From positions 1 to 64,000 of the IMG/VR virus record IMGVR_UViG_3300035661_000045: a stretch of DNA of 64,000 nucleotides; one strand, 5' to 3'. The notes below the pieces were generated by a model that saw nothing but the letters and a program-made list of their open reading frames with translations, was not told where the DNA came from and searched no databases. This document shows positions 1-64,000 of this stretch, piece after piece. The stretch comes from a virus. The number at the start of each line of letters is the position of its first letter. The first letter of the stretch is position 1. The position numbers and the translations under genes were made by a program.

Positions 1-8
1 GTTCAACG

Positions 9-302
9 ATGGCTGAATTAGTTATCCCTGCTACATGGACAGCAAAGGATGGAACTATATATGCTTATCAGGGCATGATTACTTCCGTGTGGAATGATGG
101 TATTAACAATGGAGTTTATCAGTTGAACGGCACTGATTATACAGTAGCTGTAAATTGGGTAAAAGTTAATGATGATGCAGTAGACATTAAAACAAAATTA
201 GAAAGCATTCAGGAAGAAGCTAACAAGTTAAGTATTTATGCAATAAAAGATTTGGATTCAAAACTAACTAAACTAACTAAACTGGCAAAAGCTGGATTAT
301 AA
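9..302 (+). CDS. small hypothetical virion/fibre-associated protein
   Basis: 97-aa ORF with ATG start and TAA stop, abutting the next gene in the fibre region. Confidence 0.55.
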   Translation: MAELVIPATWTAKDGTIYAYQGMITSVWNDGINNGVYQLNGTDYTVAVNWVKVNDDAVDIKTKLESIQEEANKLSIYAIKDLDSKLTKLTKLAKAGL

Positions 303-303
303 T

Positions 304-1866
304 ATGAGAGAACTAATTAAAAGCGGAGCATATCATTTTGACGACAAATCACGCTCCATAACAATAACAGATGGTCGAAGTTTCACTGCTCACGACATAA
401 GACTTATTTACAATGAAACGCAAGACGTTGTTTTAGTCTCAAGCGGTGCAAAAGCAGGAATAACAGTATCGGGTTCAATTATTACCTATCCAGATTCAAT
501 CCCTGCACTTGTAGCAGGCGATGATATAACTATTGAAATAGATTTTCCTCAAAAAGAAGTTTTGGTAGTAACGCATACGCAACCCGTTAATTTTACAAAT
601 TTATCAGCAACGGTAAATATTCAGCAGACAGGTACGATGCTTAGTTTTGGAAACGCAACAAATCTACAAATTCTTAGAATTGGAGCAACATCATATGTTT
701 CATTATCATTGCCTGCATTTGTGAATCAAGGAGAATCTATTAATGCAACTGTACAAAATACAGGAATACAAAATATTATTATTCAAAAAAGTAGTACTTC
801 ATCTAATACAATTTCTACAGGTTCGTTAGTCGCAAAAACATTAGATAGTGGATGTACATTTGCTTATTATTCTACCTACTTAAGTAAAGTGTTAGTTGGC
901 GGATTAGCAGTTTTTGATGAGGACAAAAATTATATAAATGGAGATGGTAACACTGGTTTTTATCCTTCAATTGGTCAGGCCTTCTTCAATACGCATCATC
1001 TTGAATATAACGGGAAACTTTATTACTATTCTATGGAGAGAAGTTGGATAATTGAATTAGATTTATCGAATGGCTCTATACGTGGAATACTCGGTGGTGT
1101 TTTTCCATTTCAAATGATAATTGTTGGAAATAACATATATATAAATAGTTATGGAAGTGGTGGTTATGCTATTAGAGTTGTTGACCTAACCACATTAGCA
1201 ATTACTAATTTTGGTTATACATCTAACTCTTCAACATTCATTCCCATGTTCAGTGATGGAGTTAGTATTTATTATGCGAATTATACTGGAAACATTGTAT
1301 GAAAACTTACTGGAACAACTTTAGTGTCATCTTCTGGAGGTGGCACAACTAACTATTATCCGTTCACAATAGCTGTAGGGGATTATGTGTATATGAATAA
1401 TAGTAACCAAATTTACAAATATAATAAATCGGATATGACGTGGGTAGCTACTTTAGCAGCAGGTGTATTGGGTGGCGTTAATACATTAATTGCTAATACA
1501 GATGGCTCTTATATATACTGTTTAGGAGCAACAGGAACAATTCAAAAAATAAGTACTTCATCATTTACAATTACTGCAACTTTTTCATCAGGAATTTCAG
1601 ATTTAAAATTTGCAAGTGTGATATTGTATAATGGCAAGATTTATATTATGTCAGGGGATGGACGTGGGAGTGATATTGGACAAACATTTGCTGTTTTAGA
1701 TACTTCGAATGACGTAGTTACATTATACGCACCTCCAACCAATGGGTTGAATTTCAATACACACAACGCATTAAATATAGACCCTGTAAATAATAGACTA
1801 ATATTCTTTGGAGTAAATACATTAGGAATTAGTTTTTACAACGTAGAAATCATAAATATACCTTAA
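304..1866 (+). CDS. fibre/receptor-binding-like protein with beta-propeller-like C-terminus (520 aa, TGA=Trp at 1300)
   Basis: ORFs 304-1302 and 1324-1866 are in the same frame and joined by one TGA (NIV-W-KLTGTT). Thr/Ser/Gly/Tyr-rich beta composition. Confidence 0.7.
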
Positions 1867-1868
1867 TT

Positions 1869-2036
1869 ATGTGGTTTATAATCAGTAGAGAAAAGATTGA
1901 CAAGGTTAGTCTTTCGCAAGAAAACGAAGAGCAGATTTTTATTGAAAATGTGCCAGAAGATTTAATAAATAATCTTTCAAAATATTTATATATAGATGGT
2001 TCATTTGTAGTAGATACAAATTGGGTAGAACAGTAA
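1869..2036 (+). CDS. small hypothetical protein (55 aa), possibly a fibre chaperone
   Basis: ATG 1869 to TAA 2036 (MWFIISREKIDKV...DTNWVEQ), directly after the fibre-like gene and below the ORF-track cutoff. Confidence 0.5.
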   Translation: MWFIISREKIDKVSLSQENEEQIFIENVPEDLINNLSKYLYIDGSFVVDTNWVEQ

Positions 2037-2134
2037 TATAACTAATATAAATTAATTTGGAAATTATAACAATACCAATAGAAATATAGAAATAAAGAAG
2101 ATTCAAAAATCTAATGTTTCTAAACAATAATAAG

Positions 2135-2160
2135 TCCCACAACTTTGATTAGTTGTGGGA
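2135..2160. terminator. perfect 10-bp stem hairpin (terminator or palindromic element)
   Basis: TCCCACAACT-ttgatt-AGTTGTGGGA in an intergenic gap, with no clear U-tract. Confidence 0.4.
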
Positions 2161-2186
2161 ATACTAATTTCTAAAATAAATATTTA

Positions 2187-4772
2187 ATGGAGAATATATA
2201 CGACATGGGAACTCAGGCATGAAGAAAATGAGTTTCACATTGAATTAATAGTGTTTCTAATAAAACAAATGAAAATGGCAAATTTGATGCAGATACATTA
2301 GATGGATTTGATTCAACCTATTTCGCATCACGAAATACAACATATACAAAGATAGAAGTAGATACATTGATTAATAATGGCGGAAGTGGTGAAAGTGGTG
2401 GAAGTGGAATGATTGTAGTTGATAATTATTCTTCCCTACCAGATCCAACAACTGTATCTGGTAATTTCTATTGGGTAACTAATTCTCAGGGAACTTCATG
2501 GTTACCAGGGTCTATCGGTGGAACATTTTATAATTCAGGAACATACTACTCAAATGGAGTTGCATGGTCATTTTTAAATGTACCATATCAAGCTACACAA
2601 GATGAAGTTAATACTGGAACTGTTAAAGATAAGTTTGTTACTCCATTAACTTTTACAAATTCAACGTTATGGGATACCAAACAGCCCATAGGAAACTATG
2701 CAACAGGTGGAGGAACTGCAATTAATATAAATACAGGTGACCAAGATTTATCAGGATTACAACCAAAAACAGATGCATCTCTCGAAACAGATTCAACTAC
2801 TATTGTTGGAGCTATAAACGAGGTAAATTCAGTTGCAAAAGGAGCAAATAAGGCACTATCATTTACTGACTATAAGGATGTTATTTCTAAAATGTCAGTT
2901 ACTGGATTAAATGTTGGTCAAAATCTTTACATCGAAGAATTAAACGTTCCTGACTTATGGATTAAAACAGTTGAAAATACAAGTATACCATACACTTATG
3001 TTTCAGATTCTCAATTTGTATCTGATATTCTGGCAGGAACTCAAATTGGTTATTATCAGTTGTCTATTTTAGAAACGCAAAAAGTTGATTTAACAAATTA
3101 CTATACAAAAAACGAAATTAACACTAATTTCAGAAATGAAACACAAGCCACAATAGGAACATTAATTGAAATAACCGAATTAACATCTATTTTAGACACT
3201 ACTAAAATTGCAGCTTCGGATAATTCATTTTTGAAATGGTTCAGCGGATTAACAATTTATATATATTTAAAAAGTAAATTTGATCCAGTTTATCAAGCAG
3301 TAGGAAATTATGTTTCAATAAACCAAAATACATCTGATTCATATCTTGCTCAATGGAACGGTACTAATTCAAAAACCCTTAAAAACGGATTGCCAATAAG
3401 TACTTTTTTGCAAACAGCAGGAGTTGCAGGTGGTCAAAAAGCTATTGGTGGCACTGGAGCAACTGATATTCTTAATCTACAAGGAACATTAGGAAATGGT
3501 ACTCTAACCAGCCCATCTATTCAAGCTCTTGTTGGGAATAACGGTGCAACTAATGCTTTAACTATTTTAAATAATGGGAATGTTGGGATTGGGACGACAT
3601 CACCTACGGAGAAACTAACTATTATAGATAATAATCCAACTGCTGGAGTTCCATCTTTTTCTGTTAAAAACTCAAATAGTGCTGGAGCAGGTAGGTTTAG
3701 TGTGAACAACAATGGAACTGGGTCAGTAATAGTTCAGTCGACAGGTAGTGCTTATGCAAGTATTCCATCATTATATAATATTGGTTATATTGGTATCTCT
3801 GGAAATCTTACAACATTAAATTTTGGGACTAATGCAGATTTGGATACAGGAGGAACATCACCTATTATATTTTCTACCGGAGGATATAATAATATCCCAA
3901 CAATGATAGTTACGGCAGGAAATCCAGGTAAAATTGGAATCGGAATTACGACACCGACAGCATTTCTACATATAAAAGCAGGAACATCCACAGCTAACAC
4001 ATCTCCTCTTAAATTCACAAGTGGAACTTTATTAACTGTATCAGAAGATGGCGCTATTGAATATCTTACAAATGCGTTTTATTTAAGAAATGATAAATTA
4101 ATAATTGGAAGCAATACCAACAACGGTGTTGACAAACTCCAAGTAAACGGCTCAAGTTTATCTACTACCGCAAAAGGAGGAACAACAACCGACTATGTAC
4201 AGAATGATGCTAATGGTATTCGGCTAATTGGAACAGCAACGCAATTTGATGATTTATCTGCTGGAGCTTTAACATTGCAACAAACCGGTCCAGGCGTTTC
4301 ACTTAATATTCCTGAATGTTCAGTTGATTTTACTTCGACTTCGAATTTATCCGATTATGTTGTGCAATCAATTCAACTAAGCCATGCTTGGAAATTGAAC
4401 TCTGTAATATTCCCACATATACATTTTGTTCAAACAACGAATGCAGTTCCTAATTTTCTGCTTCAATATCGTTGGCAGATTGATGGTGGAGCAACAACAA
4501 CAGATTGGACTAATTTGAAATGTAATATAACAGCATTTTCCTATAGTAGTGGAAGTTTAAATCAGATAGCTCACACAATAGGAGGAATAACACCTCCAGT
4601 AGGGGCTAATTTAAGCGATGGATTAGAATTTAGAGTTATTCGAGATACTGCAAACACAAGCGGAATTTTTGCAGGTTCAGACCCTGTTAATGCAACTGTA
4701 AGGATTAAATATTTCGACATCCATATTGAGAAAGATAGTATAGGATCGAACACCGAATATTCAAAAAATTAA
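2187..4772 (+). CDS. tail fibre protein (861 aa, three TGA=Trp at codons 12, 15, 19)
   Basis: ATG 2187 is in frame with the 801-aa ORF. The extension contains the fibre motif DADTLDGFDSTYFA. The body has GNVGIGTTSP/GKIGIGITTP repeats typical of Bacteroidota phage fibres. Confidence 0.8.
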
Positions 4773-4777
4773 TAATT

Positions 4778-5017
4778 ATGAAAATATTAGAACAAATACG
4801 AACATGGAAAAATAAAATATTTCCTGATTGGATATGAAGTATTTTTGTAGGTGAAGTACTTGGATTGATAGGAGTAATAACACAAGTTACATTGCTTGTG
4901 TTAGTAATTCCATTTATTATTACGGTAATAAATCAATTTTATAATAAGTTGTTTAAGCCAAAAGATTTTATTTTAAGAATGATTGTACCTATAATTTTAT
5001 ATTTAATTATATTATAA
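4778..5017 (+). CDS. small multi-pass membrane protein, holin/antiholin candidate (79 aa, TGA=Trp at 4835)
   Basis: Hydrophobic segments VLGLIGVITQVTLLVLVIPFII and MIVPIILYLIIL. First gene of the lysis cluster. Confidence 0.55.
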
Positions 5018-5610
5018 TGATAAAAAACTATATATTACTAGGATTAATTATATTACTTTTAATTAGTGGTGTATTTATTTACATCACAATTAAGTCTAAC
5101 ATTAAACTTAAAGAAAATTGAAGTCAATCAGAAAATAACTATAAAGCGTCTAATAGAAAAAACATTGCATATCAATTGACTATTGAACAAATGAAACTTA
5201 GTTCTGATTCTGATGATATAAGACTATTAGAGTTTAAAAATAGACTAAAGTTGAAAGATTCTAAGATATCTGCATTAATGTCAATAACTGAAAACAGTAG
5301 AAAGACTGATACAATAAATTCAACAGATACATTATTCGTAAAAAATTTAAAGTTAGATACAATAGTTGGTGATAAATGGATAAAGAATAGACTTCAATTA
5401 CAATATCCAGGAAGAATAATAATAACTGACAGTATCTTAAATATAAAAAATATAGTGTGAGTCATTAAGCGAGAAACTATTGACCCACCAAAGAAGTTTT
5501 TCTTATGTAGATGGTTTCAACCAAAACATACATTAATTGAAATAACAATTGAGGATTTAAATCCATATTTTAAAACAAAACAATTCAAGTATAATACAAT
5601 AATTAAATAA
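5017..5610 (+). CDS. N-anchored coiled-coil lysis protein, DUF6549-like/spanin candidate (197 aa, TGA=Trp at 5119 and 5458)
   Basis: N-terminal TM, coiled coil, and a C-terminal KRETIDPPKKFFLCRWFQ motif recovered only by TGA readthrough. Confidence 0.65.
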
Positions 5611-5612
5611 CA

Positions 5613-5993
5613 ATGGATATAATCTTAACTGCTCTTGGAGCAACAGTATTAGCTATAGTTACATACTTTCTAGGAAGAAGAAAGAACGATTCTGATATTA
5701 AAAAAAATAATGCTGACACCAAGAAAAGTGAGGCTGAAGCTGAAAAGCTTGATACGGAAAATAAAATAATGCAAGTTGAATTATTTGAAAAATTAAATAG
5801 TGTTTTAACTGAGCAAAATGATTTGTTATTATTATCAAATGAAAAACTAATGAAATCAAATGGTATTGTAATGGAACAAAATAAAAAACTATTAAAGAAA
5901 GTTAGTTTACTAGAAGATAGACTTGAGATTATAGAAAGTAAATTTAGTTGTGCAAATGCACCAACATGTCCAAATAAAAAAGAAATTCAATAA
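5613..5993 (+). CDS. holin-like membrane protein (N-terminal TM plus coiled coil)
   Basis: MDIILTALGATVLAIVTYFLGRRK followed by a coiled coil, immediately upstream of the endolysin. Confidence 0.55.
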   Translation: MDIILTALGATVLAIVTYFLGRRKNDSDIKKNNADTKKSEAEAEKLDTENKIMQVELFEKLNSVLTEQNDLLLLSNEKLMKSNGIVMEQNKKLLKKVSLLEDRLEIIESKFSCANAPTCPNKKEIQ

Positions 5994-5997
5994 TAAT

Positions 5998-6405
5998 ATG
6001 AAGCACTTTAGTATAAATGAATTAATTGCTACTAATACTGGACTACCAAATATTCCAATGCAACCAGAAAAAGATAATTTAATAAAATTGGTAGATAATA
6101 TTCTTGATCCACTAAGAGAATTATATGGAAAGCCAATACATATAAATTCAGGATATAGAAGTCCAGCAGTAAATAAAAAGATAGGTGGAGTATCTACATC
6201 TCAACATGTAGAGGGAAAAGCAGCAGATATTACCGCTGGATCAAAAGAAGAAAATGAGAAATTGTTCAATTTAATATCAGATAAATTTATATTTGATCAA
6301 TTAATAGATGAGAAAAACTTTTTATGGATTCATGTTAGTTTTTCTGATGGTAAAAATAGAATGCAACGATTAGAATTCAAAGATAATAAATACATAAACA
6401 TATAA
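5998..6405 (+). CDS. endolysin, peptidase M15A family
   Basis: Motifs INSGYRS, SQH..GKAADI and WIHVS. Likely start at MKHFSINEL. Confidence 0.9.
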   Translation: MKHFSINELIATNTGLPNIPMQPEKDNLIKLVDNILDPLRELYGKPIHINSGYRSPAVNKKIGGVSTSQHVEGKAADITAGSKEENEKLFNLISDKFIFDQLIDEKNFLWIHVSFSDGKNRMQRLEFKDNKYINI

Positions 6406-6451
6406 TTTAGTTATAGGATTTGATAAATTTATATAACAAAAAATATATAAA

Positions 6452-6483
6452 TTTCCAAGTTTAAAATGTTTAAATTATCTTTG
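6452..6483 (+). promoter_or_regulatory. Bacteroidota sigma-A-type promoter upstream of scaffold/MCP
   Basis: TATCTTTG (-7 consensus TAnnTTTG) at 6476-6483, with an imperfect TTTC -33 box 20 nt upstream. Confidence 0.5.
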
Positions 6484-6515
6484 CAATAGTTTATAATTTA
6501 ATTAGGGAGAAATTA

Positions 6516-7688
6516 ATGAAAGAGTTTAAAAATGTCTGCATGTTTTTTGGTGTAGATGAAGATTTAAGTATGGATGCATTTGAAGATGCATCAGATAGTC
6601 CATTTGATGCATCAGTTCAATCAACTGATTCACCATTTGATGAAAATAATATAGAAAAACCCGCCGATGTGGTTAGTCCAGAAGTCATTTTTGATGAAGA
6701 TAATCCACAGGGGAACGTAGGCGATGATAGTGATAATGAAGAAGAAACGGTAGAACCACCTAATTCCAACAAAGATAAAGGTTCTTCTCCCAAGTTAACT
6801 CACTCTTCCGCCTACTTAAAAGCATTAAAGGATGATGGGGTTCTACCAGATCTTACAGACGAATTTATTCAAGAAGCAACTACTCCTGAGAAATTTGCGG
6901 AAGCAATAGAACTTCAGGTTAAAGCTAGAATGGATGAACGTCAAAAAAGAATTGATGAAGCACTTGCAGTAAATGTACAGATAGATGATATTAAGCGATA
7001 TGAAAACGCTCTTACATATCTTGATGGAATTGAAGAAGATGCACTAGTCGATGAATCCGATGAATCTGAAAATCTTAGAAAACAGATTATTTATCAAGAC
7101 TATATCAATAAAGGTTTTAAACCTGAACGAGCACAAAAGGAAGTTAATAAATCCTTTAATGCTGGAACTGATATAGAAGATGCTAAGTTAGCTCTTGAAA
7201 GTAATAAGGAGTATTTTAAAGAAGAGTATGATGAGTTGATTGAAAAGAATAAACAAAAGGTTAAGCAAGAAAAGATTGAAAGAGATAAACAAGTCTCAGA
7301 ATTTAAAAAGAAAATCTTAGAAACGGAGGAACCATTTGGAATTAAAGTTGATAAAACAACAAGACAAAAAGTATTAGACAATATAGTAAAGCCAATCCAC
7401 AAAGACAAGGATGGTAAACTATTGACATCATTACAGAAATATTCAAAAGAGAATCCTAGTGATTCAGAATATTATTTTAGTTTATTTTATGAACTTACAG
7501 ATGGGTTCAAAAATGTTGATAAGCTTGTAGGTCAAAAGGTCAAGCAAAGCACTAAAAGTGCATTGAGATCTTTAGACAATAAATTAAAGAATACACCACT
7601 TAATAGTGATGGTTCTGTAGATTTTAATTCTGGACTTGACGATAATTCTCATTTAAGCACCTTACCTAAAGGATGGAAATTTGCTTAA
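6516..7688 (+). CDS. acidic capsid scaffold-like protein (conserved crAss gene preceding MCP)
   Basis: Very acidic N-terminus, helical/coiled-coil body, and position directly before the MCP. Confidence 0.65.
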   Translation: MKEFKNVCMFFGVDEDLSMDAFEDASDSPFDASVQSTDSPFDENNIEKPADVVSPEVIFDEDNPQGNVGDDSDNEEETVEPPNSNKDKGSSPKLTHSSAYLKALKDDGVLPDLTDEFIQEATTPEKFAEAIELQVKARMDERQKRIDEALAVNVQIDDIKRYENALTYLDGIEEDALVDESDESENLRKQIIYQDYINKGFKPERAQKEVNKSFNAGTDIEDAKLALESNKEYFKEEYDELIEKNKQKVKQEKIERDKQVSEFKKKILETEEPFGIKVDKTTRQKVLDNIVKPIHKDKDGKLLTSLQKYSKENPSDSEYYFSLFYELTDGFKNVDKLVGQKVKQSTKSALRSLDNKLKNTPLNSDGSVDFNSGLDDNSHLSTLPKGWKFA

Positions 7689-7730
7689 TCAAAAAGATAT
7701 AAAGTCAACCAATTAAAATAAAATTAAAAA

Positions 7731-10119
7731 ATGGCTAATCAGCTATCAAAATTTGGGATGTTAGAATTCCAGTCCTTTAAAGGATTGTCTAAGGAAAACC
7801 ATCTTGGTGCAATGTATTCCCTCGCACCACAAAAAGCTACTGAAAAAATGGTTCAGTTGCTTGCAAATTATAGAGGTAAAACTCTTGAAGATTATTTAAA
7901 ACAATTTCCTATTAAGTATTTCGATGACGATAACGACTTCTACTGGCAGGTGATAGGCAGTTCACGTCGTAACATCGAATTAGTTGAAGCCCGTCATGAT
8001 GATGGCACTATCGTAGATAATTCTGAATTTGCCGGAGTAGCTGGCGTACCATTCTATTTGGTATTTGCAGAAGACTGGTTCGGTAAAGGTGAAGTAATCG
8101 TAGGAGAAAAAAATGAATTATATCAGATTCGTGTTCTTGCAGAACCACGGGCTGAAGGTTCAAACTGGGTTTACAAATGTGAAACAATGGGCGGACTTCT
8201 TGCTGGAATTCCTGCTTCTGAACTTTCTGCTGGTAAACGATTCTCATTTGAATTTGCTCCAGTTGAATCAAGTCGTTCTAAAGGTGTTGGTGCAGTTCGC
8301 TATACCACTCCTACTGCAATGCGTAATGAATGGACTACAATACGTTTAAAAGAACGTGTTCCTGGAAATATGCTTAACCGAAAATTAGCAGTTCCAATTA
8401 CCATGAAAGACTCCAACAATAAAAATGTTGAAAGTACAATGTGGATGCATTATGTAGAAATGAAAGTTGAAGAAACTTTCTCTGAATACAAATGTAATGC
8501 TATCATGTATGGTAAATCTAATCGTAACTCTAATGGTGAATATTTAAATTTTGGAGAATCTGGAGATGTAATTAAGACAGGTGATGGTATCCGTGCTCAG
8601 ATGGAAGTTGCTAATGTTCAGTACTATAATGACTTCGATATTAAATTACTAGAAGATGCATTACTTGAACTTTCTGCTTCTAAATTAGATTTGTATAATA
8701 AAGACGAACGTACATTTATTTTCAAAACAGGTGAACGTGGATTGGTTAAATTTAATAAAGCAGTTAAAGATATGGTATCTGGTTGGTATCCAGCCGGAAT
8801 GCTTACTTCGAGTGTAAATAATCCTGGTGTTATTAGCAAATCTGGAAGTAAAATTCATGATAATGCTTTATCTGCTGGATTCCAATTTACTGAATATAAA
8901 GCTCCAAATAACATAACGATTCGTGTTGAAAGCGATCCATTATATGATGATTTGGTTCGTAACAAAATTATGCACCCCGAAGGTGGTCCTGCAATGTCAT
9001 ATCGTTTCGATATTCTTTACATTGGAACTATGGATCAGCCTAATATTCAGATTGCTAAGATTAAAAACCAAGATGAGATGAGATCTTATCGTTGGGGAAT
9101 TAGAAATCCGTATACGGGAGCAATGGGTAACCCTAGACAATATTGGGGCCTAGCAGCGTAATCTGCTAGTAAACTTTTACCAATATCGGTGAAATTTTCG
9201 TGAGTATTATTTGATTATTCCAATTATTTTATTTACCTTTGTATAAATTTATAATATAAAGTAAAATGGAAGAATTTAGGAGTATAAAAGGATACGAAAG
9301 TTATTATGAAATATCTAACTTGGGTAATGTAAAAACATTATATAGTAGATATAAAAAATGTATATTTAAAAAGCCATTTGTAAGAAAAGATGGATATGTT
9401 GTTATAAATCTTGTGAAAGATAATAAGCAAACAACATTTTACTTACATAGATTAGTTGCTGATCATTTTATTTCACAAGATGGAGATATATTGAAATCAG
9501 AAGTTAATCACAAAGATGGTAATAAGCAAAACAATTCTGTGAGTAATTTAGAGTGGTGTACAGTTTCTGAAAATAAGAAACATGCATACAACACTGGATT
9601 GACTAAAATTGGTTCTAAGAGAACTTCAAGCAAACTAACAGAAGAAATTATTTATCAAATTCCACAATTAATTAAAGATGGAATTTCAATAATAAATATA
9701 GCAAAGAAATTTAATGTTTCAAAAACTGCAATCTATCACGTATTAACTGGTAGAAATTATGGATTTTTAAATATTGATTTTGGATATACATTTAAAAGTA
9801 ATAACAAAACAACACCGAGATAAGTCATAGATTAAAAATCTTTGACCATCGTAACGCATAGGAACTGAAACTACAGTTGTAGAATAAAATGTTCCCACGA
9901 GTGGTAAACACCCTACTGCAAATGGCAGGGGTGAAAATATATGCTAAACTTTAGCAATCGAAAAGCTAAAGAAGTAAGGGATAAAAAGCCTTTACGATAA
10001 TAAAATTGTATATGTCTTTTGAGGAAGATGAAGCAGAATTTCACCGCTTCACTCAACTTGGAGTGTTTATTTTGGACCCAACAAGAACAATGAGTATTAT
10101 CCCATCTATTTTGGGTTAA
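7731..10119 (+). CDS. major capsid protein, spliced: exon 1 7731-9134, exon 2 10009-10119 (504 aa)
   Basis: crAss-type MCP sequence. Joining the exons gives ...NPYTGAMGNP|YMSFEEDEAEFHRFTQLGVFILDPTRTMSIIPSILG, restoring the LDPTRT C-terminus typical of the family. Confidence 0.9.
9210..9241 (+). promoter_or_regulatory. Bacteroidota promoter for the intron HNH gene
   Basis: TTTG-N20-TACCTTTG, 24 nt upstream of the ATG at 9266. Confidence 0.7.
9266..9823 (+). CDS. intron-encoded NUMOD4-HNH homing endonuclease with C-terminal HTH
   Basis: YEISNLGNVK (NUMOD4), HRLVA, VNHKDGNKQNNSVSNLEW. Lies between the two P4 strands of the intron. Confidence 0.92.
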   Translation: MEEFRSIKGYESYYEISNLGNVKTLYSRYKKCIFKKPFVRKDGYVVINLVKDNKQTTFYLHRLVADHFISQDGDILKSEVNHKDGNKQNNSVSNLEWCTVSENKKHAYNTGLTKIGSKRTSSKLTEEIIYQIPQLIKDGISIINIAKKFNVSKTAIYHVLTGRNYGFLNIDFGYTFKSNNKTTPR

Positions 10120-10128
10120 TCAAAATAA

Positions 10129-10163
10129 AGTACATAGCGGAGAAATCTGCTATGTACTACTTT
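10129..10163 (+). terminator. intrinsic terminator/processing hairpin after MCP
   Basis: AGTACATAGCGGA-gaaa-TCTGCTATGTACT followed by a short ACTTT. Confidence 0.7.
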
Positions 10164-10174
10164 AATTAAAAAGA

Positions 10175-10193
10175 AATTTCTACTGTTGTAGAT
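10175..10193 (+). CRISPR. solitary type V-A (Cas12a) repeat handle; no array and no cas genes
   Basis: AATTTCTACTGTTGTAGAT is the canonical 19-nt Cas12a crRNA 5' handle (Francisella-type loop). Intergenic; only one copy seen. Confidence 0.75.
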
Positions 10194-10233
10194 TAGATAT
10201 TAAATAATTACATTAACAAAGGGAGAAGAATTA

Positions 10234-11121
10234 ATGGCAAAGAGTAATGAAGTCGAAGATGTGGAATTAGTTTCATGTCTACGCAATGAAAAAGTGGTGA
10301 TTAAATTTGCACCACGACCAAATAACAATATTACCGATCCTAAACATGAGGTTTATGGTGGAATGGCAAATGGCGCTGTAAGGATTTTTACAGTTCAGAT
10401 GCAAAGAAATTTTCAATTAACTAATCCATTGACAGATTCTGAGAAAGCATTCTTAGAAGAATATATGGGCATGGAAAAAAATGCATTATCAATTTATAAA
10501 AAAGTTGATAATTTTTGGCGTAATCAAAAAGTTATATTGAGTAAATCTAATACATATTTAGATTTATCAATTCCAGAAGATTACATTAAATACAAAATTT
10601 TACTTACAAATAAAGATTTAATTTGTCCATCATTAAAAGAATTTACAAATGCTCGTAAGGAAACTTATCAGTTCTATATGGTAAATGAAGATGAGGAGAT
10701 GAAGCAAAATAATACAAGCATGACATCTAAAATGGAAGCTATGCTTGAACTTGGAAAAATTCTTGAGAATAAACAACTACTTAAATTCGTTGTAGAGTCT
10801 ATTACCGGTCGTGGTCTTTCTAAAGCATCTAAGCTTGATATGATTCAATCAGAAGCATTTAAGATTGTTGAGGCTAATCCCAAGTCATTCTTAGGTGCTG
10901 TAAAAGACCCTAATTTAAAAACCAAGGTATTGTTATCAGAATGTGTAGAAAATGGTATTGTAGTCATTAGAAGTGGGTTATATTATACTCAAGATGGTCA
11001 ACCATTATGTGAAAACAATGAAGACTCTAACTTATCATTTGCAGTAAAATATTTAAATAGTCCAAAGCGACAAGAAGTTCGTATGACACTTGAAGCTAAA
11101 CTTAAATCTAAAAAAGAATAA
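10234..11121 (+). CDS. conserved crAss-like protein encoded after MCP, function unknown
   Basis: 295-aa intact ORF with VSCLRNEKV and YLDLSIPEDYIKYKILL, in the syntenic position. Confidence 0.6.
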   Translation: MAKSNEVEDVELVSCLRNEKVVIKFAPRPNNNITDPKHEVYGGMANGAVRIFTVQMQRNFQLTNPLTDSEKAFLEEYMGMEKNALSIYKKVDNFWRNQKVILSKSNTYLDLSIPEDYIKYKILLTNKDLICPSLKEFTNARKETYQFYMVNEDEEMKQNNTSMTSKMEAMLELGKILENKQLLKFVVESITGRGLSKASKLDMIQSEAFKIVEANPKSFLGAVKDPNLKTKVLLSECVENGIVVIRSGLYYTQDGQPLCENNEDSNLSFAVKYLNSPKRQEVRMTLEAKLKSKKE

Positions 11122-11126
11122 ATTAA

Positions 11127-11822
11127 ATGGCAAATAACATAGTAATTGATTCAACATGGGTCAGAGACAGATTCAATCTACAATATAATAATATATTCAG
11201 CAATCAAGCTCCTGGTCTTGTAGATTATGAAATTTCTATGTATTTGACTATGGCTCATATAGAAATAATTGATGAATATTCTGCTAACGTAGATTTATTT
11301 GAAAAAAATAGGGCTATACTTACATCATATTTAATAAATGATAAACTACCTGGGACTGTGGCCACTACTAAAGATAGGGGTATAGATTATCAAACATTTG
11401 AATTTACAGAAAATTATTGGAAGATAATGAAAGAGTATGCTATTACAGATTCGAATCCACAAGGCATTCCTATTAAGCCAATAACATATGATGGATTCAA
11501 TACAATGTCCGTTAATCCATATAAAAAACCTAATGGATTAAAAGGTTGGAGATTAGATATAAATGTAGATGACGATGACAAGAGAGATGTAAAGATACTA
11601 TTTAAAAAAATTAGTGATACTGATTATATTAAAATATATGATGTAGTGTATCTTGTAACTCCAAAATCATTTGATTTAGATAATGATTCAATTCCAAATA
11701 ATTTAGATGATAATCCATTTCTTGCAGAAAAAATCATAAATCGCGCTGTAGAATTGGCAACAAGAGACTATCGTGAAAACACATTACAATCACAAGTTCA
11801 GATAAATAAAAGGTCTGAATAA
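11127..11822 (+). CDS. tail ring protein
   Basis: YNNIFSNQAPGL..YEISMYLT.A N-terminus and EKIINRAVELA C-terminus, characteristic of crAss ring proteins. Confidence 0.65.
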   Translation: MANNIVIDSTWVRDRFNLQYNNIFSNQAPGLVDYEISMYLTMAHIEIIDEYSANVDLFEKNRAILTSYLINDKLPGTVATTKDRGIDYQTFEFTENYWKIMKEYAITDSNPQGIPIKPITYDGFNTMSVNPYKKPNGLKGWRLDINVDDDDKRDVKILFKKISDTDYIKIYDVVYLVTPKSFDLDNDSIPNNLDDNPFLAEKIINRAVELATRDYRENTLQSQVQINKRSE

Positions 11823-11848
11823 TATTAATTAAAACCATAAAATAAAAA

Positions 11849-12766
11849 ATGGCGACATTTTCATCAAATTCCGTGCGACATTTATTTGTTGCTAACACTT
11901 TAACTGGCGGAGCCGCTGGTCAGTATGTAACTGCTGGAAAAACTACAGATAATGAATTGTATCTAAAGTTTATCAATGCAAATATTCAAACAGTAGTAAC
12001 ACCATTAATTCCTATTTCAAAAATTAAAAGCGTATCTAGTAAAGCTTATGCTGCGAAAAAATTGCGTTCTGATACAATTACTATTAATACGGCTGTAGCT
12101 GGTCAAACCTATAACATTCGCTTTGTATTTCGTAATTGGGGTAGTGGTTCTGCTGAGAATCAATACTTTAAATATAGTGGAACTTATAAGGCTAAGACTG
12201 GAGATACTACTACTACTATTGCAACTGCATTAACTAATTTAGCTATCACTAATTTTGCTCGTGAAGCAACACCATTATTGACATTTACTTCTAATGGAGC
12301 AGTTATTACTGTGACTGAAATCGCTCAACCATGGGTTAAGGGAAAACAGCAAGGTCGTCCATTAAACTATTATTTCCAATTTGTACCTATTACGGATTCT
12401 ACTGGTTCTGAAAATGTTTCATGGGGAGATGTGGCTTCTGTGTCTAAAGGATATGCTGGTCAGGGAAGTTATCAATTAGCTGCTGACCAAGAATATTTCT
12501 ATCTTGGAGAACGTGGAGATAAATATCGTAATGTTGGATTTCCATACACATTTGATACTACTTATTTAGTAGACTCAAGCAAATTGTATGATACTATTGA
12601 CATTACATATAGCTCTGCTGATTCTGGTGCTGTTGGAGTAGAAAATGACCTTCGTGTTATTACCATTCTTTGCGCTAATGGAACTTCTTCTGCTATTGCA
12701 CAAAAGATTGCTACTGATGTAAACACTATAACTGGTGTAACTACTATTCCTGTAATTCCTGCATAA
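11849..12766 (+). CDS. auxiliary capsid (decoration) protein
   Basis: MATFSSNSVRHLFVA start and EYFYLGERGDKYR.VGFP motif, followed by a terminator. Confidence 0.7.
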   Translation: MATFSSNSVRHLFVANTLTGGAAGQYVTAGKTTDNELYLKFINANIQTVVTPLIPISKIKSVSSKAYAAKKLRSDTITINTAVAGQTYNIRFVFRNWGSGSAENQYFKYSGTYKAKTGDTTTTIATALTNLAITNFAREATPLLTFTSNGAVITVTEIAQPWVKGKQQGRPLNYYFQFVPITDSTGSENVSWGDVASVSKGYAGQGSYQLAADQEYFYLGERGDKYRNVGFPYTFDTTYLVDSSKLYDTIDITYSSADSGAVGVENDLRVITILCANGTSSAIAQKIATDVNTITGVTTIPVIPA

Positions 12767-12775
12767 TAACAACCT

Positions 12776-12806
12776 AAAGGGTGCGGTAAAACACCGTGCC
12801 CTTTTT
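12776..12806 (+). terminator. intrinsic terminator
   Basis: AAAGGGTGCGGT-aaaac-ACCGTGCCCTTTTT. Confidence 0.8.
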
Positions 12807-12817
12807 AATTTTACATC

Positions 12818-13195
12818 ATGGAAGATAAAGAAAAACTTCTGTTAGGTATTGTAAATTGCTTACTTGGTTCATATATTCGTATTAGAGAAATTCATTGGAA
12901 TATTCATACTCAAGCAATACATAATCTAACAAATACACTTATGCCAGAAATAATTGACTATATAGATTCTATTATAGAATTAATGTCTGGTGTAATAGAA
13001 CGTCCTGGATATGATATATTAAAACCTATCATTCCATCGACAAAAGATCTTAAACCAATTTTACAAGCATTGGTTATTAAAATAGAAACCTGTCAAGAAA
13101 TGTTGACAGAATCTGAATATAGAGGAATTAACAAAACATTAGACGATTTAATAGCAGATCTTAATCGATGGTGTTATCTAGCAGATAATTTTTAA
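12818..13195 (+). CDS. ferritin/Dps-like four-helix protein
   Basis: REIHWN....H.L...L...I.DYIDSIIE pattern. Confidence 0.6.
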   Translation: MEDKEKLLLGIVNCLLGSYIRIREIHWNIHTQAIHNLTNTLMPEIIDYIDSIIELMSGVIERPGYDILKPIIPSTKDLKPILQALVIKIETCQEMLTESEYRGINKTLDDLIADLNRWCYLADNF

Positions 13196-13331
13196 AAATT
13201 AAATAAAATATATGGAATGATATATAAACTAAAAAATAAATATTTAGTATGAATATTCAGTCTATTAAATCTAAATATATTATAATATGAAACTATCAAA
13301 ATTGATAATTAAATTTTTAAATAAAATAATA

Positions 13332-13799
13332 ATGGCATTACAAAATAAAAAATTAAGCGAATACGATGATTTGTTATCATCAAATATAGATGCAACTACT
13401 AAATTGGTTGTATTAACTGGATCTACAAAAGTAAATGCAAACCTTCCAGTGACAAATTTTATAGAAGATACATTAACATCTATTAGTCCTTTTAAACCAT
13501 TATCAGCAAATCAAGGAAAGTTACTTCAAGATAATAAAGCTCCAATTTCAAATCCTACTTTTACTGGAATTATTAATGCTAATAGTGCAAAATTCGATCT
13601 TGGTAATACAGGATCTACATTTGCTGTTTGAAATACAGATGCACCCTTATTATCTGTTAATGGAGATACTGGTATTGTAAATCTACGCGCGCCACTTATG
13701 ACCTATCTACAAACATTTTCAGATAATACGGCAGCTGCATCCCTTCCAATAGGAACAGTATATAAAACACCTACCGGTGTTTTAATGATTAAATATTAA
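13332..13799 (+). CDS. short fibre/decoration protein (155 aa, TGA=Trp at 13629)
   Basis: MALQNKKLSEY start, PLSANQGK and KAPISNPTFTG fibre motifs. TGA readthrough adds a FSDNTAAASLPIGTVYKTPTGVLMI C-terminus. Confidence 0.65.
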
Positions 13800-13837
13800 T
13801 TATATTAATATATTATACAACTTTTATTTAAATAAAT

Positions 13838-13868
13838 TTTGTAAATCCAATTATTAGTATTACCTTTG
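13838..13868 (+). promoter_or_regulatory. Bacteroidota promoter upstream of the exonuclease gene
   Basis: TTTG-N19-TACCTTTG. Confidence 0.7.
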
Positions 13869-13944
13869 CCTCAATTTATAATTTAAACGTAAATTATATG
13901 TTGAGGCATTGTTGTAAAATTAGTATTAATATAAAATAAAATAC

Positions 13945-14916
13945 ATGACAAAAGAAGATGTTATTGCGTTTTTCAAAGAAAAACCATATAGCCTAGAAAT
14001 GGGAGTTGGTAAATTATCAAATTGGTTAAAGACAGATGTAGATGTTATTAGAGAAGCACGAGCTACTGTTCGTAAAAATATTAAAGAGTTTGGTACAACG
14101 TATCATCCAAAAGAAGTAGCATTTAAAAAACCAGTTAATATTAAGTTGCCAAAAATACTTATTTTTGACATAGAAACAAGTCCAGCAATTAGTTATCATT
14201 TTGGAATGTTTAATATAAATTTATCATTAGATCAAATTATAGAATATCCAATGATGCTCACGTGGTCTGCTAAATGGTTGTTTTCAGATGAAGTAATGTG
14301 TGATAGAGTAACTGTTGAAGAGGTTTTGTCCAGAGATGACAAACGCATTAGCAAAAGTATTTGGGAATTGATGTGTGAGGCTGATATCGTAGTAGCTCAT
14401 TATGGTGATAGATTTGATATTCCAATGTTGAATTCAAGATTTATTATAAATGGATTTCCACCACCAACTAATTTCACTTCAATAGATACAAAATCTATTG
14501 CTTCTCAAAATTTTAAATTTATATCAAATAAACTTGATGCACTTGCAATATATTTTGGATTTGCAAAAAAACTACATACTGACTTCATGTTATGGCGTAG
14601 ATGTATGGAGGGTGAAGAACTTGCAATACAGGAAATGCTTACATATAATAAAAGAGATGTAACACTTCTTGAAGAAGTTTATCTAAAACTTAGACCATAT
14701 GCAAAAAGACATCCTAATGTTGGTTTGTATATTGAGTCAGAAGAACCTGTTTGTTCTCACTGTGGTAGTAGTCATTTAAAATTAGCATCAGAGTATTATA
14801 CTCAAACGAATAAATATAAAGTATATCGTTGTGATTGTGGAGCTTTAAGCAGAGTTAGACAATCATCTACCGATAAAAAAATAAGACATAACTTAACAAT
14901 AAGTTTAGGAAAATAA
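13945..14916 (+). CDS. DEDD/RNase H-like 3'-5' exonuclease with C-terminal Zn ribbon
   Basis: LIFDIET, HYGDRFDIP, YNKRDV; C-terminal CSHC...CDC. Confidence 0.85.
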   Translation: MTKEDVIAFFKEKPYSLEMGVGKLSNWLKTDVDVIREARATVRKNIKEFGTTYHPKEVAFKKPVNIKLPKILIFDIETSPAISYHFGMFNINLSLDQIIEYPMMLTWSAKWLFSDEVMCDRVTVEEVLSRDDKRISKSIWELMCEADIVVAHYGDRFDIPMLNSRFIINGFPPPTNFTSIDTKSIASQNFKFISNKLDALAIYFGFAKKLHTDFMLWRRCMEGEELAIQEMLTYNKRDVTLLEEVYLKLRPYAKRHPNVGLYIESEEPVCSHCGSSHLKLASEYYTQTNKYKVYRCDCGALSRVRQSSTDKKIRHNLTISLGK

Positions 14917-15701
14917 TGGCAAAAACATATAGCGAAATGGTCTATCTCCTTATGGATGAGGCACATGTATTCTCTGACGATTCAGTTTGAGAAAATGAAC
15001 ATTTCATAGTTATTTTAAATAAAATGCGAAGTTTATTATTTAATCAAAAATACAAAGGCAAAAAGGTAGAAATACCTTTTGCTTGGTATCAGAGATTAAA
15101 TGTTTATTTCGACACTTCTTACAGCGATGGGAGTATATATAAATCATTAAAACAGCTTCCAAATATATTAGACACTACTAATTTATGGCAATATACATTT
15201 GTTCATAATGATGGAATGCGTTCAAATAATCTTAACTTTATAAATCCACAAAGATTTAAAAATGTAGGTTACAATAAATGATTGAAAAATCAAGTTTATA
15301 TAACTATAGACTTAGATAATTATATGTATGCTAAAAGTCCTGGCACTAATCTTGATAATGCAGTACAACTTTTGGGAGAGTCTGATATTACAACATCAGA
15401 TACAAATTATTTATTAACAGGAGAAAATGGTTTAGATCAATTAGTAACAGAAAATTTAGTGGACTCATTTGTTTATTATGATACCATTCTTGATAATCCA
15501 ATAGAAGGGTATAGATTTAATGATGACAATACACTTGACATGTTAAACTTCATATTTCCATGTGAGGAATCATTAATTCAACCAATTATAGACCTATGTC
15601 TAAAAGAAATTGGAGTTACTGATAGTATTCCAAGGGATGTAACAAATAATGCATTTGATGATTTAGGTGCAACAAAACAACAACAACAACAACAAAACTA
15701 A
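14916..15701 (+). CDS. tail ring protein (261 aa, TGA=Trp at 14988 and 15279)
   Basis: Fragments are in one frame. Readthrough gives SDDSV-W-ENEH and VGYNK-W-LKN; FPCEESLI lies near the C-terminus. Confidence 0.7.
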
Positions 15702-16279
15702 TGGAGCAATCACTTGAAGATTATTTTAAAGAGGTTAAGAATGTTCATAGTGATAGAAAACATAAAATAACTGGAAGTCAGAATACAATAGCTGGCTTTC
15801 ATTATTATAGAAAGATTAGACCCAAAGAAAAGTCATTTACATTATTAGATAAAGAATATCTTTCTATCATAAGAGAAATGAACAATCTAGTTGTAGATTA
15901 TCTTATTGAGAATAAATCAATTAGACTTCCATCAGGATTTGGAAAAATTGAGATATGTAAGATAGAAAATAAATCTTGAATAAACGATGATGGAAAATTT
16001 ATTACAAATAAACCTGTAGACATAAATAGTACATTAAAACTATGGTATGAGGATGAGGAATCTAGAATTAATAAAAGTCTTATAAGATTTGACGAAGAAT
16101 ATACTTTTAGAATTAAGTATCCACGAAAGGGAAGATCATATGAATATAATAACTATTTCTCTATACAATTTAATAGACAATTAAGAAAAAAATTATCACT
16201 TGCCATTAATACTGGTAATTATGATACATATTTAAAACAATCAAAATCAAAATGGCTAAAGCAAAATGGACGAATCTAA
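15701..16279 (+). CDS. crAss HU/IHF-like protein (192 aa, TGA=Trp at 15977)
   Basis: IRLPSGFGKIEI motif. Readthrough adds PVD...TLKLWYEDEE and ends at TAA 16279. Confidence 0.65.
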
Positions 16280-16971
16280 AAATCGTCGCAGATAAGATAT
16301 TAAGAGATCCAATTTTCATTGGATTAAATTTCGAAACTATAGTTGATTATTTTATTGACTTTATAACCATTGTTGGAGTTCCAGAATTGTTTGATGAAAA
16401 ATTTACTAATACTGAGATTGCAATTGTAGATTATAGAGCTGTTTTACCAGATGACTTCCTTGAGGAGATTACCGTACAAATAGACCATAAAGTTGCAAGA
16501 ACAGCAACAGATACTTATTTTGGAAATTATAAAGAGTATGAAGATACTAGTCCAAATGAATATTTTCCAGATAAACGATCAGAACCTACATATAAAATTA
16601 AAGGTGGATATATATATTTATCAAAGAAAGAGGGTAATCTTCTTTTAAAATACAAATGTATAGCAACTGAAACTGATACAACTTCTGAGGATTATGGAAT
16701 TCCATTAATGCCAGATGATCCAGTATTCATTCTTGCATTACAATCATACATAGAGGTTCAATTCTTGAAGATGTTATTTAGGGCTGGTAAGATTAATAGT
16801 CAAGTCTTACAAATGGCAAATCAAGATTATGCATGGAATGTAGGTCGATATGAGACTCATAGCAGGCGTTTGACTTATGGGGATATGGAAACACTATCTC
16901 GTCAATTTAAATCCATTCTTACACGTAACAGTGAGTTTAAAACAAGGTTTTCTCACTTAGGTAATCGTTAA
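16252..16971 (+). CDS. tail ring/tubular protein (P22 gp4-like position)
   Basis: Intact 239-aa ORF with YRAVLPDD, GIPLMPDD and YAWNVG, directly before the muzzle gene. Confidence 0.65.
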   Translation: MAKAKWTNLKIVADKILRDPIFIGLNFETIVDYFIDFITIVGVPELFDEKFTNTEIAIVDYRAVLPDDFLEEITVQIDHKVARTATDTYFGNYKEYEDTSPNEYFPDKRSEPTYKIKGGYIYLSKKEGNLLLKYKCIATETDTTSEDYGIPLMPDDPVFILALQSYIEVQFLKMLFRAGKINSQVLQMANQDYAWNVGRYETHSRRLTYGDMETLSRQFKSILTRNSEFKTRFSHLGNR

Positions 16972-16976
16972 TAGCC

Positions 16977-17354
16977 ATGCAAATAAAATCAACCGTTTAT
17001 AAAATTAAAGGAATGAGACGTGATGATTCATACTCAGCCTTTAATTCAGAATTTTCATGAGACAATCACAATATACGACTTACAGCAAGAGATGGTAATG
17101 ATTTTTTGAGTATTACTAATGAAAAAGGTAATTCACAATTATCGTTTAATGAAATAACTCCTATAAAGGAGGTAAATTATTCATATACATCATCTTTGTT
17201 GAATTATTTATTAGAGTCAGTATTAAACTCATATGTATATTCACCTTTATTAACAAACTATATAATGGAACAAACGGAAGGTGGAGTTGGCTTACCAGCA
17301 TATACATATAATAGTTTATTAGAAAATTATTTATTAGAACAAACAAATATATAA
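16977..17354 (+). CDS. N-terminal fragment of muzzle/tail-stabilisation protein fused to NYLLE repeats (125 aa, TGA=Trp at 17058)
   Basis: KGMRRD..YSAFN.EFSWDNHNIRLTARDG..FLSITNEKGN resembles the start of crAss muzzle proteins. Confidence 0.6.
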
Positions 17355-17355
17355 T

Positions 17356-17931
17356 ATGGCATATCAAAATGATGGATATAAAAGATCCATGAAAATACAA
17401 ATAACAAAACATCCTGATAATGGTTCTCCTGATACTATTATAATTGAGGATGGTCAATTAGCGTTTACACATAGTGGAATTACATATATATCATATGCTG
17501 GAAATGATGATGGATTTAGAAGGTTAACTCATACAGAAGCAGATGATGGTGAGTGAGATAATAGACTATATGCATTTAAGCAGTATATTCAAAATAAATA
17601 CTCAATTTCTGATCCTGGATTATATGAATCTATTACAGGACTTCCATATAGAATTAAAGCTCTAAATATATCAATATCAATTTCCGATGTAATAGGACAA
17701 CAGGGATATATTTATGCATATACATCAGATTCAGTTCCAGATACCCTAACTATTAATGTAAAAGGAGCAGATAATTCTAATATAATTATGACAATAGTTT
17801 CTGGTGATAAACAATCTCAAAACGTTCAGTTAACATCAAGTCAAGGTTCTAATGTTATTGACTTATCAAGTCCAACAGTATCTCCGTATGAAACATTAAA
17901 TGCAACTTATTCAGTATCAATAGTTAAATAA
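17356..17931 (+). CDS. hypothetical tail-associated protein (191 aa, TGA=Trp at 17554)
   Basis: Readthrough of TGA 17554 gives an open frame to TAA 17931 that fills the gap. Beta-rich C-terminus. Confidence 0.6.
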
Positions 17932-17935
17932 TAAT

Positions 17936-20900
17936 ATGTCTAATATAATAGGAAAAGCTATTGGAAGTTGTGTTATTAATGAATATTTAATTTTATTTAC
18001 TACTGACAATTCTTCTGATAGAATATACAAAATAAAACCACCCAATGATAGTGGTGTATCTGACATCATTAAATTGGTTGAGTTAAAACTTGGTTTTAAT
18101 GAAAATTATTTAATTCAAACACTTCCATTCTATGAAAACGATAATATTCAAAAAGTTTATTGAATTGATGGGTTAAATCAGCCAAGAGTTATAAATATAG
18201 CAATTGATGATGGTAGAATATTTAATTACACTAATACATCTTTTAACTTCGTTCAGAATCTTGAATTAAATGAAACTTATCAGATAACAAAATTATATAA
18301 CACTGGGTTATTTAAATCTGGTGTTATTCAATATGCAGCAACTTATTTTAATAAGAATGGTTCTGAATCTAATTTATTTTGGATTAGTGACATTAATTAT
18401 ATATCATTTGAAAATAGAGCTGGAAAGATTGATGAAGTTGTTAGAAATGCTTTTAAAATAAGTATAAGTAACCTTGATGATAAATTTGACTATGTTAGAA
18501 TTTATTCTATATATAGGACTTCAGTAGATACAACTCCAGAAGTAAAAAGTGTTATTGATTTAAAAATTCCAGATAATAAATCAATAACTTATGTTGATGG
18601 AGGAACATCTGGATCTATAATATCTACAGATTTCTTATTATATGTTGGAGGAGAGGAATTAATACCTCAATGTATATCTCAGAAAAATAATACATTATTT
18701 CTTGGAAACATATCTTTACCAAATGCAATTACTATTCCATCGACATTACAAACTTATGGAGATGATATTATAGCTACTGGAGTACCAGTTCATAATTCAA
18801 AATTTACTTGGGAAACTAATAATATTGATTTTGAAGGATTGTCAAAACCAACGGGAAACTCAATGTATCCTTATTTACCATTTAATTCAAATATAAAACA
18901 TTTTAAATTTGATGAGACATATAGATTTGGATTACAAGGACAATTCTCTAGTGGCAAGTGATCAACTCCAATATGATTAGGATATGACAATAAGGTAGAT
19001 AAAAGATATTCTACATATTATGATAATAATGGTAGGGTTAAATTGTCATATATAACTGGTAAATATTCTATTGCTGAAAATTTAGTTCAATGAATGTCTA
19101 AGTCGCAACTTGAGGGTGGGCTTGGATTTTCAAAGATTAGACCAGTAATGGTTCCATTAAATTATTCTGATAGAACTATAATTGCTCAAGGTATTGTAAA
19201 TAATACTCTTGGTAATATGCGAAATAGATTTGGGTCTAATAAATTAAACTTACCATTTACATATCCAGATTATTTATTTAGAACAAATGGAAAGCGTAAA
19301 ACATCTTACTTAAATAGCGATGCATATAATGGACAGTATGCTCATTTTGATTTATTAAAATTAAATAACACCTTACAACCAGAGTTGCCATGGAATGATC
19401 CAAATAGATGAATTGAAAATATGGCTAATGGAGATACATGGGATTATCACGATATAAATCATAATGGAACATCTCCAGATGGAAGTGTACAATCAACACC
19501 TTTTGATGGAAAATTTGATAGAGATTTCTTTTTTGTTGATAGAAATATTGTAAATTTTTGGAGTCCAGATTTAATTAATAATACTGATATTTTAAATAGT
19601 TACGTAAAAAATGTTCAATCAGTTGGATTGTATGGATTTGCATTTCAAACAGCATTAAATTCAAATTTTGAAATTGATTTTGGTGATATAACAAATGCTA
19701 CTGGATCTGATCCAATAACTGATCATGAAAATAATTATTATATAGGAAATAATTATCTAAATAATAGATATTGGAAAAGAACATTTCCACTGCTTAAAGG
19801 AGTTCCAGAAAACGATGGTGGATTAAAGGATAAGGATTACATGTGAAATAATATACCAATATGAAGTCCAAAAGATTATGTAATTAGAGTTCCATCAAGA
19901 AATCCAGGAATTGCTCCAGCAGTTTATACAGTTAATTTTACTAAATTAAATAAATCAGGATATAATTATTTTGGATTAAATAGAACTATAAAAAATGATT
20001 TTTCAGATTATAAATATAATATTAATAATCCATATTTAGTATTTAATGATTCGACATTATTTTATAAAAGTAATTCTATTGATAACACATTAAATAATGG
20101 AAGTATATTATACTCTAAATATGTAGAAAAAAATTATCCATCAGATAGTTATTTTAATACAGTAAAATTTTCAGGTAATTCAAATCATCTAGAATTACAA
20201 TATAAATACATAAAGGGTTGAGAAGAAATAACAGACCCCGTTCCAGTGAAACTTGGATTATCAATTAAGTATAATACTAATACTCATGCATTATTTTCTT
20301 TTGGATTAAAGAATAATAAATTTAGTTGTATGCCTAGGTTGCAGAATAATACTCCACTAGATAGTGTATCTTATGAGGATTTTCAAAATCCAGTAAATAC
20401 TGATTGGTATAGGGTTAAGTCTGCTGATTTTAGAACTGATATAATAAGTAGGAATTCGTTAAGTGATCCTATGTCTATCAATGATAATACTAGTCTTAAT
20501 ACATTACCAATATTTGATTTATATAGCAATGTGACTAGTGATACTAGATATGGAGGATTAACTGCTGATGCACTTTATAGTAACACATGAATACCTTGTG
20601 GAGATTCCATTAAAATTGGTGATAATGCTGTAGATTTAAAATATACTATTGGTGATACATATATTAGTAGATTTGATATGCTAAGGGTATTTCCAAATGA
20701 CATATTACAAATACCACAACATACAGAAATAGTTTCATTTATATGTGAATCGTTTACTAATTCAGATGGAAGAAGTGATGTAAATAGATATAATTCTGAT
20801 AGTTCTTTAATGACTACATCTAATTATGGATTATTCAATAATGTATATTCCCAGAAGAATAATTATTTTAGTTATAATATATTAGATCCATTATTATTTA

Positions 20901-22006
20901 ATACGACTAATTTTAGCAATACTATAATTTGGAGTAAAACTAAAATTGCTGGTTCTATAAATGATGCATGGACTAATCTAAATATGCTGAGTTCGATTGA
21001 TTTAGATGGAGTATATGGAGATATATCTTCAATAAATCTATTTAACAACGATTTATATGCATTTCAACCTAAAGGTATAGCTAGACTATTATTTAACGAA
21101 AGAGTTCAACAGCAATCATCTGATGGAGTTTCCGTAGAGCTTACTAATGGTTATAAAGTTCCAGAATATAGATATCTAACAAATCAATATGGATGTAATA
21201 ATAAATGGTCAATAATTGAAGGTAAACAAGGCATTTATTTCATAGATTATATCAATAAATCATTAGTATCTATTGGTAATGGAATTAAAGATTTAGGATT
21301 ATCACTTGGATTTAAATCATGGTTTAACGAGAATACTGATGGAAAAAATTATACTCTATCTTATGATAGAATTAATAATGATATTTATATTCATGATGAA
21401 ACTAATTGTTTAAACTATTCTGAAACTCTTGGAACTTTCGTATCATTCTTTGATTATATTGACATTCCTCAGATGAGGAATGTTTGAGATAACTTTATAT
21501 CATTAAGTTATAGTGATACACAAGGAAATACTACTCAATTATTTTCTGAGGATGATTTAAACAATGTTGTAGATGAGTTTGAAAATAATATAGTGTCTGA
21601 AGATTCTGATTTAAATAGAACTTCTATATGGCTTCATAACAAAGGTGAATATAATATGTTCTATGGTAATCAAAAACCATTTAGCATTGAGTATATATTA
21701 AATCCAGAGCCATTAAATGATAAGGTATTTAATACATTTGAATATAGACTTAATGACCAATTAATTGATTTGAATAATGTTGTAGTATCTAATTGGTATC
21801 AAATTGGTGAATTGAATTCAAATCAATTTAAATCCAATATGAAACGTAAGTTTAATGTTAATAGAGTTCAATTACCAAGACAGAGTAATTCTTTAAATAG
21901 AATACGATCAACATGGTCTAAATTAAAAGTATCTCATGAGATAACTGATATCAATATTAATAATAAATTTGATATGCAAGATTTGAATATCACTTATACT
22001 ATTTAA
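17936..22006 (+). CDS. muzzle / tail stabilisation protein, main part (1356 aa, ~10 TGA=Trp)
   Basis: Six track ORFs share one frame. Readthrough gives KVY-W-IDGLNQPRVINI, TLFLGNI, GK-W-STPI-W-LG and NT-W-IPCG. Confidence 0.85.
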
Positions 22007-22010
22007 AAAT

Positions 22011-22051
22011 ATACCCTTTATATATTAATTTATATAGAGGGTATTTTTTTT
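22011..22051 (+). terminator. intrinsic terminator
   Basis: ATACCCTTTATATA-ttaatt-TATATAGAGGGTAT plus a T-run. Confidence 0.8.
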
Positions 22052-22060
22052 ATTATAAAT

Positions 22061-22092
22061 TTTGGTAATCTCATATATTAATTGTACCTTTG
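22061..22092 (+). promoter_or_regulatory. Bacteroidota promoter for the cargo/vRNAP operon
   Basis: TTTG-N20-TACCTTTG right after the terminator. Confidence 0.75.
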
Positions 22093-22149
22093 TCAAGATT
22101 TATAAAAATTTGACAAAAATCAATTAAAACAATATATAAATGCTTAATT

Positions 22150-24528
22150 ATGGCAATTAAAAAGAAGTTAAATAAATTTGTAGTTCCACAAGAATATGAT
22201 CAATCAGTTATATTTGCAAGAGGTGGTAATCTATATGGAGTTGGTGATTACTTATCTATCCCAACTACCGGCGTTAATGTAACTGGCGGGCCAGATATGT
22301 CAAAGCTACTCACAGAAGCTCCGGCCAAACTTTTATCTTCCAATAAAGGTGGTGCTGCATCTTCTGGTCTTTCTGCTGCTGGAGTATTAGGAGCACTTCC
22401 TGGAGCTATGGGATTAATGAATAGTACTATTAAAGATTTTGATACTTCTGGAATTGGTAAAGAAGTTACTGGTACTAATGACATGACACGTAATGATATT
22501 TTAAATACAAACGTAAACGTAGATGCTCAACAAAAAGGATTTGGTGCTATTGCTGGAGATGCTGCAAGTGCAGCTATGGCTGGTATGCAAGTAGCTGGTC
22601 CATGAGGAGCTCTTGCTGGATTAGTTCCAATAGCTACTGGAATTTTTGGTAATCAAGCTAAAGAAGATAAAGCTAAATTAGCTGAACAACAATGAACAAA
22701 TAATTTACAAGCTAAGAATAGACAATTTCAAGGTCAAGATTTAAGAACAAGTATGGCGAATTTTAGCGCAAATGGTGGTGATTTATTCGCTTATGGGGGC
22801 AATATGAAGTCACAGTTAACTTCCTTTGATTCAGGAGGTTCGCATGAATCCAATCCAAATTCTGGTATAATGCAGGGAACTGGTGCTAATGGTCAACCAA
22901 ATCTGGTAGAACAAGGTGAAACTAAACATGATGATTATATATTTTCTGATAGACTTAAAATTAATCCTGAAATTACCAAACAATTTAAATTACCAGCAGG
23001 ATTAAATGGAAAGACATTTGCTGCTGCATCTAAATATTTAAATAAAGAAGCTAAAGAACGTCCTAATGATCCAATAAGTAATAATGCGATAAAAGCTCAA
23101 TTAGCTAAATTAACTGCTGCTCAAGAAGGTTTAAAAGAGCAAATGCAGCATCAACAGCAACAGCAAGGCATTCCAATGCAAGGACAACAGCCTATGCAAC
23201 AGAATCCTATTCAAACACAACAATTACAACAGCCACAAGGACAACAACAAGAACAACCGCAAGATAATACAATGGAAGATGGTTCACAGCAATTTAAGTT
23301 TGGCGGATACAAACCAAGCAAATCTGTTAGTGCAGATAATAAGATGGCGCTATTAATGAGTGCTGTTCAAAAAATGATTTCTCAAGGTATGTCCCAAGAA
23401 GATATTGAGATGCAACTTCAGAAAACTGGAATATCAGCAGATCAGGCAGATCAAATAGTTTTGTCAGCAATGCAACAAATGAAAGGTCAGCAACAGCCAC
23501 AATCGCAGCCACAGCAACAGGGAATACCTATGGGAGGACAGCAATTTGCTTATGGTGGAGACCAAACTCATTATCAAAATCCAACATTACAAGGCGCTAA
23601 TATAGGTGCAATGGGTGGTAATATATATGATGGAGTTCAAAATCAAACATCATTTATGAATGTTCAAGATAAAAATAGAAGTGATGTATTTACTAATACA
23701 TACGACCAAGCTCCATATATTCAATCATTACCTACGGTTCTAAATGCATTTTCACCAACTGGTTCTGCTGGTTCGAAATTTATTCAACAACAAAATCAAT
23801 TAGGTAATATAGTTGCTGGTCAAAACGCATATATGAATTCTAATTTGCAACCTAAATCATATAATAATGTTGTTAATAATAATTCTACTGACTTTTCAAG
23901 ATATGCACCAGTATTTGCAAATATAGCAACAGGAATTTCTGATATGTTTGAACAACCTGAAGTAGTTAAGTATGGTAGAATAAGTCCAGAGCATAATACA
24001 GCACACATGGATTATCAGCCAATAGATACCGAATGGATGAATAATAAAATGAATGCTACATATGCTGGAACTAGAGACCAAATGATTAATAATGCAAGTG
24101 GAAATAGAGCAATAGCAATGACTGGTTTATCTGGTATTAATCAACAGCAACAAAATGCAATAGGTGAAGCATATTTAAAGAGTCAAGATATGAATTATCA
24201 AAGACGTAATCAAGCAACTCAATTTAATGCTAGTGTTGAAGCTCAAAATGTTGCTGCACAAAATCAAGCACAACAAGCTAACCTTCAATTACAAATGCAA
24301 GAGATGGATGCTAATGCTCGTAATAGGGCTGCTAAACGCAATGCTGCAAGACAAGCTATATTAAATGCTGCAAGTAACATTGGTGATATTGGAAGAGAGA
24401 ATTGGGCTCAAAAAACTGGTGCTCAAATGACTGGATATTCAACTGATAATTCAACTGGAATAATAACATATTCAGATGGATCTAAATATAAAAGAGATTC
24501 AAATGGTAATCTAATAAAACAACAATAA
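22150..24528 (+). CDS. ejected cargo protein (C1-like; 792 aa, TGA=Trp at 22603 and 22693)
   Basis: AGP-W-GALAG hydrophobic segment, GGSHESNP and VEQGET..DDYIFSDRL motifs, repeated FAxGG motifs, Q-rich linker. Confidence 0.8.
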
Positions 24529-24529
24529 T

Positions 24530-26383
24530 ATGCCTATAAGTGCTTACGATCAAATAAATTATGCTGCATACAAACCTTTATCTACTCAAGAAATTTGAGC
24601 TCCTGGTCAGGCTATTCGAGAACAGCAAGATAAACTTTCAGAAGAATATTCTAATGCAGAGCAGATTGCTCAACAAGGATTTTCTGGATTAGATCCAACA
24701 ATAGATAAAGCTGCTATAGATACTCAAAAACAATTTATGGATCAAACTAAAGCAGCAGCAGATGAATTAGCAACTAAAGGATTCATTGATTCTGGTAGAC
24801 GTAGAAATTTATTACAATTAAAATCTATATATGCAAATCAAATAGTTCCACTACAAAATGCTTTAACTCAAAGAACTCAAAGAGCTGAAGAATATCGTAA
24901 ACTTAGTATGGATAAGAATAACATACTTGGAACTAATCCAAATGATGTATCATTAACTGACATTATTGGAAATCCAAATGCATTAAATTATAGTTTTTTA
25001 AGTGGTGCTCAAATGGCTAAAGATGTTGCTAATGAAGCTAAACCATTTGCTGATAGATTCAATAATAAAGATGTTAAAGATTATGGTGCTAAGGTTGGAT
25101 TTGATCACTTACTTGCAATAAGACAAGGAGTTGATCCGACAACAGTATTAGCCGCCATGAAAAATGATCCTAGAGTTATGGGTACTGAAGGTGGTAGAAA
25201 AGTGTATGAACAATTAGTTGGCATAGTAAATTCCGTTACTGATAGATATGGTTTGAAAAACATCGCTACTACACCAGAGGAGTATAATAGAGGTTGACAA
25301 ATAGCATCATCTGGACTATCTGAAGCTATAGGAAAGGTAACACCAATGCAAATGCATGATGATAAGGGAGCCTTTAATTACGAGCAATCATTAAAGAACA
25401 GTACAAAATCAAATCCAATTATATTTGGGAATGATATGAATACAAAAATATTTGATGAAGGATACACCATGGATGATTTAAATAATATATCTGAACTTAA
25501 AACTCCAGAATTTAATAATGATGGAAATTTCAAAAGAAAATTCAAAAGCTATTTCAATGTAATAAATAATTCGTATCTTCCAGATGTTGATTTTGGGGAA
25601 AAGTCTAGGGCAATTACAGACGCATATAGATCTGCAAATCATTTACCATCAACAATGAATGATAAATCTGTTTTTGAAAAAATGCAATCTGATATTAAAA
25701 CAAAAGATTTATTGATAAACAAAGCTAAACAACATAATTATACTCCAATAGTAGATGTTCAGACTGGAAAGCAAATATTATCTACATTATTTTCTAATAT
25801 ACCATCTGCTGAATTCGTTGATTACACATCAGATTATAAGGGAGATTCTTCGACTGGAATAGACTATACAACAATAGCAAAAAGATCTGGATTTTCTAGT
25901 GGACAACAATTATTAGATTATATGGATAAACATCCAGAATTAATATCAAAGAATAATACAGATGGTAGATTTATGATGCAAATACCATCTAATGTTAATG
26001 GTGTTGATAAACAGGGAAATCTTACATTTAAAAATGATGTACCAGAATTTAAACACATAGGATTTGTTGATACAAACTCTCACAAAGTAAGTGTTAATGC
26101 TATTAGTAAAGTTAGAGAAAGAGAATCTGAAGGTAAACAAGACGAAGTAGAGGTGGCGTCTAGACAAGTTCAAAATAATGGAAGAATTTATACAATTAAA
26201 TCATTTCATGATGGAAAGTCTAAAAAAATCATAGAACAATTATATGATAGTAATGGGAATAAAATTAAAACTCAAGAAGAATCTGTTGATGGATTTATAA
26301 ATGATGAAAATCAAAATATATATCATGGAGAGATTTTAAATGCATACCAAATAGCACATCAAAAAGATAATAAATCAGAATAA
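24530..26383 (+). CDS. ejected cargo protein (617 aa, TGA=Trp at 24596 and 25295)
   Basis: Fragments are in one frame from ATG 24530 (YKPLSTQEI-W-AP). Lies between C1 and the vRNAP. Confidence 0.7.
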
Positions 26384-26384
26384 T

Positions 26385-29300
26385 ATGAATTTATACGATA
26401 AAACACTTGGATTAGATGTTGAACCTATTGGAGATTTGAAATATAGTAATCCAAACATAGTAAAAGATCCATCTGAATTTGGACAATTAAAGATAAATAA
26501 CTACAAAAATCAATGAAGAACTGATCCAACAATGCAAGAAAATGTTGGACAATTCTTTAATAATCAAGATGTAAATGATAAATATCTTAATAGAGAAAAT
26601 ATTACATCTGGAGATTTAAATGATCTTAATGAAGTTCAATATAGAAATCAAACAACTGGAGAAGCGTGGAGAAATGGATTTGTAAGTAGGGCTTTATCGG
26701 TAATTCCAAAAACATTAAATATGCCAGGAGTTGTTGGTGGTCTTGCTGCTAGTATAGGGGACTATTTAGTAAATACCATTGATCCAGATAAAAAAAGTAA
26801 TTGGGCCGAATCATTAGATCATACATACAATAACTTCTGGGTAAATGCAATGAATGATATTGATACTGGTCTTAGAAATGCTATGCCTGTTTATGGAAGT
26901 AAAAATAATTATGGATCTCCAAGTTTATTAAAAAATATGAGTTCTGCTAAATTCTGGGCAGATGATATGTTGGATGGTCTTGCATTTACTGCATCTGCTA
27001 TGATTCCTGGAGCTGGTATAGCTAAAGGTCTTCAAGCATTAGAATTGGCTGGAAAAGCTAGTGGTATATTTAAGGGCGCCACTGTATTAGCTAATTTAGG
27101 CAAAACAGCAGAAGCATTGACAGAAGCTCAGAAAGCAGCAAAGGGAGTTGATTTTCTTACTGAAGCATTAACAACTGGAGTTAATACAATTAACGAGTCT
27201 GCACTTGAAGCTTATGGAGCTGTAAAGGGGTTGGATGAAAATCAATCCAAACAAACCTTATTGCAAAATGATCCATTATTAAATAAAAGTGCAACAAGAA
27301 TATCTCAATTAGAAAAACAATATGACTCACTACCAAATGAACTTCCAGTTACGACAAGTGAAGGTGTTGTAATACCGACAAAAAAAATGCTTTTAGCCAA
27401 GCAAATAGAAGAAGAATCTGCTAGTTTAGAAAGTAATTTAAATGATAAATGGAAAGAACTAAAAGGTAAAGTTGGATTAAATGTTTTTAATTGAAATAAT
27501 GTAGTTCTTCTTGCTCCGGATTATCTTCAATCAAAATTATTTACAAAATCATTTGGGGAAGCAGAAAAAGTTATAGATAGAATTACTAAGGATGGTGGAA
27601 AAAGTGCAATTGTAGGGTCTTTATTAAAAAATGCAGCAAAAGAATTTGGTATTGGAACTTTACGTGAAGGTTTCTGGGAGGAAAATGTTCAATCTGCAAT
27701 ATCCAACTATTACCAAAGTCAATTATATAATAAAAGACAAATAGACAAAGATGATATAAGTTTTGTAGATAATCTTCTTAAATTTGGAAGTGACGATTTA
27801 AAAGATATATCATCTAGTATGGGTCAAAACGCATTAGATTTATTTGAAGGTAAGAGTACTGATGGTACTAGATCTATATTTCTTGGTGCTGCATCTGGAG
27901 GATTAACATCATCTGTATTTGGGGCACAACAACAATTTCATGATAATAAAAATGCTAAATTAGAAGAAGCTAAATGAAATGAAGTAAAAAATTGGTCTAA
28001 TCAAGCAACATCTATGTTTTATGATGGGTATAAAGATATTCTAGATAAAGATGGAAACGTCTCTATGGAGAATATGATCAAAACACTTACATATACAAAT
28101 CAGAATAAATCATCAATAGATAAAGATCAAATGTCATTACTAACAGGTAATAATGTTGTTGGGTCTTTACTTAAAAATGATGAGTTAGCCAAACGGTTTT
28201 ATCAACAAATAGCTGAATTAAAAAAAGGTAAATTTAATAGTCAGGAAGAAGCAGTAGAAGTATTAAAGAATAATATAGAGCAATTAAAATCAGGAGAAAA
28301 TGCAGATGAGGATACGGCCAAAAATGTAGATTTCTTTTTATCTAAGATTGATAATTTATCAGAAAATTGGACTAAGGCTAGTAAACAAATAGATTCAATA
28401 ATAGATAATAAAGATGAAAACTCAAAACTTCATCAAGATCTATTAACTAAAACATTATTCTTTGGAATGAATAAGATTAATGAGATTGATTCTATATTAA
28501 AAGAAAATGAAGGTAAAATTTCAGATAAGCAGAAACAATCACTTGAAGATTTAAAAACCTCTATATCTAATTCCATGGAATTATTTAAAACTCAAGATAG
28601 TTTAAAAAACATGTCTGATGAGTTTACTCGTTCTGCAAATTTATCAACAGAATTTAGAAATAGGGCTAATGAAGAATTAAAAAAACCAGAAGCTGAAAGA
28701 GATAATAATTTAATAAATAGTTTAGAATATCAAGCAAATGAATTAGATGATATATCTGGCCTAATTGCTGATGAAAATAATAAAACATTTAATTCTACCT
28801 ATGGATTTGATTCATTCAAGATGTCTTTAAGTCCTACAGATGTAATAAATAGAAGTAAACTTGGTATTAGAGATAGATATTTCTATGATATCGGAATGGA
28901 TGCTATATCTAAAAATAGATTGAATGATATTCTTACTAATAAGGATTCTTCAATAGATGATATAGTGTCATTTGTAAAAAGTGATTCTATGCACTATATA
29001 AATGAGTCTGATAAAGATAGAATTAAAAAAGCACTAGAAGTGCGATTAAATAAAATTGAAGATACATCTGAAGCTAAGAATGATTTAGATAAATTAATGA
29101 AAAATGCTGGATTAGAGTTTAATGATATGGATATGATTGTAAAATCAAAAGATATTAAACCTACTCCAGAATATGAAGCTAAAACTAAAGAAGAAAAGGT
29201 AGAGTATCTTAAGTTTATTAATTCATTAAATGATGAAATAAATAACTCTGGAGATAGACTTAAACAATCAATGAAATTAGTCGATGAAGTTGATAAAGTT

Positions 29301-32300
29301 TATTCTAATAGAGATACAGAAAGAACTGAATATTTAGGTTCTGAAGAAAATGCACATAAAGATAGTTTTGTAACAAATCTTCGAAAAAGAATAGCTAATG
29401 AATTTCTTAATAAGACTCAGGCATTATCAAAAAATATAAGTGAAGATGATTCATTTTCAAATACTGATTTATTAAATAAATTAATTAAAGAATTAAACAA
29501 TAGAATTAGCGTCTTTAATAATAGTGAATTTCACAAAGATTTAATTCCTGGATATTCAGATAAATTAGTAAAACTTAGAGATGAGATAGAGTCATATAAG
29601 GTTAAAGCCGATTTAAATAAAAACAATAAATCAGCATTAGATGAACGTATTAAACGCGATAATAATAATTCCCATATGAATGCGTTAGGTTTATCTTTAG
29701 ATGGTACAAAAGTATCAATTATGGATAAAAGTCTTACAGATGCTATTAAATCAATTGTAGGAGATGCTTTATGGAATGAATTAATATCAGGCTTAGAAAC
29801 TGATGGTAAATTAGGAGACTCTATCTTTGTGGATAGATTTATGTCAAAACTATCAGAAGATAATAAATTAAAGGTTGTTGATGTTGTAAGTAAAAATAAC
29901 GATATAGTTAAATCTGAATTAAATGATATATTCAATTCATATATTGATAACAACGTAAATAAATCTAAAGAAAAATTAGTTCAAAAGAATTATTTATCAT
30001 CATTCTTAGATAATCCCGAAAGATGTTTGTTTGGATTGTTCTCAAGATTAAAAAGCGATGGCAAGACAATACTTAAAGTTTCAACAGAGAAATCCACTAA
30101 CAATAAAAAAAGTATTCTTGATAAATTCTTAGTAGACAATAACCTTGAATTATTCTTAGAGAATGTAGAATTGGATACAACTGAGTTGAGTATATCTAAT
30201 AAAAAGTTTATTAAAGGACTTCTTGAGAGATTAATTAAAGTTAGAAATTCTGCAATAATATCTGAATCATTATCAACAAGTTCTAATATGAAGAATTTTG
30301 TTGAGACTGAAGAAAAGTTAGCTAAAGAAAATCAGGGTGGTATAGCTCCATCAAATCAACAAAGAGATGTTATTAAACGAATATTTAAGTGGTTTGGTTT
30401 AAACGATGTTGATAAAGCTAATGGATATTCTTCTATATTATTATGCAATGGAATAGCTGGTACTGGTAAAACTACTGTTATAGCAAAACTATTATTCAAA
30501 ATACTTTCAAGAACAGATAATATTGATGTAAATAAAAATGTTACAGTTGTAGGTAGTAATAGAAATATAGCTGAATCATTGGCTAAAAATATATCTAAGA
30601 AGAATGATTCTGGAGTGTATAATTTTGAAGAATTTTTATCAAGTGCAATTAGTTCTGATTCTAAAATCATAGTATTTGATGAAATAGGTACTCTTGATTT
30701 AAATGACATTAATAGACTTAAAGAAAAGATTGAAGATATTAATAAAAATAGAGATCAAAAGAATTTAATAAAAGTCCTAGGTCTTGGAGACCCCAATCAA
30801 GTTAGAGATACAACTTCTGATATAAAATCATTTTTTGTAGAGCAGATACCTGACTCTTCATTTGAATCTAGCAAAATAAAATCATTACCGTCATTAATAG
30901 TTCAGTACAGAAGTGATATTGATGCAATAAATGATGCTGCTGATGCTTTTAGCGGAAGATCTACTTATCCTAAATTTGTAATAGCTAAAGCTAATACGGA
31001 GTTAGATTCTATTAAAGAAGATCCAAAGGGAGTTCATGCTGTAAAATCATTAGAACAATTTGCCAAAAGGATTTCTATTGCATTAAAAGGTAATAGAGAT
31101 GGGGGTAGAGTTACTATTGGATATAATACTGATAGCGAGTTAGCAGATTTAAAATCTGCAATAAGCGCAGAAGATCAATCTAAGTGTGATTTCAAACACT
31201 TTACAGATATACAAGGAAGTACTCTTGATCAAATATTTATATACGTACTAAAAGGTGGAGTTATAAATCCAGTACAAGGTGGCGTGTCCGAGGTTGTTAA
31301 GTCTAGATATAATGCTATAATGTATATGTTATTGTCAAGACCCAAGGAATATGCTTGCGTATATAATGAAGACAATACATTTACACAAGAAGTAGACTCG
31401 TTCTCGATGGAAAGTAAGACTACTAAGAATGTAGAGCAAATGCTTAAAGCTAAAGAGCAATACACTAATACTGTAAGTTCTGAGTCTGCAATTATGGATA
31501 ACAAAAAAACTACTTCAAATAAAACTACATCACCAAAAGAAGATACCGTAGAACCAATAATAGTTCCAACAGAAACTACAAAAGATGATGAAGATTTTGA
31601 GCAGAAAGATTTTGATGATGAAGAAGAAGATGCTACTAAAGAGATTGAAAAGATTGAAAAGATAAAATCTGAAATAAATAAAAAAGCTGAAGAAGCAGAG
31701 GCGAAGCAACAGGAAGAGTCCAAGAAAGAGTTAATAAGCGATGATGAATTAAATCCAAATACAGAGCATATCTCAATAGAAAACACTACCAGTGATACTA
31801 TTAAATCATCTGGTATAAAAGCTGGAGATGAATTAACTGTAAATAAAATGACTTCTAAAGGCAAAACTATATGGGGTCTATTTGCTAAAGTTGGGGATGT
31901 ATATCATCATGTAGCCAGTTTAAGCATTAAAGAGGCTTTGGCTCTTGGATTGCAAGAATCTAATTTCGGAAAAGGTTCTATAATACAAAATTTTGATGGT
32001 ATTTATAAATCTAAAGATGTTGAAAATACATTTGCTTTAAAAGATGGTAATCAAATTAAAGTGGTTGTATCAAAAGACCCGACTACACTTACTATAAAAT
32101 ATGATCAAAATTCACCCATGTCAGGAAGTGGCTTTATCAGTAATGTAATAGCCTCTATGGCAGTTGCGTTTAATAAAGTAAAAGAAGGTTCAACTGTTCA
32201 GATGTTCCTTCCTACAATCAAAAATATGGGGCCTGGACAAGAGCATGCAGACTTACCATTAAAACTTGGAATACCTTATTTAATCATAAAGTTTAATGGA

Positions 32301-35300
32301 CTCAAAAAAATGTATGTTAGGTTAGAACCTAAAACTTTTAATTCTGAATCTTCTTGGAATACATTTAGTGGAAAGAATGCATATAATGTTTTAAAATCAT
32401 TTACCAATGGCGTTGAAGCAATTGAAAATTGATTTTCTAATAATGGCATTTCAACCAAATTTGGTGATTTAGATTTTGGGATATTAATTAACCTTATTGC
32501 ACAATCAAAATATATAGCCAAAAATAGTGATAATACAATATCATTTGTAAATCAAGATGAAAATTCATTTGAAAAATTATTAACAGATAGTCCAATTACA
32601 CAGCGTATTGAAAATATGTTTGGTAATGATATAAATAAGTTTAAGAATTTTATCAAAGAAAACGAACAATCTATTGAGGACATAATTAATGCTCACTATA
32701 ATGTTGAAGATAAAGCATCTGAAGTTAAATTAGATCAAAATGCTGAAGATGAATATGGTTTTTCAGATTCATTAGATAACTTTGACTCAAAGATAACTAA
32801 ACTTGCATCTGTATTTAGTTCGATTTTAAAAGGCATTCCAATTAAATCTATAAATGAAGATTTTGTTAGAGAACAATTTGGTATAACCAATATAGATGAT
32901 ATTACTGAATTTATAAAGATATTCAAGAAAATTAATATTGATGAAGCATTTAGATTAACTAATTTATGTTCGGATGCATTTAGAAATAATAAATTATTTT
33001 CAAAAGGAGCTTCAGAAAATATAGATGCAAATAATAAGACCGATGTTCGTAATATAAGAGAATTATTTAAAATAATATTAAAAGACAATAGAATTCTTGG
33101 AGTTCAAAATACAACTCAATATGAATGACTTCCAGAGATAGAAGATGGTAAAGATAGAGATGGTAAAACTAAATATAAAAAACATGTTGTAGTTGCCAGA
33201 AATGTTAATGAAGCAAATGTAAGAGATGTCAAGAAAGATGTAGTTGTTACTTCTAAGAAGATTGGTTATAGACATAGTGATATTCAGTCTGTATTAAACA
33301 ATATAGTACTAGCTAATAAATCCATCAATAATAAAAATTTTAGAACAAATAGAACTTTAGCTGAAATTAAAAATGGTAGTTCAAACAAAACTAAAAAGTC
33401 TGTATCAGTTATGAATACAGACTCAGATTTTTTTGTTGATAAAAATGCAGAAGCATTTGATAAAACTATTGATATAAGTTCAGATAAAAAAATTAATGAA
33501 AATTTAGATGCTATTAAAGCTAATTCTGAAAGTTATACATATAGACTTGATGATTTAAAATATCTGTTAGATAATAACAATAAAATCAAACGTAATATAG
33601 ATGCTAATGAAGTTTCAGATGCAAACAAATCAGATAATTTTGACAAAATGGAAGATTTGACTACAACTAACTTTAATGGAGTTACCAGTACATCGCTAAT
33701 TGTTACTAATGGTAAATCTAAATTAGAGTCAAATGAAACTATAAAATCTGAAGTTAAAAAAACTGAAAAACCAATAGATGAAGTTGCTGATATAGATGAT
33801 TTATTACTTGAGAAAGATACTGAATCAAAACAATTAGTTGGTAAAGAAATTAAAATTAATTCTGCATTAGATTATCTAAAAAGATTGTTTCCGACAGAAT
33901 CAGAAGATGTATTTAAATTTCTAGAAGCTGTTAGAAGTGGTGATAAAAATGTTTTTGGTAGATTTGTAAATGGTATTATTGAAGTTGAAAAAGCTTCATC
34001 TGATACTGTATATGAAAATATTGTTAGACATGAGGCATTTCATAAAGTATGGAATGAATTTTTAACTCAAGAACAACGCAATTCAATTGTTGAATCTTAT
34101 TTAAATACACTTACAGAACAGCAAGAGAAAGAGCAGGGCTTATTTGGGCTTCCATTAGAACAATTATCTAAGATACTTGAAGAAAAGATAGCTAGAAAAT
34201 ATCAAGCATATAATAAAAATCAAGATAAGAATTATGGTTTTATGCAGAAATCTCTATTATATCTTAAAGATGTATTTAGTAGATTAAAAACAATGCTTAC
34301 TGGGCGTGCATCTGACATAGAACATTATTTTAATTTAATTGATGGTGGATATTTTAATAGTCAATTTGCAAACTTTAGAGGAACTCGTGGATATTATGGT
34401 ATTCAAGAAGATTTTGGAACTGTTGATAATTATATAATAGCTAAACAAAAAGTTGCTGATATATTTGCACATATATCTTCTCTTGGTAGAAATGGTAGTT
34501 TTATTCCATTTTCAGAAACAGAGATTAATGATTCTTTATTGGCTACAGTTAAATCTTTACTTGCAAAAACTAATAATATTGTATCTAAAATGGATGTTAA
34601 AAATCTATCAGAACAAGATAAAATTAATTATAACAAGTATTTAAAGAACATAGAAGCTTATGAGTCTTTATTGAGGACTAATAATGGAACTAGATTTCCA
34701 GTATTAGTTAAGATGTTAAATGAAATACTTCCTGGTCGTAGTGAGAATTCTATTATAAATAATAATTGAGAAATTGTTAGGGATGGAAATGAATTAAATA
34801 TGGATGATATTGAAGAAGATTCTGATGTTAAGACTGAAAATTCTGAGGGTACAGTATTGTCACCATTTGCGGTTAATTCAAATGAGGTTAATCAAGAAAC
34901 TAAATTATTTGCAAAAATAAAACATTTTTTGATGACTATAAAAAATCTTAATGGTGATTTTATAAATAACAGATATGCATTTATTAGGGTGTTTCAACTA
35001 ATGGAAGGACTTAATAATGATTTAAATTCAAATTCCAAATTGAATATAATGGATCAGATTGCTGCTGTTTTATCTAAAAGTATTACTAAATCAAAAACTC
35101 TTAATGCAGTAGAATTAGAATCTCAATATGGAAATCGTTCTGATGTAGCTATATTCTCAAAACTTAAAGAAATTTATGAATTAGCATCTGCTATTAATTA
35201 TCCATCATTTATATCTAATTCCAATAAGGATTTAGTGAATGTTCCTATTAGAAATGACATTAAAGTATTTTTAGATAAAAATGGAGATATATCTACAATT

Positions 35301-38300
35301 GCATATTCTAAAGATGGTTCTGAAATAAAAGAAAATTCATTAATAGATATAAATAATAATAATAAAATATCTATTATAGAGAAGATTAATGGTGAGAATC
35401 AAAAGGAATTTGCTGAAAGAGCATTTAAATCTACTTTTGGATATAATGAAAAATCCAATATAGTCGAGATGTCTGCTATTATGCATAGAGAATTAGCTCG
35501 TAATAAATGGGTAGAAATACAAAATACATTTAATTCATTAAAGGAGGAAAGACTCAAAATTGTAAAGAATAAGAATGATAATAATAATATGACCATCTCA
35601 TCAATAGATGGTCAATCATCTTCTAAGAATATAACACTAATTGGTGCTTTAAAGAATAAAATATCAAATAAGTTTAAAACAATAGAAGATTTTAAATCAT
35701 TTATATCTGAAGATAAAAAATTCAGTGATCCATCAATTTATGATAGTGTAAAAAACGATGTAGAAAAAACAAAAGAATATGTTCTTGACTTTCTAAATAA
35801 AATTGGGATTACAAATATAAAAAATATTTCTGGTAGTGATATTAAATATGCTGATTTAAGAAATAATATATATAATTTCATGCGTACAAACGCATTATCT
35901 GCAATAGAAAAAATTGAAGCCAGTAATAAATCATCTGAATTTGATGATAGTTCAAATTTATTAAATGATGACCTGAGAATGTCAGATGAATATATTGAAA
36001 AATTATTTGAAGATGAAGGTGGTATTTTAGATTCTATATCAGACTTGGTAAATCCAGAAGATAATCAAAGTGTTAGTTCTACATATAGGGATGCAAAAGG
36101 TAAGAGATTGTATATGACAGTTCCTACATCATTTGCAAGTAAGATATTTAAACAGTTAGGAATGATGAAATTATTTTCAAAATTCATTAATTTACCACAA
36201 TATCTTAATACTGAATTTATGAAAAATAACATTATACAAAAAGGTCTTCAAGAGATTTATACATTTAAAATGCATAGTGGTATTTTAAATACAAGTAAAT
36301 ACACCGATGATTCAGTTGTTGAATACGATGGAGAAGGATTTTCTCAGTTTGTATTGAGAACATTCTTAGCTGACTTTTTATCAAACTTTAAGAAATCCAA
36401 AAAGAATGGTGAATATACCTATGAACAACCAATATATGTAAAATCCAACAGAAAAGATTCTCAATCAGCAAAAGTAAATGTATTATCATCTAACAATATA
36501 TTGGAAACTATATTTCCTACTATATTTAACCAGATGATGAAACAAAATATATCCGATGAATCAAGATGGGAAAATTATAGTGTTGATTCATTTGTAAACA
36601 TGAAAAGATTAGAAGGTGCATTAAGAGATGTGATTGGTGAAAACTATAAAAATATTTTTAGAGAGATGCTTTCTAAAAAACAATCTTTTTCAGATTTTAC
36701 ATCAGAACAACAATCTGCAATTAAGGAAAATATAAGAAAACAATTTGAAGATGAATCTAAATTGGTAGCTAAAAAGATTATAAATGAAAACATACAATTT
36801 GATGCTAAGACAAAAGATATAATCAAAAATCTTCTTATATTTAATGGTATGTCAGAAGTTGATGCAAAAGGAATTATTAAAGATTTTTCTGAAAATCAAT
36901 CCAAGAACAATAATGCAAAAACTAATAATACTGGAGTTTATTCTAACAAGCCAGAGATGTTTGAAAAAGCTCTTGAATTATTCTTAATGAATAACTACGT
37001 TAATTCATATGCAGTTACACAATTAGTAACATCAAATAATAATTTCTTTAAAGATGGAACATCATTATTAAAACGTATGTCTGTTGTATTTGGTCCTGGA
37101 TTATCTCCTACGGTTGGTGATTTGGGAATGAGACCAACAGCTAAAGTATTAGTAATAGATGATGTAGATTACAAACCATCAGATAGAGCAGCAATGATGA
37201 ATGTAGCTGGTTTTTCTAAAAGTGATATAGATGCAGTATTAGAAAAGGGAGGTGATGGCGTAACTGAATATGCAGATGGACAAGGATTTATAACTCCTAA
37301 ACGTCATGAAGAATTAACTCGTGGTTATGGTGCTTCATATAAATTATCAACAGTAGGTAAGCCATTATGGTACACTATTGATGATAATGGAGTTCCTCAT
37401 GCAATTAAATATTCATGAGTAGAACTTACAGATCAATTAGTAAAAGATAATCCTCAATTAGCTAATTTAAGAGATAATATGGATTCTCATGATATTGGTG
37501 AGGCTGTATTTAAATCAGCAGTTAAAGTTGGTATTCCTAAAGGCACACACACATGGGAAGAAGCAACTTCAAGTAATTTAAATGTAAATAATTCATCTAC
37601 TATGACACTTAAAAACGCTGATTATAGATTACAATTAAATCCAGCACATGACTTTGGTGAAAATCATGTATCAATTCCTACACAATTAATGTATATGCTT
37701 AATATATATCATGGTAATGAAGAAAGAGCTATGAATTCATATGGTGCATATAATAATATTATTAAATTAGGATTATCTACCCTGATGGATTCTTTATCAA
37801 ATAAAGGTGTTCTTAGTGAATCTAAGATATCTAAAATGGTATTAAGGAAATTAAGGGGTTCTAATTCTGCTGAAATTGAGGCAGAAATGTTTTCCAATGG
37901 TATATCGCAAGATTTTCCAACATTAAGTGATAAAATAGTTAGTCAAATAGCGTCTTTATTTTCAAAAAATACTATATCTACCAAATTCATGGGTGGAAAG
38001 ACTGTTTTACAAGCTTCTGTTGGCGTTAGAAATAGAGAGGGTAATGAATTATCATATAGTACGGAGAATATTAATGGTAAACGTCATACAATTTCTGAAG
38101 CTTTAATTACTCGTGATATGGCTCAAAAGACATTACCAAAAGAAGTATTTGATTATTTAGATGAATTCTTTTCTAATCCAGAAAATAATGGTAAATCTCC
38201 AAAGGTTGCTATTGTTGGTGGTGATATGTTAGGGTTTCGTATTCCATCATCCGAAATACATAGTGCTGTTGCACTTAAAATTGAAGGATGATTTGAAGGT

Positions 38301-41042
38301 ACTGGTAATAGTATTATAGTTCCCAAATATATCGTAGAGATCCATGGTAGTGACTTTGACGTTGACTCACTATTTATTATTGGTAGAGAATTTATCAAAG
38401 ATAAAAATGATAATATTTTAAATTATAAGAAAGTTGATGGCAAATGAGTGTTTAATTCTTTATCACAAGACGAAATTAATAATTTGTCTTATGGTGAAAA
38501 GATGAAATATTTCAAAAGTGTTATCACCAACTCTATATTAGATGCTACAGTTGATCCTACTAATACAGTAAGAATGCAATCTCCTATTACAACAAAACAA
38601 TTAAGCGATGTTAGACAAGAAATTTATAATGAAACTGGTACTAAAGCAACTAAAAAAGATTTAGATAATTCTGATTTTATGGAATCGTTTGAAGCTCATC
38701 AATCATCTCATAATGGTTCTGCTGGGACTGGTATTGTTGCCAGTGCGTTTAAAACAATTGCGTATGCTATACGAGCCGGAGAAAATAACGAGATTCCAAC
38801 TGTAAAAACTACTGGACAACAATTAATAATTGATGGAAAATTAATTAATAAATTATCAAATAAGTTGGAACTATATGAAGGACTTGATTCCTTGGTAAAT
38901 GCTGCTATTGATAATGTAAAACTTCAAGTACTTCCATTCTTTAATTTAAATTCAAATACATTTTCTACATTTATTGGAATGATGGCAATGGATGGTGTTG
39001 GTTTAAAATATGCAGCTAGAATGTCAAGGCAATTGTTCTTTAAACAAATAGCTGATTATAAATCACCAACTTCTAGAGATTTTGGATTTAAACAAACAAA
39101 TGTATTAATTGAAGAATTAAGACAATTAGTTGAAACTGAGAAATCATCTGAAGCTGATAGAGCTACTTATAAAGATTTGACATTGCAAGAACTTAAAGAT
39201 TCATTGAAGTTTGCAGTTGACAATAACTTGTCTTCATTATCAGAATATATAGCTGATTTAAGATCTGGTAAAATAGAATTATCTGAAGAGCATAAAGATT
39301 ATATTAATTCTCAAATAAAATTTATGGAATATTTTAAAACATTTAAAAAGATAGGTGGTGATTTAACATCATTATCTGGATATTTATCTATAATAAGAGA
39401 TATGCCTACAACACAACTTGAAATTGAAAAGAAGTTGGACGTTGAAAATGATATATTTGAAAAAGACGATAACGGAAATATGGTTTCTAAGGATAATTTT
39501 TCAATAGATCTTAAAAATTTATTTCAATCAGCACCTCATATTAAATCTGCATCTGAAGTATTACATCAATTAAACGATGTAAATAAGATGTATATATTTA
39601 AACATGGTCCAATAGTAGAATCACTTATAGATGATATTAAAACAAGTCCAGAGGCTGTTAATGAATCATTAAAACCAGATAGTGAATTAGAAGATCTTGA
39701 AAAATCAAATTCAAGTTCAATAAAGGGTGGAAAAGATTCAGAAATATCTATGAGAGATGAAGTTATTAGATTTTTAATGAATTGTGTTAATTGAGATCCA
39801 GATTTCAAAGGTTATGATTCTATACCAGATGCTAGAATAAAAGTTAACAACAAGGAGACTAAAGTTTCTGGTATTGATGCTTTTAAGAAAAACTTCGGTA
39901 AAAAAGTAGAAGCTATAATGAGTTATTTAGAATCTAATAACATTCAAAATAGGTTTATGAAGGAATTAGTTGGTACTGTAATGGCAAATACTATTATAGA
40001 TTGGAAAATGCCTCGTTCTGTTGAGTTTAAATCAGATGATATTATTCAATTAAAAGCTGAATTTGATAAATTAAGTCAATACGATGTTGTATTTGAAGAT
40101 GGTAAATACAAAGTAGTTCCTTCAGAAAATTTAGACTATAAAGAATGGCAAAAAGATTTTGTTAGATATGGAATATCAGTTAATGGAATGTCATTTGGTG
40201 CTACTAATTTTTCAATGGCACTTCCAGATGAATTATACAAACCAGTGTCTGATGGACTTGAAAATCTTATTAATAAAATAAAATCTGATAGTACTGTTTT
40301 GATGAGAAATAAATTAAATTTCTTTTATCAATATATAATGAATAATCCAGAAGTTATTAAACTAGCTTATTTAAAAAAGATAACATCTAATGGTAAATAT
40401 TCAGGATTTGCAGAAATAAATGGTCAAACTCATTTTTATGACATGCAACTTGAGTCTAAATCCGAAAATGATAAATCTAATTTATTAATAAGACAAATTA
40501 ATAACAATGGAAAATCATTTATATATAAACTAATTGGAGTTAATAATGGTTCACTTTATTATGTAAAATTAGGTGCTGAAAATCCATCAAACTTTTATAA
40601 TATGTCAGAAAATTTATTTTTTAGTGCTAATGGTGATTTTTATATTAATACAAAAATTCCTTCATTAGCTGTAATAAATAATAATGATAAGGAATTTAAG
40701 CTTGAAGGTAAGAATGGAAAAGAAAATGATCTATTATCAATGCTTAAAGCCAAATATGATAAAAATCCTTTTATTATTGCAGTACATAATTATACAGATG
40801 TAATGAGAACTGGTTCTAAAGAAGTTGTTGTTGAAATTAAAGGCAATAAACTTGTTGTCGTTGATGATAAAGTATATAAATCTACTGTTGAAGAAAAAAC
40901 AAATGAAATTAATGATAATTCATTTGAATCAAACAAAGACAATATTCTAAATAAATTCGCTGAAGAAACTCAAGAATCTTGAGATGCTAAAAGTGATGAA
41001 ATTAAATCTGAATTAATTAGACAAATTAACGAGGGTTGTTAA
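26385..41042 (+). CDS. giant virion RNA polymerase polyprotein (~4885 aa, 11 TGA=Trp) with SF1 helicase and zincin modules
   Basis: Eight track ORFs share one frame and are separated only by TGA. Motifs: GIAGTGKTT (30450), FDE, GDPNQ, RHEAFH (34029), DGQGF, RIP, and catalytic GSDFDVD (38346-38366). Confidence 0.88.
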
Positions 41043-41057
41043 TCAATAAAAATAAAT

Positions 41058-44000
41058 ATGGCAAATTGCATAAATATTAATAATCCAGAGTTCCTCGAAA
41101 TGATGAGGGACTCTGGTCTTTCGAGAGCAGAATTATCTGCTCGTATGGGTATTTGGATGAGAAATAACAATTCTGAAAATTGACCAACATTAGAACAATT
41201 AAACTTAAAGAAGTCCGATGATAATAAACCGTCAAATATTTTTCAAAAATTAATTGTATCGTCTAAGAATGCAAAAGATTCAATTTCTAGAGTTATTGAT
41301 TTATTAGCTAAATCTTCTAAAAGAGATGATTTAATTCTAAGAGAAATGTCTAAGAGATTATTTAATAACACATCTTATCAAATACTTAGTTCTGGAGAAT
41401 TAAAAGAAAAATTTAATGATTTTAATAAGAATGATATTTCTTTTTATGATGCTTCATCAAATACAATATTTATCAATTCAGATAATAAATTAAATTCAGA
41501 TGATAAAGAATTTTCAAACACCATGATGCATGAGATTATACATGCAGCAACAGTACAAAAAATTAAACAATTATCCGATAAAATAGTAAATAAAACTGCA
41601 ACAAAGCAAGATGTTGAATTAAATGATGAATTAAATAAAATTTATTTATTAGCCAAATCAAATCTTCAAGAAAATTTTCCACAGTATTTTCAAGAAAAAA
41701 ATTCATTACAAGAATTTGTTGCTGGAACTTTAGACCATGAATTTTTAAATGAATTAAATAAAATTAAATATGATGAAAATACAAATTTATCATTAAAAGA
41801 TAGAATTTTATCAGTTATTAAACAAGTTCTTGGAATTAATGATAGGACTCTTGCTTCTGGTGCTTTTAATGCTTTATTTAACCTAGCTGAATATAAAAAT
41901 AATGAAGAATTTAATCCATCAGAAGAAATATTTAAACGTACTGAAGGTGTAGATGAATTAAGTAAAGAAACACAAGAAATCATAAATAAAAATGAAGGTC
42001 TTGAAGTTGAAATGGTTACCAATGAAGCTGGTTTGCAAGTCCAAGGTGAACATTATATTAACTCTGAGGGCAAACTATTCAATCGTATTACTTATGGCGC
42101 TAAATCACTCTTAAAAGCGTTTCTTCCATATACATTCAAGCAGAATAATGATTATGCTAAATCTGAAGCTGATAGACGGTGGGGTGACTATGATCATGAT
42201 ACTAAATTATCTATAGATGGAAAATTATATACATATGATGAATATTTAGAAAATCTTAGAGCAATAAATAACCGAGGAACTGCAAAGGGTAATATTATTC
42301 ACTCATTAAATGAATTAATAAATGCAACAACAGCAGAAAATATAAGTAGATTAAAAGCTAAAATTTATTCTATTGAAGAAGACAATGGCATAACACATGG
42401 AAATTATAATTGGTTTACTAAAAGTATTAAACAAATATATGAAACACTTGGAATAAATAAATTCAATGATAATATTCCAGAGGAACTTAAAGATAAAGTT
42501 GTTTGTGAGATTCCGATATCAAGTGATTTGCTTGGATATGCTGGATCTATAGATATGTTGGTTGAACATCCTGAAAAGATAAAGAATTATCTTGGAGAAG
42601 ATATTGGTAATATGCTAAGTATTTATGATTTAAAATCAGGATATTCTGTATTAAATAAACTTGGCAGTGCTATACTTAAATATGGAGAACAGAGCAAATA
42701 TATTAACAATAGTCCAATGGATATGGCAAAACTTCAAGTTATGCTATATGCATTTATGATTAAACTTGAAAACCCTAATCAGCAATTTAGAACACTTCAA
42801 GTTGTTTCTGTAGCAAATGAATATGAAGCTACAAATAAACATAATGATTCAATAGTAGAGACTGATGCTTATCTTGGAATGTTAGAACAATTCTTTAAAG
42901 ATAAGAAATTAATGAAAGATTTAGAGATGGAAGATAATATTTATTCAAAAATGTTATCTAAATCACCTGATTTATTTAATGAAAGTCATTATCGTCACAT
43001 ACAATTTGAAAAATCTGATATTGCAACAGTAGAAGAAATTAATACCAAAATATCCTGTTTACAACAGTCACTTCATGAAATAGGAATATCTGGTAATCTA
43101 ATAAAAGAATATGAGATTGAGGAAAAACTTATTGAATTAAATAAGCAAAAATTAGAATTAGAAAGTGATTTTAATCAAATACCATTCGATCAAAATAAAG
43201 CTAATAGAACTTCATTTATTGCAAGATGGTTAGGTGGTATTAAAGACTCAAATAATCCATTGGTTATTTCTTTTAGACGAGCATGAGAAGCCGCAGAACT
43301 TAAAGTTACTAGAAAACAACTAACAGCAGCAGATAAGATTGGAAATGAGATGAAGGCACTTAGAGATGAATATTATCAATCTAAGGGTATAGTAAAATCT
43401 ATAGAAGGTGATAATCTTGATATGTATAAACCAATTCTTAAAGAATCTTTTGTTGAAAATGTTGGAGATGTAGAAAGACTTGTTTTAGAGTCCGATGATG
43501 AATGGAAGAATTTAACTCAAGTTCAAAAAAACTTCATACTAAAGCATGAAGAAGTTATGCAAAGTATATTTCTTGATAAAGATTCTTATATAAATAAGAC
43601 TGCTTCATATGATATAAACAATAAGCCTAAATCACATTTAGCACTTCAAAGTCCAGATTTTAAATATTATCCAGGATTTTTTGCCAAAATACAACCATCA
43701 AAATTAGATTTACAACGTAGAATGGGTGATGGTAGTGTTAGTGCTGCTTTATTAAATCCAAAATATCATAAATCTATGTTAGCGAATGCATTATCATTTA
43801 ATAATGAGAATATATTTGATAAATATAATGATGATAAAATTGCAATACCAATTAAATATCTGGGCTCTAAAGAATGAGATGCTAAAAGATATTATTCATC
43901 TGATATTGGAACTGCACTTATAAATTTCAATTCATGAATTGAATATAAGAAAGAAATGGATCCTATTTACGCTGCTGGAAAATCTATTACTTATCAATTA

Positions 44001-45566
44001 CAACGTGGTATTAAAAGAGATGGAGATAATCGTGATATTCAACGAGAAATTGATATTTTAAATGGATTTCTAAGAAAAAATGTTAGAGGTATATCTAATA
44101 CTGGTGAAGATTGGTTTGCTGGTAAACCACCTAAAATTATGACTAATCCATTAACTGGTCAACCCGTATATTTTTTACCACAAAAATTTATGTCTGGACT
44201 ATCTAATTGAGGAAGACAAACTACTATGTATTTAAAACCTTGAGGTGCTACTGGTAATATGGTTCAACAGCAATGATTACTCCATAGAAATGGATTAAAT
44301 TATTCATGAGCTAAACAATGGTTTGGCGATGAAAATACTCAAACTGATTATAGTTTAGCTGATGCAGCTAAAGGTGATTTAGCTTTTGCTGAAATAGCTA
44401 AAGATATGGTTTTAAACAATCTTCATAATAATAAAATATGAAGATTGATGGAAATGCATAATTATATTGATGGAAATTCAATGAAAGCCATTGAACGTAG
44501 GTCTAAAACTTTAAGAGAGAGAACTACTACAAGTGAAGCAATGATGATTCTTCATAGTACTGGTGAATTATTTTCATTAGTTACAACATATGTAGCTCAG
44601 TTAAATCATATGAAACTTAAAGATGGACGTTCATTTTTGGATGCATATGAAATTGATAAAAACAACGAAGTCGTTTGAACTGGTGGTTCTCGTGGAAAAA
44701 TAAAAATGCTAGATGGCTCTTATAAAGAATTAGAGGGACTTGACAGTAATGAGATTTCAAGATTCAAAAGAGTTCATGAAAAGATGCTTGGTAGTTATCG
44801 TTCTGACGAATTTTGTGGTCTTGAACTATATTCAATGGGTCAATTCTTTTTATCACTTAAAAAATATTTTCCAAGAATTGTATTAAATCTCACTGAGGGT
44901 AAAAAGACTGATTTTTATCTAGGTGAATATGCTAAGATTGGACAATATAATATAGATGGAAAAGATGAAGATATTTATGCATGAAAAGGTCGTGAAATAG
45001 AAGGTAAACTTAGATCTATGATGCATGCATTTTCAATTGCAGCATCATTTTCAACCTTTAGATTTGAAGATGCTAAACAAAAATGAGATCAACTTAATTT
45101 TGAGCAAAAGCGCAATATTCTAGAAGGAATGCAAACAACTGCTGAATGAGCTGCTCTCGCTGTTCTTTATTCGTTGATGTTTGGTAGTACTTCAGATGAC
45201 GATGCCCGTAAAAAATGATTTAAAATGTATATGTTGGATAATTTAGCTCAACAATATAATCCTATTGATCAGTTAAGAACATTGTCAAATGTATCTCCAG
45301 TAGGTCTTACAAAAGCATTTAAAGCAGGGGTTGGTATATCTACAATGGCTTTTGCTCTTATGGATTTAGGACTTGGTGACAAGAAAGATGCTTACACCCA
45401 AGAGGGTGATTTAAAAGGTTGGACTGAAGTTCAAAGATCTATTCCATACTATTCATCATATTATGATTTCTTTAAAAAATTAGATACTATATCTGGATCA
45501 ACTGATGGTCAAGAAGAGTCATGATTTGAAGGATGGGCTAATATGGATTACACAAAAACAAAATAG
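41058..45566 (+). CDS. large cargo/polyvalent protein (~1502 aa, 15 TGA=Trp) with zincin HExxH and PD-(D/E)xK-like domains
   Basis: Single frame from ATG 41058 to TAG 45566. HEIIH...EFVA at 41529; E.PISSD.LGYAGSID...IYDLKSG. Confidence 0.8.
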
Positions 45567-45599
45567 ATAGTCTAAATTTTTTTCGTGGATAATAAAAAC

Positions 45600-45633
45600 A
45601 ATAGGAGTATTCTTCACAGAGTACTCCTATTTT
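45600..45633. terminator. bidirectional terminator at the convergence of the two arms
   Basis: AATAGGAGTATTCT-tcac-AGAGTACTCCTATT, flanked by an A-run upstream and a T-run downstream. Confidence 0.85.
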
Positions 45634-45666
45634 CATTTAAATTATTATCATTATGAAATCACAAAT

Positions 45667-45933
45667 CTATTCTATATAATTATCTATTATTGCTTTTATT
45701 TCATTACCACTTTTAGTTCCAGAAAATCTATATACAATTTTATCATCATGTTCAAAAATCATTGTTGGAACTGTCATTATTCTTAATTTTCTTACTAAAT
45801 CAATTTCCTCTTCAACATTTACCGTATTATATATTACATTTGTGCTATATGATGATAGTATTTCATCCATTGTTTTTTGTAGTGTCTTACATGGTCTACA
45901 AAAATCTGCACTATATTTTGTTATTTTCAACAT
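45667..45933 (-). CDS. thioredoxin
   Basis: FCRPCK active site and cis-Pro VPT motif. Confidence 0.85.
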   Translation of the reverse strand: MLKITKYSADFCRPCKTLQKTMDEILSSYSTNVIYNTVNVEEEIDLVRKLRIMTVPTMIFEHDDKIVYRFSGTKSGNEIKAIIDNYIE

Positions 45934-46193
45934 TATTCTTGTATTTTAGTATATAATACTATTCCATTCTTATCTTTCATATCAATAATCTGTAATCCTA
46001 ATTTACTTGCACAATTTTTGCATGCATATTGTAAATCAAACATACCATTTTGAATTAATTGTATTGCAAATTGAATATGCTGAGGTGTAGTATTTTTAAT
46101 ATCACACAACTCAGAATATTCAACTATAAAATTACTTAATTCATCAATAGTTACATGTTGATTTGTAAATATTTTATTTATAAATTCTTTCAC
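45933..46193 (-). CDS. hypothetical protein
   Basis: 86-aa ORF in a tightly packed - strand operon. Confidence 0.6.
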   Translation of the reverse strand: MKEFINKIFTNQHVTIDELSNFIVEYSELCDIKNTTPQHIQFAIQLIQNGMFDLQYACKNCASKLGLQIIDMKDKNGIVLYTKIQE

Positions 46194-46200
46194 TATTATG

Positions 46201-46434
46201 CTAATTTTTTTTAATAGTCATTAATACTATAGACATATCTGTATCAACAAACATATCCCTATGTTCTTCAACAAATTGTCTTTTAGCCTCATCACCTAAT
46301 TCATCCCAGTCTTTACTAAAATGCCCTGGAACTTCAAATTCATAATTTTGTATAGAGCTAAACTCTAAGTTATCAAATTCAATTGATAATAAGAGTTTAG
46401 CTATATAACTTTTATTTTTACATGGATTATTCAT
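46201..46434 (-). CDS. hypothetical protein
   Basis: 77-aa ORF whose 5' end is duplicated upstream. Confidence 0.55.
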   Translation of the reverse strand: MNNPCKNKSYIAKLLLSIEFDNLEFSSIQNYEFEVPGHFSKDWDELGDEAKRQFVEEHRDMFVDTDMSIVLMTIKKN

Positions 46435-46782
46435 TATTAACTAATTTCCAGTATTTCTCAATAATAGTTCTTTCTGCTGATTCAACTCTATTTAATTCAT
46501 ATATTTCAGATAAATATTTATCATCTTCATTTTGAACAAATTGATTTGTTTCCCAAAATCCATATAATTCTTTATCTAATTTTGGATAATATTTTTCATT
46601 AAGTTCAACTATTGCTTTTGCATTAAATGCAGATCTGTGTCTATGTTCATACAACGTAAATTCTTTAAAAGCATAAATTAAATCATTGAATTTATAATGT
46701 TTTGAATTAAATTCTTTTCTTAATATTTTATTTATCATTATACCTTAGTTATATAACTTTTATTTTCACATGGATTATTCAT
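46397..46782. repeat. 38-bp direct repeat (46397-46434 and 46745-46782, 2 mismatches)
   Basis: TTAG[C/T]TATATAACTTTTATTTT[T/C]ACATGGATTATTCAT, twice, 348 bp apart. Confidence 0.85.
46427..46738 (-). CDS. hypothetical protein between direct repeats
   Basis: 103-aa ORF. Confidence 0.6.
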   Translation of the reverse strand: MINKILRKEFNSKHYKFNDLIYAFKEFTLYEHRHRSAFNAKAIVELNEKYYPKLDKELYGFWETNQFVQNEDDKYLSEIYELNRVESAERTIIEKYWKLVNNE

Positions 46783-46863
46783 CTTTTTCTATTGATCTGT
46801 AAAGTGCTTTTGCAAATAAAAATCCACTAGAAAATCCTAATAATAGTAACATTAATGTATCCA

Positions 46864-47121
46864 TTATGCTTTAGTTAATTTTGCAGCAAGCCCCATAGCT
46901 CCACAAGCAGTCAATATATATCCACATATTGTAAAAATAATTGATGGTACTCCAAATGATTGAACATTCCAAATTCCATCAATAGTTAATACTCCTCCAG
47001 CAGAACCACCTAAAATAAGTGAAAAGTTTAATATTTTCTGCCAGAATTCATTAATTTCAGAACTCCATCTGTCTTTTATCTGTTTGATAAATGTTTTTTT
47101 ATCTAATATTTCATTTGTCAT
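46864..47121 (-). CDS. two-TM membrane protein
   Basis: Two hydrophobic helices. Confidence 0.6.
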   Translation of the reverse strand: MTNEILDKKTFIKQIKDRWSSEINEFWQKILNFSLILGGSAGGVLTIDGIWNVQSFGVPSIIFTICGYILTACGAMGLAAKLTKA

Positions 47122-47726
47122 TTTATATATTTCTTTTTTAATATTAATGGATAATAATCAATATAACCTTTTTCTTGATTTCCCCAAGTACAAGAATATT
47201 GTTTAATAACTTCTTGTAATCTCTCTTTTTTTGATTTAGATTTATCGGTTCGATAATTATATGTCAACCAAGTTTCCCAATAGCAATTTTGTCGTATTTG
47301 GCTGTCACTGACTTGTTTATCTATCTTTGGTAATACACATACAAATAATTGCTTACCGAATACGACTAATGAATAACATGGAGCCCATTCAAATCTATAA
47401 TTATCCCACTTAGTTTTCCAGCCTAAAGTACATGAATTCCAACCAAAATATTTAATTGGAATAGGTTTTTTATAATTTTTATAATACTCCCATGTTCTAC
47501 CTTCAACATATTTAGGTAAACATTTTTTAATATCATTTTCTAATAATTTTTCACAATCAATTTTAGTCATTTTAACCCATTTTCTTGGTAGAAAATATGG
47601 TGTTCCATGTTTAATTTTACCAAAATACCATTTAAGTTTTAAACCCACAAATGGTGAGTTTAAAACTTTTATATAGCTCCAATTATATTGAACATTAGAA
47701 ATCCATTGTTTAATTTTTTTAAACAT
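47118..47726 (-). CDS. Trp-rich hypothetical protein
   Basis: 202 aa, all Trp encoded by TGG. Ends in TGA overlapping the next ATG. Confidence 0.65.
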   Translation of the reverse strand: MFKKIKQWISNVQYNWSYIKVLNSPFVGLKLKWYFGKIKHGTPYFLPRKWVKMTKIDCEKLLENDIKKCLPKYVEGRTWEYYKNYKKPIPIKYFGWNSCTLGWKTKWDNYRFEWAPCYSLVVFGKQLFVCVLPKIDKQVSDSQIRQNCYWETWLTYNYRTDKSKSKKERLQEVIKQYSCTWGNQEKGYIDYYPLILKKKYIK

Positions 47727-48075
47727 CTTGTTCTATTTTAAATCTATCATCCAATTCTGGATAATTTTCTTCCATATATATAGCTACAAGTAAATTCCAA
47801 GCCATGTGTTTTAAATGTGAAAGTCCAGATTCTTCATCTAAATCGTTTTGTCTTGGATCCGTATATGAATCAAGATGTCTCATTGCTGAATCATAATATT
47901 GATTAAAACTACCTCCTTTTAAGAAATTATATGTAGAATATTTACCTTCGCCATATTGAGCCACTTGGGCTAATGGTCTCATTAGAAATATTGGAAAATT
48001 TCTCCATCTTAATTTACCATCATTAAATCTATCTGCTAATTTTGGTTTAGCAACAAACATTTTTTTATCTTCCAT
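47719..48075 (-). CDS. dATP/dGTP diphosphohydrolase-domain protein (DUF5664-like)
   Basis: GKLRW, YGEGKY..NF.KG, SAMRHL, DEESGLSHL.H.AWN. Confidence 0.8.
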   Translation of the reverse strand: MEDKKMFVAKPKLADRFNDGKLRWRNFPIFLMRPLAQVAQYGEGKYSTYNFLKGGSFNQYYDSAMRHLDSYTDPRQNDLDEESGLSHLKHMAWNLLVAIYMEENYPELDDRFKIEQDV

Positions 48076-48102
48076 TATTAGAATAATTTATCTAAATTTC
48101 TT

Positions 48103-48405
48103 TTACAATCTATCATCATCTTTTATTCTTAATCCATACATCATATCAAACCATTGCCATTCTCTTTCAAGTAATTTCTTACTTCTTCTTGGAGATACAT
48201 CATTTTGAAGAAAATCTATAAACCATTTTTTATACTCATTAGATTCTTTTTGAGTCCAAGTGTAATATGAGCACCATAATTTACCTTCTATTTTTTGATT
48301 ATCCATAATATAATCATAATCAACTCCATATTTTTCAAGCATTTTATCAATTAATTTTCTAGGTATTTTTGGATCTCCTATTCTTAATTTTTTAATTTTA
48401 GCCAT
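48103..48405 (-). CDS. hypothetical protein
   Basis: 100-aa ORF. Confidence 0.6.
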   Translation of the reverse strand: MAKIKKLRIGDPKIPRKLIDKMLEKYGVDYDYIMDNQKIEGKLWCSYYTWTQKESNEYKKWFIDFLQNDVSPRRSKKLLEREWQWFDMMYGLRIKDDDRL

Positions 48406-48593
48406 TTTCTATATTTTTATTTAAAATATCAATTGCTTCATTTTGGTATATTATTAATTAAACAATAATCTTCCCACATAAAATATAAATCATTCATATT
48501 TATTTGTTTTTGTAATTATGCTTTATTATTATATATCCAAGAGCAGCTCCAACTATAAATGAAAATATAAATGTTATTAGGTATATAAACATA

Positions 48594-48989
48594 TTACACT
48601 TCTTTTAAAACAATTTCTTTATATTGTTGATTACAAATCTTAATTAATTCTGGATCATTAAATGAATATCTATCTGGAATATCTAATATGAATATTTTAT
48701 CCTCATCAATTTTCATTTCAGCCAAATCGAATGCAACCGATCTATAATTTGCTTTATTAACAAAAACTATTTCATCAGCCCATAATAATAATGCTTCACT
48801 TATCGGAATAAGCGCATAGCTCTCTTCTGTGCCACAATTTCTAACATTATAGCCATACTCACGTATAAGCATATTCTGTAGTGTGGCAGACCTTAAAAGA
48901 CCTGCCGAACATACACAAAGAACTTTCTTGGTATTACCTTGAAATTCATTGTGTATGTTATATAATTGATTTCTATTTCCTAAAATCAT
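48594..48989 (-). CDS. low-molecular-weight protein tyrosine phosphatase-like protein
   Basis: VLCVCSAGLLRS (Cx5R) P-loop, WADEI, LDIPD. Confidence 0.8.
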   Translation of the reverse strand: MILGNRNQLYNIHNEFQGNTKKVLCVCSAGLLRSATLQNMLIREYGYNVRNCGTEESYALIPISEALLLWADEIVFVNKANYRSVAFDLAEMKIDEDKIFILDIPDRYSFNDPELIKICNQQYKEIVLKEV

Positions 48990-49174
48990 TTTATTCTAAT
49001 TATTTTTCTTTTTAATTCACAAGTTGAAATATCTTTATGTTCATAATATGAAAATAGTAACCATTGTTTTTTATACCACCATTTACCAATTGTTCTTAAT
49101 TTTGCTTTTTGGAATGTTGGTAATATAAATCCTGGTAAACTAAATGAGTTTAAGTTAACTATTTTGGATTTCAT
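48986..49174 (-). CDS. hypothetical protein
   Basis: 62-aa ORF overlapping both neighbours. Confidence 0.45.
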   Translation of the reverse strand: MKSKIVNLNSFSLPGFILPTFQKAKLRTIGKWWYKKQWLLFSYYEHKDISTCELKRKIIRIK

Positions 49175-49895
49175 CTATATATTTCATTATTTCATTATCG
49201 TTAAATATTTCATCTATTTTTTTCAAACTACATTTTACTCCAAACTTACTAAATATATTATCTATTAAATCATATGTTGGATCTATAAATAAATCATATC
49301 CATAAGTTCTTAAATAAACTTGTACATTTCCTCTTCTTATAGTTACATCTAATTCATCTTCGATATACTCTTTAATTGCGGTAGTCCACATTCCATATGG
49401 TAAATTTATTTGTAATATATATCCAGGTTTAAATGCAATTAAATTTACTAATACACATTTATCAAAAGATATAAATCCATTTTTAACACTAATATTAAAT
49501 AATGAACATTTACCTTTTAATATATGTGTATTGAATTGCTTAAATGTTTCTTCATTGCAATAAGCTTTAATAAAACTTCTATCATCAACTATTCCTATCC
49601 AATAAAAGAATTTTCCACTCTTAGCATGTTTAAATTCACAGAATTTTACTACTCCGGCAACTTTGATGTTTTTTATATCTATAAGTTGATCAGAAGCTTC
49701 TTTTATTTCTTGAATTTTAGTATAATCATACTTTTCGAGTTTAAGTTTAGCCTCACCCATTATAGATTTTAAATTAACTCCTATAACCTCATTTTCCTGC
49801 GATATAAACCACTCTTTATTTGGATAGTGATATAATTCATGTTTATATAAAAAAGACTCAGTACAATGAGCGCTTACGTCTTTTTGTTTAGTCAT
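49155..49895 (-). CDS. OB-fold protein resembling the C-terminal region of DNA polymerase III alpha
   Basis: E.EVIG, IKVAGVV..., KSGKFFYWIGIVDD..FIKAYC pattern. No polymerase core. Confidence 0.5.
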   Translation of the reverse strand: MTKQKDVSAHCTESFLYKHELYHYPNKEWFISQENEVIGVNLKSIMGEAKLKLEKYDYTKIQEIKEASDQLIDIKNIKVAGVVKFCEFKHAKSGKFFYWIGIVDDRSFIKAYCNEETFKQFNTHILKGKCSLFNISVKNGFISFDKCVLVNLIAFKPGYILQINLPYGMWTTAIKEYIEDELDVTIRRGNVQVYLRTYGYDLFIDPTYDLIDNIFSKFGVKCSLKKIDEIFNDNEIMKYIDEIQNS

Positions 49896-50031
49896 ATCTT
49901 TTTATATTCTGACTTATTTCAAAGTACTTGTATTTTGGAGCTTCATTTATACATTTATGGCAATCGGAAGTTTTAAAATTTCTTTGATAATGTTCGCAAT
50001 TTTTACAACAAGGTTTATCAAACCAACTCAT
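49888..50031 (-). CDS. small Cys-rich protein (47 aa)
   Basis: MSWFDKPCCKNCEHY...DCHKC; fills the gap between neighbouring genes. Confidence 0.5.
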   Translation of the reverse strand: MSWFDKPCCKNCEHYQRNFKTSDCHKCINEAPKYKYFEISQNIKRYD

Positions 50032-50034
50032 AAT

Positions 50035-50322
50035 CTAAAATATAAATAAAAATCCATTATCTTCTCTGTATTGAATATCGACTAATTTTCCTAAATCTTC
50101 ATAAGAATTAGTATCCATATTCTTACATCTTAATTCCATTCCAACATAAATTCTTGGACATTGAGCAATTTCTAAAAACATTTCTTCATCTTCATTATAT
50201 CCAATATACATTTTATCATCAATAGTTAGCACTTTTGCAACTTTTGATTTAGAATTATCTTGTAATGGTATTAGAAATTTTAAGTAATTCTCAGTTTTTT
50301 TGAATAATTTATATTTACTCAT
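50035..50322 (-). CDS. hypothetical protein
   Basis: 95-aa ORF. Confidence 0.6.
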   Translation of the reverse strand: MSKYKLFKKTENYLKFLIPLQDNSKSKVAKVLTIDDKMYIGYNEDEEMFLEIAQCPRIYVGMELRCKNMDTNSYEDLGKLVDIQYREDNGFLFIF

Positions 50323-50324
50323 AA

Positions 50325-50825
50325 TTATTTTTTATTAATCCAAACTACTAATTCATCAAAATCAAATGACCATTTATTTCTTTCAAAGAATGGACTTCCA
50401 ATAATTCCAACAATATCATATCCTTGAAACGGTTCATTAAATGTATTCAATGTTGTTACACTAAATTTCTCTGACTCAAAATTAATTTTATTATATGATA
50501 ACTCAAAATTATAATCAGCCGTTTCTAATTTATTATTAGAATCATTTGACTTTGTTTTACCAATCATTGCTGGTTTTAATTCTATCGTATCAAAATATGA
50601 TTTTTTTAAATAATTAGCATTTGCTCCAGTATCTAATAAAAACCACTCTAATTTGCTATTAATTTTTAGTTTGATAAGTGGTAATCCACATTTTTTAAAA
50701 CTTTTCTCGAAGCAAACTTTATATTTATTTGAATTATCAATTCTTTTTTTTAAATCATTAATTAGAAATGCTAATCCAAATCCTAAAATTAATAATACTA
50801 TTCCTACTCCTATATATCCACCCAT
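50325..50825 (-). CDS. membrane-anchored retropepsin-like aspartic protease
   Basis: N-terminal TM, FLLDTGA catalytic motif, GIIG. Confidence 0.8.
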   Translation of the reverse strand: MGGYIGVGIVLLILGFGLAFLINDLKKRIDNSNKYKVCFEKSFKKCGLPLIKLKINSKLEWFLLDTGANANYLKKSYFDTIELKPAMIGKTKSNDSNNKLETADYNFELSYNKINFESEKFSVTTLNTFNEPFQGYDIVGIIGSPFFERNKWSFDFDELVVWINKK

Positions 50826-50828
50826 TTA

Positions 50829-51224
50829 TTAATTAATTTTATTTTTATTACTATTATACCAAACTATAAATTCTACACATGCAAAAAATACACATTCAAT
50901 TTTGCTTTCAGATTCAATAAATATTGTTTTATTATTTTGTGAATGTTGATAATCTGGTGCCTCATAACTTATTTCAACTCTATGTTTTTTACATAAATAT
51001 GTCTTAGATATATATATTGATATATATTTCAATGATTCTATTTTATCAACAACTTTCATTATCCAATTCCATGAAGAATTATATAGGTTTTTTGTTTGTA
51101 TAACTTTTGGCATGCAATTATTGTCATTATAATAAAAGTGATGTGATATACCATCATATACAATTTTATTGCCCATAAATTCGGCAATTAAATTATTGTT
51201 ATCAATTATTTCATCTTCTGTCAT
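50829..51224 (-). CDS. hypothetical protein (conserved phage family)
   Basis: NNLIAEFMG and Y.SSWNWIM.VVDKIE pattern. Confidence 0.6.
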   Translation of the reverse strand: MTEDEIIDNNNLIAEFMGNKIVYDGISHHFYYNDNNCMPKVIQTKNLYNSSWNWIMKVVDKIESLKYISIYISKTYLCKKHRVEISYEAPDYQHSQNNKTIFIESESKIECVFFACVEFIVWYNSNKNKIN

Positions 51225-52240
51225 TACAATTTTAATATTATTGGATTACATCCGTTATTTTCATACGACTTTCTTGAATAATCAAATTTACCATTTTGTA
51301 GATGCCAATTAGCTGAATTTAAAAGTCCACGCCAATTACATCCATAATTTTCAATAGTAAATTTAATTGTATCATTTTCATTCATTTCCCAAATTAATGG
51401 ATATAAATCATTTTTGTTTATTACCAAAAATTGAAATGGAAGTATTTTAAAGTTTTTAAAATAATCATCTTCTGATATAATTTTATTTAATCCAGCAGAA
51501 TAGGAGCTACCCTGAATCCAGTACGCCCAATCTAAAAATGATTTTTCAAATAGCTCAGAACTTTTTCCTGATGTTTTTAAATCTATTGGAAGAATAGTTC
51601 TTTTTTTATGATTAACTTTACAGATATCCATCATGAAGCGAAATGGAATATTATCAATTTTAGTTTTAAACTTCAATTGATAGAATATCTCTTCATCTTC
51701 ATCACATTCAAATATTTTATAAGTGAATGGATGTGTTTTTAGTGTTTGCACACATTGAATTGCTTCATTAAATTCTTTTGGAGAAATAACTATTTTTCCA
51801 GTAGAATATTTTAAAACTGTGTAATAATCTGAACCTAATTCAATCAACTTTTTAACACGAGTTTCAGATTTCCAATTAGTTTGATATTCAAATTTATCAA
51901 TAATTTCAAGCAATTCATTATCTGTAATATCTAAAAATTCATTTGAAAAAGCTCCATGAACGAAATAAATTTCTTCAACAATCTTTCTTATCGTATCACT
52001 AAACTTATCAATATCTGCTACATAGAACCTATCATCAAATTCTTCTGGTGCAGTAAGTAAACAATCTACTGTTGATCCAGCACGGAGAGCTGGTGTGTCT
52101 ATTTTTTCATTAGATATTAATGCTTTTGGACCATTTTTGAAAAATTGCGATAACTTGCTATAACTTAATGAATTGTCTGCGCGGTAAGTTTGTTCATCTA
52201 CTAACCATGATATATCTTTTAATGATTTATGCATTTGCAT
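51224..52240 (-). CDS. PD-(D/E)xK exonuclease (RecE/ExoVIII-like)
   Basis: LSYSKL, GS.VDCLLT, MD...PIDLKT, Y.IQ...Y. Confidence 0.8.
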   Translation of the reverse strand: MQMHKSLKDISWLVDEQTYRADNSLSYSKLSQFFKNGPKALISNEKIDTPALRAGSTVDCLLTAPEEFDDRFYVADIDKFSDTIRKIVEEIYFVHGAFSNEFLDITDNELLEIIDKFEYQTNWKSETRVKKLIELGSDYYTVLKYSTGKIVISPKEFNEAIQCVQTLKTHPFTYKIFECDEDEEIFYQLKFKTKIDNIPFRFMMDICKVNHKKRTILPIDLKTSGKSSELFEKSFLDWAYWIQGSSYSAGLNKIISEDDYFKNFKILPFQFLVINKNDLYPLIWEMNENDTIKFTIENYGCNWRGLLNSANWHLQNGKFDYSRKSYENNGCNPIILKL

Positions 52241-52586
52241 ATTTTTCTGATAAGTTATTAATTAATTCATCTAAATTATCATATTCTATTGTTCCAATAA
52301 CAATGTCATTTATAATGTCAACATTATCATAACCAAAATTTGGCGGCGATATTAATTTATCTTTAAAGTAATCATTTTTTATTTTAGATATAATTTGATT
52401 AACTTGATAATCTACTCCATAATTAGCTAATAAAGCTTTTAGTTTAATGCATTCTGTATTTAGATTTTCAAAATCAGTATATTCAATTGAATTTCTAATA
52501 GCATTATTGTGCTGACTGATTGGATCAACTACATTTTTTTTAATCTTAGAAGCAATGGCTTCAATTTGTTGTTTATTTAATTTCAT
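52227..52586 (-). CDS. hypothetical protein
   Basis: 119-aa ORF. Confidence 0.6.
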   Translation of the reverse strand: MKLNKQQIEAIASKIKKNVVDPISQHNNAIRNSIEYTDFENLNTECIKLKALLANYGVDYQVNQIISKIKNDYFKDKLISPPNFGYDNVDIINDIVIGTIEYDNLDELINNLSEKYANA

Positions 52587-52588
52587 AT

Positions 52589-52855
52589 TTATTCCTCCTC
52601 ATAATTTAAACATTTATCCATATATGTATCACTTATATCTAAGCCAATTAATAAATAACTTATTTCTTGTAATTTACAATATCTTTCAGTCATATTTTCT
52701 GGTTCACATAATCTATATTCTTTAATCGTTTCAGATCTTATTATATCTGAAATACTATCAAAATCATGATCTTTAATGAATTTTAAAATTAGATTATAAT
52801 CTTTATCATTTAAGACTGATTTTGACAGTAGTTTTAGTTTATCAATTTGCTTCAT
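52589..52855 (-). CDS. hypothetical protein
   Basis: 88-aa ORF. Confidence 0.55.
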   Translation of the reverse strand: MKQIDKLKLLSKSVLNDKDYNLILKFIKDHDFDSISDIIRSETIKEYRLCEPENMTERYCKLQEISYLLIGLDISDTYMDKCLNYEEE

Positions 52856-53033
52856 TTGTTTCTTTTAAGTCATTTATAAAATCATCAATATCGAATAATA
52901 AGTCATCAATCTTATCTATTTCTGAAAATAAATCAATTTCTTTTGCTCCACGAATTACTTCATCACAAATTTTCTTCATATTAAAAATTCTAGATTCTAT
53001 TTCTTTAATTGCATTTAATTTTTTATTTGACAT
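52842..53033 (-). CDS. small coiled-coil protein
   Basis: 63-aa ORF ending in TGA-TAA. Confidence 0.5.
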   Translation of the reverse strand: MSNKKLNAIKEIESRIFNMKKICDEVIRGAKEIDLFSEIDKIDDLLFDIDDFINDLKETNEAN

Positions 53034-53035
53034 CT

Positions 53036-53494
53036 TTATTCTAAGTTTTTAATAAATTCAATACATTCCAATGCTTGTCGTTGTGTGTGAGCTTCAAGAT
53101 AAACTGGCTTATACCATCTATCAACCCATTGATTTTCAAAATAATGAATGAATAGTTTCCTCTTACTAACCCAGTCAAAATTTCCATAACCTTTATTTTC
53201 AATGACAATAAAGTAGTTCTTCCAATATAATGTAAAATCTGGCTTATAAGTTTTCTTCTGTATCTTAAATCGTTGTTTTAAACTTTTTGTATCAGCTCCA
53301 GAATCATTAGGGTGTATTATTATTGATTTCTCAATTAATAACGCAGGGAGAATCTCAAAGACCTCCACTGCGTATTTAAATTCAATACCTAATAACTTTA
53401 ATTGCTTATATGTAAAAACTTCTAATGCACTATCAAATTTTATCCCATCATACTCAACCTTCTTGACATTTTTAACTTTTACATTTTCAGCCAT
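53036..53494 (-). CDS. restriction-fold endonuclease (T7 endo I/DUF1064-like resolvase candidate)
   Basis: DGIKFDSALE, TYKPDF, IENKG. Confidence 0.75.
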   Translation of the reverse strand: MAENVKVKNVKKVEYDGIKFDSALEVFTYKQLKLLGIEFKYAVEVFEILPALLIEKSIIIHPNDSGADTKSLKQRFKIQKKTYKPDFTLYWKNYFIVIENKGYGNFDWVSKRKLFIHYFENQWVDRWYKPVYLEAHTQRQALECIEFIKNLE

Positions 53495-54900
53495 TAGTTT
53501 ACTGGTGTTTTAAATGACATTTCTTTATCATCCATTAAATCAAAATATCCATAAACATCACCATATTTATTTTGACACATTTTATTATAATCTTTACGAA
53601 TTTTAATATAGTCAATCAATATTTTAGACGTTTCTTCTGAATATGAAAATTCAATTACATCTTTTAATGTAATATTATTTGATGGAGTACCATTTTCTGC
53701 ATAATTTAAAATAGCCATACAAATATATAACCAATTCACAAGTTTATCAATATTAGTTGATGCGTTATGAATTCTAAATTCTACAGTTTTAATGTTACTT
53801 CCAAATAACATGTTAATGAAATTAACAAAATAATATCGAGAATGTACTTCCCATTTTCTATCACGTCTTGGATCATTAGGATGAGGTCTTGTTAAACTTC
53901 CATCCCAATCAGCATTTCCATTAGCTAAAAAATTGTATAAAAATTCCATAGAGTTCATTTTCTGTGGAAGTCTCTTACAATAATCCTTACCATTAGATTT
54001 ATATTTACTTGTACTGTAAACGTAATATGGAAATAATTCTCCAATTTCTTCTTGCAAAGAATAACACAGATTATATAAAGTAAGAATTTTGTCTTCCTCT
54101 ACTGGGAATCCTCCTAAATGCAAATGAACAGAACAATCTCTATTAATGGAGCAGCTCTCATTTAATTCTTTCATTTGATTTGCTAATAAATTAATTCCAT
54201 TAATACCCTTCATTGGAATAGTAGTATATTCATGACCACTAATAGAACCATCTCTTAATGGAATTAAACCTAATTGCTTACATTTGTATTCTGGTATAAT
54301 ACCAGAAGCTGTTTCAATTTCAAATCCAAAAGAATATTTGTCAATTACTTCATCATATCCATTCGTCTTAATTAATTGTTTAGTATATTTAGAATTATCA
54401 ACTTTAGAAAACCTTTCAATAAGATTCTCAGAGTTATATAATCTTTCAAATGAATATACATAAGCATTACCACGTTTATCTTTAGCTTTATCAAAATTTA
54501 TTGAATAAGCATATTTATAATCAAAGAAAGCTCCATCTTGTTCACTAAATATCTTGGGAATACTATCAAATAATTCTTTACTGCAAACTATATATCGTCC
54601 ATATTGAGTAGTTATACTGTAGTCACATTCAAAATCTTTTTCAAACTTTCCATAATTATAGTTTGAATTTTCCTTATTATATCCTATAATTCCATCTATT
54701 ACATTAGGGTTTAATTTTCTCCATTCTTTTTTTAGATCATCAAAATAAATACGTGGATTTCCTTTACGAAACCAACGACCTTCGATATTAAAACAATCAA
54801 TATTCTTTTCGTAATATTCTCCATTTATGGAAATACAGTTTTTTTTATTAACTGTATTCCCAAATATTGTTGTTACCTTTATTTCATTAATGTTTCGCAT
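53494..54900 (-). CDS. amidoligase (COOH-NH2 ligase, Amidoligase_2-like)
   Basis: FGFEIET, DGSI.G.EY.T.P, CSVHLH, RY..VN, TVEFR. Confidence 0.8.
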   Translation of the reverse strand: MRNINEIKVTTIFGNTVNKKNCISINGEYYEKNIDCFNIEGRWFRKGNPRIYFDDLKKEWRKLNPNVIDGIIGYNKENSNYNYGKFEKDFECDYSITTQYGRYIVCSKELFDSIPKIFSEQDGAFFDYKYAYSINFDKAKDKRGNAYVYSFERLYNSENLIERFSKVDNSKYTKQLIKTNGYDEVIDKYSFGFEIETASGIIPEYKCKQLGLIPLRDGSISGHEYTTIPMKGINGINLLANQMKELNESCSINRDCSVHLHLGGFPVEEDKILTLYNLCYSLQEEIGELFPYYVYSTSKYKSNGKDYCKRLPQKMNSMEFLYNFLANGNADWDGSLTRPHPNDPRRDRKWEVHSRYYFVNFINMLFGSNIKTVEFRIHNASTNIDKLVNWLYICMAILNYAENGTPSNNITLKDVIEFSYSEETSKILIDYIKIRKDYNKMCQNKYGDVYGYFDLMDDKEMSFKTPVN

Positions 54901-56476
54901 AAATACTTTTTAAATTTCTTTTAATCATCTTTTTAACTTCATTCTTTGATATTTTGCCAGATAATATTTGATTATCTAATGCTTGTTTTTCAGTTGGCAT
55001 ATAATAATATGAACATGCATTACTATATTCATAATGCCAAGTTATACTTCCATTTTTAACAATATATCTATCTCTTTTAAAATTAAAGAAAGGTTCAAAC
55101 CAACCATTAAATAATTCTGTATCCATAAGTTCTTTATTATATGTATAAAAATCTATAAAAACTACTTCTGGTAATTCATAAGATATATATGGTACTGGTG
55201 TTGGTGAATAAGCAGCTAAATACATTTCTATACAATCATCATCTTCTGCAAAATTTTGACTCACGAATTGAGTTGCACATAAATAATCAAAATAACTTGC
55301 CATAAGTACTCCATATACAAAATAATACATATTTTTAGCTACCGTTGTAATATTTACAAATCCCGCAGGAGTAGCTTCTATTGGTCCATTGCATGGAGTT
55401 CCATTAATATAATATAGTCCATCTGTATTGAAATATATTTTATCTTTATATTGATGTAATGGTTTTAAAATACAATCGGTAGCTCCATTTTCCAATATAT
55501 TAGCATTATATTCACTTCTTTCACTATATCTATTATAATTATTATTTTGACCCCATATGTCTTCATAGTTATCATAATGATGATAATTTCTTACATCATT
55601 TTTAGCTCTATCAGCCTTTTGCTTTTCCCAATTAACCTGAAGTTTGTCCGCCTGCTTTCTTTTAGATCTATCAATATAATCTTCAGCTATTACTTTGCCG
55701 TTTTTAATTGTCAATAAGGTATTGCTAATAATATTCTCAACCTTTGCATCGCTTTCATTTATAAACTCAAGAGATTCTTCCATAGATGAAAACCAGAATG
55801 AATTATTTTCTTTAATATAAAATAATGGTCTTTCAATATAAACTGTATCATCGTTTTCATAATACATTGAAGCTCCTCTAAATACTTTAATAGTATCATT
55901 TCCATCTCTTCCATCCCAAAATACAAATGCTCCAGCACCATCATATTCTGATAATACTTCATATCCAGCCTTATATACTGTTTTGCAAAATATCTGAGAA
56001 TCAGTTTCTGTGAATGCGAAATCTACATTATATTTATTTGCAAGTTCTTTGTAGTTTACTAAAGTTCCATTATGAATCATTGCAAAAACAACCTTGTTAT
56101 TTGCATTCCTGATAATCACTGGTTGAGCAGTTTCCAAACTAATCCCACCCACTGACGCTTTACGGCAATGCAATAATGCGAAATCTGGTGATTCAAGATC
56201 TACATCTTTTAATCCACCAAGTTCTACAAAATTTTTATAAAGTTTTGTTTTATCATGTCCATAACGTACTGATTTATTATCATCTTTACCTACAAATATG
56301 CCACAAGAATCTCCTCCTCGCGAATCATTATATAATCCAAGAATATTGAATTTTTGTTTATTAAAATTATTTCCTATGTAACCTGCAATTCCACAATAGA
56401 GCGAATTCATTTTGGGTTTAAATATATACAGTCCAATATAATGCAGTAATAGTAGAATTAGTGTTAGATTTACCAT
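54887..56476 (-). CDS. class II (Ntn) glutamine amidotransferase
   Basis: CGIAG, RGGDSCG, HCRKAS, HNGTL, TDS. The catalytic Cys is preceded by a leader peptide. Confidence 0.85.
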   Translation of the reverse strand: MVNLTLILLLLHYIGLYIFKPKMNSLYCGIAGYIGNNFNKQKFNILGLYNDSRGGDSCGIFVGKDDNKSVRYGHDKTKLYKNFVELGGLKDVDLESPDFALLHCRKASVGGISLETAQPVIIRNANNKVVFAMIHNGTLVNYKELANKYNVDFAFTETDSQIFCKTVYKAGYEVLSEYDGAGAFVFWDGRDGNDTIKVFRGASMYYENDDTVYIERPLFYIKENNSFWFSSMEESLEFINESDAKVENIISNTLLTIKNGKVIAEDYIDRSKRKQADKLQVNWEKQKADRAKNDVRNYHHYDNYEDIWGQNNNYNRYSERSEYNANILENGATDCILKPLHQYKDKIYFNTDGLYYINGTPCNGPIEATPAGFVNITTVAKNMYYFVYGVLMASYFDYLCATQFVSQNFAEDDDCIEMYLAAYSPTPVPYISYELPEVVFIDFYTYNKELMDTELFNGWFEPFFNFKRDRYIVKNGSITWHYEYSNACSYYYMPTEKQALDNQILSGKISKNEVKKMIKRNLKSIYAKH

Positions 56477-56815
56477 TTATTTTGTTTTTAGTCGTTTAAA
56501 TTGTTTGTAAAGATAGTCAATTGGATGTAATTTCTCATTTGAAATATCCCAAAATGCATTATACATTAACATTAATTCTTCTGAAGTCTTATGATTTAAT
56601 AATGAATTAATTTTAATCCATAATTTTGTCATGCAAAATTCAAACCAATGAATATGAAATAGACCTATTGGTTCTTGCTCAAATTCTATAAATACTTGAG
56701 TTCCACTGTAATTTTCATTAATATCCAAATCAATTCGCATATATAATGGAAATAATTCTCTACACATTTCCAATAATTTTAATTTATGCGAATTTGTTAA
56801 TTCTATTGGATTCAT
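56477..56815 (-). CDS. hypothetical protein
   Basis: 112-aa ORF with KLLEMC.ELFP, IHWFEFC and HPIDYLY. Confidence 0.6.
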   Translation of the reverse strand: MNPIELTNSHKLKLLEMCRELFPLYMRIDLDINENYSGTQVFIEFEQEPIGLFHIHWFEFCMTKLWIKINSLLNHKTSEELMLMYNAFWDISNEKLHPIDYLYKQFKRLKTK

Positions 56816-56816
56816 A

Positions 56817-57629
56817 TTAATAGTTTAAATTTATTTTATATTTTGTAACAATTTTTTTAGCTTCATCAACATTTCCTGAATTGATAGTTTCAATAATCCA
56901 ATCTTTATCATTATTGATTTCTTCAATACCAAATTCATTTAAATAATTAATAGCTTCAAAAGCTTGTCCAAATATATATTCAGTTATTTTCGGATTGCTT
57001 AAAAAGAATCCACTTAACACTCGATATTCAGCACCAAAAATAGTATGACGAAAGCAACCAGCTTTACCATATAAACTACGACGTTTAGTATCTGTATCAA
57101 TTATTATTGATGGGATTCCAGCAAATACATCCATAGCTTTTATCAAATCACGAGAACGTTTAGCTGTTTTATTGTCATATCCAAGATGAACGTGTACTCC
57201 ACAGCTTCTGAGTGTGGTTGTAGCTCCCTCTGGCTTTTGATTAACACTATTTGTCCATGCATTATAATCAGGACTACAACCAAATTCTTTAGCTTCATCT
57301 GAAGTTAATTGATCTTCATCATAAACTCCTGAAGCTGCATATACTGGATGTAAACTCTGACTTTCTAATAATCCACTAATATAAGCTTTCATTATTGAAA
57401 TATTATTAGTGATTTCTTTTGCTGAATAAGCATAAGGTACATTGAATTCGCCAAGAACATTATCCTTTTGAATTGCAAATCCTACTCCTAGAAATTTTAA
57501 TTTATTAGGAATATCTTTAGTTCCTTCAATAATTCCTATTGAAGAAATTAATTTACCATCATTGTTTTGTATGAAAAACTCTGGATCAGTTCCAATTGTA
57601 ATGTTTTTGTATTGAAAATTTTCTTGCAT
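56817..57629 (-). CDS. phiEco32-like COOH-NH2 ligase type 2
   Basis: IGTDPEFF, DNVL.EFN, FGC.PD.NAW, RSCG.H.HLG, RR.LYGKAG.FR, EYR.LS. Confidence 0.85.
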   Translation of the reverse strand: MQENFQYKNITIGTDPEFFIQNNDGKLISSIGIIEGTKDIPNKLKFLGVGFAIQKDNVLGEFNVPYAYSAKEITNNISIMKAYISGLLESQSLHPVYAASGVYDEDQLTSDEAKEFGCSPDYNAWTNSVNQKPEGATTTLRSCGVHVHLGYDNKTAKRSRDLIKAMDVFAGIPSIIIDTDTKRRSLYGKAGCFRHTIFGAEYRVLSGFFLSNPKITEYIFGQAFEAINYLNEFGIEEINNDKDWIIETINSGNVDEAKKIVTKYKINLNY

Positions 57630-57670
57630 AATTTAAAATTTTGTTATTGTTGTTTTTATATTTTAATTAA

Positions 57671-59550
57671 TTATCTGATACCCAATAGAAATCTATCAAA
57701 ATCATTCATTTGTTGATCTATTTCTGGATTTTCAGCTTGAGCTTGTTTTTCATTTGGTTCTTCAATATTGTTTAATTGAACTCCACGATTATCCCAATTA
57801 ATTCGATTATCTATAATATTTCCATTTATTCTTTGTCTCAAAATCTCATCGTTAATATTAAGAACTTCAAGCTCTTCTTCAATAATATCTGGAACAATTT
57901 CAACAGTATCTTCTAAATATTCTTTAATAAGCACATTAATATATTTTACTGCAACAGAATCTTTTGGCATATATTCTGGATGACCCTGAATACATAAACA
58001 ATTAGTTTTGTTATAATAAACTATTTCTGGCTCTATAAAATCGGCTGGAAGTCTTTTTTCTCTATTATCACCATTTAAATAAGTTTTAGATAAGTCATGC
58101 ATTGATTTAGCTAAAATGCTATAATCTTTTTTATCTAGCCCAAATGGCCACATCATTTGATGATGAGTAGAAGTAATATCAATATCAACTTCTTCGTTCA
58201 TTAAATGGATTTTATGTGTTCCATTTATAGCATGACCAGTTACATGCTGTACTAAACTTCCTCCAGACATTACGGTGAGGAATTGTGCTTTTTGTTATCG
58301 TATAGGCTCTTTATCCTATACATCTATAGATTTTTCTTCTCTATAGTTCAGACTATATCATATTTCTATATAATCTATATATTTTAAAAATATTAACTTT
58401 TCTAATTCAATTATTTTTTGTACATTTGTATCAGTTTAAAACAAATACCAATAATATGAAAATTAATGAAAAAGAAATGATTTCTTTATTGAAATCTGGT
58501 GAATCAATTCGATCTATAGCTAGTTATTTTAAGGTCAATCAGAACCAAATATCTTCTTATAGAAGAACAATGAATATTCCATGCTCAAAAGTTTTATTGC
58601 AATTGAAAGATTACAATGATTTTGAAACCTATTTTACTGAATTATATAATTCAACAAGCAATATAAAATTTATAGTATCTGAACTATCTAAACATCCACT
58701 TTTTTGTAAAAAAAAAATGAGCGGTCAAAGAGTTTCAGAATTAAGAACATTATATGGCTTGAAATGTAAAATGCCAGAAAATGTGTATCTTAATCAATAT
58801 GACCGCATTAGAGGTTATATGATAAGAAATACGAAATTTATGGCTAGTCGTAGAAATATTTATTTTGATTTAAAATATACTGATTTTGAAATACCAGAAT
58901 ACTGTCCAATACTTGGATTAAAACTAACTTATATGTCAGAGTCAAATGGAAATGATCCATCTCATGCATCTTTAGATAGAATAGATAATAATCTAGGATA
59001 TATAAAGGGCAATGTATTTGTTATTTCAAGACTTGCAAATACAATGAAAAATAATGCATCTTTTGATCAAATTGATTTGTTTTGTGTTAATATGAAAAAA
59101 TTAATAGATTATAAAAGAAATCAAGGCGCTCTTGGTAGTATTACTGACGTATTTGGTGATTTCTCACCTAAACTTAGTCTTGACTACTAGTCGTTGCACT
59201 TTCAAATCAATTTCTTGATAAGCTTAGCTCATGATTGGCATTTCAGCGTTCCATGAATTCACCTTGTTTAAAGAGGGCCACTATATTAACCCTCTGCAAA
59301 CTCCTAAAATGAGTTTATTATATTTTCTTACAATTTTAAAGATATCAAACTCTTTCTTATCACGATTTTCATTGTTTGAAGTATATTTACCTATATCTTC
59401 ACCATAGTAACCTGGAGACACATCTTCTCCTCCGGTGAATAAAACTATATTAGCATCTTCTATTTTTGAAACAATTTTTATTTCATCTAGGAATAAGCCA
59501 GTATAAGATTCATCTCCACCAACAATATATACACTTATTTTATTATTCAT
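57671..59550 (-). CDS. class I glutamine amidotransferase / peptidase C26, spliced: exon 1 59550-59289, exon 2 58287-57671 (292 aa)
   Basis: FTGGEDVSP and LGVCRG in exon 1; HHQ and QGHPE in exon 2. Splicing yields GVCRGSQFLTVMSGG. Confidence 0.88.
58398..58428 (+). promoter_or_regulatory. Bacteroidota-type promoter driving the antisense endonuclease
   Basis: TACATTTG at 58421-58428, 27 nt before the ATG at 58456. Weak -33 box. Confidence 0.6.
58456..59190 (+). CDS. intron-encoded HNH-superfamily homing endonuclease with N-terminal HTH, antisense to the intron
   Basis: CPILG...SLDRIDNNLGY.KGNV.VIS..AN.MK. The only long, motif-bearing + strand ORF in the - arm. Confidence 0.85.
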   Translation: MKINEKEMISLLKSGESIRSIASYFKVNQNQISSYRRTMNIPCSKVLLQLKDYNDFETYFTELYNSTSNIKFIVSELSKHPLFCKKKMSGQRVSELRTLYGLKCKMPENVYLNQYDRIRGYMIRNTKFMASRRNIYFDLKYTDFEIPEYCPILGLKLTYMSESNGNDPSHASLDRIDNNLGYIKGNVFVISRLANTMKNNASFDQIDLFCVNMKKLIDYKRNQGALGSITDVFGDFSPKLSLDY

Positions 59551-60349
59551 AATTTCTTTTAATAATTTTATAGTTTTTAATGAAAATGTCTTTTATCTCA
59601 TCAGATATGTAATTATTTTCAAGACAATCAAATATAGACTTTTCATCATCTTCATCGTTATTACTTCTATCATGTCCATCCATATAAATTCTATTAAATT
59701 CACAGTCTTTACGCTTATACATAAAATACTCAACATTTCTTTCAGATTTTTTAGCTTTTAGATATCTTTTTCTAATGGATTTATTATCATACAAGTCAGT
59801 TCCTTGACCAGTAAATATTGAATGTCCAGTATTATATCCAGAAATAGAATTTACAGATATACAAAATCTTTGAGTATAATCCAAATGTTGAAATTCTTCA
59901 TTATTTTTCATTAATAATGCGGATTTAATCATTACATTATATGGAAATTCATAAAGATTTCTTATTAATGCAGCAATTAATTTAATTTCATATGGATATT
60001 TCTTAGTATATTTTACACTTAAAATTTTGTAATTTAAATCTTCAATATGATCGTCTATTTGAATTTTATTGGAAACTTTTAAATTAAATCCTGTAGTTTT
60101 TTTAATCCACAAAAGATATTCTTTAAGCTCTTCATCATTTAATAAGCAATAATTATCATACATTTGACTATTTAATTCTTTGCTGAAATAAATTTTTACA
60201 CCTAATTTTCCATAATTATCTGGTAAATTTAATAAATAATTTGTTTTTCCATATAATTCAGCAAAGCATATATAGTTTTTAAAAGTTAATTCATTTGAAT
60301 TTATTGAATAATAATAATTTGTTGTATAATTTAAGCAATTAGTTACCAT
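59543..60349 (-). CDS. hypothetical protein within the amidoligase cluster
   Basis: 268-aa ORF overlapping both neighbours. Confidence 0.65.
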   Translation of the reverse strand: MVTNCLNYTTNYYYSINSNELTFKNYICFAELYGKTNYLLNLPDNYGKLGVKIYFSKELNSQMYDNYCLLNDEELKEYLLWIKKTTGFNLKVSNKIQIDDHIEDLNYKILSVKYTKKYPYEIKLIAALIRNLYEFPYNVMIKSALLMKNNEEFQHLDYTQRFCISVNSISGYNTGHSIFTGQGTDLYDNKSIRKRYLKAKKSERNVEYFMYKRKDCEFNRIYMDGHDRSNNDEDDEKSIFDCLENNYISDEIKDIFIKNYKIIKRNYE

Positions 60350-61184
60350 TTACCATTTTTTTTAGTTGTTCTTCATACTTTATAAGTGTCTGACTTCCAA
60401 GTGCTGCCGCTGAATTTATTTCAAGAATGATAAATTCTGGATTACCATTTCTATTATGATTTTTCTCAGATTGAACTTTTACATCACAAGCTCCAATGTC
60501 TAATCCAACAGCATTTAATGCTTTTATACATTCTTCAACTATTAAATCCCAATTACTTGGTTTTTCAAATAAAGGATTTTCTTCCATTATCCATACTGAA
60601 TTCATATCATGTCGATGCCAACGTTCTTCAGCATCTTCTTTAAGCATTTTACGGCAAGTATAAAAGCAACCATCTTTTGTTACATGAAGACGATATTCTT
60701 TAGAATAATTATAATATTTTTCAATAATATAATTATGTAGTGAATTTTGATGTCTTTCTATAAACTCCAAAAACTGATCTTTATTTTCCATATAATAAAT
60801 TCCATTGCCTTTACAGGAGTTTTTGTGTTTTATGATTAATGGAAATTCTAAAATATTTCTATCTATCATATTAATTAAATCCTCATAATCACAACTATCT
60901 ACCCATTGTGGACTAGTAAAAAATCCATCTTTATATGTAAACCAAGTTGCTGATTTTACTTTATCTTTTGTAAATAACTCTTTCATTAAAATCTTATCAC
61001 CACTATTGTGACAAGCTTCTGCTGTATTAATCTCAATGATTGGCTTATTTAGAGCTGCACCACGTGGAAATATTTCTTCAGTAGGCGTTAGACTACCTAA
61101 TCTAAATACAGTTCTCGTATTAACTTTTATTAAGTTTTTAAGAGGTTGAGCTGTATGATTTTTAGTTCTTATTTTTAAAAACAT
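60339..61184 (-). CDS. ATP-grasp ligase (RimK/YheCD-like)
   Basis: DK..MK, FPLIIK...S.KG.GI, EYRLHV, GLD.GA.DV, ILEINSA. Confidence 0.85.
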   Translation of the reverse strand: MFLKIRTKNHTAQPLKNLIKVNTRTVFRLGSLTPTEEIFPRGAALNKPIIEINTAEACHNSGDKILMKELFTKDKVKSATWFTYKDGFFTSPQWVDSCDYEDLINMIDRNILEFPLIIKHKNSCKGNGIYYMENKDQFLEFIERHQNSLHNYIIEKYYNYSKEYRLHVTKDGCFYTCRKMLKEDAEERWHRHDMNSVWIMEENPLFEKPSNWDLIVEECIKALNAVGLDIGACDVKVQSEKNHNRNGNPEFIILEINSAAALGSQTLIKYEEQLKKMVNGN

Positions 61185-61185
61185 A

Positions 61186-61749
61186 TTATTTATTTTTTAA
61201 TTGTGATAAATAAGCGTTTGCTAATTCTGTAATTTTACTAATAGTAACACCATCTCCTTTAAATTTTTCTTTGTCACTTTGCCTGAACCAATCATAATCT
61301 GATACATTATCACCTTCTGTTAATTTTATGAATTTATCTTTTACTAAAATCCATTTTTTATCAATATTTCCGCTATAATTAGGATGACTTTTGATTACTA
61401 TTTTATGAACTGTAGGACAATAAAGTATGTGCATTTTTTTTTTATGATCTAATTGATACATACACAAAATATATGCAAACTTATCAATTTTTAATCTTGG
61501 AAATTTAGCTCTAAGAATGGCATATAAATCAGTAAAACTTCTATTTCTTTCAGAAGAGCATTGTTCTCTTCCATCTTTAAAATAAGTAGCTTCATTTATT
61601 GGATGTCGATTATCTAAGTATTTTTCAAGATATTTTTCTGGAGTTTTAATATTTTCATAACCTTTAATAATAGCAATTTTATCTAAATCAATAAGTTCTT
61701 TATCATTAGCTTTTGGAAATTCTTTTTTAATTATTTGTATAGTATTCAT
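61186..61749 (-). CDS. hypothetical protein, paralog of 62146-62607
   Basis: YLEKY, YFKDG..QC...RNRSF.DL, CPTVHKIV. Confidence 0.65.
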   Translation of the reverse strand: MNTIQIIKKEFPKANDKELIDLDKIAIIKGYENIKTPEKYLEKYLDNRHPINEATYFKDGREQCSSERNRSFTDLYAILRAKFPRLKIDKFAYILCMYQLDHKKKMHILYCPTVHKIVIKSHPNYSGNIDKKWILVKDKFIKLTEGDNVSDYDWFRQSDKEKFKGDGVTISKITELANAYLSQLKNK

Positions 61750-61760
61750 TTGTTATTATT

Positions 61761-62126
61761 TTATTGATTAATCCAGTCTCCTGATTCTATAATATTCTCA
61801 TTATTATATTCTTTACTGTTTTTCAGATAATAAATCCAACTTTTTAGTCCAAGATTCTTTAATTCAATTTCACATCTATCATAAAATGCTGGATATCCTT
61901 CATATTGATCAAGAATTCTTAAAGTATTTTTGTCGTTATCTTTAATCTTATATGTTTCAAAAACTAATTCATTCTTTTTTTTAGATTTTACTAATCCTGG
62001 AAATCCACCTAAATGTAACATTTTAAAGTTTACATTTTCTTTAGATATACCAATAAATTCAGTATTATCCATTTTATAATTTGCACCACATCCTTTTCGG
62101 AGTGTTCCATAAACACTTAAATACAT
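61761..62126 (-). CDS. gamma-glutamylcyclotransferase (GGCT/AIG2-like)
   Basis: VYGTLRKG..N, FPGL, LDQYEGYP.FY.R, IIESGDW. Confidence 0.9.
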   Translation of the reverse strand: MYLSVYGTLRKGCGANYKMDNTEFIGISKENVNFKMLHLGGFPGLVKSKKKNELVFETYKIKDNDKNTLRILDQYEGYPAFYDRCEIELKNLGLKSWIYYLKNSKEYNNENIIESGDWINQ

Positions 62127-62145
62127 ATTTTTAGTTATTTATAAT

Positions 62146-62607
62146 TTATTGTTTTTTGTAATTTTCAGCTAATTCTTTAATTTCAAAGAAAGATAATTCA
62201 TTATCAAATTTTCTAGACATATCTGCTCTATAATATATATCTTGTGACTCTCTATAATTAAATCCATAGTCATGCATTTTTGGAGTGTGAAATACTATTT
62301 TTCTCACATCTCCACATGGTGTCATTTTTAAAGTATTTTCCTTGAATAGTTCAATTAAATGATAAGCTAATTCCTCTTCAGTAATTTTTTTAAATCTAGC
62401 TTTTACTATAAAAAATAAATCATAAAAGCTTCTGTTTCTTCCTAGATAACATTGAATAGTTTTATCTTTATAGTATGAACCTTTAGTTCCATTTTTAAAA
62501 TATTTTTCAAGATATTCTCTTACGTTCGTAATCTTTTTTGATTTACCACCCCAAAAGACTTTTAAATCTTCAAGATGTTTATATTTTTCGTATAATTCTG
62601 GTAACAT
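62146..62607 (-). CDS. hypothetical protein, paralog of 61186-61749
   Basis: YLEKY, YYKD...QC...RNRSFYDL, CGDVRKIV. Confidence 0.65.
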   Translation of the reverse strand: MLPELYEKYKHLEDLKVFWGGKSKKITNVREYLEKYFKNGTKGSYYKDKTIQCYLGRNRSFYDLFFIVKARFKKITEEELAYHLIELFKENTLKMTPCGDVRKIVFHTPKMHDYGFNYRESQDIYYRADMSRKFDNELSFFEIKELAENYKKQ

Positions 62608-62611
62608 AATT

Positions 62612-63622
62612 TTATTTTCTGTTAATTAAAAAATTAAATGTATTTTTAAATATTTCTTCTCCATGTTTTTGTCTAAATTGAAATGGGTCTTTTGATTCAT
62701 AATACTCTGGTATTTCTATTTGAATTAAATTATGTTTATCAGCTAATTCTTTTCCATATATTCTACCATAATTTTCTGGTTTATCAAAGTCATTATCATA
62801 TAGTACAAAAACATTTTTAAATCTTGATTTAATCTGATCCATTACATTTCCTTTGAATGTTACAGATTCAGCTTGACCACTTGTTGATGGTATTCCAGTA
62901 TTAGCCCATATAGTTAAAGCATCTTTTCTACTAGAAGTAATGATTATATTTTCACCAGATTCAGGTAGTTTATTCCATAAATCCCATACAGATCTATCGT
63001 GATTATTAAGCCATTTATAATTCTCGCTAAATGGTTGATATATCTTATACGTTGGAAGTCCATCCTTAAATTCTATATAAGCATAGGCGTACTTTTCACA
63101 CGAAATAATCATATTATTTCCATTCTTGGTTATAAACATATGAGATATGGGATGTATATCTCCAAAAGATAACCATTCTTCTGTTATTCCACCACCACCC
63201 CAAAATTCTAAATCATAAGTCCTTAACGGTCTTACTTTTACATTTATTTTGGATATTTCTGATTTATGAACAGAATTATTTTTTATTAAAGTATTATGTT
63301 TGATTTTTACTAATTCATTGCCTAATATCATTTCATTATAAACTTTTTGTAAGCATTCAAAGAATGTTAGTTTATACAAGTGCATAAGTAAATCAAATAT
63401 TCCACCAGATTCTTTAGATCCAAAATCATGGTATCTAATATTTCCATCTTCATTTAAACTTATACTAAATGAAGGATTTCTATCAGGTCTTAACGGTGAA
63501 AGTATTATTGTTGGCAAACTATCTACTCCAATATAAAAGTTAAGTATATCTAATTCTGTTTTATAATCAAGAATGGAATTCAACGATATTTCTATCGTTG
63601 GGTATCCATTTGATATTGGCAT
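62612..63622 (-). CDS. DNA primase (crAss-type, TOPRIM)
   Basis: SPLRPDRNPSF, DFG...GGIFD, ITSSRKDAL, LYDND, KDP. Confidence 0.85.
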   Translation of the reverse strand: MPISNGYPTIEISLNSILDYKTELDILNFYIGVDSLPTIILSPLRPDRNPSFSISLNEDGNIRYHDFGSKESGGIFDLLMHLYKLTFFECLQKVYNEMILGNELVKIKHNTLIKNNSVHKSEISKINVKVRPLRTYDLEFWGGGGITEEWLSFGDIHPISHMFITKNGNNMIISCEKYAYAYIEFKDGLPTYKIYQPFSENYKWLNNHDRSVWDLWNKLPESGENIIITSSRKDALTIWANTGIPSTSGQAESVTFKGNVMDQIKSRFKNVFVLYDNDFDKPENYGRIYGKELADKHNLIQIEIPEYYESKDPFQFRQKHGEEIFKNTFNFLINRK

Positions 63623-63623
63623 A

Positions 63624-64000
63624 TTATTTTAATGTTTTAAGTACTTCATACAATCCAACTTCTAAAGCTTTTTCATATTTTTCATGTTTTTCCATTGAAA
63701 AAGAATCTAAGAACCAAATGTTATTCAATATAAATCTATTCCATATAAATTTACACGAACTACTTCCATTACAATATGGTTCAACTATAATAATTATATT
63801 ATGCTTTTCACGCAACCATTTTTGCAATAAACTTTGTGTTGAAGCTGAATAAATTCCATCTTCAGTAATTAGTTCTCCATTATCTAATTCTTTAAAATTA
63901 AAATAATCACTAAAACAATAGTCACTATGTTCTATAAAACATTCTTCTCCATCTTTATTATACCAAGAATCTTGAAATATATTAAATCCTTTTTCTTTTG
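63624..64000 (-). CDS. hypothetical protein, 5'-truncated by the window edge
   Basis: The frame stays open to the window end (KEKGF...STQSLLQKWLREKHNI...YEKALE.GL). Confidence 0.65.
   Translation of the reverse strand, partial: KEKGFNIFQDSWYNKDGEECFIEHSDYCFSDYFNFKELDNGELITEDGIYSASTQSLLQKWLREKHNIIIIVEPYCNGSSSCKFIWNRFILNNIWFLDSFSMEKHEKYEKALEVGLYEVLKTLK

Follow-up and report, generated by a model that had tools for sequence, protein, structure and literature searches.

The leader of the gene behind the major capsid gene of an environmental crAss-like phage, which comes from microbial mats and is TGA-recoded, contains one exact copy of the Cas12a crRNA 5′ handle (AATTTCTACTGTTGTAGAT, positions 10175-10193, + strand). 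The handle arrived there as part of a recent insertion of 34 nt (10165-10198). The DNA analysed, hereafter the window, comprises the first 64,000 nucleotides of the IMG/VR virus record IMGVR_UViG_3300035661_000045, which is 78.7 kb long. Our preferred reading, to which we give a probability of about 0.45, is that the insertion is a recently captured fragment of a type V-A repeat, acting as a Racr-like RNA decoy and co-transcribed with the late genes. RNA decoys against CRISPR are already known from other phages. Of interest here are a dated insertion with natural controls and what appears to be a signature of capture across several phage families.

Cas12a recognizes the 19-nt handle and processes the RNA that carries it. 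The same 19-mer forms the 3′ end of the repeats in more than 120 bacterial and archaeal arrays with a periodicity of 62-66 nt among the genome matches listed, and the arrays whose repeats end in it include those of Flavobacteriales and Bacteroidales. One array (L118) adjoins cas2, cas1, cas4 and a gene for a protein with the RuvC_1 and NUC domains of Cas12a, and another (L139) adjoins cas2, cas1 and cas4. Judged by sequence identity, the motif is a genuine 3′ end of a type V-A repeat and the Cas12a handle. The initial annotation had made this identification, and it is borne out by the identity of the 19-mer with the repeat ends of Bacteroidota arrays beside cas12a-cas4-cas1-cas2. The accompanying statement that Cas12a occurs in Bacteroidota holds for this very handle, exact copies of which end the repeats of Flavobacteriales and Bacteroidales arrays beside cas genes.

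The handle was also described as solitary, with neither a second repeat nor a cas gene, and this description is correct. The 19-mer is single in the window even when up to three mismatches are allowed, it is present once in the whole 78.7-kb record, and a search of that record for the Cas12a RuvC domain detected none. Like the units sought by SRUFinder-type searches, it lies between genes of a mobile element that has no cas genes, and no other repeat stands within 100 bp. Its match to known repeats extends over 19 of about 36 nt only, below the full-match rule of SRUFinder, which requires that 90% or more of a known repeat be covered at an identity of 90% or higher (PMC10651486). An Rfam search of positions 9000-11500 with E values up to 10 returned neither CRISPR-DR nor any other credible family. 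The handle hairpin has a 5-bp stem (TCTAC/GTAGA) and a TGTT loop; in a fold of 10115-10260 it is part of the minimum-energy structure and absent from the centroid. As a side observation, an imperfect 15-nt palindrome of the ancestral gap (10152-10166 and 10199-10213) has the insertion at its centre; as RNA, the handle would thus cap a longer palindrome stem that competes with the 3′ arm of the terminator-like hairpin.

The gap between the capsid stop codon (TAA, 10117-10119) and the next start codon (ATG, 10234) measures 114 nt, as first described. From 5′ to 3′ on the + strand, the stop codon is followed by a terminator-like hairpin (10129-10158), CTTTA (10160-10164) with its Cas12a-type PAM TTTA, ATTAAAAAGA, the handle AATTTCTACTGTTGTAGAT, TAGAT, ATTAAATAATTACATTAACAAAGGGAGAAGAATTA and the ATG. 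The insertion, delimited by alignment against eight close relatives, consists of ATTAAAAAGA, the handle and TAGAT (10194-10198), the last being a tandem copy of the final five nucleotides of the handle. The ancestral leader of the next gene (10199-10233) follows and includes a Shine-Dalgarno sequence, GGGAG, at 10221-10225. The handle is separated from the Shine-Dalgarno sequence by 27 nt and from the ATG by 40 nt. The hairpin, rightly called strong in the initial annotation, has a 13-bp stem and a terminator-like score, and its pairing is kept among relatives through compensatory changes. No sigma-70-like promoter was found in the capsid-downstream gap or 3′ of this hairpin, and no terminator was found 3′ of the handle and the putative guide. 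The handle lies in sense within the late block of the + strand and behind the terminator-like hairpin. With that hairpin upstream and no promoter after it, the dosage of the handle should depend on read-through. The downstream gene (10234-11121, + strand) encodes a conserved 295-aa protein of the virion block with 67 related loci. Its relatives are annotated in crAss-like records as a dsDNA-binding-domain protein, and a PHROG comparison of the 295-aa protein gave no match.

The 67 related loci were retrieved with the 295-aa protein, and eight of them, with 93-95% protein identity and an alignable gap, served for the alignment. All eight lack the motif, and relative to them the window has 34 extra bases. 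It is likewise absent from about 57 more distant relatives, and no V-A-like hairpin was found in the loci, of about 6 kb each, of the 67 relatives. The motif is thus a recent insertion and not a conserved site, contrary to the conservation of the handle downstream of the capsid gene that the initial annotation had looked to. Since it is absent from every sampled relative, long-term selection on the motif is not shown. Because (A)ATTAAA stands on both flanks, the placement of the insertion is ambiguous by 6-7 nt. The inserted allele retains the handle intact (19/19). Contigs of four runs, from microbial mat and sediment in 2020 and possibly from one campaign, cover 10165-10198 with 0 differences, and no empty allele was seen there. 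The stretch was found only in DNA runs; RNA runs share less than 0.2 of its words.

In the insertion-free relatives, CTTTA is joined directly to ATTAAATAATTAC, so that TTTA immediately precedes what became the putative spacer. This junction of the T-run and ATTAAAT (alignment columns ~117-152, window ~10160-10200) is the most variable spot of the gap, the remaining leader being almost invariant. Four junction alleles occur among the eight relatives (CTTTA, CTTTTA, CTTTTAA and CTTTAGA), a diversity compatible with repeated escape at the PAM and seed.

The 24 bases after the handle, regarded at first as a pseudo-spacer, consist of TAGAT and 19 old leader bases of the phage (10199-10217). On this evidence no spacer was imported with the handle, because 10199-10217 is present in relatives without the insertion. 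A role of these bases as a guide is not supported, the ancestral part being common to insertion-free relatives and the first five bases being out of register: bases 1-5 mismatch the empty alleles of all eight relatives, the PAM position reads ACTA, and TAGAT displaces what lies downstream from the register of the empty allele. With TAGAT removed, the window would read TTTA, a 29-nt repeat piece and ATTAAATAATTAC, the same design as in the phage family described below as family B. It would then also have a feature of virus-borne mini-arrays that it now lacks, namely a spacer matching related viruses beside a PAM. The window fits the capture pattern set out below only if TAGAT is a later duplication. 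The handle followed by TAGAT also occurs in L022 and L162, which makes three independent solitary units with the window. Among 1345 post-handle sequences from the bacterial loci listed, it was found once, in the solitary unit L162, and in none of about 1300 true array units. TAGAT therefore seems to be enriched after solitary handles, and we offer no explanation for this recurrence. AAGAT takes this place in a capybara microvirus, and a partial duplication of 13 nt is present in L006.

Searches for a donor, a host and a target gave little. The 4-10 nt that precede the handle in the window (ATTAAAAAGA) were found in none of the 120 arrays listed and not in a metagenome scan. A metagenome scan for AAGA plus the handle, as expected of a donor repeat, recovered only L225, a coding occurrence in a capsid-like gene of an unrelated phage, and a scan for the handle, 0-10 nt and ATTAAATAATTACATT, which would reveal other carriers or a host spacer, gave 0 matches. 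The 1345 post-handle sequences, from 120 bacterial and archaeal loci listed, contained no true protospacer match to the phage genome and no match to any of the viral loci retrieved. Guidance to a host or competitor target, also proposed at first, found no PAM-flanked match beyond chance: a 10-nt seed match with a TTTV PAM occurred once in 3.3 Mb of retrieved loci, at chance level and in an implausible host. TTTV was not depleted in the phage genome (observed/expected 1.03).

The 19-mer is contained in 36 IMG/VR contigs, and its reversed (not complemented) control in 0. After removal of duplicates about 25 contexts remained: one true array (L002), one mini-array (L020), four to six occurrences in ORFs and about 19 solitary intergenic handles. 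Those in ORFs lie on either strand (1-2 sense vs 3-4 antisense). Intergenic solitary handles with co-directional neighbours on both sides are in sense in 11 of 11 cases, and in 16 of 17 when single-neighbour cases are included. This bias argues for selection as RNA, since a strand-neutral accident would place about half of the handles in sense. Two layouts recur. In one, which resembles a stand-alone small RNA gene, a terminator follows the handle at a distance of about 16-25 nt (L011, L032, a capybara microvirus and Leptospira LE1-like phages). In the other, represented by ten other families, unrelated genes such as portal, tape measure and Erf-like genes have the handle 0-26 nt ahead of their start codon. 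The element of the window is a member of this second layout, with 40 nt to the ATG.

In three other phage families the insertion could be placed against empty alleles. In family B (L226-L231) precisely one repeat of 36 nt, the same as that of an array in the Eubacteriales genome L207, stands between ...CTTTTTA and GGAGGTAGAACATGG, and about 28 relatives without the repeat read ...CTTTTTA followed directly by GGAGGTAAAACATGG. In L036, five bases and the handle stand before TACGGAGGTGAC, and a sibling has TTTT ahead of TACGGAGGTGAC. In the carrier L024, TA plus the handle takes the place of ATTGATATTTTTG of two siblings, whose portal protein is identical, and ATGGATAGC, which TTTG precedes in the siblings, comes next. 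The right junction in all three families thus joins the repeat end to a sequence that is flanked in the empty allele by TTTA, TTTT and TTTG, respectively. The left junction varies, with 36, 24 and 21 nt of the repeat retained and a 5′ part of 17, 5 and 2 nt, and the carriers have lost the PAM next to the post-handle sequence. An exact right join with an irregular left join is expected if a host array with a matching spacer donated the repeat, the homology being on the spacer side, and such junctions suggest a host array as the source and a former target as the site of capture. The handle and its flank also spell a crRNA that fits the empty allele and not the carrier. The argument from the PAM has as its base three families and the ambiguous window, and T-rich tracts are common before ribosome sites. 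Two of the six family B carriers have handle-breaking point changes (L229 lost a C; L231 reads GTAAAT), which suggest decay after capture and not maintained function. Four genomes of Eubacteriales/Clostridia that have repeats of the family B type were searched for the repeat-spacer junction of this family, and none had it. The insertions of L026 and L004 could not be placed, their relatives having diverged too far upstream, and a search for GenBank phage relatives of L016, L021 and L012 found none.

The initial annotation stated that solitary repeats of phages can act as RNA anti-CRISPRs, and this is established for type V-A, in which the solitary repeats RacrVA1-3 inhibit interference by MbCas12a (Camara-Wilpert et al. 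2023, PMC10651486). By analogy, the element of the window is most like RacrVA1-3 in its presumed working. Both are solitary repeat mimics in phage intergenic regions without cas genes, and competition for the effector is the presumed action. Unlike RacrVA1-3, the element is repeat-like only in the 19-nt handle (at most in 29 of about 36 nt), below the 90% coverage of SRUFinder; it has no promoter or terminator of its own and lies in an mRNA leader behind a terminator; and it is a dated, non-conserved insertion. RacrIC1, which is co-transcribed with the protein gene acrIC5 (PMC10651486), is similar in being a repeat mimic within a protein-coding transcript and not a stand-alone small RNA, as is predicted for the element of the window. 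It differs in being of type I-C and in lying 11 nt downstream of an anti-CRISPR gene, whereas the neighbours of the window element are the capsid gene and a conserved virion gene, with no acr recognized.

CracrVA1 is likewise a single V-A repeat-like unit in a phage, which is processed by Cas12a to the 19-nt handle and a guide (Liu et al., bioRxiv 10.1101/2024.10.29.618823). It has a dedicated guide with a PAM-proximal match of at least 10 nt to the cas12a promoter and then a terminator, whereas the "guide" of the window is the old leader of the phage, with no terminator after it and no target found. We therefore rejected the Cracr class, on account of the missing dedicated guide and terminator and of a target search over 3.3 Mb of retrieved loci, where a Cracr calls for 9-10 nt or more of PAM-proximal match to a cas or toxin promoter, that found nothing beyond chance. 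Virus-borne mini-CRISPR arrays, which take part in interviral conflict (PMC6858448; reviewed in PMC11656645), share with family B, L036 and L024 a host-type repeat with a flank that matches related viruses. They consist of two or more repeats and a spacer that was imported, in contrast to the one partial repeat here, and the "spacer" here is the carrier's own flank, which in the window is 5 nt out of register. This class was rejected because a single copy is present (up to three mismatches allowed). CreR and the stand-alone repeats beside cas12a (Shmakov et al., bioRxiv 10.1101/2023.03.03.530964) are solitary V-A units that are thought to load Cas12a in a non-immune role, as the window element may do. 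They are found on chromosomes, upstream of cas12a, and show conservation within clades, unlike the phage-borne, non-conserved element of the window.

If the element is a Racr-like decoy, the captured piece would be the 3′ 29 nt of a host V-A repeat-like sequence, including the whole 19-nt handle, followed by the 5-nt duplication TAGAT, and it would have inserted next to TTTA in the leader of the gene behind the capsid gene. Being in sense within the late unit and having no promoter of its own, the handle should be transcribed within the read-through or leader RNA. A host Cas12a with a matching handle would bind the hairpin, cut just 5′ of it at about 10174/10175, and remain loaded with an RNA in which the phage's own leader, without a PAM-flanked match, takes the place of a guide. 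Such a non-targeting decoy would compete with antiviral crRNAs. The insertion also parts TTTA from the sequence that it formerly flanked, which by itself would defeat a host spacer against the site. We count in favour of the decoy the identity of the handle, the 36 contigs versus 0, the 34-nt insertion, the sense bias, the ten families, the empty alleles and the precedents of RacrVA1-3 and RacrIC1. Against it we count that the motif is not conserved, that neither a donor nor a host spacer was found among the genome matches listed or in the metagenome scans, that the hairpin is weak and lies behind a terminator, that family B shows decay, that TTTV is not depleted and that TAGAT breaks the exact junction of repeat end and protospacer.

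The main rival of the decoy, which we rank second and consider rather unlikely, is a functionless scar: a repeat piece copied from a host array during spacer escape or in a recombination accident, which persists because it is recent. Absence from all relatives would be expected of such a scar, and so would the handle-breaking mutations in two of six family B carriers and a weak handle hairpin behind a terminator. The four alleles at the most variable spot of the gap are as expected of a targeted PAM and seed, and a position at the centre of an imperfect palindrome, flanked by 6-nt direct repeats, is typical of template-switch events. However, every informative intergenic handle is in sense, while a strand-neutral scar predicts otherwise, spacers of Cas12a being from either strand. 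The handle in the window is, moreover, still perfect (19/19), and point mutation is a far commoner escape route than import of a repeat. Resemblance by chance with no link to CRISPR is very unlikely and the least probable of the readings considered here. The composition-based expectation for the exact 19-mer is 3-4e-6 per window, lower than the approximately 1e-4 estimated at first. Multiplied by about 250,000 AT-rich windows, it gives roughly one exact 19-mer, so that this value alone cannot exclude chance. Nevertheless, the 19-mer at 10175 is not a chance occurrence: the 36 contigs stand against 0 for the reversed control, the motif arrived as a single, discrete block of 34 nt, the same 19-mer ends more than 120 V-A repeats, and in other phages equivalent sites contain complete repeats of 36 nt that match a bacterial array repeat exactly.

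Three further readings assign the element an active role other than that of a decoy. Quite unlikely, in our estimate, is that it is the footprint of a spacer-guided capture, in which an array with a spacer for the TTTA-flanked ATTAAATAATTAC donated its repeat end and the allele copied the repeat-spacer junction, giving a protein-free element for exclusion or homing. If so, the allele would be uncuttable since its PAM is displaced, and before TAGAT arose it would have encoded a crRNA that made host Cas12a cut insertion-free siblings. It would then be a protein-free element of 29-36 nt that uses a host nuclease, and the recurrent TAGAT would be a secondary and possibly selected change. The same design with an intact register is present in the three other phage families (family B, L036 and L024). 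We think it a little less probable still that the present RNA is a guide that turns host Cas12a on siblings without the insertion, for exclusion or homing, or that, like a Cracr, represses a host promoter. In family B, L036 and L024 the post-handle sequence equals the empty allele next to TTTA, TTTT and TTTG, and the PAM is lost in the carrier; CracrVA1 offers the precedent of a single V-A repeat with a guide; and the window without TAGAT, reading TTTA, the repeat piece and ATTAAAT, has the same design. This reading calls for a target allele of the form TTTV plus TAGATATTAAAT, whereas bases 1-5 mismatch every sampled empty allele, in which ACTA occupies the PAM position. No terminator follows the guide, and the sole 10-nt seed match with TTTV in 3.3 Mb is at chance level and in an implausible host. 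It is very unlikely that Cas12a binding or cleavage at the handle splits the leader from the capsid mRNA, or hides the ribosome site, and so tunes expression of the 295-aa protein. In the window 40 nt separate the handle from the ATG and 27 nt from the Shine-Dalgarno sequence, and in ten other families it lies 0-26 nt from the start codon, but capture at T-rich, PAM-like sites in short gaps would also place it close to ribosome sites. The genes downstream of such handles are mutually unrelated, relatives express the 295-aa gene without the element, and dependence of a virion gene on a host defence protein has no evident benefit.

If the decoy is active, RNA anti-CRISPRs would reach an environmental, TGA-recoded crAss-like phage, and a bare 19-nt handle inside an ordinary mRNA leader would suffice. 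Filters on repeat coverage, such as the 90% rule of SRUFinder, would miss elements of this kind. The pair of alleles with and without the 34 nt provides a natural control. Repeat ends that are fixed at a PAM-flanked sequence, with variable left joins, point to a testable origin of viral solitary repeats, namely capture from host arrays. Possibly, too, a single V-A repeat serves at the same time as a guide gene directed at sibling phages.

Several handles of the other contexts deserve description in their own right. The capybara microvirus Cap1_SP_161 (L284, MK496734.1), a single-stranded DNA phage of the Microviridae with a 5-kb genome, has at 2207-2230 an intergenic exact handle, followed by 18 nt and a strong terminator; by analogy, this unit is a small RNA gene in the style of Racr/Cracr. 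A Leptospira phage of the LE1-like group (L285, KF114879.1, locus 1130-1260) has an exact handle, 16 nt and a terminator, preceded by two copies of another repeat-like unit (CCCnACnCATGTGGGGTT...GAAAC), and two sister records contain the same 20-mer. To judge from these repeats, its transcript resembles a decoy for more than one CRISPR type. In L185, a Cardiobacteriales locus, three dispersed solitary handles (3861, 4241 and 5856) have an identical stretch of 27 nt behind them, which spans the beginning of a gene on the opposite strand, and small arrays with a related repeat adjoin. By analogy, these handles look like CreR-type regulators or a repeated element. A spacer of L185 matched the phage record at 75303-75322 (20/20) and was rejected as a protospacer match, since it is without a seed and lies in AT-rich gene-start sequence; the equality of 20 of the 27 nt with this stretch is probably an AT-rich chance match. 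In another phage group (L001, L010, L013, L018 and L225, 896-918) the exact 19-mer is in frame, encoding EISTVVD, within a capsid-like gene. The site is a 33-nt identical island amid synonymous differences between two diverged gene versions, and it may be chance coding or a handle kept in a highly expressed ORF.

The capsid gene of the window is itself split, in a gene model hidden by standard ORF calling. The capsid ORF (7731-9161) is broken at 9134/9135 by an 874-nt insertion (9135-10008) with an HNH endonuclease ORF (9266-9823). Its last exon (10009-10119, + strand) was recognized from a relative (L041) that joins window positions 9134 and 10009 and from the capsid annotation in a relative. 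An Rfam search of the capsid insertion made no intron call. The 3′ part of the insertion (~9811-10013) resembles sequence in many unrelated phages, like a mobile group I-type intron. The 874-nt insertion is missing in L041 and common to L046 and L043, and in other relatives (among L038-L046) insertions that differ from it stand at window positions ~7951-7971 and 8589. This makes the capsid gene a hot spot of mobile insertion.
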